Shown piece by piece: positions 1 to 45,386 of a stretch of 45,386 nucleotides of DNA. Within the stretch, counting starts at the first letter, position 1; each line of letters begins with the position of its first letter. The notes below the pieces were generated by a model. It had not been told where the DNA came from. It saw only the letters and a program-made list of their open reading frames with translations, and did not search any database. Both the position numbers and the translations under genes were made by a program. The DNA comes from Planctomycetota bacterium (GTDB lineage: Bacteria > Planctomycetota > Phycisphaerae > WQYP01), in NCBI GenBank assembly GCA_021790475.1, contig JAJYDU010000002.1, forward strand, positions 1 to 45,386. The letters are read 5' to 3'.

Positions 1-102
1 CGTCGCCACAGCAAAGATTATGAAGCCCTGACCGCCAGCAGCCAAGCGATGATCCTTATCTCGATGATCAATCTCATGCTTCATCGGTTGGCGCCAGGGT
101 AA
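1..102 (+). mobile_element. 3' end of an IS5/IS4-type DDE transposase gene (last 33 codons; the rest lies left of the window)
   Basis: Frame 1 reads RRHSKDYEALTASSQAMILISMINLMLHRLAPG-stop. The R-x-SKDYE ... LML-x-RL tail is the conserved C-terminus I recognise from IS5-family (DDE_Tnp_1) transposases. The IS end should lie within a few tens of bp after the stop but cannot be defined without the other end. Confidence 0.55.
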
Positions 103-235
103 AACGGCTTCTCACACAGGCTCTTAGAATTGTTCCCCGGCCGGTCAAGCCGTTCGCGTGAAGGACGGGTGCAGCTAACACGCTGTCAAGCGGGACATTT
201 GCGGATTGTTAGAGAAAATGTTAACATAATAGTCT

Positions 236-1780
236 ATGGTTGTATCCGGAAAATCCAGGCTTCGCAGCAAAGGTGGGCGAACCGCCGCCCGCCATACTGT
301 TGAAAAAAAGCGTCATATTAAGTTGAAAAAAGCCGGGCGCGCGGGCGCCAACGGCCATCGTAAACCGGTTCCGGAGCGCCGGGATCAGCGCCAGGCGGCG
401 GACCGGTTGAGCCGGGAGAATCGCGCGTATCAACTGGCCCTGGAATTTCTTCGTCAACAAACGGATTACGAGCGGATGCGCATCGTCCGATACAACACCA
501 CCACGTTTGACCTGGACCGGATGCGCCGGCTGCTCAAGTTGTTGGGTGATCCGCACCTGCGGTTCAAGACCGCGCATGTGGCCGGGACCAAGGGCAAAGG
601 CAGCACGTGTCACATGCTGGCCAGCATGCTGCAAAGCGCCGGGTTCAAAACGGGTCTGTATACCAGTCCCCATCTGATTGATATTCGCGAACGTATTCGG
701 ATCAACGGGCAGATGATTTCGCGGGGCGAGGTGATTCGTCTGGTACGGCGGGTCGAAACCGCTCTGGCCAAAATGCGTTATGATCATCCGACTTTCTTTG
801 AAATATTCACCGCCATCGGATTTTGTTACTTTGCCAATCAGCGGGTGGACATCGCCGTAATTGAAACCGGCCTGGGCGGCCGGCTGGATTCAACCAATGT
901 CATTATGCCGGAAGTCACCGCCATCACCAGCATCAGCATGGATCATGCGTCGGTGTTGGGCAATACCCTGGCGAAAATTGCCGCGGAAAAGGCCGGCATC
1001 TTCAAGCAAAATGTGCCGGCGCTCTCCTGCATTCAGCCGCCGGAGGTTCAGACTGTTCTGGAAACAGTGGCGCGGCGGGTGCGCGCGCCGCTGGAGTTTG
1101 TCGGCCGGGACATTGAATTCAGCCATCGTTTTGAAGTCACCCGCGCGCACGGGCCGCACGTGCGCGTATCGCTGGCCACCGCGCGGTCGCGGTTTGAACA
1201 TCTGATGGTTCCGCTGCTCGGCGAGCATCAGGCGATCAACTGCGGTTTGGCGCTGGCCATGCTTGATAAGCTCAAGACCCGGGGATTGCGCTTTGATGAC
1301 GCCCAGGCTGTCGCCGGCCTGCAGCGCGTGGATTTGTCCGGGCGGCTCGAACTGGTTTGGCGCGATCCGCGCGTGATCATCGACGGCGCCCACAACGCCG
1401 CCTCCATCCAGGCGTTGTTCCGGGGAATCAGCCAGTACATTCCGTATGACAGCATGGTGGTTATCTTCGGCTGTAACAGCGACAAGGACATCGACGGAAT
1501 ACTCGAGCAGGTGTCGCTCGGAGCGGACAAGGTTATTTTTACCCGAGCGCATAATAATCCGAAAAGTGTTCCACCCGAAGAGCTTTCCGCTATTTACGTG
1601 GAGCGGTTTGGGAAAATGGCCCAGGCGGCGGCGAACTTCCGGGAGGCCATGGAAATAGCGGCGCGCGCCATCACCCGCGAAGATCTGGTCGCGGTAACCG
1701 GATCGTTCTATCTCATCGGCGAAGCCAAACAATTTTTTCTGGATCGAGCCGCGCACCGCGCCGGGATATACGACAACTGA
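236..1780 (+). CDS. folC: Folylpolyglutamate synthase / dihydrofolate synthase (Mur-ligase family)
   Basis: P-loop HVAGTKGKGST, IETGLGGRLDSTN and IIDGAHNAAS blocks, with FolC-like length after the P-loop. The basic N-terminal ~60 residues of the ORF may not be translated, so the true start is possibly later. Confidence 0.9.
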   Translation: MVVSGKSRLRSKGGRTAARHTVEKKRHIKLKKAGRAGANGHRKPVPERRDQRQAADRLSRENRAYQLALEFLRQQTDYERMRIVRYNTTTFDLDRMRRLLKLLGDPHLRFKTAHVAGTKGKGSTCHMLASMLQSAGFKTGLYTSPHLIDIRERIRINGQMISRGEVIRLVRRVETALAKMRYDHPTFFEIFTAIGFCYFANQRVDIAVIETGLGGRLDSTNVIMPEVTAITSISMDHASVLGNTLAKIAAEKAGIFKQNVPALSCIQPPEVQTVLETVARRVRAPLEFVGRDIEFSHRFEVTRAHGPHVRVSLATARSRFEHLMVPLLGEHQAINCGLALAMLDKLKTRGLRFDDAQAVAGLQRVDLSGRLELVWRDPRVIIDGAHNAASIQALFRGISQYIPYDSMVVIFGCNSDKDIDGILEQVSLGADKVIFTRAHNNPKSVPPEELSAIYVERFGKMAQAAANFREAMEIAARAITREDLVAVTGSFYLIGEAKQFFLDRAAHRAGIYDN

Positions 1781-2199
1781 TTTTCCTTCCCGCCGGGGAA
1801 CCGTGCCGTCCTGTTTCCCCGGAAAATATCTTTTACATACGCTCCGGGGCGTCCGATATTTGACGCCGTGTGCGCCGCGAAAATTCATGGTGATAGCGAT
1901 ATTCACGTAAAGTCATTTCGGGGAATCTGCGCAACTTCAGGTTCAAACGATAAAAAGCCGATAAGTAGTTTGAATTAGTCGGGGGCGTTTGGCGGTGCGA
2001 GTCGAGCAATCGAATGCGGTGCGGACGGAACCGACGTCCGTTCGCCCGCTCGCGTTGACCACGACGCCTGTCCGCGAACATGAATAAGTGAGCCGAGATG
2101 GATGTGGCTCGGAAATTGGTCGGAAACCCGACCGTATGGCCGCGGCTCCGCGCCGAGGATGGTGGGGGCTTGCGCATCCGGTCACGAGGCGTATTGCTC

Positions 2200-3231
2200 A
2201 TGGATACGGTTACTCTGCCCCAGCGCGTTGTGGAATTCCTGAATTATCTGCAATTCGAGCGGCATTTCTCGAATTACACCAGCAAATGCTACAGCGCCGA
2301 TTTACGCCAGTTCGGACGATTCCTGGCGGGACTGCCTGATACATTCACGCTGCCCGGCGGCCATCCGGTGATCCCGCCTTCGACTTCAAACATCAATGAT
2401 CACGCTCCGGTTGTTCCCGAACCTCCGCCGGAAGATATCGAACGGCTTCTGTTGAACTCGAACGCCGACGACGTACGGAATTATCTCCGCCACATGCGCG
2501 AGCATGATTATTCCAAGGCGACGGTTGCCCGTAAGCTGGCCACTCTTCGCAGTTTCTTCAAATTTCTCAATAAACGCGGCTTGACCGGCAACAACCCGAT
2601 GCTGACGATCCGGACTCCCAAGCTGGAAAAACGCCTGCCCCGGTTCATGACCGAAGAGCAGGTTACCCAGCTTCTGGGGACTCCCAAAGATACCGATCTG
2701 CTCGGCGCCCGCGACAAGGCCATGCTTGAAGTAATTTACAGCAGTGGTTTGCGTGTGAGCGAGCTTGTCGGTTTGAATATACAGGATGTGGATTTTGTTG
2801 GAGCCGCGCTTAAAGTTCGTGGAAAAGGCCGCAAGGAACGTCTGACTCCGGTTGGCCGGACCGCCCTGGCGGCGATTGAGAAATACGTGCGGATGCGCGG
2901 CGCTGCGAACTCCGACGACCCGACCGGCGTGCCTTTGTTCATCAACAAACACGGCCAGCGTCTGAGCACGCGTTCCGTCCGCCGCAAACTCGATAAATAC
3001 CTCATCGAGGCGCATCTGGACCTGGATATCAGCCCCCATACGCTACGGCATAGCTTCGCCACGCACATGCTCAACCATGGCGCGGACCTGCGGGCGGTCC
3101 AGGAGCTGCTCGGCCACCAGAGTCTGAGCACCACCCAGATATACACGCACCTGACTACCAAGCGACTCCAGGATTCCTATGAAAAGGCCCACCCCCGGGC
3201 CAACGAGTCGCACGAACCAGCCGGGTCGTAG
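2200..3231 (+). CDS. Tyrosine site-specific recombinase, XerC/XerD type
   Basis: N-terminal SAM-like core-binding block (FLNYLQFERHFSNYTSKCYSADLRQF ... ATVARKLATLRSFFKFL). Catalytic blocks GLRVSELVGL, HTLRHSFATHML and LLGHQSLSTTQIYTH. The ORF opens at 2098; the ATG at 2200 (MDTVTLPQR) fits the family N-terminus better. Confidence 0.9.
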   Translation: MDTVTLPQRVVEFLNYLQFERHFSNYTSKCYSADLRQFGRFLAGLPDTFTLPGGHPVIPPSTSNINDHAPVVPEPPPEDIERLLLNSNADDVRNYLRHMREHDYSKATVARKLATLRSFFKFLNKRGLTGNNPMLTIRTPKLEKRLPRFMTEEQVTQLLGTPKDTDLLGARDKAMLEVIYSSGLRVSELVGLNIQDVDFVGAALKVRGKGRKERLTPVGRTALAAIEKYVRMRGAANSDDPTGVPLFINKHGQRLSTRSVRRKLDKYLIEAHLDLDISPHTLRHSFATHMLNHGADLRAVQELLGHQSLSTTQIYTHLTTKRLQDSYEKAHPRANESHEPAGS

Positions 3232-3251
3232 TCATAGTTTCCCGATAACAC

Positions 3252-3301
3252 AACAACAGGGCCGCGGCGGATGGCCTCTTAAGCGGCGGCCCTGTTGTTT
3301 T
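3252..3301. terminator. Bidirectional intrinsic terminator-like hairpin between convergent xer and ffh
   Basis: A 14-bp perfect stem, aacaacagggccgc (3252-3265) pairing with gcggccctgttgtt (3286-3299). A T-run follows on the + strand, and the hairpin lies 7 nt from the ffh stop on the other side. Confidence 0.6.
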
Positions 3302-3307
3302 ATGAAT

Positions 3308-4762
3308 TTATTGTCCACGCCGGCGCTTATCCCGCAGGCGGCGTTTCTGTTGCGGCGTTAACCGCCCGCCGCGCGGCTTGCATCCATCCGTAGGTATGGG
3401 CAATTCGCCGGCGGCCAGAGCTTGCATGTCCATCGTGCCAAAACTCTGCATCAGGCGCATGCGCCCGCCCATGGAAAGTCCGCCCAATTTCTTCGCCATA
3501 TCGCGCGCCGCGGCGAAACCCTTGATCAGTCGTGAAACATCTTCGGTCGCCGCGCCGGATCCGCGGGCGATGCGCCGACGGCGCGAACCGTCCACCATAT
3601 CCGGATTTTCACGCTCCCTGCGGGTCATGCTTTGAATAATCGCTTCAACGCGGTCCAGCTCTTCTTCCGTAACTTGCGCGTTCTTAAGCGCTGCGCCGGC
3701 GCCGGGCAACATTCCCAGTACCTGCTTCATCGGCCCCATTTTCCGGAGGGATCGCATCTGGTCGAGAAAATCATCCAGCGTGAATGTGGCTTTGGCCAGT
3801 TTTTCCTGCATCCGGGCCATTCTGGTCTGGTCGAATTCCTGTTGGGTCTTTTCCACCAGCGTGAGAACGTCGCCCATGCCCAGCATGCGCTGGGCGATAC
3901 GATCCGGATGGAACTCTTCGAGCATCTGGAGTTTCTCGCCCACGCCGAGAAATTTGATTGGTTTGCCGGTGATGGCCTTGACCGACAGCGCCGCGCCGCC
4001 GCGGGTGTCCGAATCGAACTTGGTAAGAATCACACCATCGAGTTCCAGTTGGGTATTGAAGGCGCGGGCGGAATTGACGGCGTCCTGGCCGACCATGGAA
4101 TCGACCACAAGGTAAATTTGATGCGGCTTGACCACCTGGCCGATCTGCCGGAGCTGATCCATCAGAGGAGTGTCCAGATGCAGGCGGCCGGCGGTGTCGA
4201 GAATAACCACATCTCGGCCATTTTGGCGGGCGGAATCGACAGCCCGGCGGCAGATACTCACGGGACCGGCCTGCGGATCCTCCCGATAAACCGGCGTTTC
4301 AATCTGTCCGCCCAGCGCGACCAGTTGATCGATGGCGGCGGGGCGCTGGGTATCGGCCGCCACCAGCAGTGGATTTTTCCCCTTGCTTTTCAGGTAGAGG
4401 GCCAATTTGCCGCAGGTGGTCGTTTTTCCCGACCCTTGCAGGCCGCACATCATGATGATGGTGGGGGGGGGATCGACAAAATACATGCGGGTATCGACCG
4501 GTCCCATGAGGGCGACCAGCTCGTCGAAGACGATTTTGACCATCTGTTCGCCGGGCTGGAGCGAGGCGATGACTTGCGCGCCAATGGATTTCTCCAGCAC
4601 CCGCCGGGTGAAATCCTGCACCACTTCATAATGAACATCCGCCTCCAGCAGGGCGTTGCGGATGTCGTCCATCGCCGCCCGGACATTTTGCGCGCTGATA
4701 CGTCCGCGGCCGGACAGGTTGCGCAGCAGGTTTGAAAAACTCTCGGTAAGATTCTCGAACAT
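3308..4762 (-). CDS. ffh: Signal recognition particle protein Ffh
   Basis: N domain, an SRP GTPase G domain (GLQGSGKTTTCGKLA, DTAGR, TKFDSDTRGG) and a Met-rich M domain with a basic tail. Confidence 0.95.
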   Translation of the reverse strand: MFENLTESFSNLLRNLSGRGRISAQNVRAAMDDIRNALLEADVHYEVVQDFTRRVLEKSIGAQVIASLQPGEQMVKIVFDELVALMGPVDTRMYFVDPPPTIIMMCGLQGSGKTTTCGKLALYLKSKGKNPLLVAADTQRPAAIDQLVALGGQIETPVYREDPQAGPVSICRRAVDSARQNGRDVVILDTAGRLHLDTPLMDQLRQIGQVVKPHQIYLVVDSMVGQDAVNSARAFNTQLELDGVILTKFDSDTRGGAALSVKAITGKPIKFLGVGEKLQMLEEFHPDRIAQRMLGMGDVLTLVEKTQQEFDQTRMARMQEKLAKATFTLDDFLDQMRSLRKMGPMKQVLGMLPGAGAALKNAQVTEEELDRVEAIIQSMTRRERENPDMVDGSRRRRIARGSGAATEDVSRLIKGFAAARDMAKKLGGLSMGGRMRLMQSFGTMDMQALAAGELPIPTDGCKPRGGRLTPQQKRRLRDKRRRGQ

Positions 4763-4810
4763 CTGATTTCTCCCGGCTCGATCGCCGTGCGGCGCCGGCT
4801 CCCGTTAACT

Positions 4811-6067
4811 TTACTTGTTGACCACCGGAAGGGCGATACCGCCGGATGCGCCGGTCGTTTTTTCAGCGGTTATTTTGGCGTAACCGGAACCAGGTTCGCC
4901 TGTCGGATCCGGAGGAATGATATCCACCACCTTCTCGCCCAGGCGAGCCTTGCCGGCTCGCACCTTTTCTTCAAATGCCTGGCAGTGCTCCAAAAGGGTA
5001 TCGAGAATCCGGTCCTCCGGCACATTGGCCACCTTTTCACCCTGCACGTAAATGATGCCGCGTTTGTCGCCGGCGAAAATCGCCACGTCCGCTCCCTCGC
5101 ACTCGCCCGGACCGTTCACCACACAGCCCATCACCGCCACCTTCATGGGCAGGGTTATTTCCTGCTTGAGTTTGCGGTTTACCTGCTGCACCAGCGTGAA
5201 CAGGTCCACCTGGATGCGCCCGCAGGTGGGACAGGCGATCAGTTCCGCGCCCCGGCGCTGGCGCAAGCCCAGTACATAGAGCAGCTCCAGGCCATCCTGC
5301 ACCTCGTAAACCGGATCGCTGGCGTAACTGATGCGAATGGTGTCGCCGACGCCGCTGGCCAGCAGGGTTCCCAACGGCGCCACGCTGCGAATAGTTCCGG
5401 TTTCCCTCGGTCCGGCATGAGTTACGCCCAGGTGCAGCGGATGATCGAATCGCCGGGAAATTTCGCTGTAGGCGTCGATGACCAGCAGCGGATCGATTGA
5501 TTTGGCGGAAATCACGATGTCGTAAAAATTTCGATTGTAGAAAATATCCAGGTATTCTTCGAGTTTGCTGATCATGATTGCCAGCAACCGGCCGTGCCGG
5601 TTGTCGCCGAATACCGCGCCCAGTTCGCGCCGGCGCTTCTGCTTGTCGCGCCGCTCCACGATGGATCCTTCATTCACACCCACGCGGATGGGCAGACTCC
5701 GTTCGCGGCAGGCGTCGATAACCATTTCCACCTGTTTGCGGTCGTTGATATTGCCGGGATTCAGGCGTATTTTGCTTACGCCCGCCGCAATCGCCTCCAG
5801 CGCCCGCTGAAAATGGAAGTGCACGTCGGCCACAATGGGTACGCTTACCTGTTTGATGATTTCCGGGAGAGCTTCGGTGTCTTTTCGTTCCGGCACGGCC
5901 ACGCGCACAATGTCCGCCCCGGCCGCGGCAAGTTTGTTGATCTCGCGCACGCAGTTGTCGATGTCATGCGTGTAACCGCTGGTCATCGACTGCACCGTCA
6001 CGGGAGCGCCGCCGCCGATAAGAACATTGCCCACTTTTACCTGCCGGGTCTTGCGCCGGGAAATCAT
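4811..6067 (-). CDS. ispG: 4-hydroxy-3-methylbut-2-en-1-yl diphosphate synthase (IspG/GcpE)
   Basis: RRKTRQVKVGNVLIGGGAPVTVQSMT N-terminus and the C-terminal Fe-S Cys motifs (ACPTCGR ... MGCVVNGPGE). The ATG at 6067 is preceded by GAGGAA; the ORF track start at 6115 adds 16 unlikely residues. Confidence 0.93.
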   Translation of the reverse strand: MISRRKTRQVKVGNVLIGGGAPVTVQSMTSGYTHDIDNCVREINKLAAAGADIVRVAVPERKDTEALPEIIKQVSVPIVADVHFHFQRALEAIAAGVSKIRLNPGNINDRKQVEMVIDACRERSLPIRVGVNEGSIVERRDKQKRRRELGAVFGDNRHGRLLAIMISKLEEYLDIFYNRNFYDIVISAKSIDPLLVIDAYSEISRRFDHPLHLGVTHAGPRETGTIRSVAPLGTLLASGVGDTIRISYASDPVYEVQDGLELLYVLGLRQRRGAELIACPTCGRIQVDLFTLVQQVNRKLKQEITLPMKVAVMGCVVNGPGECEGADVAIFAGDKRGIIYVQGEKVANVPEDRILDTLLEHCQAFEEKVRAGKARLGEKVVDIIPPDPTGEPGSGYAKITAEKTTGASGGIALPVVNK

Positions 6068-6177
6068 AATTATGGTTCCTCTTATTGTTGCCGCGTAAGA
6101 GCGCGTACAAAACAATATATTCTAGCGGCAAATGGCCGTGAACCAAAGCTCCGCCGGCAATTGTGCGCGTTTTTGTT

Positions 6178-7161
6178 TTACTGATAGCCGTTCGGGTGCG
6201 CCTGGAACCAGCGCCAAGCCGACTCCACAATCACATGCAGGTCGGTAATTTTCGCCTTCCAGTGAAAATCGCGGGCCATGCCCTCGGGCGAGGCGAAAAG
6301 CGCCGGTGGATCGCCGGGGCGGCGCGCAACCTGGCGCGTTGCGATGTCTTTACCCGTAACCGCCCGGCAAGCGTCGATTACTTCCCGCACGGAATAGCCC
6401 CGCCCCACGCCCAGGTTGTAAAACAGTCCCCGGCCAGGCTGGAGATTTTCCAGCAATACCAGGTGCGCCTCGGCCAGGTCCCACACGTGAATATAATCGC
6501 GAACGCAGGTGCCGTCGGGCGTGGGGTAATCCGTACCGAAGATTTCCATGCTTGGACGCCGCCCCATGGCCACCTGGAGCACAATGGGAAGCAGGTGAGT
6601 TTCGGGGCGATGATCTTCCCCGATGGTTCCATCGAGCGCCGCGCCGGCAACGTTGAAGTAACGCGGCGCGGCGAATGCCAGATTTTCCGCCCTGGCCACA
6701 TCCAGCAGGATGTGTTCCACCATCAGCTTGGATTGGCCGTAGGGGCTGATGGGGCGTTGCGGCATGTCTTCCGTGATGGGGACCTTTTCCGGTTCGCCGT
6801 AGGTGGCGCAGGTGCTGGAAAAAACCAGCTTCTTGATGCCGGCAAGGTGCATCGCATCCAACATGCCGATGGTGTTGGCGACGTTGTTGCGGTAATACTT
6901 TCGTGGATCAGCCACGCTTTCGTCGACGTAGGCGCTGGCGGCGAAGTGCATGACCGCCTCTATTTTTTCGGTCATGAATACCGCCGCTAGCCGCGCCACG
7001 TTGGCGCAGTCCAGCACCACCAGTTTCGCCTTTGGATGAACCGCCGCGCGATGGCCCATTCCCAGGTTGTCAATTGCGATGACGCGGTGGCCGCGTTCCA
7101 CCAGCAGCTTGACCGCATGGGACCCGATATAACCCGCCCCGCCAATGACCGCGATATTCAT
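6178..7161 (-). CDS. galE: UDP-glucose 4-epimerase
   Basis: MNIAVIGGAGYIGSH Rossmann start, a YGQSK catalytic Y-x-x-x-K and typical length (327 aa). Confidence 0.93.
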   Translation of the reverse strand: MNIAVIGGAGYIGSHAVKLLVERGHRVIAIDNLGMGHRAAVHPKAKLVVLDCANVARLAAVFMTEKIEAVMHFAASAYVDESVADPRKYYRNNVANTIGMLDAMHLAGIKKLVFSSTCATYGEPEKVPITEDMPQRPISPYGQSKLMVEHILLDVARAENLAFAAPRYFNVAGAALDGTIGEDHRPETHLLPIVLQVAMGRRPSMEIFGTDYPTPDGTCVRDYIHVWDLAEAHLVLLENLQPGRGLFYNLGVGRGYSVREVIDACRAVTGKDIATRQVARRPGDPPALFASPEGMARDFHWKAKITDLHVIVESAWRWFQAHPNGYQ

Positions 7162-7292
7162 GGAATCTCCTTACGTTGGTTACGGAGCCATAAGATAATT
7201 TCCCCACCGTCAGATGTAAAACGTTCGTGTGCGCTGCGGCGGCGCGGCAAAGGTTGGGCATGGTGTGGGTCAAGTATTTTGCCGGAAGGGAA

Positions 7293-7332
7293 GCGACGGC
7301 GCCGCAGCTCTACTCTCAACTTTCTACTTTCC
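7293..7332 (-). repeat. Orphan copy A of the ~41-bp PEP-CTERM tail repeat
   Basis: The minus strand reads ...AAAGTAGAAAGTTGA (K-V-E-S-stop) followed by AGAGTAGAGCTGCGGCGCC. It is homologous to the true 3' ends of the genes ending at 8634 and 9580 but lies in non-coding DNA. Confidence 0.8.
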
Positions 7333-7434
7333 TCCCGCGGCACCGCGGACGTGATATTTGACAGCGCGGCGGAGTCATGTACCGCAGGCGTCCCGCCTGC
7401 ACCGGGCAGGCAAGATGCCTGCGCTACAAGAATT

Positions 7435-7472
7435 GGCGGCGCCGCCGTTCTGCTTTCAACTCTCTACTTTCT
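7435..7472 (-). repeat. Orphan copy B of the PEP-CTERM tail repeat
   Basis: ggcggcgccgccgttctgctttcaactctctactttct. The minus strand again contains AAAGTAGAGAGTTGA (K-V-E-S-stop), outside any ORF. Confidence 0.8.
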
Positions 7473-7481
7473 TTCGCCTCA

Positions 7482-7508
7482 GCCCGGCCCGCACCGTGCG
7501 GGCCGGGC
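7482..7508 (-). terminator. GC-rich perfect hairpin downstream of PEP-CTERM gene 1
   Basis: gcccggcccgcac-c-gtgcgggccgggc has 13-nt perfect inverted arms and sits 15 nt after the stop of 7523..8401. No U-tract follows, so the terminator function is inferred. The 19-nt core cccgcaccgtgcgggccgg recurs at 8460-8478. Confidence 0.45.
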
Positions 7509-7522
7509 AAAAGTGAATAGAC

Positions 7523-8401
7523 TTACGCTATTGCCTTCCGTCTGCGTTTGAGCAGCAATCCCAATCCACCAACCGCCAGCAGCGACAAGGTGGCCGGTTC
7601 GGGAGTGGCGGAAACCGTTTCGGTGGCGCCGGGCCCAAGAGAACCAGGGTCCGGTAGGGGAGTAAACGGTGAACCTGGCTGGCCGGGAGGTGGTGTGGAC
7701 CCGAAATTCAGACTATCAAGCGGAATTTGCGCGTCACTGAAAAAGTACCCATAGTCACCTGGTACTATCGTGTCGGCAGTGTTATTGGTTAGAGTCACGT
7801 CGGCTGTATCGCCGGTGAGGTACGGAAATTCATACCATTGGCCCGTTGTCAGGTTGCTTGTCGTGTCCGTACCTTCTAAAAATATCGTGAGATATTTACT
7901 TGGGGTGGTAGGTTGGGTCCAGACCGGGACGACATCGACTACCGGCATAACATTAGAGGTGCCCGTGGTTGGCACTGGGGTCCAGAATTCACCGATGGGG
8001 GCCATCCAAGGGCAAGTGGTGCTGACGGAACCGGTAATTCCAAAGTGGGCCGTGGGCGGCGGGCCCAACTGATAATTTGCCCACGACGAGGGTGCACCGT
8101 AGGAACCTGAACTGCCCGAAAACTCCACGGTAGTCGTCGCACCGTTGGTGCTAACAGCTATGGGGTTGGGATTTAGGAATGGATCTGTACCGGAGTTGAT
8201 GGCTTGCGAACCGATGCAATCTGTTTGGTTGCCTTGGAAACTCACCTCGAAGTTGCTCCAACTCCCTTGAGGGATTGGGACAAAAGAGTTCCACAGTTCG
8301 TTTGCAAAGCTTGACTGCGGTGTGGCCACGAACATTGCAATGACCCCCGCCGCGCCCAGACCGAGCATGGTTTTAGTGGTAGATAGTTTGTTCTTAAACA
8401 T
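7523..8401 (-). CDS. PEP-CTERM sorting-domain secreted protein (gene 1 of array)
   Basis: Signal peptide (MFKNKLSTTKTMLGLGAAGVIAMFVATPQSSFA), a Thr/Pro/Gly-rich body and the C-terminal sequence PEPATLSLLAVGGLGLLLKRRRKAIA (PEP motif + TM + basic tail). AAGGAG lies upstream of the ATG. Confidence 0.85.
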   Translation of the reverse strand: MFKNKLSTTKTMLGLGAAGVIAMFVATPQSSFANELWNSFVPIPQGSWSNFEVSFQGNQTDCIGSQAINSGTDPFLNPNPIAVSTNGATTTVEFSGSSGSYGAPSSWANYQLGPPPTAHFGITGSVSTTCPWMAPIGEFWTPVPTTGTSNVMPVVDVVPVWTQPTTPSKYLTIFLEGTDTTSNLTTGQWYEFPYLTGDTADVTLTNNTADTIVPGDYGYFFSDAQIPLDSLNFGSTPPPGQPGSPFTPLPDPGSLGPGATETVSATPEPATLSLLAVGGLGLLLKRRRKAIA

Positions 8402-8459
8402 GATTTACTCCTTGTTGTGCATGTCGGACGACATAGTCCGGTTTTGTTTTTTTATTCGA

Positions 8460-8478
8460 CCCGCACCGTGCGGGCCGG
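8460..8478 (-). terminator. Second copy of the cccgcaccgtgcgggccgg hairpin core
   Basis: A 7-bp stem, cccgcac/gtgcggg, lies between PEP-CTERM genes 2 and 1 with the same core as 7488-7506. It is flanked by an A/T run (gttttgtttttttatt on the + strand). Confidence 0.35.
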
Positions 8479-8565
8479 AACTTACCTGTAGCAGGCTCTC
8501 TCGCCTGCATTTGTTTCGCGAGCTATCGCCCGCCTATCCCATATCCGCTCCGAGATACCTCCTTT

Positions 8566-8606
8566 CGCGGCGCAGCCGCCGTTCTACTCTCAACTTTCTA
8601 CTCTCC
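8566..8606 (-). repeat. Orphan copy C of the PEP-CTERM tail repeat
   Basis: cgcggcgcagccgccgttctactctcaactttctactctcc lies immediately downstream of copy D. The minus strand retains GTAGAAAGTTGA (V-E-S-stop). Confidence 0.85.
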
Positions 8607-8609
8607 GCC

Positions 8610-8650
8610 CGCGGCGCAGCCGCCGCTCTGCTTTCAACTCTCTACTTTCC
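8610..8650 (-). repeat. Copy D of the tail repeat, used as the real 3' end of PEP-CTERM gene 2
   Basis: cgcggcgcagccgccgctctgctttcaactctctactttcc. The part from 8634 onward encodes ...RKVES-stop of CDS 8634..9266. Confidence 0.85.
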
Positions 8651-9266
8651 TTCTCCTGCGCATCAGCAATCCCGGCCCGCCAACCGCCAGCAACGCCACG
8701 GTGGCCGGTTCGGGCACGACCTGGACGATAAACTTATAACCATTAAGTCCATCGCTGAACGGACCGGCATGATAAACTTCTGATGTCCGCACTGGCGTTC
8801 CCGGAAAGTAGACGGAATCTCCGTAGACGGAACTTGGCGAATCCGGCGTGACGAAAGAGAATCCGGGTAGCGTGTTGCCCTCCGCCAGGTAGCTTCCTGA
8901 ACCGGTCGCCTGCCATTCAATCGAAGCGCCCTTTTCTCCCAGTGATCCGCCGACACTTTGTGAATCCGGACCATCTTCCCAGCCCGTCGGCGCGGATACA
9001 TTGATGGGATTGCTTTGCAGGTAGCTCTGCCCCGGAATCCACGCGAACCAGAAAGTGCCGACCGTGCTGCCATCAGTGCTGGTGTTGGTCAGCGCAAGAT
9101 CGTAAGTATATTGCGTCTGGCCGCTGACCACCTGGCTGGAGGCCAGGGTGATGGTGGCGGTGGCGATTTCCGAGCCGCAGGCCGGCGCGGCTGCCGCCGC
9201 GGTTATACCCGCGGCCAATAATGTGGCGCTACCGTAGAGATACTTCCAACTTCTTTGCTTACGCAT
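8634..9266 (-). CDS. PEP-CTERM sorting-domain secreted protein (gene 2)
   Basis: The C-terminus is VPEPATVALLAVGGPGLLMRRRRKVES. The ATG at 9266 (MRKQRSWKYLYGSATLLAAG...) sits 6 nt after GAGGAGG; the ORF-track start at 9281 is the GTG inside that Shine-Dalgarno region. Confidence 0.85.
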   Translation of the reverse strand: MRKQRSWKYLYGSATLLAAGITAAAAAPACGSEIATATITLASSQVVSGQTQYTYDLALTNTSTDGSTVGTFWFAWIPGQSYLQSNPINVSAPTGWEDGPDSQSVGGSLGEKGASIEWQATGSGSYLAEGNTLPGFSFVTPDSPSSVYGDSVYFPGTPVRTSEVYHAGPFSDGLNGYKFIVQVVPEPATVALLAVGGPGLLMRRRRKVES

Positions 9267-9345
9267 GAAATTCCTCCTCACAAAGAAATATGCTTTCGCG
9301 CGGCCTCCGGCGTGCGCCGGAAGAAAAGCCGCTTATATATGCCTG
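9267..9345 (-). promoter_or_regulatory. Conserved leader module L1 (RBS, palindrome, TATATAA box) upstream of PEP-CTERM gene 2
   Basis: The minus strand reads CATATATAAGCGGCTTTTCTTCCGGCGCACGCCGGAGGCCGCGCGAAAGCATATTTCTTTGTGAGGAGGAATTTC-ATG. It is nearly identical to the sequences at 10501-10580 and 11787-11860. The palindrome CCGGCG-NN-CGCCGG is at 9304-9323. Confidence 0.6.
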
Positions 9346-9393
9346 TCGACCAACGGCCACGCGCGCAGCCCCTTACCGTTCCGCGGTCTGAAA

Positions 9394-9420
9394 GCGGCGG
9401 CGGACGTTTCCGCCGGCCGC
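9394..9420 (-). terminator. GC hairpin followed by TTT on the minus strand, downstream of PEP-CTERM gene 3
   Basis: gcggcggcgg-acgttt-ccgccggccgc gives a ~10-bp stem with one bulge. The minus-strand continuation is TTTCAGACC. It is conserved at 10629-10655. Confidence 0.4.
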
Positions 9421-9555
9421 CGCGTAGCTCCAACTCGCCGCTCCAGATTGCTCAATCGCTCCGCTCGCAAAAATTCAGATACCGGCGCAACTGTTCTACG
9501 CAAAGCTCGGTCGTCACGCTGCCTTTCGCCTGCGCATCAGCAGTCCCAGTCCGCC

Positions 9556-9596
9556 CGCGGCGCAGCCGCCGCTCTACTCTCAACTCTCTACTTTCT
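9556..9596 (-). repeat. Copy E of the tail repeat, used as the real 3' end of PEP-CTERM gene 3
   Basis: cgcggcgcagccgccgctctactctcaactctctactttct. From 9580 onward it encodes ...KKVES-stop. Confidence 0.85.
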
Positions 9597-10500
9597 TTCG
9601 CCGGCGCATCAGCAATCCCAGCCCGCCCACCGCCAGCAGCGCCAGGGTGGCTGGTTCGGGGATTACCGTGTAACCCCAACTTATGGCTTGATTTCCGACA
9701 AGGATGTAATTCTTCCCACTTTGTAGGGCATTCCAAGTCGGAATGGTCAAGAAATGTAAGTACGTTCCAGGCCAGGCACTCCCAACGGTTGGATTATCTT
9801 TGAAGGTCGTCGAATAGGCTGGTCCGCCGTTAGAGTCGTAATAGGGTCCGACCGACTTACTGCCAGGCACGTCACCATTGTCGAGTTGCCAGTAGCCGGA
9901 GAAACCATTGATTTGGTAGCCGAAAGGTTTGTAGTTTGTTTCTTTCGTAGCGTACTGTTGACTTTCATTAAGCAATTGCAGCCAGTGAGGAGTTGCTCCG
10001 GCTGGTGAATTTGTGTTGCCGAGGCTCAGGGTGAATTGGACAGGTTCTGCAATCTGTCCACCTGGTTGTGCCGGTGTAACCGACAGGCTGTAAGTAGTAA
10101 CGTTGAAATTTGAGGTACTGCCAAGGCTGACGGGGTTGGTTAACGGGGCCGGGGGGGGAAACGAGTAATACCATCCGTTGGCCGTGGTAAACCCCTGGGC
10201 GTTCAACGTGGCCGTCAAGGCTTGATTCCATGTTCCCGCATTACTGCCGCTTACCAGAGTAAGCGTATCGGGGATCACAGAAACAGTCGGATTAGGCTGT
10301 GGCACTCTTACCGTCGGCGGTGTGGCCGTCGCCCCATTGCTGAAGCTTAGGTTCGCTCGTGCCTGGTCGTAACCGCCTCTCGCCAGTACAGCGCAGAAAA
10401 TAACTAATAAACCCGCGGATTTTATTCTCCGCCGGATGGATATCATATTTTTCGCTTTCCTCACCGCTCGTGAAACCTGTTGGTTTGTGATACCTGCCAT
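9580..10500 (-). CDS. PEP-CTERM sorting-domain secreted protein (gene 3)
   Basis: The N-terminus MAGITNQQVSRAVRKAK... is shared with gene 4 (ITNxQVS). There is a hydrophobic signal segment, and the C-terminus is IPEPATLALLAVGGLGLLMRRRKKVES. Confidence 0.85.
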   Translation of the reverse strand: MAGITNQQVSRAVRKAKNMISIRRRIKSAGLLVIFCAVLARGGYDQARANLSFSNGATATPPTVRVPQPNPTVSVIPDTLTLVSGSNAGTWNQALTATLNAQGFTTANGWYYSFPPPAPLTNPVSLGSTSNFNVTTYSLSVTPAQPGGQIAEPVQFTLSLGNTNSPAGATPHWLQLLNESQQYATKETNYKPFGYQINGFSGYWQLDNGDVPGSKSVGPYYDSNGGPAYSTTFKDNPTVGSAWPGTYLHFLTIPTWNALQSGKNYILVGNQAISWGYTVIPEPATLALLAVGGLGLLMRRRKKVES

Positions 10501-10580
10501 GGAAATTCCTCCTCACAAAGAAATACATTTTTGCGCGGCCTCCGGCGTGTGCCGAAAAAAAGCCGCTTATATAAGACCTG
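10501..10580 (-). promoter_or_regulatory. Conserved leader module L2 upstream of PEP-CTERM gene 3
   Basis: It has the same GTGAGGAGGAATTTCC-ATG RBS, a partly degenerate palindrome (ccggcgtgtgccg) and a TTATATAAG box as L1. Homology to L1 continues for about 215 bp, to 10715. Confidence 0.6.
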
Positions 10581-10628
10581 CCGACCGGCGGCCACGCGCG
10601 TGGCCAATAACCGCTCCGCGGTCTGAAA

Positions 10629-10655
10629 GCGGCAGCGGACGTTCCCGCCGGCCGC
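10629..10655 (-). terminator. GC hairpin followed by TTT on the minus strand, downstream of PEP-CTERM gene 4
   Basis: gcggcagcgg-acgttc-ccgccggccgc is the homolog of 9394-9420 and lies 64-90 nt after the gene 4 stop. Confidence 0.4.
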
Positions 10656-10718
10656 CGCGTTACTCAATTCCGCCGCTCCTCTTGCTCCTCGCTCCGCTCG
10701 CGGAAATTCAGATACCCT

Positions 10719-11786
10719 TCATGCCGCCTTTCGCCTGCGCATCAGCAATCCCAGCCCGCCAACCGCCAGCAACGCCACGGTGGCTGGTTCGGGTATAGGA
10801 ACAGGGCTTTCCGCCAAGACTCCCGCAATTACCCCGTAGCCTGCTCCGGCCAGGTTGTCATCGGCCGGGACCAGAGAGGCCCCGCCTTTGTAACCGAACA
10901 ATAAATAGCCGGGGTTGTTGGGGTTGGTGTTGGCAAGTTTCTCCAGAGAAAGGCTTGTAAGGTCTGGAGCATCTCCAGTCCCATAGGTAATGCTTCCGCC
11001 AACGCTGTTGGTAGGGTCGACAAAGCTGATTGAGCTGTTTGCGCCCCCATTGGTTGTAACGTCGTAATTGATTCCTGTCAGTGTAACACAATGACCTCCT
11101 CCTGTTGGTTTACCAGTTGAATCCGTCCATTGGAAGAATAGCTCCACATCCTCGCCAGCCTGGAGCTGCTGCTGGAGGAATGTGGCTGTTGGTATTTGAT
11201 TTGTGACTCCGCCGATCCATGGGCCATTGGGGTTTTGTTGCGTGCCAACACCAGGGGCGGCTTGCCCAACGGTTTGGATCGCGTATTTTTGTCCGGTGTT
11301 ACTTGTTATTCCTCCCGGAAAATTGTTCTGAAGGTACTTCTCTTTTCCCAAGTACGCATTGTTGAAGGTCGTGCCAGGACCGGGGGGAAAGGGCGTGCCG
11401 GGGGGCTGTGTGTTCATATAACCCGCGGAAGCCAGGGATTTTATTGAGCCATAGGGGTTGCCCAAGTTGTAAAGGGGAGGAAGCCCGTAATTCCTCATGA
11501 GAAAATTAAACGAGTTGACGGTAGCGGTTGGGACACAAGCCTCTGGCGCTATTGGCCCAAGGAGATATGTGCCGCCTGGTGGAGCGGTTGTAGTGTTTGT
11601 TGCATTTTGATCGAAATGTCCAAACAAATTCCCATTCGCTGTCTCATTTGCAAACAAAATATTATCCGCCGATAGGCGAGGCTGATAAAAGGACAAGCAC
11701 ATTGCTGTCGCCGCCAGCGACAGAATCGCCGCCGTTCTCGCCCGTCTCCGCCCCTGGGAAACCTGATGGTTTGTGATACGTTTCAT
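10719..11786 (-). CDS. PEP-CTERM sorting-domain secreted protein (gene 4), possibly with a papain-like Cys/His domain
   Basis: N-terminus MKRITNHQVSQGRRRARTAAILSLAATAM and C-terminus IPEPATVALLAVGGLGLLMRRRKAA. Internal EACVPTATVNSFNFLMRNYG and GGGHCVTLTG blocks resemble the Cys and His blocks of C39-like/papain-like peptidases (motif-level impression only). Confidence 0.8.
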   Translation of the reverse strand: MKRITNHQVSQGRRRARTAAILSLAATAMCLSFYQPRLSADNILFANETANGNLFGHFDQNATNTTTAPPGGTYLLGPIAPEACVPTATVNSFNFLMRNYGLPPLYNLGNPYGSIKSLASAGYMNTQPPGTPFPPGPGTTFNNAYLGKEKYLQNNFPGGITSNTGQKYAIQTVGQAAPGVGTQQNPNGPWIGGVTNQIPTATFLQQQLQAGEDVELFFQWTDSTGKPTGGGHCVTLTGINYDVTTNGGANSSISFVDPTNSVGGSITYGTGDAPDLTSLSLEKLANTNPNNPGYLLFGYKGGASLVPADDNLAGAGYGVIAGVLAESPVPIPEPATVALLAVGGLGLLMRRRKAA

Positions 11787-11860
11787 GGAAATTCCTCCTC
11801 ACAAAGAAATATGTTTTCGCGCAGCCTCCGGCGCTCGCCGGAAAAACAACCGCGCATACA
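11787..11860 (-). promoter_or_regulatory. Conserved leader module L3 upstream of PEP-CTERM gene 4
   Basis: catggaaattcctcctcacaaagaaatatgttttcgcgcagcctccggcgctcgccggaaaaac has the same RBS and a perfect CCGGCG-CT-CGCCGG palindrome. Similarity to L1/L2 stops after about 70 bp. Confidence 0.55.
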
Positions 11861-12274
11861 AGCATGAACACAAATCAATACACGAAGCCACGAACAGGCT
11901 CCCGTGCCGCATCCGTGCGATGGTCTACTGAATTGGCCTTCGAGAATTTTGACATCCCGCCCGAAGGTCCATTCTCCCCCTGCTCTCTTTGATCGAGGTG
12001 CAGGGTTAATCTATACGTTATTATAATCCACTTCCGATAAATGTCAAGTTGGAACCCATATAAATTCTATAGATGTGATATAACTAATGGCAAAACAAGC
12101 ACTTACGAGAGATAAATTTTTCAGAAAATTATAAAATTCATGTTGGACAATGAAATGGAAAGAAATCCGCAGCATGAGTTTAGCCGCGGGACCTGTCCCG
12201 CGCGTGGCCGGAAAGTTCACACACGGAGGCGTTTTTGAACCGCCAGGACACGGTTTAGCCGCGGACCGTTGGCC

Positions 12275-12910
12275 CTACTTATGCACGTGAATAACTCGCT
12301 GGGCGGTGAAAACCCGGCCGGTGAGAGCATCGACAAACTGCGCGTGGAACGTGATTTCATCGTGTCGCGGCGGTTTTTTCCAGGGACAATCAAACGCGAA
12401 CTGATTAAGCCCTAATATGCCATACCACGCCTTTTTTGCCTCGGCCGGGGTAAACGTCCATTGGCCGATACGTTGCGAACCGTGCGCCAAAGCCAGATCA
12501 AACGCTTCGATGGTAAATGTACCGGTTGCCGGCAGGGGGATATTGCCCGCCATAAGGGTCCGAACGAACACGCGGAACCCCCCTGGGTTCTTGGCGCCGC
12601 GTAACCGGGCGATTCGTGTATCGGCGCCGATGCGAATCCGCTGGACGGTAAAAAGCTGCCGGAGGCGGTTTGCTGAAAGTGTGGGCAAATGCGGCGTTTT
12701 GGCGGCAAGTTGCCGCTCGAGTTCGTGGATTTCATGGAGTTTGAGTCGGAGTTTTTCTTTCAGAGAAACAATGGTGTTATGCAACGCCACGTTCTGTTGA
12801 TACAGCGGCGCGTTTTTGGCGTAGTTGGCGCAGCCGCCCAAAACCAACAGGACGCCGGCGACGATGGCGCTCCACTGGAAATATTTTTGGGGCGAAATAT
12901 TAAACCGCAC
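12275..12910 (-). CDS. Lipoprotein of unknown function (coiled-coil N-region), downstream of clpP
   Basis: Lipobox LVLGGC follows a hydrophobic segment (FQWSAIVAGVLLVLGGCANY). There is no ATG upstream of the signal. The GTG at 12910 is preceded by GGAGG at 6-nt spacing, whereas the ORF-track start at 12988 is a TTG. Confidence 0.6.
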   Translation of the reverse strand: MRFNISPQKYFQWSAIVAGVLLVLGGCANYAKNAPLYQQNVALHNTIVSLKEKLRLKLHEIHELERQLAAKTPHLPTLSANRLRQLFTVQRIRIGADTRIARLRGAKNPGGFRVFVRTLMAGNIPLPATGTFTIEAFDLALAHGSQRIGQWTFTPAEAKKAWYGILGLNQFAFDCPWKKPPRHDEITFHAQFVDALTGRVFTAQRVIHVHK

Positions 12911-12990
12911 ATTCCACCTCCGAATCCGCGTGTTTCCAAAACCCTCCCGCCGGCCACCGGGATACGCCGAAGCCGCTTTTCCACGCAATT

Positions 12991-13710
12991 TTACCGGTCC
13001 GTTCCATCCGGTTCGTTCTCGGGCGGCGCCAGATCGCCGCCGCGTACGGAAGCAAGCGGGAGCATCCGCGCGAGTTTTTGGTCGATGACTCCGTACTGGA
13101 TGGCTTCATCGGCCTCCAGCCACAGGTTGCGATCGCAATCTTTATGAACCTTTTCGATGCTCTGGCCGGTGTGGGCGGAGAGAATCTCGAACATCCGTTG
13201 GCGCAGGCGGATCATTTCGCGGGCCTCGATGGAAAGGTCCGTGGCCGTCCCCTGCATCACGCCGGAAATCAGCGGCTGGTGGAGCATCACGCGGCTGTTG
13301 GGCAGAGCATAGCGCTTGCCTTTTTTACCCGCCGCCAGAAGCCATGCGCCCATGCTGGCCGCCAAGCCCACGCAGGTGGTGGCCACATCGCAGCGGAGAA
13401 ACTGCATGGTGTCGTAAATGGCCAGCCCCGCCGTCACGGATCCGCCGGCGCTGTTGATGTAGAAGTTGATGTCCGTTTTCGAGTCATCGTTGGACAGGAA
13501 CAAAAACTGGGCGATGATAAGATTCGCCATTTCGTCATCGACTACGCCGGCCAGAAACACCACGCGGTCCCGCAGCAATCGCGAGAATATGTCATACGAT
13601 CTCTCGCCGCGGCCGCTGCGTTCAACCACAATCGGAACCAGGTTATTGGCCTGGGGATTATCGCGCAGCGCCCGTCGAATGATGGCCGCCGGATCATCAT
13701 ACCGCGTCAT
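12991..13710 (-). CDS. clpP: ATP-dependent Clp protease proteolytic subunit
   Basis: [20 protein letters not shown], the GLAASMGA (Ser) and MLHQPL (His) catalytic blocks, and a C-terminal ~35-aa extension. Confidence 0.93.
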
Positions 13711-13798
13711 ACAAAGTCTCCTTGGATGAAGGAACTTCCTCCATTCTGTCTAAGCGTAGCCGAGGTCATGTCCGTCGGCAATCCCGATGGCCCTCCCC

Positions 13799-16700
13799 TC
13801 AGGGGTCGGCGCGGCGATATTCATTCTCTCTCTCCGGCGGCGCGGAAACCACAAAATCCACCGCCTTGCGGCCGCTAAGGGGGGGTATATTCCGGTAATT
13901 GCCGTACAGGCGATCAAAACGACACATACTTTTGAAATCGCAATATTTGCAGGCCGTTTCTTTTCTCCATTGATATGGCGCCGGCGCTATCCGGCCATGA
14001 TGGATATCCTCCGCCAGCCGTCCGATTGTATCCGCGGCAACGGTCAATAACTTTTCAAATACGGATGCGGGCAAACCGTCGTGTCCAGTTCGGGCCGCTG
14101 TGGCGTCTTGTTTGATATAGGCTCGGAACCATGCGCTGCGCCCGCCATTTTCCATTCCCGGCGCCAGCCTGTCCAGATGCTCATTCATAAAAAAACCATG
14201 CGGCCGGCATTCCGCGAAGAATTGATCGTCTGCGTAAGAAACATTCGCGGAACTCTTGTTCCACGGGGGTGTAAGCGTCTGGTAGAACGCTCCGAACGGC
14301 CGTGGCGGCGTTATAGCCGCGGGGGTCCTTTGCCGCAGCGCCAGAATGTAACTGGCCAACTGCAAATCCAGACCCGCCCGCATTTTGACCGCGTTAAAAA
14401 CCGTCTCGGCCGCGTGCTTGTAATCCATCACAATCGCAAAACCTTCCGCATCGGCATCGATGCGATCAATCTTGCCGCGCAGTTCGGCCACCCGGCCGTC
14501 CGCAAGCGAAATCCGCAGCGCCGGCAGTGCCGGAATTCCCGCCGCCCGTTCCGGCGGGCGTGCCGCCTGTTCCGCCAGGTGAAATTCTCCAAACGGAACC
14601 TCCACTCCCACCGGCCGCAACTTGTTTTTCCGGGCGCCGCGCCGCTGGGCTTCCAGCAGAAATTCCAGATTCCGCCGCAGGGACCGCAGCTTCGCCTGCG
14701 CTTCGGGCTGGGCGGCAAAAAGTTCCGCCCGCAAGATTGCGGATTCTTCACGGATGATCGCCTCGATCCTTTGCTTAAGCCGCTTTTCATCCCAGTTCGG
14801 CCAGCGGCTGGATTCGGGAACCGGGCTGTCCGGCGCCAGCTCGGCGATTACGCCGGCATAAAATCGCTCCAGCACACGGTGATACAATTGACCCAGGTCG
14901 CGCGCTTCCAGCGCCAGTTCCGGCCGCTCCCGCAGACCTAATGTATAGGAAAAGAAATATTTCAATGGGCAGGCGGCGAAGGTTGAAAGCCGGCTTACGC
15001 TCAACGATATTTTACGATCCGCCGGTTGCCCGGCCGGGTCCTGGCGAAGCGCGGGAATAGTTTGCCGATTCATGCCGCGCCAACCGCTCTGGATCAGCCG
15101 TTTGATTTCCGGATCGCGCCGCTCCCGCAACCACTCATACGCGAGCATCGCCAGGCGTTGATCCGGCAGGCTATTCTGGCTATCGGTATCAGTAGCGCCG
15201 GGCCACAGGCTTCGTTCCGACGCCTCCCGCAGAGAGTCCAACAGAGCTTCCACCACGTCCCGGGCGGCGGCGGCTTGCGGCAGGCGCAGGCGCTTTCCCG
15301 CAAGATTTTTTTCTGATACGTCCGGTAATTGGCGCAATTGGCGTATATAGGCCGAGGGCGTCGTCCGGCGACCCGCGTCATCCGTTTCCGGCCAACTAAC
15401 GACAAGCTGCCGGCTGGCGCGGGTAAAAGCCACATAATCGAAAAACCGGCTCTCCAACAAGCCGGCGTCGCCGCCGGCGTTCACAGAACCCGGCGCGAAT
15501 CGCTCCAGCAGTCGGCGCTGTCGATCATCCAGCATGGGGTCCTCGGGTCTGGTCTGCGGTAACCGGGTTTCAATTGCTCCCAGCACGATCACCATCTGGA
15601 GTTCCGGATGGCGTGACCGCTGCGCGGAGCTTATCAATACCTGATCCAACGCCGGGGGAATCAGGCCCATGGTGAGGGTTTGCAGGCTCATCCACAGCAA
15701 TTCGCCAAAATGCGCCATATCCATAGCCTCTGAGGCCAGAATATCCCGCATGGCCGAGAGAAGTTCCCGGCATTGCTTCCAGGCCTGCTCGTGAATTTGC
15801 GCCAGTTCCGGTTTGCCGTCGGCCAGGGCCGTGGCCATCCATGTTTCCAGCGATTTTTTGACGCCCAGCCTGTCCAGCAAGGCGATTAATCCCGCCGCTA
15901 ATTGACTGCCCGTACCAGCATGGGCGGGATTCACCGTCCGTTCCATCCAGGCTTTAAGCCCGCAATGCAACATCGCCCGCGCCCGGTTGGCCGCTTCGAT
16001 CTGCTCAGTCTGCCGGTTTTGAGAGATGGCGGGATCGGCATCGGAATCCGCCGGCAGCGCCTGCCACCGCCGGCGTTGCGATAGATCATCGCCATCGATG
16101 CCGTGCGCCAGCATGTAGTTTTCCATCGCAAAGGCGTCGTCCGGGGTGATACCCGCCAGGCCGGTTTTGACCAGCGCCAGCACCTCGGCGCGGGTATAAC
16201 GGCCAGTGGCCAGCGCCACAGCGCTCCGCAGGAGTTCCACCAGCGGATGATGCGCCAGCGATTTTCGCTGATCGATGAAATGAGGAATGTTCCGGGCGGA
16301 AAATATCCGGTGAATCGGCTCTTCATAGAGGCTTAAATCACCGACCACCAGCCCCATCCGGCGATAGCGTATCCCCCGCGCCGCACAACGCTGAATATGT
16401 CGGGCCGCCGCCAGAACTTCCTCCTGCAAATTCCCGCATGACCAGAGTTCAATCGCCGGCGACTCGGCTGCCACCGCGGGGGCACAAGTCTCCGGAGGAG
16501 TCGGGATTTGTGCCGGTATGCCGTCCGGTGGAACGTTTTGATTTTTCGCCGGGACTGGCGCTGCTTGATCGGCAAACAGCCTCTGTTCCACCCACACCAG
16601 CCCCGGCGCTGCCAGACGGTGCTGCCCGGTCAGCGTCAAAGGCGGTTCCAGGGAAACTCCCGCTTTTTCAAAAGCCCGCAGCAGCCTTTGATAGAACAGT

Positions 16701-17479
16701 TCCGTGCGATAAAAGAATCCCATTTCGTCCGGGCCAACAAGCGGGTTGCGGATGGCGGCGGCGTGCGGATCCGCCAGCAGGGTGATCGTCACGGTCCGCG
16801 CCTGGCGGGCGAGCTGGGCGAGCAGTTCCATTTCCGGCACGTTCAGGGAGCTGAAGGCATCAACGAATATAAATGAATCGGTCAGGATGGCCCGGGACCG
16901 GAGTTTTTCAGCCACCAGCCCGGGCAGGGTTTCGCCATCCAGCGCCCCGGCGCGTGCCACTTCTTCCCAGTGTTGGAGAATGATCGCCAGATCGTGCAAC
17001 TTCTGCGCCAGGACCGGATCCGCCGGCGGCTCCCGGGCCGCCTGATCCGCCAATGTCCGCAATGAAGCCGGCGTCTGCCCGTTCTGAACCAGTTCCGCCA
17101 CCATCGCGTCCAAAGGAATGAGAAATCCCGGTTGCTCCGCGGCGGATCGAAAAATTGTCAGCGATTCGCGGCAGCGCCGCAACGCCTGCGCCAGGAACAG
17201 CCGCCGCGACACCGGGGTTAACTCGCCATGTATGGATATACCCAAATCCGGAGCCAGCATCCGGCACAACCGCTTGCAACCGAGTACGCGCACGCGGAAC
17301 GTGCCGGCCATTCGCGGATCGGTCATCAGCCGCCGCTCCGACAGGAACGACGCCTGCTCGGGCACGAGCCAGAAAAGGGGCGGACCCAATGGGTGGGCCA
17401 GCGACTCGCGCACCAGTGCTTCCACGCAATAGTGCGTTTTGCCGCTGCCCGCCCGCCCGATGACGAATCGCACCGCCAT
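13799..17479 (-). CDS. addB: AddB/RexB-type helicase-nuclease subunit (PD-(D/E)XK nuclease with Fe-S cluster)
   Basis: N-terminal Walker A (IGRAGSGKTHYC), a C-terminal nuclease block (IVMDYKHA) and the AddB-type cysteine set (CPLKYFF ... CKYCDFKSMC). Length is 1226 aa. Confidence 0.8.
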   Translation of the reverse strand: MAVRFVIGRAGSGKTHYCVEALVRESLAHPLGPPLFWLVPEQASFLSERRLMTDPRMAGTFRVRVLGCKRLCRMLAPDLGISIHGELTPVSRRLFLAQALRRCRESLTIFRSAAEQPGFLIPLDAMVAELVQNGQTPASLRTLADQAAREPPADPVLAQKLHDLAIILQHWEEVARAGALDGETLPGLVAEKLRSRAILTDSFIFVDAFSSLNVPEMELLAQLARQARTVTITLLADPHAAAIRNPLVGPDEMGFFYRTELFYQRLLRAFEKAGVSLEPPLTLTGQHRLAAPGLVWVEQRLFADQAAPVPAKNQNVPPDGIPAQIPTPPETCAPAVAAESPAIELWSCGNLQEEVLAAARHIQRCAARGIRYRRMGLVVGDLSLYEEPIHRIFSARNIPHFIDQRKSLAHHPLVELLRSAVALATGRYTRAEVLALVKTGLAGITPDDAFAMENYMLAHGIDGDDLSQRRRWQALPADSDADPAISQNRQTEQIEAANRARAMLHCGLKAWMERTVNPAHAGTGSQLAAGLIALLDRLGVKKSLETWMATALADGKPELAQIHEQAWKQCRELLSAMRDILASEAMDMAHFGELLWMSLQTLTMGLIPPALDQVLISSAQRSRHPELQMVIVLGAIETRLPQTRPEDPMLDDRQRRLLERFAPGSVNAGGDAGLLESRFFDYVAFTRASRQLVVSWPETDDAGRRTTPSAYIRQLRQLPDVSEKNLAGKRLRLPQAAAARDVVEALLDSLREASERSLWPGATDTDSQNSLPDQRLAMLAYEWLRERRDPEIKRLIQSGWRGMNRQTIPALRQDPAGQPADRKISLSVSRLSTFAACPLKYFFSYTLGLRERPELALEARDLGQLYHRVLERFYAGVIAELAPDSPVPESSRWPNWDEKRLKQRIEAIIREESAILRAELFAAQPEAQAKLRSLRRNLEFLLEAQRRGARKNKLRPVGVEVPFGEFHLAEQAARPPERAAGIPALPALRISLADGRVAELRGKIDRIDADAEGFAIVMDYKHAAETVFNAVKMRAGLDLQLASYILALRQRTPAAITPPRPFGAFYQTLTPPWNKSSANVSYADDQFFAECRPHGFFMNEHLDRLAPGMENGGRSAWFRAYIKQDATAARTGHDGLPASVFEKLLTVAADTIGRLAEDIHHGRIAPAPYQWRKETACKYCDFKSMCRFDRLYGNYRNIPPLSGRKAVDFVVSAPPERENEYRRADP

Positions 17480-17617
17480 GAATTAACCTCCGTGTCGAAC
17501 TGACGGTATACTGCCGGCAGGCGCCGGGCAAGTCCGCCGCGGCGTCGCCGTTCGGGCGCAGAGTGGATCGCGCGCTTCCGGCATGGCGGTATCATCATCC
17601 GTTGCGGAAATTACAAC

Positions 17618-18475
17618 ATGATACCTTATTCCGACACGTCATCCTCTCTTGCCCCGGCGCGTATCGTCGCCATTGAAACCAGCAGCCGGATCGGCTCCGT
17701 GGCGGTGGCGCTGGGACCGCAACTTCTGAACCAGCGCCGGTTCAGCCATTCCCTGCGACACGCCGTGGAACTAATGCCCGCCATCCGCGACTTAACCCGG
17801 GAGCGGGGATGGAAACCGGCTGATATTGAACATGTATATGTGTCCGTCGGACCGGGGTCCTTTACCGGTGTGCGCATCGCCATCACGGCGGCGCGGGCGC
17901 TCAACCAGGCCGTCGGCTGTCGCCTCATCGCCGTTCCCACCGTTGATGTTCTGGCTTTGAACGCTCCGGCGCAAACGGAGAACCTCGTGGTCATTCTGGA
18001 CGCCAAGCGCGGTCAGATTTACTCCGCCCGCTACCGACGAATTCTACCCGGCGAAGATTTTTCACCCGCTGCCGCCCATCCGCCCGTCCGCATCGACGGT
18101 TGGGTGCGTACCGCCGGTCCTCTGTTGACGGATCCGGAGCAATTCATCCGCCAAACACCGCGTCCTTTGGCCATGATCGGCGAAGGGATTGATTACCATC
18201 GCGACGCGATTCGGAATGCCGCCGGCGATTCCGCCGCGGCGATTGGGGAGTTGGAGCAATCGCTCTGGCCGCCGCGGGTCGAGAACGTTCATGCCCTGGG
18301 CTGGACTTTGGCCCAGGCCGGAAGATTCATTTCCCGGGAAGCGCTTTTGCCGATTTATTTGCGTAAGCCCGAAGCCGAGGAAGTATGGGAGAAAAAACGC
18401 GACGGCGGGAAAGAGCCGGCGGCGATGGGAGGCGACCTTCCCGGCCGCTATTGTCCTGATCCGCGGTCAGGATGA
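17618..18475 (+). CDS. tsaB: tRNA threonylcarbamoyladenosine biosynthesis protein TsaB (YeaZ)
   Basis: IVAIETSSRIGSVAV ... VSVGPGSFTGVRIAITAARAL is the ASKHA-fold TsaB signature. The C-terminus is extended relative to typical ~230-aa proteins. Confidence 0.85.
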   Translation: MIPYSDTSSSLAPARIVAIETSSRIGSVAVALGPQLLNQRRFSHSLRHAVELMPAIRDLTRERGWKPADIEHVYVSVGPGSFTGVRIAITAARALNQAVGCRLIAVPTVDVLALNAPAQTENLVVILDAKRGQIYSARYRRILPGEDFSPAAAHPPVRIDGWVRTAGPLLTDPEQFIRQTPRPLAMIGEGIDYHRDAIRNAAGDSAAAIGELEQSLWPPRVENVHALGWTLAQAGRFISREALLPIYLRKPEAEEVWEKKRDGGKEPAAMGGDLPGRYCPDPRSG

Positions 18476-18609
18476 GGCCTGGCTCCCTTTGGGCCCCTTG
18501 CGAAGCGGTTCCTCTCTGCCGGCGGGTGCTGGAAAACTTTTTCGTCATATCTTGCGGCCCGTTCGCGGGTGGATACGATTTGGACGTTGTTGTTTAGGAG
18601 TGGACCATT

Positions 18610-20139
18610 ATGGCTCTTCTGGGCTTGGACATTGGAACTTCCGGAACCAAGGCGCTGGTGCTTCATCCGAACGGCACGGTGGCGGCAACCGCCGAAGCAC
18701 CGCACGAATTGCAAACACCCCGACCGGGGTGGACCCAGCAAGACCCGGAAAACTGGTGGAGCGCGGCACGGACCGCGGCACACCAGGCGTTGCGAAAGGC
18801 CGGGATCAAAAGTTCGCGGATCACGGCCATTGGACTCTCCGGCCAGATGCACGGCAGCGTGTTTCTGGGTGAAGGTCCCAAGCCGCTGCGGCCGGCGCTG
18901 CTTTGGAACGACCAGCGCACCGCCGCGCAATGCCGGCGGATCGAACAAGCCGCCGGTGGTCGCGAACAGCTTATCAACATGGTGAGCAATCCGGCCTTGA
19001 CCGGCTTTACCGCTCCGAAAATTCTCTGGTTCAGAGAGAATGAACCGGCCAAATATGAAAAATGCCGGCATGTCCTTTTGCCCAAGGATTACATCCGCTA
19101 TCGCCTTACCGGTGAATATGTTTCGGAAGTGTCCGACGCATCCGGCACATTGCTGCTGGACGTCAAATCGCGGCGGTGGCATGACGATCTTATTTCGCGG
19201 CTGGGCATCGACCGATCCATCCTGCCGCCGGTCGTCGAATCGCAGGAGATCACCGGACGGATTACGCCGGCCGTGGCCGCGGCGACTGGTTTGCCGGCGG
19301 GTATACCCGTGGTGGGGGGGGCGGGCGATCAAGCCGCCGGCGCCGTGGGAACGGGTGTGGTGGCGCCGGGACTGGTATCAGCCGCAATGGGAACCAGTGG
19401 TGTGATATTCGCCGCCGCCGCTTCCCCCCGGACCGATCCGCAAGGTCGCGTTCACACTTTATGCCATGCCATTCCCAATACCTGGTGTGTATTCGGGTGC
19501 ATGCTTAGCGCCGGCGGTTCGTTGCAATGGCTGCGCAACGCGCTTTACACCGCGGAAACACAACAGTTGGTCCGGAAAAAAAAAGATCCCGGCGTTCTTT
19601 ATGAACGCATGATGGCCCTGGCCGAAAAAGCGCCGGTCGGGGCGGAAAATCTCTTTTTCCTGCCCTACCTGACCGGCGAACGCTGCCCGCATGCCGACCC
19701 GGCCGCGCGCGGATGCTTCATTGGCTTGACGCCGCGGCACGGCCAGGCGCATCTGATCCGCGCCGTTCTGGAAGGGATCACTTTTGGCATGCGCGAACAG
19801 GTGGCGATTCTGCGTTCTCTGGGCATTCCCATCGAACAGGTGCGCGCCAGCGGCGGGGGGGCCAGAAGCGCCTTCTGGCGGCGGCTCCAGGCCGACATGT
19901 ACCAGGCGCCCGTGGTGACCATTCATGTCAGCGAAGGGGCGGCGCTGGGCGCGGCGATTTTGGCGGGCGTGGGCGCCGGCCTGTGGTCCAGTGTGCCGGA
20001 GGCGACGGCTCAAATAATTCGGGTTCGCCGCCGGAACAATCCCAACGGGCGGCGGGCGGAATTTTACGAGGCGCATTACCGCAAGTATGCCGGTCTATAT
20101 CCCGCCCTGCGGGCGAGTTTTGCCGATCTCATTATATAA
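18610..20139 (+). CDS. xylB: Xylulokinase (FGGY carbohydrate kinase family)
   Basis: MALLGLDIGTSGTKALV, GLSGQMHGSV, LLWNDQRTA and the FGGY C-terminal block (GGGARSAFWRRLQADM). Confidence 0.8.
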   Translation: MALLGLDIGTSGTKALVLHPNGTVAATAEAPHELQTPRPGWTQQDPENWWSAARTAAHQALRKAGIKSSRITAIGLSGQMHGSVFLGEGPKPLRPALLWNDQRTAAQCRRIEQAAGGREQLINMVSNPALTGFTAPKILWFRENEPAKYEKCRHVLLPKDYIRYRLTGEYVSEVSDASGTLLLDVKSRRWHDDLISRLGIDRSILPPVVESQEITGRITPAVAAATGLPAGIPVVGGAGDQAAGAVGTGVVAPGLVSAAMGTSGVIFAAAASPRTDPQGRVHTLCHAIPNTWCVFGCMLSAGGSLQWLRNALYTAETQQLVRKKKDPGVLYERMMALAEKAPVGAENLFFLPYLTGERCPHADPAARGCFIGLTPRHGQAHLIRAVLEGITFGMREQVAILRSLGIPIEQVRASGGGARSAFWRRLQADMYQAPVVTIHVSEGAALGAAILAGVGAGLWSSVPEATAQIIRVRRRNNPNGRRAEFYEAHYRKYAGLYPALRASFADLII

Positions 20140-20141
20140 AT

Positions 20142-20981
20142 TCATCTTTCGGGGTCGGGGCGATGCTCCGGGTCGGCCGGGGTCAAAATCTTGTCGTTCC
20201 CGCGTGCGGCGCCCAGTTCCTGTTCACCGTAAAGCACGCTGTATTTCAGCATCACGCCGATGGTGGTTTTGTAGCAGACAATCAGGCCGAACCGCCCCTG
20301 TAAAAATCCACCGCGAAGTAAATAATATTTCAAAAACGTGCTCGCCGGACGCAACAGCAGATTTCCAAACGTGGCCCTCTGCCCGCGGGCCAGCATGTGC
20401 CGGGCCAGCAGATCCGCCCGCTCGGCCATCACCGGCCCGTCGTTGAAATTTCCCGGATGATAAGGCGTGGTGCGGTTATGCAGCAGAGAACCGCGCAGCG
20501 TGCCGCTGCGAAAGCCCGGCTTGGGCCGGCGCGTTTCCGGTATGCTCCTGGAATCCCATTCAATTCGTTCGCCGTGGAGCAGTCGCGTTTGATAATCCGG
20601 CGACCAGCAGAGCACCCATCGCCCGGCGAGAAAGTTTTTCCGCGGTATGCGGAACAGGGCGTTTGCCGACAAAACGGATTCCGGGAGGCTTTGAATCTCC
20701 CGGGCCAGTTCCGGCGAACATTCCTCGTCGGCATCCAACGCCAGCACCCACGCCTGGCGGCATTGGCGCACGGCAAATTCGCGCTGCCGGCCATATCCCA
20801 GCCAGGTCTGGCGGATCACGCGCGGTTGGACCCGGTGGGCCGCGGCGCGCTTGGCGGTATCGTCCGTGGAACCGGAATCCACCACGACAATGTCGGAACA
20901 CCAAGCCAGCGAATCGAGGCATGTTTGAATTTTGTCGGCTTCGTTCCGGCATATTACACATGCCGATATGGGGCTTGTCAT
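20142..20981 (-). CDS. Family 2 glycosyltransferase
   Basis: ISACVICRNEADKIQTCLDSLAWCSDIVVVDSGSTDDT and a LDADE (DxD-like) block. The probable start is MTSPISAC at 20981; the ORF opens at 21140. Confidence 0.8.
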   Translation of the reverse strand: MTSPISACVICRNEADKIQTCLDSLAWCSDIVVVDSGSTDDTAKRAAAHRVQPRVIRQTWLGYGRQREFAVRQCRQAWVLALDADEECSPELAREIQSLPESVLSANALFRIPRKNFLAGRWVLCWSPDYQTRLLHGERIEWDSRSIPETRRPKPGFRSGTLRGSLLHNRTTPYHPGNFNDGPVMAERADLLARHMLARGQRATFGNLLLRPASTFLKYYLLRGGFLQGRFGLIVCYKTTIGVMLKYSVLYGEQELGAARGNDKILTPADPEHRPDPER

Positions 20982-21342
20982 GCCCGGAACTTTATCCGAA
21001 ATGATTCCGGCGGAAAAGAGATTCCCATTCCCTTCCCTGTCGGAATTTTTCGAGCGACGTTGCTTTATGAGTGTGGGGCCGCGTGGCGCGCCCGGCATGA
21101 GCCGGTCGTGGCCTTGGAGTTGGCGCGCCTGGGCCATCAAACCCCGGCGATCAAAAAGGATGGGTGGGTGCGGACAACGTCCGCGTCAATGCGGTAATCT
21201 CCTCGACCATGATGGCGGTATGATACCAACGAACGGTTATGCCGGGTGCAATCTGAAATTGAAGGAATCATGACCGGCGGGTATCATATAAGCGCGGAAA
21301 GACTTTACGAACGGCGGTTTCTGAAAAACGGATGATTATATT

Positions 21343-22266
21343 ATGGCGGTTGAGTTTTGTCTTGCGCCGGCGCATCCATTTCCGTATCAGGGAAGTAAGC
21401 GTAAGCTCGCACCGTTTATTCTGCGATTCATTCCAAAGAACACGGCGTGTTTGATTGAACCATTTGCCGGTTCGGCTGCGATATCCATTGCCGCCGCCGC
21501 AACCGGACGAGCGGAAAGATTCCTTCTCAATGACATTCACAGGCCTTTGATTGATCTATGGTGGGAGATATTGAGCCGGCCGCGCCTTCTTTGTGAAAAA
21601 TACCACCGGCTTTGGAAGGAACAAAAAGGGCAGGAACGGCTTTTTTATGACAAGACGAGGACTCGGTTTAATAGAGAGCACCGTCCGGAAGACTTTTTAT
21701 ATTTGCTCGCGCGTTGTGTCAAAGCCGCCGTGCGCTACAATGGCAAAGGTGAATTCAACAACAGTCCCGACAACCGGCGAATCGGAATGCATCCTGCTGC
21801 GATGCTCAGGAATATCATGGGAGTTTCTCAACTCCTGTCGGGGCTTACCGATGTCCGATGCGACAATTACACCACGGTGCTTGCGACCGCCGGAGAAATC
21901 GACCTGGTTTATATGGATCCTCCTTATCAGGGTGTATGTGGTACGCACAATCATCGCTACCATTCGGGGGTCGATTTACATGAGTTTGTGGAATCCCTGG
22001 CCGCCCTCAACCACCGGTCTGTTTCCTACATCATCAGCTACGATGGACGGACGGGCCGGAAAAGTCATGGCCGAAAATTGCCCCGCTTCCTGAATCTGGT
22101 TCACGAAGAAATATTCGCCGGCCGTTCGACGCAGGCGACATTACTCGGTCGTAAAGATGAAACTTTTGAATCAATCTATCTCTCGCCGGCATTGGTTCAG
22201 CGGCTGGGTAAAGATTTCAAACATCTGCCAATCTCATCGCAGCCGCAATTACAGCTTTTTGCGTAA
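21343..22266 (+). CDS. N6-adenine DNA methyltransferase, Dam-like (D12 class)
   Basis: PYQGSKRKL, EPFAGSAAIS (motif I), LNDI and VYMDPPYQG (motif IV) occur in alpha-class order. GC is lower than in the flanks. Confidence 0.88.
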   Translation: MAVEFCLAPAHPFPYQGSKRKLAPFILRFIPKNTACLIEPFAGSAAISIAAAATGRAERFLLNDIHRPLIDLWWEILSRPRLLCEKYHRLWKEQKGQERLFYDKTRTRFNREHRPEDFLYLLARCVKAAVRYNGKGEFNNSPDNRRIGMHPAAMLRNIMGVSQLLSGLTDVRCDNYTTVLATAGEIDLVYMDPPYQGVCGTHNHRYHSGVDLHEFVESLAALNHRSVSYIISYDGRTGRKSHGRKLPRFLNLVHEEIFAGRSTQATLLGRKDETFESIYLSPALVQRLGKDFKHLPISSQPQLQLFA

Positions 22267-22280
22267 AGACCACGGCGCGA

Positions 22281-23018
22281 TCATTGAGCGTTTGATTCCT
22301 TCTGTGAGGCGCGTTCATGGGCGATTCGTTTGATCCAATCCGCAATAGAGAAACATTCTTTTGCGGCGCGTTGGGCGATGGTTTTGAATTCTTTAACCTC
22401 TTCCCCTATCCATTCTAAATCCACACGGCGGCGCTGCTCCATGGCGATGTGTTCATATTTTTCGGGCGAAGCCCAGAAACATTTCGAGCATATCCTTTTA
22501 TCCCTCAGTTCCCGCCAGTTTCGACAATGCTCACAGGACCAGCTCTTGATCCTTTGGAGCCAAACGGAAATTAACATGAAAGCAACGCCGGCACATTCGG
22601 ATTCATGTTGGTCGCCGGTAACTTGATACGGGATGCGGTGATCCAGGGAAAGTTGCCTGCGTTCCAGCGGTTGTCCTGTAATGGCACATCGTCCTTTCTG
22701 TTTCACATACAGGTCATTTTTAAAAGCTTTCGAAAATGCCATTCGCCCGAGTTTGGCGGTGTCGATTTTCGATGGATCCCCAAAACGATAGGCGCCAATG
22801 GATCTTCCCCTGCTGTCCTTGACCCTGTAAGTCTCCAACGGAATTCCCATATCCAATACATCCATTCGAGCTCGCGGTGGATGATGGTAGCCATAGACTT
22901 CCCTGAGTTGTTCAGTTGTTACAAACCCATGTTTCAGAATGTGATCCAAAACCACTCTAGCGCGATGCGCCGTGATCGTGCTTATCTTGGCCATGAGCTT
23001 TGGGTCGATGTTACCCAT
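22281..23018 (-). CDS. HNH-type endonuclease, putative Type II restriction partner of the adjacent methyltransferase
   Basis: GRCAITGQPL...LSLDHRIPY (the His of HNH) is followed by the Cys pairs CEHC and CSKC. An N-terminal wHTH-like region is present. The gene is convergent with the MTase, with a 14-bp gap between the stops. Confidence 0.6.
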   Translation of the reverse strand: MGNIDPKLMAKISTITAHRARVVLDHILKHGFVTTEQLREVYGYHHPPRARMDVLDMGIPLETYRVKDSRGRSIGAYRFGDPSKIDTAKLGRMAFSKAFKNDLYVKQKGRCAITGQPLERRQLSLDHRIPYQVTGDQHESECAGVAFMLISVWLQRIKSWSCEHCRNWRELRDKRICSKCFWASPEKYEHIAMEQRRRVDLEWIGEEVKEFKTIAQRAAKECFSIADWIKRIAHERASQKESNAQ

Positions 23019-23140
23019 TCATTTTCCTTATGGTTCGCCTTCATCCATAGACGAATTATCAATGTGGCGGCGGAAAAAACAAGATGGCGTCATTTCTGCA
23101 GCATGTTTCACCGTAATAATCGGCTGACGGCTATTGAATC

Positions 23141-23164
23141 TTTGTATCCCTTTGTATCCCTTTG
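23141..23164. repeat. Tandem 10-mer tttgtatccc x2 plus a partial third copy
   Basis: Read directly: tttgtatccc tttgtatccc tttg. It lies between the HNH gene start and ribH. Confidence 0.8.
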
Positions 23165-23239
23165 CCAATCCGCACCCGTTGGCTTGTCCGCCTTGCAGCC
23201 GCTACACTGGCCGGTAACGCAGAGTTCGGAGAAATACGC

Positions 23240-23752
23240 ATGGTCCAGGACATTCGCGGCGAACTGAAGGTGCATCCGCACGAACGTTTCGCCCTCGTGG
23301 TCGCCGAATTCAACGGCCTGATCACCACGCGGCTGGCGGAGGCCGCGATCGATTGCCTGCGCCGGCACGGCGCCGGCGAAGAACAGATTCTGCGCGTTTG
23401 GACGCCGGGAAGTTTTGAACTGCCGACGGTAGCCCGCCGGCTTGCCGCCGGCGGGCGCTACGCCGCCATCATCTGCCTGGGTTGCGTGATCCGCGGCCAG
23501 ACCAGCCATTTCGATCACGTGGCTCAGCAGGCGGCCCGGGGCATCGCCGCGGTCGGAGAGCAAACGGGCGTGCCCACTATTTTCGGCGTTATCACGGCCG
23601 ATACGGTGGAACAGGCCATGGACCGGGCGGGCCTGAAAATGGGCAACACGGGGTGGAACGCGGCCTGTGCCGCGATGGAAATGGCCGGTGTGATGCGCCA
23701 GCTTCACAGCCTCCCAGCCACCGATCAGAAGCCAACGCGGGAATCAGCGTGA
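23240..23752 (+). CDS. ribH: 6,7-dimethyl-8-ribityllumazine synthase
   Basis: RFALVVAEFNGLIT..., VWTPGSFELP and GCVIRGQTSHFDHV blocks. The ATG at 23240 (MVQDIRG) fits; the ORF opens at 23162. Confidence 0.9.
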   Translation: MVQDIRGELKVHPHERFALVVAEFNGLITTRLAEAAIDCLRRHGAGEEQILRVWTPGSFELPTVARRLAAGGRYAAIICLGCVIRGQTSHFDHVAQQAARGIAAVGEQTGVPTIFGVITADTVEQAMDRAGLKMGNTGWNAACAAMEMAGVMRQLHSLPATDQKPTRESA

Positions 23753-24228
23753 GGAATATCCATCACCAGCGTTCAAAAGCCCGCCGCATCGCGCTGCAGG
23801 CGTTATTCCAGGCGGACGCCCAGGGCGGCGATTTCATGGTCGTACTTCTGCCGCGGTTTATCGCCCAGGCCACGGAGGACATCGACCTTCGTCAGGCGGC
23901 TTCCAACATCGCCGGCGGCGCCTGGGACTATCGCGAAACCGCTGATCAATGGATTGGCCGTCTTGTTCCTCAATGGAATATCTCCCGCATCGCCGCGGTG
24001 GATCGAAGCGTGCTGCGGCTGGCGTTGTGGGAACTCGCCCGGCAGCCGGACGTGCCGCCGAAGGTGGCGCTGGATGAAGCCATCAATCTGGCCAGGGAAT
24101 TTTCCACGGAGGAAAGCGCCCGCTTTGTCAACGGCGTATTGGATGCGGCATGGAAAGAGCATTTGGCCTCTGCTGTCCGGCCAGAGAGTCATACCGCCGC
24201 CCCCGCCGTGGATGACCCGCCGCGGTGA
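23749..24228 (+). CDS. nusB: Transcription antitermination factor NusB
   Basis: SKARRIALQALFQAD... and LDEAINLAREFSTEESARFVNGVLD. The GTG start overlaps the ribH stop (GTGA). The ORF-track start at 23482 lies inside ribH. Confidence 0.88.
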   Translation: MRNIHHQRSKARRIALQALFQADAQGGDFMVVLLPRFIAQATEDIDLRQAASNIAGGAWDYRETADQWIGRLVPQWNISRIAAVDRSVLRLALWELARQPDVPPKVALDEAINLAREFSTEESARFVNGVLDAAWKEHLASAVRPESHTAAPAVDDPPR

Positions 24229-24319
24229 GCCGGCAAGTCCGCCGCCGGTTAGAAAGCGGGCAGCTGGGGGCAATAAGCATAAGGAGATATCGCTTAAGGA
24301 AATGCTGTGGTAAAGAAGC

Positions 24320-25138
24320 ATGACAGATGAACAGTATATCTTGCATAAAATTGCACATTTCTCTGAGAAATATGAGGCTGATTGCCTTAACTCAGAGAAA
24401 CACTCATTACTATCCAACTGGGAAGCACTACGCACGGATTGGTGGCTCGGTTTTAGATTCTTCCTCAACCGGGCTTTTATGCAGGGCCGGCGCGACAGCG
24501 TGTCGGTTCAATTCCTTAAGGCGACCAACAAGGCACTTGCCACACTCTTGCCGCTCGATATAAATATGATCGAACGCTCCGCCCTTATCTTCCAATGGTA
24601 TACAAAGGGTTGGTTATGCTTATGCAATAAAGACAACAACCCCATAAAAAAAGCCCTCCACGAGGAGTATCCAATTGACATGAATGGGAAATCAAAAGAT
24701 TCCATAACCGGGAAAGCCCGTGACTGTGAGATGGTCCTCGACATCTTCCGTTTCATCTGCGAAAAAAAGTCAGCCGAGGGCCAGATATTGAACATCGCCG
24801 CCTACGCTGCGGAGTGTATCGAGGCCGGCAATACAGAGAAAGCCCATAAGGAGTTGGACGAGATCTGGCAGATCGGACCTAAGATCGCCGCGTTCTTTCT
24901 ACGTGACCTTGCTACCGTATTGCAGTTGAAACCGGTTCCGCGGGATTACCGTTTTCTCCAACCTGTAGACACTTGGGTCGGGCAGATCGCCGACAAGCTG
25001 AATATTCATGCTGACAAGCTTGTCGATGCCTGCCAATCTGCAGGGGTGGACCCTATACGCTTCAACCAAGGAGCGTGGTATCTAGGGAAACACAGTTTAG
25101 ACCTGCTCCTTGAGAACCTGGACGGAAAAAACCATTAG
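24320..25138 (+). CDS. Hypothetical protein with HhH-GPD-like (endonuclease III-like) DNA glycosylase motifs
   Basis: ELDEIWQIGPKIAAFFLRDLA...FLQPVDTWVGQIADKLN parallels the Nth-type helix-hairpin-helix (GxGxKTA) followed by the xVDTHxxR catalytic-Asp block. No Fe-S Cys cluster is seen. GC is clearly lower than in nusB and ftsY. Confidence 0.45.
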   Translation: MTDEQYILHKIAHFSEKYEADCLNSEKHSLLSNWEALRTDWWLGFRFFLNRAFMQGRRDSVSVQFLKATNKALATLLPLDINMIERSALIFQWYTKGWLCLCNKDNNPIKKALHEEYPIDMNGKSKDSITGKARDCEMVLDIFRFICEKKSAEGQILNIAAYAAECIEAGNTEKAHKELDEIWQIGPKIAAFFLRDLATVLQLKPVPRDYRFLQPVDTWVGQIADKLNIHADKLVDACQSAGVDPIRFNQGAWYLGKHSLDLLLENLDGKNH

Positions 25139-25162
25139 GTTCTGTCTTAAAACAGTGGTCGA

Positions 25163-25358
25163 ACAGGTGAATGATGGCATTGGATTTTCTTCGCAAAGCG
25201 ATCGGCCAGAGTGTGGGCAAGCTCCGCACCGGCTTGACCCGGACGCGCAACGCATTGGTCGGTTCGCCCCAGTCCCTCTTGCGCGGCTGGCAGCTCGATC
25301 AGCAGCTTCTCGACGAGCTGTGCTGGCGTCTGATCCTGGCGGATCTGGGCGTGGCGGC
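25163..25358 (+). repeat. Left copy of the 196-bp direct repeat (ftsY leader plus first ~62 codons)
   Basis: 189/196 identical to 26605..26800 by direct alignment, and all 7 differences are transitions. Confidence 0.95.
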
Positions 25359-25497
25359 CAAGACGCTCGGCTTTGCCAACCGGTTTGGGCGCGGGATTGC
25401 CCTTGCCCAGAGCTTGTTGCGGAAGAATGGAAGTCCGCCGCTGAGATATATAGTTGGCGAGAATCACCTGGCCATGATCGTGGAGAAACGATCATGA
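25171..25497 (+). pseudogene. Displaced ftsY 5' fragment fused to unrelated sequence (108-codon chimeric ORF)
   Basis: The first ~62 codons match FtsY (MMALDFLRKAIGQSV...LILADLGVAA). Three Arg codons of the intact copy read Trp/Cys/Trp here. The ORF then continues into unique sequence and stops at a TGA overlapping the ParA-like ATG (ATGA). Confidence 0.7.
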
Positions 25498-26525
25498 AAA
25501 CAATAGCCTTCTTCAATAACAAGGGCGGGGTGGGAAAAACATCAATGGTTTACCACCTGGCATGGATGTTCCATGACCTGGGACATAGAGTGCTGGCCGT
25601 CGATCTTGATCCGCAGTCCAATCTGACCAGCATATTTCTGGACGAGACTGAGGTTGAAAAGCTATGGCCGGAGGATAAGCACCCCCACACGATTCTTGGC
25701 TCGGTTAACCCATTGATTGAGAGCCTTGGGGATATTCAGACTCCCCAGGCGATACAACTGTCTCCCGGACTCTCGCTGGTCGCGGGCGATCTGGGGCTAA
25801 GTGCGTTTGAGGATCGTTTATCCGAGGCATGGGGAAAATGCCTGGATGACAAGACTGCTATTGCCGGTGACGGTTTTCGCGTAGTTACCGCTTTCCACAG
25901 GGTCATGGAGTCCGCGGCGGAGAGTGGTGGCAGTGAACTGGTGCTGATTGATGTCGGTCCCAATATCGGCGCGATGAACCGCGCCGCATTGGTCGCCGCC
26001 GATTTTGTCGTGATACCGTTGGGGGCCGATTTGTTTTCACTGCAGGGTCTGCGTAACCTTGGCCCTACTCTCCGGGATTGGAGATTGGGTTGGGAGACTC
26101 GAAAAAAAGGGAGAGTGCCGGCAGGATTATCGCTGCCGTCGGGCCGCATGTTGCCGTTGGGGTATGTGCTGCTGAATCCTTCGGTTCGTGAAAACCGTCC
26201 GGTGAAATCCTATTTGAAGTGGGCTAACCGAATTCCCGCCACCTATACCAAGGAGATTCTCGGCGGGATGCCAGACGCGGAGATTGCGGCAACTGACCCG
26301 AATCAACTCGCCATGCTCAAGCATTTCAAGAGTTTGATGCCGATGGCGCAGGATGCCCGCAAGCCCATGTTTCATCTGACTTCCGCGGATGGGGCCATTG
26401 GAGGGCACGCCGGCGCTGTTCAGGATTGTAAGCAACAATTCGAAATATTGGCGCAGCGCATTTTAGAACGAATCGGGCCGGCTCAATCAGACGCTCTCTC
26501 CGGCGATGTTGGAATGGCAACGTAA
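25494..26525 (+). CDS. ParA/MinD-family P-loop ATPase (long, ~343 aa, no ParB partner)
   Basis: Deviant Walker A at MKTIAFFNNKGGVGKTS, then VLAVDLDPQSNLT and VLIDVGPNIGAMN (Walker B region). The C-terminal ~130 aa lie beyond the ParA core. The ORF-track start at 25110 is an upstream extension in a stop-free frame. Confidence 0.85.
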   Translation: MKTIAFFNNKGGVGKTSMVYHLAWMFHDLGHRVLAVDLDPQSNLTSIFLDETEVEKLWPEDKHPHTILGSVNPLIESLGDIQTPQAIQLSPGLSLVAGDLGLSAFEDRLSEAWGKCLDDKTAIAGDGFRVVTAFHRVMESAAESGGSELVLIDVGPNIGAMNRAALVAADFVVIPLGADLFSLQGLRNLGPTLRDWRLGWETRKKGRVPAGLSLPSGRMLPLGYVLLNPSVRENRPVKSYLKWANRIPATYTKEILGGMPDAEIAATDPNQLAMLKHFKSLMPMAQDARKPMFHLTSADGAIGGHAGAVQDCKQQFEILAQRILERIGPAQSDALSGDVGMAT

Positions 26526-26604
26526 CGGCTCTGCCGCAACCGTTCAATTTTAACATGGGACATTTGGATAATGAGCCGTCGTGGCGCGAGGGAAGTGGCG
26601 GATG

Positions 26605-26800
26605 ACAGGTGAATGATGGCATTGGATTTTCTTCGCAAAGCGATCGGCCAGAGTGTGGACAAACTCCGCACCGGCTTGACCCGGACGCGCAACGCATTGG
26701 TCGGTTCGCTCCAGTCCCTCTTGCGCGGCCGGCAGCTCGATCAGCAGCTCCTCGACGAGCTGCGCCGGCGTCTGATCCTGGCGGATCTGGGCGTGGCGGC
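26605..26800 (+). repeat. Right copy of the 196-bp direct repeat (functional ftsY 5' end)
   Basis: See 25163..25358. This copy is continuous with the complete ftsY ORF. Confidence 0.95.
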
Positions 26801-27560
26801 AACGGGAAAAATCATGACCGATCTGGACCGGGCCTGGAAGGAAAAAAGGATCGGTTCCGGCGATGAAGTTCTGGATTTTCTTAAAGCGCGGATGAAAACC
26901 TATTGGCCCGCGGAAAGTCGCGCGCTGCGGTTGGCCGCATCCGGCCCCACGGTAATTCTGGTTGCCGGCGTTAATGGCGCCGGCAAAACCACCAGCATCG
27001 CCAAGCTGGCTTATTATCTCAAGGCCCAGAATAAAAAGGTGATAGTCGCCGCCGGCGATACCTTCCGCGCCGCCGCAGTCGATCAATTAAGCGTCTGGGC
27101 TGCCCGCATCGGGGTGGATATCGTGCGGCATGGAATGGGCGGCGATCCGGCCGCGGTGGCGTTCGATGCCTGCCAGGCCGCCATTGCCCGCCAGGCCGAT
27201 ATTCTGATCATCGACACCGCCGGTCGCCTGCATACGCAGGACCATCTCATGCGCGAACTGGAAAAAATCCGCCGCGTCGCGCACAAAAATATCCCGGGCG
27301 CTCCGCATGAATCGCTGCTGGTCCTCGACGCGACCATTGGTCAGAACGCCATTCGCCAGGCCGAGGAATTCAAGAAAGCGGTGGATATTACCGGCATATT
27401 TCTGGCCAAGCTCGACGGCACGGCCAAAGGGGGAATCGTGGTGGCCATCCGGCATCAACTGGATTTGCCCGTCAAGTTCGTGGGGCTGGGCGAAAAGCCC
27501 CAGGATATCGCCCCCTTCTCGCCGGACGATTTTGTCGAAGCGCTCTTTGCCGAAGAATAG
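26613..27560 (+). CDS. ftsY: Signal recognition particle receptor FtsY (NG domains only, no A domain)
   Basis: VAGVNGAGKTTSIAKLA, DTAGRLH, AKLDGTAKGG and FVGLGEKPQDI. Confidence 0.95.
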   Translation: MMALDFLRKAIGQSVDKLRTGLTRTRNALVGSLQSLLRGRQLDQQLLDELRRRLILADLGVAATGKIMTDLDRAWKEKRIGSGDEVLDFLKARMKTYWPAESRALRLAASGPTVILVAGVNGAGKTTSIAKLAYYLKAQNKKVIVAAGDTFRAAAVDQLSVWAARIGVDIVRHGMGGDPAAVAFDACQAAIARQADILIIDTAGRLHTQDHLMRELEKIRRVAHKNIPGAPHESLLVLDATIGQNAIRQAEEFKKAVDITGIFLAKLDGTAKGGIVVAIRHQLDLPVKFVGLGEKPQDIAPFSPDDFVEALFAEE

Positions 27561-27791
27561 CGGGCCATTCAGCCACACCGCAACGCGGTACGAACGCTTC
27601 GGGCATGCGAAGGAAAATCCACCCCGGCCCGCCCGCGGCTATACGGGGGTTGGGCGGAATATGATAATTTTTCAGGGGGCGACTGGAAGTGTTCCGATAG
27701 CCATCGGGAACCACGCGTGGCGTTTAGCCGGTGTCCACACCGGCGTGTCCCGCTGGCGATAGGGATATGCAGGGAGTTAACTTTACGCCCG

Positions 27792-28889
27792 TTACGTCGT
27801 CCCGGACTCATCTTCCGCCCGCACCTCACAGGATGTTTTCGGCGTTTCCCAGACGCGTACGGATACCAGCCGGGCGGGTTCCTTGAAAGCGCCGCCGAGT
27901 TTCTGAAAAATAATCTGTGCGATATTTTCGAGAGTGGGATTGACGCCGGCGAATTCCGGACAATCGAGATTCAGGTGCTTGTGATCGAACTTCGCGATTG
28001 TCCGCTCATTGACGAGTTTCTGAAACAGCCGGATGGGTATGATAAGACCGGTCGCGGGATCGGGCCGGCCTCCGATGGTCACCTCCATCTCGTAATTGTG
28101 ACCATGACCGTTGGGATTGTTGCATTTTCCAAAAAGCTCCCGGTTCTCGCATTCATCCAGAGCGGGGCTATGGAGACGATGAGCGGCGGAAAACTCAAAT
28201 CGCTGGGTCATTCGGATCATGGGCGTTTCCTCGGCATAAATTTCCTGATACAGCCAGGGGCTTATGACCAGACGCAGGCAAACCAGTCGGTGCGGCATCA
28301 AGGACCGGCCCAACGACGCCAGGAGCCGCGGCAACATATCGGGCGTTGCGGAGTAAGAACCGCGTGCCAGGCCGGTACGACAGGCGTCGGCGATCATGGG
28401 CGCGGCCACCGCACGCAAAGTGCGATCAATCTGCTTGATATTGATGAGCATCCCGGACTTGGGGTGCACCGGTCCGTCTATGGCGGCGGTAAGACAGACC
28501 AGCGGGGCGATGGAGTCCAGCGCGGGGTTGGCGGCGAAATTATTTGCCTCCGCCGCCGGCAACTCTTCTCCCAGCACGCCAAAGCGCAACTCGCGGGCCA
28601 GACTTATTCGCATCCGGGGCATCATAAGATTTCCATTGTAGGCCGCCGGCGGCATGATCGCTAATTCCGCCGGGATTATTGGGCGATGGGCTGGCATGGC
28701 GGCCTTGCACAATTTATAGTTAAAGAAGGCGGTGCGGCCGGAAGTTCCAATTCCCGCGACTCGTTTTCCGCCAGGCGCGGATACGAATGATGCCTCCGCT
28801 GGAAGAAACGTATCCTGATCCCGCGCAAGAATCCCGATGGTTATCGGGACGGTCGAGCGAAAAGACGCTTGAGGCAACCGATGAAACAC
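27792..28889 (-). CDS. 6-pyruvoyl-tetrahydropterin / 6-carboxytetrahydropterin synthase family protein (start uncertain)
   Basis: The C-terminal domain has FEFSAAHRLH...CNNPNGHGHNYEMEV...FDHKHLN (the PTPS/QueD signature). The N-terminal ~150 aa look like a second, degenerate PTPS-like half. The ORF start overlaps the divergent ORF at 28869, so a later start (for example the ATG at 28697) is likely. Confidence 0.75.
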   Translation of the reverse strand: MFHRLPQASFRSTVPITIGILARDQDTFLPAEASFVSAPGGKRVAGIGTSGRTAFFNYKLCKAAMPAHRPIIPAELAIMPPAAYNGNLMMPRMRISLARELRFGVLGEELPAAEANNFAANPALDSIAPLVCLTAAIDGPVHPKSGMLINIKQIDRTLRAVAAPMIADACRTGLARGSYSATPDMLPRLLASLGRSLMPHRLVCLRLVISPWLYQEIYAEETPMIRMTQRFEFSAAHRLHSPALDECENRELFGKCNNPNGHGHNYEMEVTIGGRPDPATGLIIPIRLFQKLVNERTIAKFDHKHLNLDCPEFAGVNPTLENIAQIIFQKLGGAFKEPARLVSVRVWETPKTSCEVRAEDESGTT

Positions 28890-30155
28890 GTCTTACACAT
28901 AACGGGTATGACAATTTTTCCGGGGCGCTTGGGAATGCTCACGACCCGCGCCGCCGGTTTCGTATGGCGACAAACCTGCCGATTTATGAAATTGTCCGGA
29001 CGCGAAGCCGGGCCGCTGCGACGGCCCGCGTCGCACGGGTCAACGGATGCGGAAACCGTGGTCCGGCCGAATACCATCCCAATAGCGGATACTGTAAAAT
29101 CCCGAAAAATTGTCACACCCAACATAACCGGGACGGTTGTCTTAATTGCCGCGGCAGGTGTTTTCACTTTCGCAGGCAACCCGTGCGCCGCCACCTCCGT
29201 GCCGCGGGTCGTTTTCGGTCAGACCAGCCCGTTGAGCTATGAATTGACTCCCCCGGTTCGCAAAGCGGTGCGAAAGGGACTGCTTTGGCTGGCGCGGCGG
29301 CAGGCGACCGACGGTTCGTATGGCCGCGGCAATCAAGTGGCCATTACCGCCCTGGCCGGCATAGCCTTTATGGCCGGAGGCAATCTGCCCGGCCAGGGGC
29401 CTTACGGGGCAAACGAGGCGCGGGCCTTGCATTACGTTTTGAGCCAATGCCGGCAATCGGGACTGATCGCCGCGGCCGATGATGGCGAACCCATGTACGG
29501 CCAGGGTTTTGCCACCTTGTTCCTGGCGGAAATTTACGGCGAATCGCACGCCCCGGAACTGCGGCAAAAACTCCAGCGGGCGGTGCGGCTGATCGTTCAA
29601 ACTCAGAACAACCAGGGCGGATGGCGCTATCAACCCATGCCGATGGACGGGGATATCTCGGTGACGATCTGCCAGGTCATGGCGCTTCGCGCGGCGCGCC
29701 AGGCCGGTATCGCTGTGCCCCGGCGAACCATTCAAAAAGCGATCGGATTCGTCCGGCGGCTCCAGAACCCCGACGGCGGGTTCAGCTACATGCTCAACAT
29801 GCGCGGCTCGGACTTTCCTAGAACGGCCGCCGGCGTAGCGCTGCTTTTTTACGCCGGGGTGTACAGGGGCCGGGTGATTGACTCCGCCATGGCGTACATG
29901 TTGAATTGCCTGCCCGGCAACCCGCAAAACAACCAGGGAAATTTCTTCTATGGGAATTACTATGGAGTCCAGGCGATGTTTCTCGCCGGCGGACGCTGGT
30001 GGGCCAAATGGTGGCCGGCGATCCGCACCGTGCTGCTGGCGCGCCAGAGTGCCGATGGCAACTGGATCGGCGGCGCCGGCGCCAGCTACGCCACGGCGAT
30101 GGCCCTGATCATTCTGCAGGTTCCCGATCGTCTGCTGCCGATCCTGCAGAAGTAA
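28869..30155 (+). CDS. Prenyltransferase / squalene-oxidase repeat protein (secreted or membrane-anchored)
   Basis: Repeated QxxxGGW-type blocks (ATDGSYG, QNNQGGWRYQ, QNPDGGFSY, SADGNWIGG) and a hydrophobic anchor (TVVLIAAAGVFTFAG). The start is uncertain. Confidence 0.65.
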   Translation: MRQPMKHVLHITGMTIFPGRLGMLTTRAAGFVWRQTCRFMKLSGREAGPLRRPASHGSTDAETVVRPNTIPIADTVKSRKIVTPNITGTVVLIAAAGVFTFAGNPCAATSVPRVVFGQTSPLSYELTPPVRKAVRKGLLWLARRQATDGSYGRGNQVAITALAGIAFMAGGNLPGQGPYGANEARALHYVLSQCRQSGLIAAADDGEPMYGQGFATLFLAEIYGESHAPELRQKLQRAVRLIVQTQNNQGGWRYQPMPMDGDISVTICQVMALRAARQAGIAVPRRTIQKAIGFVRRLQNPDGGFSYMLNMRGSDFPRTAAGVALLFYAGVYRGRVIDSAMAYMLNCLPGNPQNNQGNFFYGNYYGVQAMFLAGGRWWAKWWPAIRTVLLARQSADGNWIGGAGASYATAMALIILQVPDRLLPILQK

Positions 30156-30167
30156 TCTGGAAATATA

Positions 30168-31532
30168 TTGATGATTAAATGTATATTCCATCCGCCCGCG
30201 CCGCCGCGCCGCCCCGTCCACCCGCCGTCGCGGAATACGCGCCGCCGCCCGCCCGCCCGCGCCGGTACATCCGCCCCGCCCCGGTTCCCCGGCGCGCCGC
30301 AACGCCGGAGCTGTTTGCCGCATGGCGTCCGGAGACTCCTTCCGCTTGTCCTGGCCTGCGGCATCATGGCGGTCGGAACGTACCGCCCGGCCGTCGCCGC
30401 GCGCTGGAGAGTGACCCTGGCCCGCCTCGACCGCGCGGGGTATTTTGTCAAATTGAAGCGGGCGAAGGTCATGCACTGGTCGCGCCGGGGTGAACTGACG
30501 CTGCGGCTTCCCGGCGGCCATACACGCACGCTTGCCGCCACCGACGTGTTGCACCTCAACGCGTTCGTCCCGGCCCGCGGCGCCGGTTCGCCCCGGCGCC
30601 GGCGGGGGGGCTGGAAACTGGTTCTGCGCAACGGCAATGTGCTCTTTGGCCGGCCAGTCCGCGCTCCCGCGGGCGACGTGGCGATTGACGTATATGGACC
30701 GGGTACGGTTCGTATCCCGATAAAACTTGTCGCCGGCCTTGGCCGCCGGCCATCCACTGTCATTCCCGTGCGGGCCGCCGATCACGACACGCTTTATTTG
30801 AGCAATGGCGACAAACTCGCCGGAGCTTTTGTCGCGCTGGGCGGATCATCTCTTCAATGGAGCAGCAGTCTGGGCCGAACCCGCATACCGCTTACGCGAA
30901 TCGACCGCTTCGTACTCGGCGGACCGGTGGGCAAAATAGCAGTGTCCGGCGGGGGCGAACGATTGCGGCTGATCGGCGCCAACCGTCTTGACGCACAATG
31001 GATTCAATGGCGCGCGGGAACCATTCGGTTCCCCGGCCCGGCGGGCGATATCCTCGAATGCCCCGCGGCGAATCTGCGCGGAATCTCCATCTATGGAGGA
31101 CGGGTGCGGTGGCTGGCGGACCTGGCGCCGGCATCCTGTCGGCAGGTTTCGTATTTCAACGGACACTGGCCGCTGGGAATCAATCGCAACGTTCTCGGAA
31201 GGCCGCTGGAGGTAAACCGGCGCCGTTACACGCACGGCCTGGGGATGCACGTTCGGACTACTCTCACGTATGCGCTCCACGGGATATATACAAAATTTGT
31301 TTTCATTCCGGCTATGGATGATTCCGCCCATCCCTTCGGGCGGGCACGGCTGCTGGTGGCGGCGGATAAGAAAATCATATATCGCTCCGCGATCCTGGCG
31401 CCGGGCCGGGCGGTTAAGCCAGTGGTGCTTTCGGTCCGCGGCGTTCATACGCTTGTTCTCCAGACGCTGGGCGTGGGCCGTTATGGCGTGCGCGGCCGGG
31501 TGGATTGGCTCAACGCGGCGTTGCTGCGATGA
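30168..31532 (+). CDS. Hypothetical exported protein with a C-terminal NPCBM-like carbohydrate-binding domain
   Basis: The C-terminus NGHWPLGINRNVLGRPLEVNRRRYTHGLGMHVRTTLTY...LVLQTLGVGRYGVRGRVDWLNAALL resembles the NPCBM/NEW2 module. The Pro/Arg-rich first ~60 residues are probably not translated. Confidence 0.55.
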   Translation: MMIKCIFHPPAPPRRPVHPPSRNTRRRPPARAGTSAPPRFPGAPQRRSCLPHGVRRLLPLVLACGIMAVGTYRPAVAARWRVTLARLDRAGYFVKLKRAKVMHWSRRGELTLRLPGGHTRTLAATDVLHLNAFVPARGAGSPRRRRGGWKLVLRNGNVLFGRPVRAPAGDVAIDVYGPGTVRIPIKLVAGLGRRPSTVIPVRAADHDTLYLSNGDKLAGAFVALGGSSLQWSSSLGRTRIPLTRIDRFVLGGPVGKIAVSGGGERLRLIGANRLDAQWIQWRAGTIRFPGPAGDILECPAANLRGISIYGGRVRWLADLAPASCRQVSYFNGHWPLGINRNVLGRPLEVNRRRYTHGLGMHVRTTLTYALHGIYTKFVFIPAMDDSAHPFGRARLLVAADKKIIYRSAILAPGRAVKPVVLSVRGVHTLVLQTLGVGRYGVRGRVDWLNAALLR

Positions 31533-32341
31533 AAGTTGAATCAATGTCGCAAACCCATACATTTGAGGCCTTCTGTGTGTGCGGGCAGGGCATGGCGATC
31601 AGCCGGGCACAGATTGGCCGGCACGTGGTTTGTCCAGCCTGCAATCGGGTGCTTATTCCCGTGGATACCCGGCAGGTGGAAACGCCGGAATCAGCCGTAG
31701 CGCCGGCGCCGCAACCCCACGTTCCGCCGGCGGTGCTCCGGGCCTGTCCGTTCTGCGGCGAAATGATCCTCCCGACCGCCCGCAAGTGCCGCTATTGCGG
31801 AGAGTTTCTCCCCGCTCCATCGGCCGAAGAGGCCGGGGGAAGACCGTTCCACGAGCCGGCTTCGCCGGCGGACGATTCGGCGGCGCCGGTGTTTTTGCTG
31901 CGTGTATCGCAGTGGGACAACTTCTGGCGGTACTTGACCTGCCTGATGGTGTTGATACTGGCGGGGGGGGCCTATCTGGTTCCCGTGATCCGGCCCTGGG
32001 CGGGCACGATTCTGGCGGTCGTGGCGGCGACGGTCGCCCTGGCCCTGCTTTTCATTTACCTGGGCGCGCGTACTTCCATCTGCCTGATTAGTTCCCATCG
32101 CATCGAAACCCGATCGGGCATTTTTACCAGGCGGATCGACTGGGTTTCCATGGGAACCGTTCTGGACATTCAGCTTAAACAGAGTTTCATTCAGCGGCTG
32201 CTGGGCATCGGTACAATTGTGGTCAAGAGCACCGACCAGGTCACCCCCCGGCTGGAGATTTATCATGCGCCGCAGGCCCGGAAGGCGTTTGAATATTTGC
32301 AGCAACAAATCGCCCGCCATGGACACGTTCTGGTGAAATAG
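31529..32341 (+). CDS. Zinc-ribbon plus bacterial PH (bPH_2/YdbS-like) membrane protein
   Basis: Cys pairs CVCG...CPAC and CPFCG...CRYCG, two TM helices, then IETRSGIFTRRIDWVSMGTVLDIQLKQSFIQRLLGIGTIVV (the bPH_2 pattern). The ATG at 31529 overlaps the upstream stop (ATGA). Confidence 0.65.
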   Translation: MKVESMSQTHTFEAFCVCGQGMAISRAQIGRHVVCPACNRVLIPVDTRQVETPESAVAPAPQPHVPPAVLRACPFCGEMILPTARKCRYCGEFLPAPSAEEAGGRPFHEPASPADDSAAPVFLLRVSQWDNFWRYLTCLMVLILAGGAYLVPVIRPWAGTILAVVAATVALALLFIYLGARTSICLISSHRIETRSGIFTRRIDWVSMGTVLDIQLKQSFIQRLLGIGTIVVKSTDQVTPRLEIYHAPQARKAFEYLQQQIARHGHVLVK

Positions 32342-32518
32342 GCCGGTAATCGAAAATAATTTCGAGGGAGGGGGCCGTAATCAGTATCCGAAAATCGATC
32401 CAATAATTCGGCGTTCCATTTATTCATCTTCTCAATTTGGCGGTGACCAAGTATACTACTAACAGTCAGTAAAAGTTTTGAGCCAATGCTGAGGAATATC
32501 GCTGGAGCTTGAATTTAA

Positions 32519-34060
32519 ATGACTACGACAGGGTATCTATTTGAGCAGATGACAAAGCCAATAGATATTAGCACAAGTTCAATTTTAAGCCCCGCAGGAT
32601 ATTCGGGGCTTTATGCTTTCCACAAATATTGGGGCAAGAAACCCCATGAACCCTTGGCTTACGTGATTCAAGAGCTTACTTCACCCAATGACATCGTGCT
32701 CGATCCGTTTGTAGGATCGGGAACCGTTGCGCGCGAGGCAGTGGCACGAGACCGACGTTTTATTGGCTTCGATATTAACCCTTGTGCCATTGAACTCACG
32801 AAGCTAATTCTTAATCCTCCCGAATTGGAGGAGTTGCATGCCTCATTTAAACAGGTTCGGAGAGTGGCGTATGACGCCGTCGAAGAGAGTTACAGGCTTG
32901 AAGACGGCCGGGCTATTGCCACCCACTACCTCTGGGACGCCAATCAACTCAGCAAGGTCTGGGTCAGATCTCGGCATAGGACAGCTAGAAGAGGAGAGTT
33001 CCCGCCAACTCTGCATGACATTAAGCTCGCAAAAACTTTTGCAGAGTACCGCAGTAGGAAAGTGCGCCTGCCCCGCTTTTTCACGAATGGACGAATTAAT
33101 GCCAAACCGACATTGACTTTATCCGATTTATTTACGGGCCGTGCTCAAAGGAACATTGATATAATCCTAGACGCTATCGATACATGTCCGGTAGCAACCA
33201 GATTATCTCTGCGCCTCTGCCTTACTGCCGCCTCAGGTCAGATGAGTAAGATGGTTTTCGCGGTAACAAACCGCGGCAAAACAAAGGGAGAAGTGAATAA
33301 ACGAATGGAAGTGGGCAGTTGGGTGATAGGATTCTGGCGCCCGCGGCTCCACCTTGAGGTCAACGCTTGGAACTGTTTCGAGAATCGCGTTGCGAAACTA
33401 CTTAATTCGCTTAAGCCTGGCTCTCGGGATCAGATATCTCCCATTTCAGGCGGCCTCGGAGATTTGCTCGCCTCCCGGGCAAAAGCGCATCTGTCTTGCG
33501 GTGATTGCCGTGAATTATTACGAGACATTCCGGACGACACCGTCGATTTAATTCTTACCGACCCGCCGCATGGCGATCGAATTCCATATCTTGAATTGAG
33601 TGAAATATGGAACTGCATACTGGGGTTCGATGTCGATTTTGAACGAGAGATCGTTTTTTCTAACGCAAAGGAAAGGGGTAAAAGTTCCGATGTGTTTTCT
33701 GCCGAGATCGGCCAGGGATTTCGGCAGTTGCACAGAGTACTGAAACCCGATGGAATAATGCTGATTATATTTAATGCCCGTGATACGGATGAGTGGCAAT
33801 CAATTCGTGCATTGTGTAGGCATGGATTTAGACAAAACCCGCTGTGGAGCTACCTTGGTTATTTTCCCTGTCAATATTCCGCTACTTCGGTGGTTCAGGA
33901 TAATAGAGCGGGAAGCATGTGTTTCGACCTTGTCTTAGCATTCGCCCGATATGACGCTCCGAAGGACAATAACTCCGTCCTGAATAAATTGCGTTCAGTG
34001 CCAAGTTGGACATCGGATGCCCCAGTGCAATTATCGGGAGGAAAAGCTGATGACATTTGA
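32519..34060 (+). CDS. N6-adenine/N4-cytosine DNA methyltransferase with AdoMet motif first and DPPH catalytic motif last
   Basis: FHKYWGKKPHEPLAYVIQELTSPNDIVLDPFVGSGT (the motif X/I block typical of PF01555 enzymes) is at residues ~34-70. LILTDPPHGD (motif IV) and VLKPDGIMLIIF lie near the C-terminus, with ~290 aa between them. GC is low. Confidence 0.85.
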   Translation: MTTTGYLFEQMTKPIDISTSSILSPAGYSGLYAFHKYWGKKPHEPLAYVIQELTSPNDIVLDPFVGSGTVAREAVARDRRFIGFDINPCAIELTKLILNPPELEELHASFKQVRRVAYDAVEESYRLEDGRAIATHYLWDANQLSKVWVRSRHRTARRGEFPPTLHDIKLAKTFAEYRSRKVRLPRFFTNGRINAKPTLTLSDLFTGRAQRNIDIILDAIDTCPVATRLSLRLCLTAASGQMSKMVFAVTNRGKTKGEVNKRMEVGSWVIGFWRPRLHLEVNAWNCFENRVAKLLNSLKPGSRDQISPISGGLGDLLASRAKAHLSCGDCRELLRDIPDDTVDLILTDPPHGDRIPYLELSEIWNCILGFDVDFEREIVFSNAKERGKSSDVFSAEIGQGFRQLHRVLKPDGIMLIIFNARDTDEWQSIRALCRHGFRQNPLWSYLGYFPCQYSATSVVQDNRAGSMCFDLVLAFARYDAPKDNNSVLNKLRSVPSWTSDAPVQLSGGKADDI

Positions 34061-35000
34061 GGAGGCGAATAGGCTCTTCAGAGACAACCAGATTCTTGCG
34101 CTGGCTGCAGATCCAGATGGCCTGCGATATCTTTATATTCGGTCTCTTTGTAGAAAGGAGCATCTTTTGCAGCTTTTCAGCGCTGCACACGTCCCTCCCA
34201 GTCCTACTGTCAGCCGGGAGCTATTTCGTGAGGCCTTTAATACGCGTATTATCACTTTAGAATTAATTCGACGCGTTATCCGGCAGATTTTCGAGGCCTC
34301 CAGGCGAAGTCGAAGACATGATGAAGAAACCTTGATAAATAACTTATACCGATTGGATGTGTTCGATTGGGGTGGACTTCACCAGAACAGCCTGGAAAAG
34401 ACGATTGTAAACAACTACGTCAAAAAGATAAAAGAGTATGATGCGATATGCGATAAGATCGATAATGACTTGCACATGAGCCTCCGAGGTTACGTCCTCA
34501 ATTCCTGGTATAACCATTGGACATCCATCATCATTGAGGACACATTCCGCGATCACGATAAGGTGTTGCCCTCCGTTGGACTCGTTAAGAAAATTGATTT
34601 CTTCATTAACAATACTCCTTTTGATCTGAAGGTCACTTATTTTCCAGAGGGATTTGTTAAAGACCAAAGGCGAAACACTGGCAGAAAGTCCGAACTTACC
34701 TTGCTCAAGAGAAGTGCGCGGACTAACAACATCGCGATCAATCGCGAGTTGCCGGAAGCACGACTCCTGCAAGATATGTGGATGAAACACAATGACCATC
34801 CGAAAGCGCGGGACATAATTGATGACTTGCGCGAATTCCGCTTGCAGCTTCTCCGAGAATGCCGGGAGAATCCGGTCGCGCTTATCAAATGGCTTTATGA
34901 AAATCAGGGAGAACGCAGGTTTGACGCATCTAATCGAATATTTTTAGTTCTGTACGATCGAATGAATTTCTTTGACTCGTGGAAATTAAAAAGGGCATAG
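34050..35000 (+). CDS. Putative PD-(D/E)XK restriction endonuclease cognate to the upstream methyltransferase
   Basis: The ATG at 34050 follows GGGAGG and overlaps the MTase 3' end by 11 nt. Candidate nuclease core: IIIEDTF ... KKIDFFINNTPFDLKV (D-x9-D-x-K). I recognise no family, so the function is inferred from position and motif only. Confidence 0.4.
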   Translation: MTFEEANRLFRDNQILALAADPDGLRYLYIRSLCRKEHLLQLFSAAHVPPSPTVSRELFREAFNTRIITLELIRRVIRQIFEASRRSRRHDEETLINNLYRLDVFDWGGLHQNSLEKTIVNNYVKKIKEYDAICDKIDNDLHMSLRGYVLNSWYNHWTSIIIEDTFRDHDKVLPSVGLVKKIDFFINNTPFDLKVTYFPEGFVKDQRRNTGRKSELTLLKRSARTNNIAINRELPEARLLQDMWMKHNDHPKARDIIDDLREFRLQLLRECRENPVALIKWLYENQGERRFDASNRIFLVLYDRMNFFDSWKLKRA

Positions 35001-35245
35001 CCGTTGCTGGATGTCTGAATAAGGCAATACCTCGATAGTGTTGGTGAATCGCCCGGGCGCCAGAGCGAGTTCGAGTGGGAGGGAAGGAAGTACCAGGTTC
35101 TTTCCGATATCGTGTTTGTAGTACACCCCTAAGCAACTGTTAGAGATAGGTATACAGAAAACTTTTCATGTATGTCTCCGGGCAATAACGCGGCGGAAGA
35201 ACGCCTGATTGCAATAATGTAAAACATATCGCTTCGGCGGTGAAC

Positions 35246-35506
35246 TCAATGACCCCTGATTGGTAATTCATCGCCTTGGCGTGGTGATTCTCCACCGCGC
35301 CGCTTCATAATACGGTCGAAGGCCTTGAAGTCCGCCCGGGCTTTGCGATCCGTAAAAAAGCGGGCGGTTTCAAATGCGGATACTTTCTCCGCCACCGCTG
35401 TGACCACGAATTGGTTAATGCTGGTGCGGTCCTCCTTACTCAACCGCGTAACCGCCTGCTTGAGCGATGCCGGCAACCGCAGGGGATATGTGCTTGTTTG
35501 TTTCAT
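35246..35506 (-). CDS. Ribbon-helix-helix (Arc/CopG-like) antitoxin
   Basis: STYPLRLPASLKQAVTRLSKEDRTSINQFVVTAVAEKV is a typical RHH beta-strand plus two helices. The start overlaps the stop of the PIN gene (ATGA). Confidence 0.7.
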   Translation of the reverse strand: MKQTSTYPLRLPASLKQAVTRLSKEDRTSINQFVVTAVAEKVSAFETARFFTDRKARADFKAFDRIMKRRGGESPRQGDELPIRGH

Positions 35507-35925
35507 GGTGTGATCCTTGTTAAGGCCTCCCTCGGAAGCAATAACTCAACTGCAAACCGAGAGGGTACAGTCCCAAAATCGCGCTTATTAAACGTTACGA
35601 GGACATCCGCATGGCCGTTGACCGCCGTTTCGAGCACCATCTCGTCACCCGGATCGCGAAGCTGCGGCCGCCAGAGAAAATGCGACTCCACCGGCTCGAC
35701 CATGGCAATCACAGCGGACAGGAAAATGTCAATCTCCCGGCTCGACAGTCCGGATGCCAAACAATGCTTCGGTTCGCGGCACACGGCCTCGTACTCCAGA
35801 GCGAGCGGTACACTTGCCAGTAGCGTAACCAAGCCTTGTCGCGCCGCCCGCAAAAGGGCCGCCGAGGCTCCGCCGGGGCTGCGCATACCGGCAACCACCA
35901 CATCCGTGTCCAGTACCACCATCAT
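35503..35925 (-). CDS. PIN-domain toxin (VapC-like ribonuclease)
   Basis: MMVVLDTDVVVAG (first acidic residue), a mid-protein E, and ...GDEMVLETAVNGHADVLVTFNKRDF (distal acidic residues). Length is 140 aa. Confidence 0.8.
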   Translation of the reverse strand: MMVVLDTDVVVAGMRSPGGASAALLRAARQGLVTLLASVPLALEYEAVCREPKHCLASGLSSREIDIFLSAVIAMVEPVESHFLWRPQLRDPGDEMVLETAVNGHADVLVTFNKRDFGTVPSRFAVELLLPREALTRITP

Positions 35926-35975
35926 ATCGTATATAATATCATATTGCGGGTGATTTTACAATAGCCGCAATATGC
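35926..35975 (-). promoter_or_regulatory. Sigma-70-like promoter overlapped by a 10-bp inverted repeat (probable TA operator)
   Basis: The minus strand reads CATATTGCGG-CTATTGTAAAATCAC-CCGCAATATG-ATATTATATACGAT-ATG. TTGTAA, a 17-nt spacer and TATTAT give a -35/-10 pair. The perfect inverted repeat CATATTGCGG/CCGCAATATG (35940-35949 and 35965-35974) brackets the -35 element. Confidence 0.55.
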
Positions 35976-36407
35976 CGTCGACGAGGACGGGCGTGGCAAT
36001 AAATCCGTACCATGGTACCGGGATGCCCCATCCTCTTTTAGCCGCGTGTGCTTGCACCGCGCGTTTTACGCGGAGAGGCCACTGGTGCTAAGAGAGCAGT
36101 AGGTAGAAAGTAGCCCGCAGGCAGGGTGTTCCAGTAAGGCAACAGCCGCTATGCTTGTTCCATCTGAATTTGCTCGCCTGCTCACCGGTGCGGTTGTATC
36201 CGCGTGATTGGAGATGCGGAGGTGGCGGAAACACGAAGTGACTTTCACGGCGCGTTGCGGTGCGATATGCAGCCCGTTTTGCCCACTGGTTGAACTTGCT
36301 GGAAAATCGCCATCCCTATACCATTGCATGAAATCAAATTGGCGAGCCGCTTTCGCCGCCGACGGAGAAATTGGATGGAAAATGACCTGCGGGAATTGGA
36401 GAAGGGA

Positions 36408-36424
36408 TTGGCCGAAAGGCCGTG
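36408..36424 (+). repeat. Left copy of the 17-bp direct repeat TTGGCCGAAAGGCCGTG
   Basis: An exact 17-mer also occurs at 39594..39610. It contains a GGCC-GAAA-GGCC mini-hairpin. Confidence 0.7.
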
Positions 36425-36469
36425 AACGGCTACCTTTTTTCCACCGAATCGAATCCGAGGAATCGTGCT

Positions 36470-38164
36470 ATGCCCAAAATTGATGCCAAAGAGAAAGCGA
36501 TCCGTGATGTATTCCATCGAGACTATGCGTTTTCGATCCCTGCCTACCAGAGACCCTACAGTTGGGGAATTGATCAGTCCAAAACCCTGTTGAGTGACCT
36601 TCTGGCTGCGAGCGCCAATTTTAATGTCGGTATGTCGCCCGCGCTGGTTACGCCCTATTTTCTAGGGAGCATCGTCGTCATTAAGCAGGAGCATCAATCG
36701 GAGTCACAAATCATAGATGGCCAGCAACGCCTAATCACTCTTTCGCTGGTGATTTCAGCCCTGCGCACGCTTTTTTCTGATGATAAACGGAAAGCTACTT
36801 TCGGTGAGCTAATCCTTGAGCAGGGCGATCCTTTGGTAGGGACGCGAGATCGTTGCCGACTCACGTTGCGAGAGCGTGATCACGCTTTCTTTGAAACCAA
36901 TTTTCTGCGCCACCGCACACTCGACCACTTGCAGAGCCTGCTGGCCGGACGACTTACTGACCCGCAAACGCATCTGGCTGAAAATGCACAGGCCCTCTTG
37001 ACCGAATTATCCAAGTATGACGAGCACCGCCTTGAAGCACTTGCCGCCTTCCTACTTCAACACACCTATCTCGTTATCGTTTCCACTGCGAATCTGGAAT
37101 CCGCCTTTCGCATTTTTTCCGTCTTAAATGATCGTGGTCTCGATTTGACAGTCGCGGACATTTTGAAATCAGAGATCATCGGCCGCATCACTGCCAATCA
37201 AGACGCCTATGTAAAGAAATGGGAGGACGCCGAAGAGCAGTTGGGAACCCAGCCGTTTGCCGCGCTCTTCTCACACATTCTAATGATTCACGACCGGAAA
37301 AAGCTCAGTGCTACGGTACTGGAGGGTTTCCGCAAGGCATTTCCGGATATCAATTCTAAGGAATTTATCGATAAAGAGTTACTGCCACTGGCCGATGCCA
37401 TGGTGGTCATCCTTCGAACCAGTTTTGAATGTGCCGATAGCACCATCAAAAAACAAGCCAATCAGGCCCTTTCCTGGTTGTTACGTATCGGAAATCGGGA
37501 TTGGGTGCCCGTCGCGTTAGGTTTGATCACACATTATACTGACAAGCCTGCATTGGTTGCGAAAAAATTGCTGGAGTTGGAAAAATTGGCCGCCATTCTC
37601 TGGTTGAACCGATTTGACGTTAATGGTCGCATTGGCCGATACGGCTCAATTCTGGAACAGATTGAGCAAGATGAATCGAAGATCGGCGATATCGCGGCGC
37701 TGCTTGCCTCCAGCGATGAGAAAAAGATCGCCTCGGATGTGATTGCTGGGGACATTTATAACCTGACTCCCACACCGAAGCGCACATTCGTCTTGCTCCG
37801 TTTAGACGCAGCGCTATCATCCGGCGAAGCGATGTACGCTTTCGACAGGACCATCACGGTCGAACATGTATTGCCGCAAACACTCACAGACGGCGAGTGG
37901 ATGCGATGGTGGCCCGATTTGACTGTTTGTGAGGAATGCATTCACAAACTTGGTAATCTGGCACTCCTGAATCGCCGCCAGAATTCGGCGGCTAAGAATT
38001 GGGACTTCTCGAAGAAAAAGAAGGAATATTTTCAGAATAATACCGGTGGTAGTCCATTCCAGATCACATCCCGGGTTCTGAAGGAAACAGAATGGACGCC
38101 TGCTGTGTTTCGGCGGCATCAAGCCGATATGGTACAGAAATTGAAGGAAATTTGGGATATTTAA
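36470..38164 (+). CDS. GmrSD-family (DUF262 + DUF1524) nuclease, putative Type IV modification-dependent restriction enzyme
   Basis: N-terminal ParB-like DUF262 blocks (IPAYQRPYSW, IIDGQQRLITLS). C-terminal His-Me finger DUF1524 blocks (TVEHVLPQ, LGNLALLNRRQNSAAKN). The ATG at 36470 (MPKIDAKEKAI) is preferred; the ORF-track start at 36422 is a GTG. Confidence 0.85.
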   Translation: MPKIDAKEKAIRDVFHRDYAFSIPAYQRPYSWGIDQSKTLLSDLLAASANFNVGMSPALVTPYFLGSIVVIKQEHQSESQIIDGQQRLITLSLVISALRTLFSDDKRKATFGELILEQGDPLVGTRDRCRLTLRERDHAFFETNFLRHRTLDHLQSLLAGRLTDPQTHLAENAQALLTELSKYDEHRLEALAAFLLQHTYLVIVSTANLESAFRIFSVLNDRGLDLTVADILKSEIIGRITANQDAYVKKWEDAEEQLGTQPFAALFSHILMIHDRKKLSATVLEGFRKAFPDINSKEFIDKELLPLADAMVVILRTSFECADSTIKKQANQALSWLLRIGNRDWVPVALGLITHYTDKPALVAKKLLELEKLAAILWLNRFDVNGRIGRYGSILEQIEQDESKIGDIAALLASSDEKKIASDVIAGDIYNLTPTPKRTFVLLRLDAALSSGEAMYAFDRTITVEHVLPQTLTDGEWMRWWPDLTVCEECIHKLGNLALLNRRQNSAAKNWDFSKKKKEYFQNNTGGSPFQITSRVLKETEWTPAVFRRHQADMVQKLKEIWDI

Positions 38165-38179
38165 ATAGGAGATGTCCAA

Positions 38180-38662
38180 ATGGCTCGGCGAGTATTTTTC
38201 AGCTTTCACTATACCAATGACATCTGGCGGGCTAACCAGGTGCGGAATTGCAATGTGGTCGCCGGAGCGGATGTCGCAGGTTTTTTTGACCACTCGGAGT
38301 ATGAGGAAGCCAAAAAGAAAGGGCATGATGCAATCGAACGGATGATTCTGAAAAATCTGGACGGCACCAGTGTAACGGTGGTGTTGATCGGCAGCGAGAC
38401 GGCTAACCGTCCTTGGGTGAAATTTGAGATTGAGGAATCGATCAAGAGGAAGAATGGCCTGCTTGGCATTCATATACACCATTTGAAGGATCGGGCGGGG
38501 AACTCGGAAATTTTTCGTGGCAGCAAACCAGCGGTGCGAAGGGATATTGAATTCCCGGCCTATGACTGGGACAAGAATCTTGATCGCTTTCGGCAGGAAA
38601 TCGAAGCTGCAGGCAAGCGTTCTGACGCATTGAGAAATCCGCCAAAATCATCTTGGCCATAG
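38180..38662 (+). CDS. ThsB-like TIR domain protein (DUF1863-type TIR-like fold)
   Basis: MARRVFFSFHYTNDIWRANQVRN ... TSVTVVLIGSETANRPWVKFEIEESIKRKNGLLGIHIHHLKD. The FFSFHY start, the WV-x-x-EI glutamate block and the GIHI strand match my recollection of Bacillus Thoeris ThsB. AGGAG lies upstream, and the gene starts 15 nt after the GmrSD-like stop. Confidence 0.75.
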   Translation: MARRVFFSFHYTNDIWRANQVRNCNVVAGADVAGFFDHSEYEEAKKKGHDAIERMILKNLDGTSVTVVLIGSETANRPWVKFEIEESIKRKNGLLGIHIHHLKDRAGNSEIFRGSKPAVRRDIEFPAYDWDKNLDRFRQEIEAAGKRSDALRNPPKSSWP

Positions 38663-38834
38663 TAGGTTCTTTTGCGAGCCTGTTTAGGCGCAAGTCCGCC
38701 CGTCAAGTTGGCGCTTGTTATGCTGAAAAATCCTCCTGCATAGGTGCCCTTGGGACTGCGGTAACAGGGAAACAGTGCATGCGCTGGGACTCTCGGTGTT
38801 TTCGGAAACCATGGCGGAATGCCGGAGGCGGAAC

Positions 38835-39245
38835 GTGACTGACAATGGCAAGCTGGCGCACCTTGGTTTCGTCCAGGGGGCCGTCAATCGAATGGCGGGT
38901 GATTCCTTCCTGGTAAAAGGGTGGTCGGTCACGCTGGTGACTGCTATCGTGGCATTGGCCGCCAAAGGTGGCGGTCCTTGCCTTATCCTTGTAGCTTATC
39001 CCCCAACCGTCGTGTTCTGGTTACTCGACGCCCATTTCCTCCGCCTAGAGCGGCTTTACCGTAAGCTGTACGACACCGTTCGGATGAAACAAGCGGAGGA
39101 CATAGATTTCTCTATGGACACAAGTGTTTTCGATAGGGAGGTGGCGTCATTTCGGGCGACGATGTTTTCGCGGACGCTTGTCTGGTTTCACGGAATCCTC
39201 TTGGTTTTTATAACCGGCGCATTGGTTATTGCTATGACGGTATGA
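38835..39245 (+). CDS. Small three-TM membrane protein of unknown function (candidate effector)
   Basis: Hydrophobic segments WSVTLVTAIVALAA, CLILVAYPPTVVFWLL and LVWFHGILLVFITGALVIAM, separated by an amphipathic/charged helix (HFLRLERLYRKLYDTVRMKQAEDIDF). The GTG at 38835 lies 6 nt after GGAGG (38824-38828). The ORF opens at the ATG at 38775. Confidence 0.55.
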   Translation: MTDNGKLAHLGFVQGAVNRMAGDSFLVKGWSVTLVTAIVALAAKGGGPCLILVAYPPTVVFWLLDAHFLRLERLYRKLYDTVRMKQAEDIDFSMDTSVFDREVASFRATMFSRTLVWFHGILLVFITGALVIAMTV

Positions 39246-39593
39246 GATGTAAAGACATGAGTGAATGCGGACACGACAACCGGTCAGGATATTGGGACAT
39301 CCATCTTTTTCATGGAAAATCTCTCAGGATCACTCAAACACAACTCCTCTACGTGTCCCACTCCCCCAAAATGACACCGCTTTGTAGTATAGACCCCGAT
39401 CCGGGAAAGGCAGGGGAGTCGCCCGCCTGCCGGTAGGCAAGGCAGAAAAAAACGGTTAAGCAATGAGCAGAGTAGGGCGCGCTCAAGAATAACCAGTTCA
39501 AATACGCCTTGTAGGCGATACCGTGTAGTTCCAGTCTCCATGAAAGTCGTGGCGTCAATCGAAGGCCGGCCAGTTGCTCGTCGCGAGTCTGTT

Positions 39594-39610
39594 TTGGCCG
39601 AAAGGCCGTG
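39594..39610 (+). repeat. Right copy of the 17-bp direct repeat TTGGCCGAAAGGCCGTG
   Basis: Exact match to 36408..36424. It lies in the non-coding stretch between the 3-TM gene and dacB. Confidence 0.7.
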
Positions 39611-39873
39611 TAAGATTACCAGACTGGTTGCCCCGCCAGACGAATGCTCTTCCTTGCATCTGACCGCCCTGGGAATCGAAACGTGGCACTCGCTATCTAT
39701 TGAGATAGGCCTCATTGGCGGTTTCAAAATCGCTGGCGGTAAATTCCATCGTTCCTGCCCGCGTACCAATTTGCTCTCCCGCCCGCTTGCTCTTATGCTC
39801 ACCGGCTCGTTGGTCCAGCCGCGTGGCGGACCGTTTCCGAGCAAGGATGGCAAGGATTTTTCGAGGTGCATGG

Positions 39874-41325
39874 ATGTACTGGCTCACACAACCACGTCGT
39901 ATACTTACCGCTCTCTTTTTTTTCTGGTTCAGCTTAAGCGTCGGGTCCATCGCCGGAGCGCAATCGCTGGCCGCGCGAATGGCCGCTTTGCTTGCGTCCG
40001 GGCAGTTGCGCGGAGCGCAAGTGGGCATCAACATGGTGGAACTTGGCCCGCGGGGGCCGGCGCCGGTCTACAGTTATCATCCCGATCTGCCGCTGATGCC
40101 GGGCAGCAACGGAAAATTGCTTACCACCGCGGCCGCGTTCGACCGGCTCGGCCCGCGCGCCGTCATCAAAACCCGGCTTTACAGCGTCGGTAACGATCTG
40201 GTGATCGTGGGTGGAGGCGATCCGGCCCTGGGCGATCCGGTATTGTGCCAACGGGCCGGCTGGAAAGTCACCACGGTATTCGACCAATGGGCGGCGCGCC
40301 TCGTCGCGCTGGGCCGCACGCAATTCAACGATCTGATCGTCGATGACGATATCTTTAATCATCACTTTGTCAATTACAAGTGGCCGCGGAACGGCGGCCA
40401 GAGGCTCGACTGGTACGAAGCCCATGTGGGCGGGCTGAATTTCGCACTGAATTGCATTCAGTGGGCGCCGACGGTTCATGCCAACGGCGCCATCGGGGTG
40501 CGAATCATTCCATCCTCCAGCTACACGCCGGTAACCATCGAAGCGCGGCGCGGTCCCGCCCAAAATGTATGGATGTGGCGGGCGCCGGGCCACGACCATT
40601 TCTTTCTCCGCGGCCAGGTGCGCCAGACCGGCGATTACCTGATGCAAACCACCATCGTCGATCCGGGCCTCTATACCGGCGCGGTCCTCCGCCGGTCGCT
40701 GGTGAAACACGGCGTGCGGATCACCGGCGTGGTGCGCCGGGGAACGCTGGCCAATATCTCCGCGACCCGCCGTGCCGCCCCGCAACTGTTGGCCACTTAT
40801 GAAACCCCGCTGCGCGCGATCCTTTACCGCGCCAATACCGACAGCATCAACCTCATGGCCGAGGCTCTGTGCAAATTGCTCGGCCACGACGCCACCGGGC
40901 GGCCGGGCGGTTGGACCAATGGAACCGCCGCGGTGCGGGCCTACCTTCGTACGCTGGGAATTCCAGGAAATCTTGTGCACATGGTCGATGGATCGGGACT
41001 TTCCCATTACGATCATATTGCCCCCGCGGCGATTACAACGGTGCTGGCGCATGTCGCTTCCGAACGCGACGGCCGTGTTTTTATTGACAGTCTTTGCCGG
41101 CCCGGTCACGGAACCCTCATCTACCGCTTCCGGGGTTCTCCGGTGGCTCGCCACGTGCGGGCCAAGGACGGTCATATTGATGGAGCGTCCACCCTCAGCG
41201 GCTATCTGTTCGTACACGGACACACTTTTGTCTTTTCGATCATGTGCAACTACTATCATGGCAACGTAAACCCCTGGCAGGATCAGGTGGTCGAAGCGCT
41301 TTATTATTGGGCCGGCGGAAGATAG
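39874..41325 (+). CDS. dacB: D-alanyl-D-alanine carboxypeptidase/endopeptidase (PBP4, peptidase S13)
   Basis: Signal peptide MYWLTQPRRILTALFFFWFSLSVGSIAGAQS, an SxxK block (PGSNGKLLTTAAA), DGSGLSHYD and a KTG-like AKDGHIDGASTLSGY. The ORF opens at 39715. Confidence 0.85.
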   Translation: MYWLTQPRRILTALFFFWFSLSVGSIAGAQSLAARMAALLASGQLRGAQVGINMVELGPRGPAPVYSYHPDLPLMPGSNGKLLTTAAAFDRLGPRAVIKTRLYSVGNDLVIVGGGDPALGDPVLCQRAGWKVTTVFDQWAARLVALGRTQFNDLIVDDDIFNHHFVNYKWPRNGGQRLDWYEAHVGGLNFALNCIQWAPTVHANGAIGVRIIPSSSYTPVTIEARRGPAQNVWMWRAPGHDHFFLRGQVRQTGDYLMQTTIVDPGLYTGAVLRRSLVKHGVRITGVVRRGTLANISATRRAAPQLLATYETPLRAILYRANTDSINLMAEALCKLLGHDATGRPGGWTNGTAAVRAYLRTLGIPGNLVHMVDGSGLSHYDHIAPAAITTVLAHVASERDGRVFIDSLCRPGHGTLIYRFRGSPVARHVRAKDGHIDGASTLSGYLFVHGHTFVFSIMCNYYHGNVNPWQDQVVEALYYWAGGR

Positions 41326-41440
41326 TGATTTGAGCGCGCGGACGGAGTCCGTTTTTTCCGTGGGTCTCGGTTCGTCGGAAGAGACCTTTGTTGCGCGCCG
41401 GGATCAGCCCCATGGCGGGTTTTTCCTGCGATAACCACTC

Positions 41441-42751
41441 ATGGATGAATCATCCCGACAATCCGCTGAATTCGTCGTATCGGCGCGTGCGGTCCTGATT
41501 GATTCGCGGGAACTGGTTGGGGATGGCGCCGTCGCCATCGGCGGGGGAAAGGTATTGCATCTCGGCCGGCGTCGTGCCGTTCTGAGCCGGTTTTCCGGGG
41601 TAAAAGAATTCAACTTCCAATCCCATCTGCTTCTTCCCGGCCTGGTCAACGCTCATACGCATCTTGAACTTAGTTGCATGGCCGGAAAAATACCGCCGCC
41701 GGCGCATTTTACCGACTGGGTCCTGGCGCTGCTGGCGGCGTATCCCCAAGCCGCCGGAGCCGGGAAAATTATTGCGGAGGCGGCGAGCGCCGGCGCCCGC
41801 CAAAGCATAGAATCCGGCGTCACCACCGTGGGAGATATTTCCCGGTACGCCGCCATAAGCCGCGCCGCGCTGCGCCGCGGCCCGTTGCGCGTGGTCAGCT
41901 TCGGAGAGATCACCGCCCTGGGGCGGTCGCGCCACCGGCTGGCCGAGCGCCTGCGCCGCGCCGCCGACACCGCGCTGCAAAGCGATTGGGTTGCCATCGG
42001 CCTTTCTCCCCACGCGCCTTATTCCGTCGAAGGGCCCGCGCTGAAAAAAATTGTGGAAGCGGCGCAACGCCGCCGGTTACCGCTGGCGATGCACCTGGCG
42101 GAACACTCCGAAGAACGTGAATTTCTCGCGTCGCTGGGTGGTCCGCTCGGCTGCCGGTGGGAATTCATGCGGAAAATGAATCTGCTCGATGAACGCATCC
42201 CGTTATTTGCCGGCGGACCTCTCGCCTGGGCCGGCCATTACGGCCTGTTGAACGCCTCCGTGCCCCTGCTTCTGGCACACGTCAATTACGTCGATGAGGC
42301 CGACCTGGAACTCCTGGCTCGAAGCCGGGCGACGGTGGCGCTGTGCCCGCGAACCCGCCATTATTTCGGTCACGAGAGCCGTGCCCGCCACCGTTGGCGG
42401 GATATGTTGGCGCGGGGAATCAATGTGTGCCTGGCGACCGATTCCCTGGCCAGCAATCCCGATCTTTGCGTTCTGCGCGAGGCGCAGTTTGTCCGGCGGC
42501 GGGAACCGGATGCGGACATTCAGGAATTATTCGCCATGCTTACCACCCGGCCGGCGCGAGCGCTGGGTTTGGAAAATGCCATCGGCCGGCTCGCCCCCGG
42601 TTTTCGCGCCGACATGATGGCGGTCGAACTTCCGGGAAAAGAACCTCTCCCAATCCGTTCCGCGCTCGAACAGATCATCCGCGCTGCGCCGCCACCCGCC
42701 GCCGTCTGGATCAACGGCCGGACGGTTTTCGGCCGCGCGGTGGAGGAATAA
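41441..42751 (+). CDS. Metal-dependent amidohydrolase (chlorohydrolase / aminodeoxyfutalosine-deaminase-like)
   Basis: LLLPGLVNAHTHLELS (the HxH metal site), later HLAEH and CLATDS (Asp) blocks, and length consistent with the family. Confidence 0.75.
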   Translation: MDESSRQSAEFVVSARAVLIDSRELVGDGAVAIGGGKVLHLGRRRAVLSRFSGVKEFNFQSHLLLPGLVNAHTHLELSCMAGKIPPPAHFTDWVLALLAAYPQAAGAGKIIAEAASAGARQSIESGVTTVGDISRYAAISRAALRRGPLRVVSFGEITALGRSRHRLAERLRRAADTALQSDWVAIGLSPHAPYSVEGPALKKIVEAAQRRRLPLAMHLAEHSEEREFLASLGGPLGCRWEFMRKMNLLDERIPLFAGGPLAWAGHYGLLNASVPLLLAHVNYVDEADLELLARSRATVALCPRTRHYFGHESRARHRWRDMLARGINVCLATDSLASNPDLCVLREAQFVRRREPDADIQELFAMLTTRPARALGLENAIGRLAPGFRADMMAVELPGKEPLPIRSALEQIIRAAPPPAAVWINGRTVFGRAVEE

Positions 42752-42823
42752 TGCCGCCGGCGAATCCGGGGCGGAATCCGGGCGTGGTTTTCCGCCTCTG
42801 ATCCATCCCGATGGTTACCGGGA

Positions 42824-44761
42824 TCAGGACCCACTTTCGGCTGAATCGACGCGTTGCTTGATGGCCGCGATGGCCTGCATGATCTGATCGGCGACCATTT
42901 GCAGTGTGGCATGGTCGCGGCGCCGGTGGCGTAAATGTCCGAAACGCAGGGGAGCTCCGAAATGAACCACGAGGGCCGCCCGCTGGAGAAAATCTCGCCT
43001 GATGTTCTGGCATCGCCTTGTCCCGCTGATATATACGGGTACCACCGGCGCGCCGGAAAGAAGAGCCAGCAGGGCAATACCAGGCTTGCCCTGCCGGAAA
43101 GTATGATCCGCGCTGATGCCGCCTTCCGGAAAGACTCCCAACACCGCCTCCTGGCGCAAGGCCCGCAGGGCGGCGCGAACGCTGGCGGCATCGGCAGCGG
43201 AGCGGTTGACGGGAATACAGCCGATCCAGCGGCAGAGCCGCCCCACGATGGGCATCTGGTAATATTCGCGGGCCACCATGAAACGAATCAGACGCCGTCG
43301 GCTGCTGATAATCAGGGCCAGGGGATCAAGTCCGCTGGTATGGTTGGCCGCCACAATCACCGGGCCGGTCGTGGGAATGCGGCATGCCCCGGCCAGCCGC
43401 CAGCGGTGCCAGAGAGTCAGATAGATGGCGATGATCCGCCGGCCCACCGCCTGACCCCAGGGCAGAGAAGGGCGGCGGTAATAAAGCGTCAGCAACCAGA
43501 TTCCCAGCAGGCTGATCGCTGCACCCGTGGTCAGAATGATGCGGGGTATCCAGGCATCGATATGGGGCCAGATCGCCAGGGGAACGGTCGGCGCCAGCAG
43601 ACCGAAGGTGGTGATCAAATCGCGCGCGCCCATGATGCGGCCACGGACATAATCGGGGAGCAGTCGCTGGAGCAGAGTATCGACGCTGATGAACATAACC
43701 GCCCCAAACGCGGCCGCCACGATTAATGCCGCCAGCAGTACCGGCCAGGTGGGCGCAAAGTGTCCCAGAACAAGCCCCAGTCCGATCATCACCGTGGCCC
43801 AGCCGATGCCCACTTCCTTGGGTATGCCGCGCCGCGCGCGGCTCACGGCGGCGGCGCCAAGGATCATGCCGCCGCCGGCTATGCCCATAAACCATCCGAA
43901 GTATTTATCAGGCAGATGAAACTGCCTGGTGACGATGGCTGGCAGGCAGTTGAGTACCACCGCGCTGGACGTGGTGAAGGCCAGTTCCAGGAGAATCGCC
44001 TGGAATGGTCGAACATGGCCGCCCAGATACTTGATCGCTCCATTCAATTCGGCCCACAGGCCGGGACCGTGGCGCGCCGGCGCGGGACGGTCCATGCCCG
44101 GCGCCATGCGCATAGAATATACAAATGTAGCTGATAGAATGTAAGTCGCCGCGTCCGCGTACATGGCGTAATCGAGATGCCAGATGATCAGCAGCGACCC
44201 GAGAACAAAACCGATCAGCGTGAAAATGGTGCCGACGACGGAAATGATGGAGTTGGCCTGGAGCAGCTCGGTGGGGTGCACAAGATTGGGAAGAATCGCC
44301 GCCCGCGCCGGGGAAAACAGTTCCCCGAAGCTCGAGAGCAGCAGTTCGGAACCGAAGAGCATCAACAGCAGATCGCCCACCGGCATCTCGCCGCGGTACG
44401 CCGCCACCAGCAGCACGGTTCGCGCGACAATCACAATCGCCACGCGGGCCAGATCGCAGGAGATCATCACCCAGCGGCGCGGCAGCCGGTCCGACACGAC
44501 TCCGCCCAGCGGCGCCAGCAGCAGAAACGGCAAAAACATAGCCAGGTTCAGTTGGGCGTTCTGCTGGGCGCCGTAGGTCTTGAGCTTGAGAATGACCACG
44601 CAGAGCAGTTGGAGCATCACCAGAAAATGGATGCGATCGCCGAGCACCGAAACCACGTAAGCCAGCCATAACAGCAGGAAGTTTCTGTTGCGTACGAGCG
44701 GTGGGAAGTCTTTGAGCAGGGGCGTGTTGGATGTTTTCTGCAACGCACGGGTCTGAGTCAT
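42824..44761 (-). CDS. MFS transporter fused to a PlsC-type acyltransferase (LplT/acyltransferase-like)
   Basis: About 12 hydrophobic helices follow RNRNFLLLWLAYVVSVLGDRIHF. The C-terminus has VAANHTSGLDPLAL (HX4D) and VFPEGGIS acyltransferase motifs. The probable start is MTQTRAL at 44761; the ORF opens at 44851. Confidence 0.8.
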   Translation of the reverse strand: MTQTRALQKTSNTPLLKDFPPLVRNRNFLLLWLAYVVSVLGDRIHFLVMLQLLCVVILKLKTYGAQQNAQLNLAMFLPFLLLAPLGGVVSDRLPRRWVMISCDLARVAIVIVARTVLLVAAYRGEMPVGDLLLMLFGSELLLSSFGELFSPARAAILPNLVHPTELLQANSIISVVGTIFTLIGFVLGSLLIIWHLDYAMYADAATYILSATFVYSMRMAPGMDRPAPARHGPGLWAELNGAIKYLGGHVRPFQAILLELAFTTSSAVVLNCLPAIVTRQFHLPDKYFGWFMGIAGGGMILGAAAVSRARRGIPKEVGIGWATVMIGLGLVLGHFAPTWPVLLAALIVAAAFGAVMFISVDTLLQRLLPDYVRGRIMGARDLITTFGLLAPTVPLAIWPHIDAWIPRIILTTGAAISLLGIWLLTLYYRRPSLPWGQAVGRRIIAIYLTLWHRWRLAGACRIPTTGPVIVAANHTSGLDPLALIISSRRRLIRFMVAREYYQMPIVGRLCRWIGCIPVNRSAADAASVRAALRALRQEAVLGVFPEGGISADHTFRQGKPGIALLALLSGAPVVPVYISGTRRCQNIRRDFLQRAALVVHFGAPLRFGHLRHRRRDHATLQMVADQIMQAIAAIKQRVDSAESGS

Positions 44762-45100
44762 TATTTTCCCGCAGGCGACGGTGTAATCGGTATCATTACC
44801 GCAAACTTTACCCTTGGTGTTGATTGTCGGCGGCGATGGCGATTGTTTCAAGACGCAGCTGTATCCATTCCACGAAAATTAAGCGCCCATTGTCGTTGCT
44901 GGTGAACTTCAGTAACGTGATATTCCGATGAAAGTGCGTGGCGCCTCAGCCTCAATCAAGCGAACGATCTCATCCCGCAGAGCTTAACCGGACAGAATCT
45001 TTATGTGACTCTGTTATGTATCCGCGTAATCAGCGGAGCTTAAAGTGTTTGAAGAAAGGTCGGGTCCGCGCCTGGCGGGAAGGTCAATAGCTCAAAGGTA

Positions 45101-45135
45101 GACCTGCCTGCCTGCCGGCGGTAGACAGGCAGGTC
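45101..45135 (-). terminator. 10-bp inverted repeat hairpin downstream of the partial right-edge ORF
   Basis: gacctgcctg (45101-45110) pairs with caggcaggtc (45126-45135). The minus strand continues TACCTTTGAGC. Function is inferred only. Confidence 0.3.
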
Positions 45136-45270
45136 CACCCCCGAGCCGGATAACACGCCGAATCTTTCATGCCGCCACATGGCGCCGGTTTACCGCGGTG
45201 AATTTGACACTCACACACCGCGTCGCACGCGGTATGGAAAGGGCTGCCCCGGTCGCACCTGCACCGTTTG

Positions 45271-45386
45271 TCAGGCGTCTATGGAAGCCTCCACCGGAGA
45301 TGGAGCCGGCGCCGCGGGCGGCGTTTTAGACGGCGTAATGGAGGGCAGAACAATATCCGGTTCCGGTTCGGCGACCGGTTCTCCCA
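45271..45386 (-). CDS. Possible 3' end of a gene entering from the right edge (Pro/Ala-rich tail)
   Basis: The minus-strand frame reads GEPVAEPEPDIVLPSITPSKTPPAAPAPSPVEASIDA-stop (stop = tca at 45271-45273). It is too short and too low in complexity to assign. Confidence 0.25.
   Translation of the reverse strand, partial: GEPVAEPEPDIVLPSITPSKTPPAAPAPSPVEASIDA

Follow-up and report, generated by a model that had tools for sequence, protein, structure and literature searches.

A probable type V Thoeris pair, with the small membrane protein ThsF as putative effector, in a planctomycetal defence island

Introduction

A gene for a GmrSD-type nuclease, a gene for a ThsB-type TIR protein and a gene for a very small protein with three transmembrane (TM) helices follow one another in a 45,386-nucleotide stretch of DNA from a member of the Planctomycetota (the whole stretch is hereafter called the window), which raises the question of what stands in for ThsA at a locus that encodes a ThsB-type protein. 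The first-pass annotation of the sequence had offered three readings, namely a role for the TM protein as a minimal effector that acts in the membrane and is gated by a signal, a coupling of the TIR protein to the nuclease, or the mere adjacency of independent defences, and it regarded the first two as undescribed architectures. Our analysis indicates that positions 38180-38662 and 38835-39245 very probably encode a type V Thoeris system, consisting of ThsB and ThsF, with the GmrSD-type gene upstream as a separate entity. The locus is thus an ordinary defence island rather than a new architecture, and the place of the seemingly absent ThsA is taken by the small membrane protein.

Layout of the locus

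The features under discussion are as follows.

36470-38164, forward strand: GmrSD-type nuclease gene (open reading frame call; alternative start at 36422)
38180-38662, forward strand: thsB, ThsB-type TIR protein of 160 aa (open reading frame call and domain matches)
38426-38428, forward strand: codon of Glu83, the first E of FEIEES, predicted catalytic glutamate (TIR alignment)
38663-38834, forward strand: thsB-thsF intergenic spacer of 172 nt, in which GGAGG precedes the GTG start codon by 5 nt
38835-39245, forward strand: thsF, three-TM protein of 136 aa (open reading frame call; alternative starts at 38775 and 38811)

The three genes are co-oriented and lie in a low-GC patch, as annotated before: their GC content is 0.45-0.535, whereas the window as a whole has 0.574 and the flanking DNA 0.60-0.65. 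The distance of 15 nt between the stop codon of the GmrSD-type gene and the ATG of the TIR gene, which is preceded by AGGAG, was confirmed on the sequence. A scan of positions 35900-39800 for promoters and terminators returned counts within shuffle expectation, with no convincing site in the thsB-thsF spacer, so that the operon boundary cannot be drawn from it. A tRNA scan of the whole window, aimed at an integration site, found no tRNA gene. No SLOG, Macro or SIR2 domain was found in the island and flanking reading frames scanned (very small ones less than exhaustively), in agreement with the first-pass annotation, and the same search detected beside the TIR gene no effector of the ThsA kind known from Thoeris types I, II and IV, whose domains are SLOG, Macro or caspase-like. 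The order PIN-GmrSD-TIR-TM recurs in an independent assembly, which, being 99.7 % identical, represents the same lineage.

ThsF, a small membrane protein

The previously proposed length of 136-156 aa for the TM protein can probably be narrowed to 136 aa, since the GTG at 38835 is the likeliest start: it follows the GGAGG motif at a spacing of 5 nt, the N-termini of the family align there, and gene calling on the independent assembly arrived at this start as well. Three hydrophobic helices are present as described (at about aa 25-43, 46-64, and 115-133), and the AlphaFold2 monomer is all-helical with a pLDDT of 96.6. With 248 homologues in the protein database (E≤1e-3) and no fewer than 519 confirmed matches in the genomes of species representatives, the gene is not a chance reading frame, which settles the earlier question of whether conserved homologues exist; the nearest relative among these genomic matches is encoded by a metagenome-assembled genome of the Planctomycetota. 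In the near-identical independent assembly, thsF is frameshifted in its last helix, which could reflect an assembly error or gene decay.

A further comparison is that with the experimentally verified type V system of Bacillus thuringiensis DAR 81934, whose ThsB (P0121) is 100 % identical to the sequence in Table S1 of Yirmiya et al. (bioRxiv 10.64898/2025.12.03.692087). The protein encoded by the gene adjoining this ThsB is 43 % identical to the TM protein of the window over 129 aa (BLASTP, E 2e-36), and the family profile matches it with a probability of 100 % (hhalign, E 8e-49). The window protein retains all family-invariant residues, H9, R19, K28 and R76 belonging to the invariant set, and, at nearly full length, matches the PADLOC model PDC-M50A (E 3e-44). 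By homology, 38835-39245 is thsF, encoding a clear homologue of the verified type V Thoeris effector, which lends support to the proposal of a minimal signal-gated membrane effector.

Pfam assigns the TM protein to no family, with only weak matches to DUF2270, DUF3278, and 8xMP in these searches, and NCBIfam contains no family for it. PF10028 (DUF2270), by which the preprint designates the effector, does not match the window protein and is hit weakly in 3 of 26 family members (best E 0.018). The verified B. thuringiensis ThsF, however, also lacks a PF10028 match with hmmscan, and the label is therefore not discriminating under this method and does not count against membership. Domain and structure searches found no recognisable nucleotide-binding domain in ThsF; a Foldseek comparison of the AlphaFold2 monomer with the PDB gave nothing below E 2, only generic helical hairpins. 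An affinity to SLATT proteins, which the first-pass annotation had suggested checking, was rejected, with none of the 26 family members matching SLATT families even at E≤10.

The ThsB-type TIR protein

The upstream partner is readily recognised. It matches Pfam ThsB_TIR (PF08937, E 3.6e-24), the PADLOC ThsB model PDLC00431 (E 5e-52) and, at nearly full length, PDC-M50B (E 2.7e-47), as well as the B. cereus ThsB structures 6LHY/9B7D (E 4.4e-26), and is 51 % identical to the TIR domain of the latter protein (BcThsB); NCBIfam has no family for it. Table S1 of the preprint (bioRxiv 10.64898/2025.12.03.692087) lists TIR proteins of this class under "DUF2270 - Type V", and the window protein is 43 % identical to one of them. 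In an alignment of 12 TIR sequences the column of Glu83 is invariant and coincides with the YEI glutamate of B. cereus ThsB. The role of this catalytic glutamate is established for ThsB and TIR NADases, and Glu83 is accordingly predicted to be the intact catalytic residue. Taken with its neighbour, 38180-38662 is in all likelihood thsB, encoding the protein that would act as sensor and synthesise the signal in a type V Thoeris pair.

Comparison with known Thoeris systems

The combination of a TIR protein with a minimal three-TM protein in place of ThsA was published in December 2025 as type V Thoeris (TIR plus three-TM "DUF2270"/ThsF; Yirmiya et al., bioRxiv 10.64898/2025.12.03.692087), and both window proteins also match the earlier PADLOC-DB v2 candidate PDC-M50 (A, TM; B, TIR), a bioinformatic prediction with no mechanism attached; the supposition that the architecture is undescribed thus has to be abandoned. 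A literature search for ThsF and type V Thoeris retrieved nothing beyond this preprint, and a search for the name PDC-M50 retrieved no papers. The preprint verified two systems, those of B. thuringiensis DAR 81934 and Bacillus sp. 1NLA3E, whose TIR proteins both produced 3'cADPR. The former protects B. subtilis, its TIR protein makes 3'cADPR on infection, added 3'cADPR is toxic only in the presence of the system, and the Tad1 sponge abolishes defence, while AlphaFold 3 modelled the effector as a ring of seven protomers with positively charged pockets between them (ipTM 0.78); added 3'cADPR did not trigger the 1NLA3E system (bioRxiv 10.64898/2025.12.03.692087).

The window pair resembles type V Thoeris in consisting of a TIR protein and a three-TM effector (about 135-141 aa in type V), in the 43 % identity of ThsF to its verified counterpart over the full length, in the order thsB-thsF of the B. 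thuringiensis system, and in its location within a defence island. It differs in that the B. thuringiensis TIR protein has 252 aa and belongs to another clade, whereas the 160-aa ThsB of the window is a PF08937 protein closest to type I BcThsB. Together with the unresponsiveness of the 1NLA3E system to 3'cADPR, this difference in clade implies that the signal in the window may differ as well. Moreover, verification has so far been confined to Bacillus, while the window derives from a GC-rich environmental bacterium. With type I Thoeris (B. cereus MSX-D12, SIR2-SLOG ThsA plus ThsB) the window shares the 51 % identical TIR domain, the catalytic glutamate and probably the signal, 3'cADPR, which B. 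cereus ThsB produces (bioRxiv 10.64898/2025.12.03.692087), but it has no SIR2-SLOG ThsA, the putative effector being a membrane protein devoid of a SLOG sensor. TIR product-activated, membrane-targeting effectors also occur in type II (Macro-2TM, ThsC in the naming of the preprint) and type VII (SLATT, ThsH), with His-ADPR and canonical cADPR as the respective signals (bioRxiv 10.64898/2025.12.03.692087); ThsF, however, has neither a Macro domain nor detectable SLATT similarity. That the TIR protein alone does not define the Thoeris type is evident from the closest plasmid homologues of the B. thuringiensis ThsB, whose gene neighbourhoods are of the SIR2 (type I-like) and Macro kinds.

The GmrSD-type nuclease and the gene neighbourhoods

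The nuclease gene encodes GmrSD_N (PF03235, E 1.9e-31) and GmrSD_C (PF07510, E 3.7e-24) domains, which, with the PF08937 match of its neighbour, bears out the original DUF262/DUF1524 and ThsB-type TIR identifications. It further matches the PADLOC models "Orf5" (PDLC02686, E 7e-154) and HEC-06 (E 1e-60), and its PDB matches are DUF262 proteins and SspE; NCBIfam has no family for it. Like the type IV enzymes GmrSD, BrxU, and SspE, it combines DUF262 and DUF1524 with a DGQQR motif (36716-36730, aa 83) and the His-Me finger motifs EHVLPQ, GNLALLN, and NSAAKN (37862-37999, aa 465-510), but it stands alone, with no BREX or Ssp genes associated here. GmrSD-family enzymes are known to act in defence on their own as single genes, which is also how PADLOC models HEC-06. 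We regard the gene as a separate, self-contained, single-gene type IV (modification-dependent) restriction-like defence. It may nevertheless share a transcript with the thsB-thsF pair, given that the 15-nt gap without an intervening terminator is compatible with co-transcription, and the two may be coupled in their regulation.

Two reciprocal surveys bear on the relationship between these genes. The first covered the best 80 of at least 519 loci with a ThsF-family gene, the 80 being spread over many phyla, and found a TIR gene in the same orientation and no more than 1 kb away in 68 of them; 51 of the 80 have a window-like TIR gene directly downstream. Both gene orders exist, with TIR preceding TM in the verified B. 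thuringiensis locus and in one from Klebsiella, and the 172-nt spacer of the window exceeds that of most loci, where the genes abut or overlap. A GmrSD gene adjoins thsF in none of these best 80 loci, the sole GmrSD-like match (in locus L061) being about 4.6 kb away. Conversely, no TIR or ThsF gene was found near relatives of the window nuclease (37-76 % identity) at any of 28 loci, and the closest of these (73-76 %) have no TIR-ThsF pair. Co-occurrence across genomes thus holds for TIR and ThsF and fails for the set of three, and the notion of independent, abutting defences is borne out for the nuclease versus the pair but not for the TIR versus the TM protein.

A three-gene system, in which the signal or NADase activity of the TIR protein would regulate the nuclease via its ParB-like NTP-binding domain and the TM protein would serve as a second effector or anchor, is highly improbable in the light of these surveys, which largely refute the coupling put forward earlier. 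It would account for the tight spacing, the shared orientation and the absence of a terminator-like site between nuclease and thsB, and the repeated gene order in the independent assembly would fit as well, though within the same lineage; the self-sufficiency of GmrSD-family enzymes argues against it, and the preprint of Yirmiya et al. makes no mention of DUF262 or GmrSD. There is similarly very little to expect from a coupling that is peculiar to this lineage, with all three genes co-transcribed and functionally linked, a departure from the pair reading of which a milder version would be a signal other than 3'cADPR. If such coupling were true, the action of the nuclease on modified phage DNA could feed into ThsB, resulting in a layered restriction and abortive-infection unit.

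Proposed mechanism and alternatives

For the type V pair, we infer the identity of the signal, the oligomerisation of ThsF, membrane toxicity and defence activity here from the preprint's experiments on homologues. Accordingly conceived, the stand-alone TIR protein ThsB would sense phage infection and, via Glu83, turn NAD+ into a signal of the cyclic ADP-ribose type, the likeliest candidate being 3'cADPR. The signal would bind to positively charged pockets between the protomers of a ThsF ring in the membrane, presumably leading to membrane disruption and abortive infection.

The roles might also be reversed, with the TIR protein acting as the effector, toxic by depletion of NAD+, the TM protein serving as a sensor or membrane anchor, and no diffusible signal. 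An NADase effector role is common among bacterial TIR proteins, ThsF has no recognisable nucleotide-binding domain, and the limitations section of the preprint permits such logic for non-verified configurations (bioRxiv 10.64898/2025.12.03.692087). We nonetheless consider it very unlikely, as in the homologous verified system 3'cADPR is toxic only together with the system and a 3'cADPR sponge abolishes defence, and as the window TIR protein is most similar to a signal producer, BcThsB. In addition, the partners of ThsF comprise numerous unrelated TIR clades and SLOG proteins, and it also occurs as a fusion with an nSTAND1 (STAND) NTPase, as would be expected if it were an exchangeable effector module. 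The same variety of TIR partners is consistent with a further alternative, a type V-like pair whose signal is not 3'cADPR but 2'cADPR, canonical cADPR or a new ADPR derivative; the 1NLA3E variant that did not respond to added 3'cADPR and the mere 43 % identity of the window ThsF to the 3'cADPR-responsive one point in this direction, too. This alternative deserves to be taken more seriously but is still rather unlikely, since the closest characterised relative of the window TIR protein, B. cereus ThsB, makes 3'cADPR, as do both verified type V TIR proteins.

Implications for annotation

Read as a type V pair, the locus adds a divergent member from a GC-rich environmental bacterium, with a type I-like ThsB, to a family verified in Bacillus only. 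ThsF is unrecognisable by Pfam and NCBIfam searches, and annotation pipelines will therefore go on reporting such loci as Thoeris systems that lack ThsA. Its diverse partners and fusions may also be of interest for work on effector modularity.

Other genes of the island

Besides the Thoeris pair and the GmrSD-type gene, the low-GC island contains a probable restriction-modification module and a putative PIN toxin-antitoxin pair.

32519-34060, forward strand: DNA methyltransferase (Pfam N6_N4_Mtase, E 1.5e-18; PADLOC MTase_II, E 4e-43)
34017-35000, forward strand: 327-aa reading frame overlapping the methyltransferase gene
35246-35506, reverse strand: small antitoxin-like gene upstream of the PIN toxin gene (NCBIfam YlcI_YnfO_N, E 4e-6, below cutoff)
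35503-35925, reverse strand: PIN_3 toxin (Pfam PIN_3, E 7.4e-20)

The 327-aa reading frame has no match in Pfam, PADLOC, NCBIfam or the PDB; together with the methyltransferase (32519-35000) it probably forms the restriction-modification module, as its putative restriction enzyme.

Three co-oriented genes in a low-GC patch

The trio described in the first-pass annotation (a GmrSD-like nuclease, a ThsB-like TIR protein and a small three-TM protein, all in one orientation) was confirmed by the ORF listing, by Pfam and by the three hydrophobic helices predicted in the last product:

36470-38164 (+), GmrSD gene; ATG start at 36470 (564 aa) or GTG start at 36422 (580 aa)
38180-38662 (+), thsB, TIR protein, 160 aa
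38835-39245 (+), thsF, three-TM protein; candidate starts at 38775, 38811 and 38835

The HMM searches proposed for the first two genes gave the families anticipated, with GmrSD_N (E 1.9e-31) and GmrSD_C (E 3.7e-24) in the nuclease and ThsB_TIR (E 3.6e-24) in the TIR protein; the Pfam search of the TM protein returned no family. The nuclease carries DGQQR at aa 83 and His-Me finger motifs at aa 465-510; in PADLOC it fits 'Orf5' and HEC-06, both single-gene models, and its PDB matches are SspE and proteins of DUF262 type. Its stop codon lies 15 nt before the TIR ATG, precisely as first noted, and an AGGAG precedes that ATG. For thsF, GTG 38835 is the best start and gives 136 aa: it has GGAGG 5 nt upstream, coincides with the aligned N-termini of the family and was also picked in an independent gene call. 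AF2, run on an alignment of 26 sequences, models the protein as helical throughout, with a mean pLDDT of 96.6. The low GC content is likewise real, at 0.45-0.535 for the genes as compared to 0.574 for the whole window and 0.60-0.65 for the flanks.

Assignment to type V Thoeris

Type V Thoeris pairs ThsB with ThsF, a three-TM effector that its authors annotated as DUF2270 (PF10028); two such systems, one of B. thuringiensis DAR 81934 and one of Bacillus sp. 1NLA3E, protected B. subtilis, the TIRs produced 3'cADPR upon infection, exogenous 3'cADPR was toxic to cells with the B. thuringiensis system, the 3'cADPR sponge Tad1 blocked defence, and an AF3 model of ThsF formed a homo-heptameric ring with basic inter-protomer pockets (Yirmiya et al., bioRxiv 10.64898/2025.12.03.692087). 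The verified B. thuringiensis ThsB was recovered at 100 % identity (P0121) together with its contig, on which a 141-aa gene (L085:4773-5198) starts 13 nt downstream, corresponding to the consecutive IMG gene number of the effector. The window TM protein shares 43 % identity with this verified ThsF over 129 residues (E 2e-36), and its family profile aligns to it with an hhalign probability of 100 % (E 8e-49); by homology, it is therefore ThsF. Plasmid tblastn searches with the B. thuringiensis ThsB from Table S1 of the preprint and, separately, with the window TM protein gave adjacent matches on common replicons (Priestia NZ_CP023318, Klebsiella NZ_AP022022, Terribacillus NZ_CP008877).

The idea that a TIR and a three-TM protein lacking ThsA would be an undescribed architecture was thus overtaken. 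PADLOC matched the TM protein to PDC-M50A (E 3e-44) and the TIR to both ThsB (E 5e-52) and PDC-M50B (E 2.7e-47). The two genes had thus already been modelled there as a two-gene candidate system, which was characterised experimentally in December 2025; a literature search on the name 'PDC-M50' gave nothing useful. The window pair shares with type V the ThsF homology, three TM helices in about 136 aa and, next to ThsF, a TIR whose catalytic Glu is intact, but does not carry the PF10028 label. This label is not discriminating, since at hmmscan E<=10 PF10028 matches neither the verified nor the window ThsF. ThsF is hence not recognisable through Pfam- or NCBIfam-based annotation despite the DUF2270 label of the preprint; NCBIfam and PDB Foldseek searches gave nothing useful.

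Types I, II and IV were ruled out because the ORFs scanned contain no SLOG, Macro, SIR2 or caspase domain, which bears out the absence of the first three reported initially. A SLATT system, another affinity considered for the TM protein, was dismissed after a SLATT search of its family without result.

Pairing of the genes and the place of GmrSD

The TM family is well conserved (about 132-140 aa), with 248 homologues in the protein database and at least 519 confirmed matches in GTDB species-representative genomes. Neighbourhoods were compared for the best 80 of these at least 519 loci, spanning Planctomycetota, Cyanobacteria, Bacteroidota, Chloroflexota, Pseudomonadota, Bacillota, archaea and others. 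In 51 of the 80, a window-type TIR lies directly downstream of the TM gene, frequently overlapping it, and in most apparent exceptions the TIR is a divergent one, of the TIR_2 or TIR-DUF4062 kind or with an AAA_5 ATPase after it. With eleven TIR seeds, a co-oriented TIR gene was found within 1 kb in 68/80 loci; two of the remaining 12 are broken off at contig ends, and in two others the neighbour is a DUF4062-STAND or a SLOG protein. Both gene orders exist: thsB before thsF, as in the window and the verified system, and the reverse, commoner among the sampled loci.

The same sample bears on whether the three genes merely abut or the TIR is coupled to the nuclease, both of which had been proposed. 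Mere abutment does not hold for the TIR and TM genes, given their pairing in 68/80 loci, and conservation of the three-gene neighbourhood is confined to these two. It does hold for GmrSD, adjacent in 0/80 ThsF loci (one has a distant DUF262-like ORF about 4.6 kb off), and neither a TIR nor a ThsF gene flanks metagenomic GmrSD relatives (37-76 % identity) in any of 28 loci; the sole other three-gene arrangement is on a 99.7 % identical contig of the same lineage. Taken together, these comparisons mark GmrSD as an independent defence gene abutting the thsB-thsF pair. Co-transcription with the pair is possible, as no terminator was detected in a promoter/terminator scan that was itself uninformative; functional coupling, by contrast, is highly improbable. 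The three genes are thus very probably a type V Thoeris pair and, adjoining it in a defence island, a separate GmrSD nuclease.

Signal of the TIR protein

The nearest solved structures to the window TIR are of B. cereus ThsB (6LHY, 9B7D; E 4.4e-26), with 51 % identity to the BcThsB TIR domain; identity to a 'DUF2270 - Type V' TIR of Table S1 is 43 %. All sequences of a 12-member alignment share Glu83 (first E of FEIEES), which occupies the column of the BcThsB catalytic Glu. By analogy, this closeness and the aligned Glu83 make 3'cADPR the most likely signal, an assignment of moderate confidence; adding 3'cADPR failed to elicit a response from one type V variant (bioRxiv 10.64898/2025.12.03.692087).

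Variants among related loci

In two sampled loci no recognisable TIR follows ThsF; its place is taken by a SLOG (LD_cluster3) protein at L080:5406-6134 and by a DUF4062-STAND-TPR protein at L076:10323-13172, suggesting that ThsF may also be an effector in non-TIR contexts. In a Heliomicrobium MAG, an nSTAND1 NTPase (L032:4162-6306) carries at its C-terminus a three-TM domain resembling ThsF (residues 586-712, hhalign probability 99.65 %), and upstream of it are encoded a stand-alone ThsF and a TIR-DUF4062 protein (L032:2037-2498, 2579-4228); direct fusion of the ThsF module to a STAND NTPase can thus occur. On the mobilizable Priestia megaterium plasmid NZ_CP023318 (L081:4001-6653), a ThsF gene precedes two unlike TIR genes (B. 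thuringiensis-ThsB-like and TIR_2), a multi-ThsB type V arrangement adjoining a Dcm methylase and an SNF2-related gene. In an independent ENA assembly (L115), 99.7 % identical to the window over 7.7 kb, a T-run close to window position 39209 differs in length by 1 nt (L115:5066-5110 vs window 39205-39245). This indel removes the last 11 residues of ThsF TM3 (125 vs 136 aa) and stems either from misassembly or from decay of the gene in a sister population.

Surroundings of the island

A tRNA scan gave nothing useful. Upstream of GmrSD, within the same low-GC island, lie:

32519-35000, DNA methyltransferase (N6_N4_Mtase; PADLOC MTase_II) and a 327-aa ORF, overlapping by 44 nt
35246-35925 (-), PIN_3 toxin gene overlapping a small YlcI/YnfO-like antitoxin gene

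The 327-aa ORF, without match in Pfam, PADLOC, NCBIfam or PDB, possibly encodes a restriction enzyme cognate to the neighbouring methyltransferase and not yet characterised. The toxin/antitoxin-like pair sits between this probable R-M module and GmrSD, with a GC content (0.576) above that of its neighbours. A second low-GC patch (21343-23018) combines a D12-class (Dam-like) adenine methyltransferase (21343-22266) with a convergent 245-aa ORF without Pfam family (22281-23018, -) and may be another R-M module.
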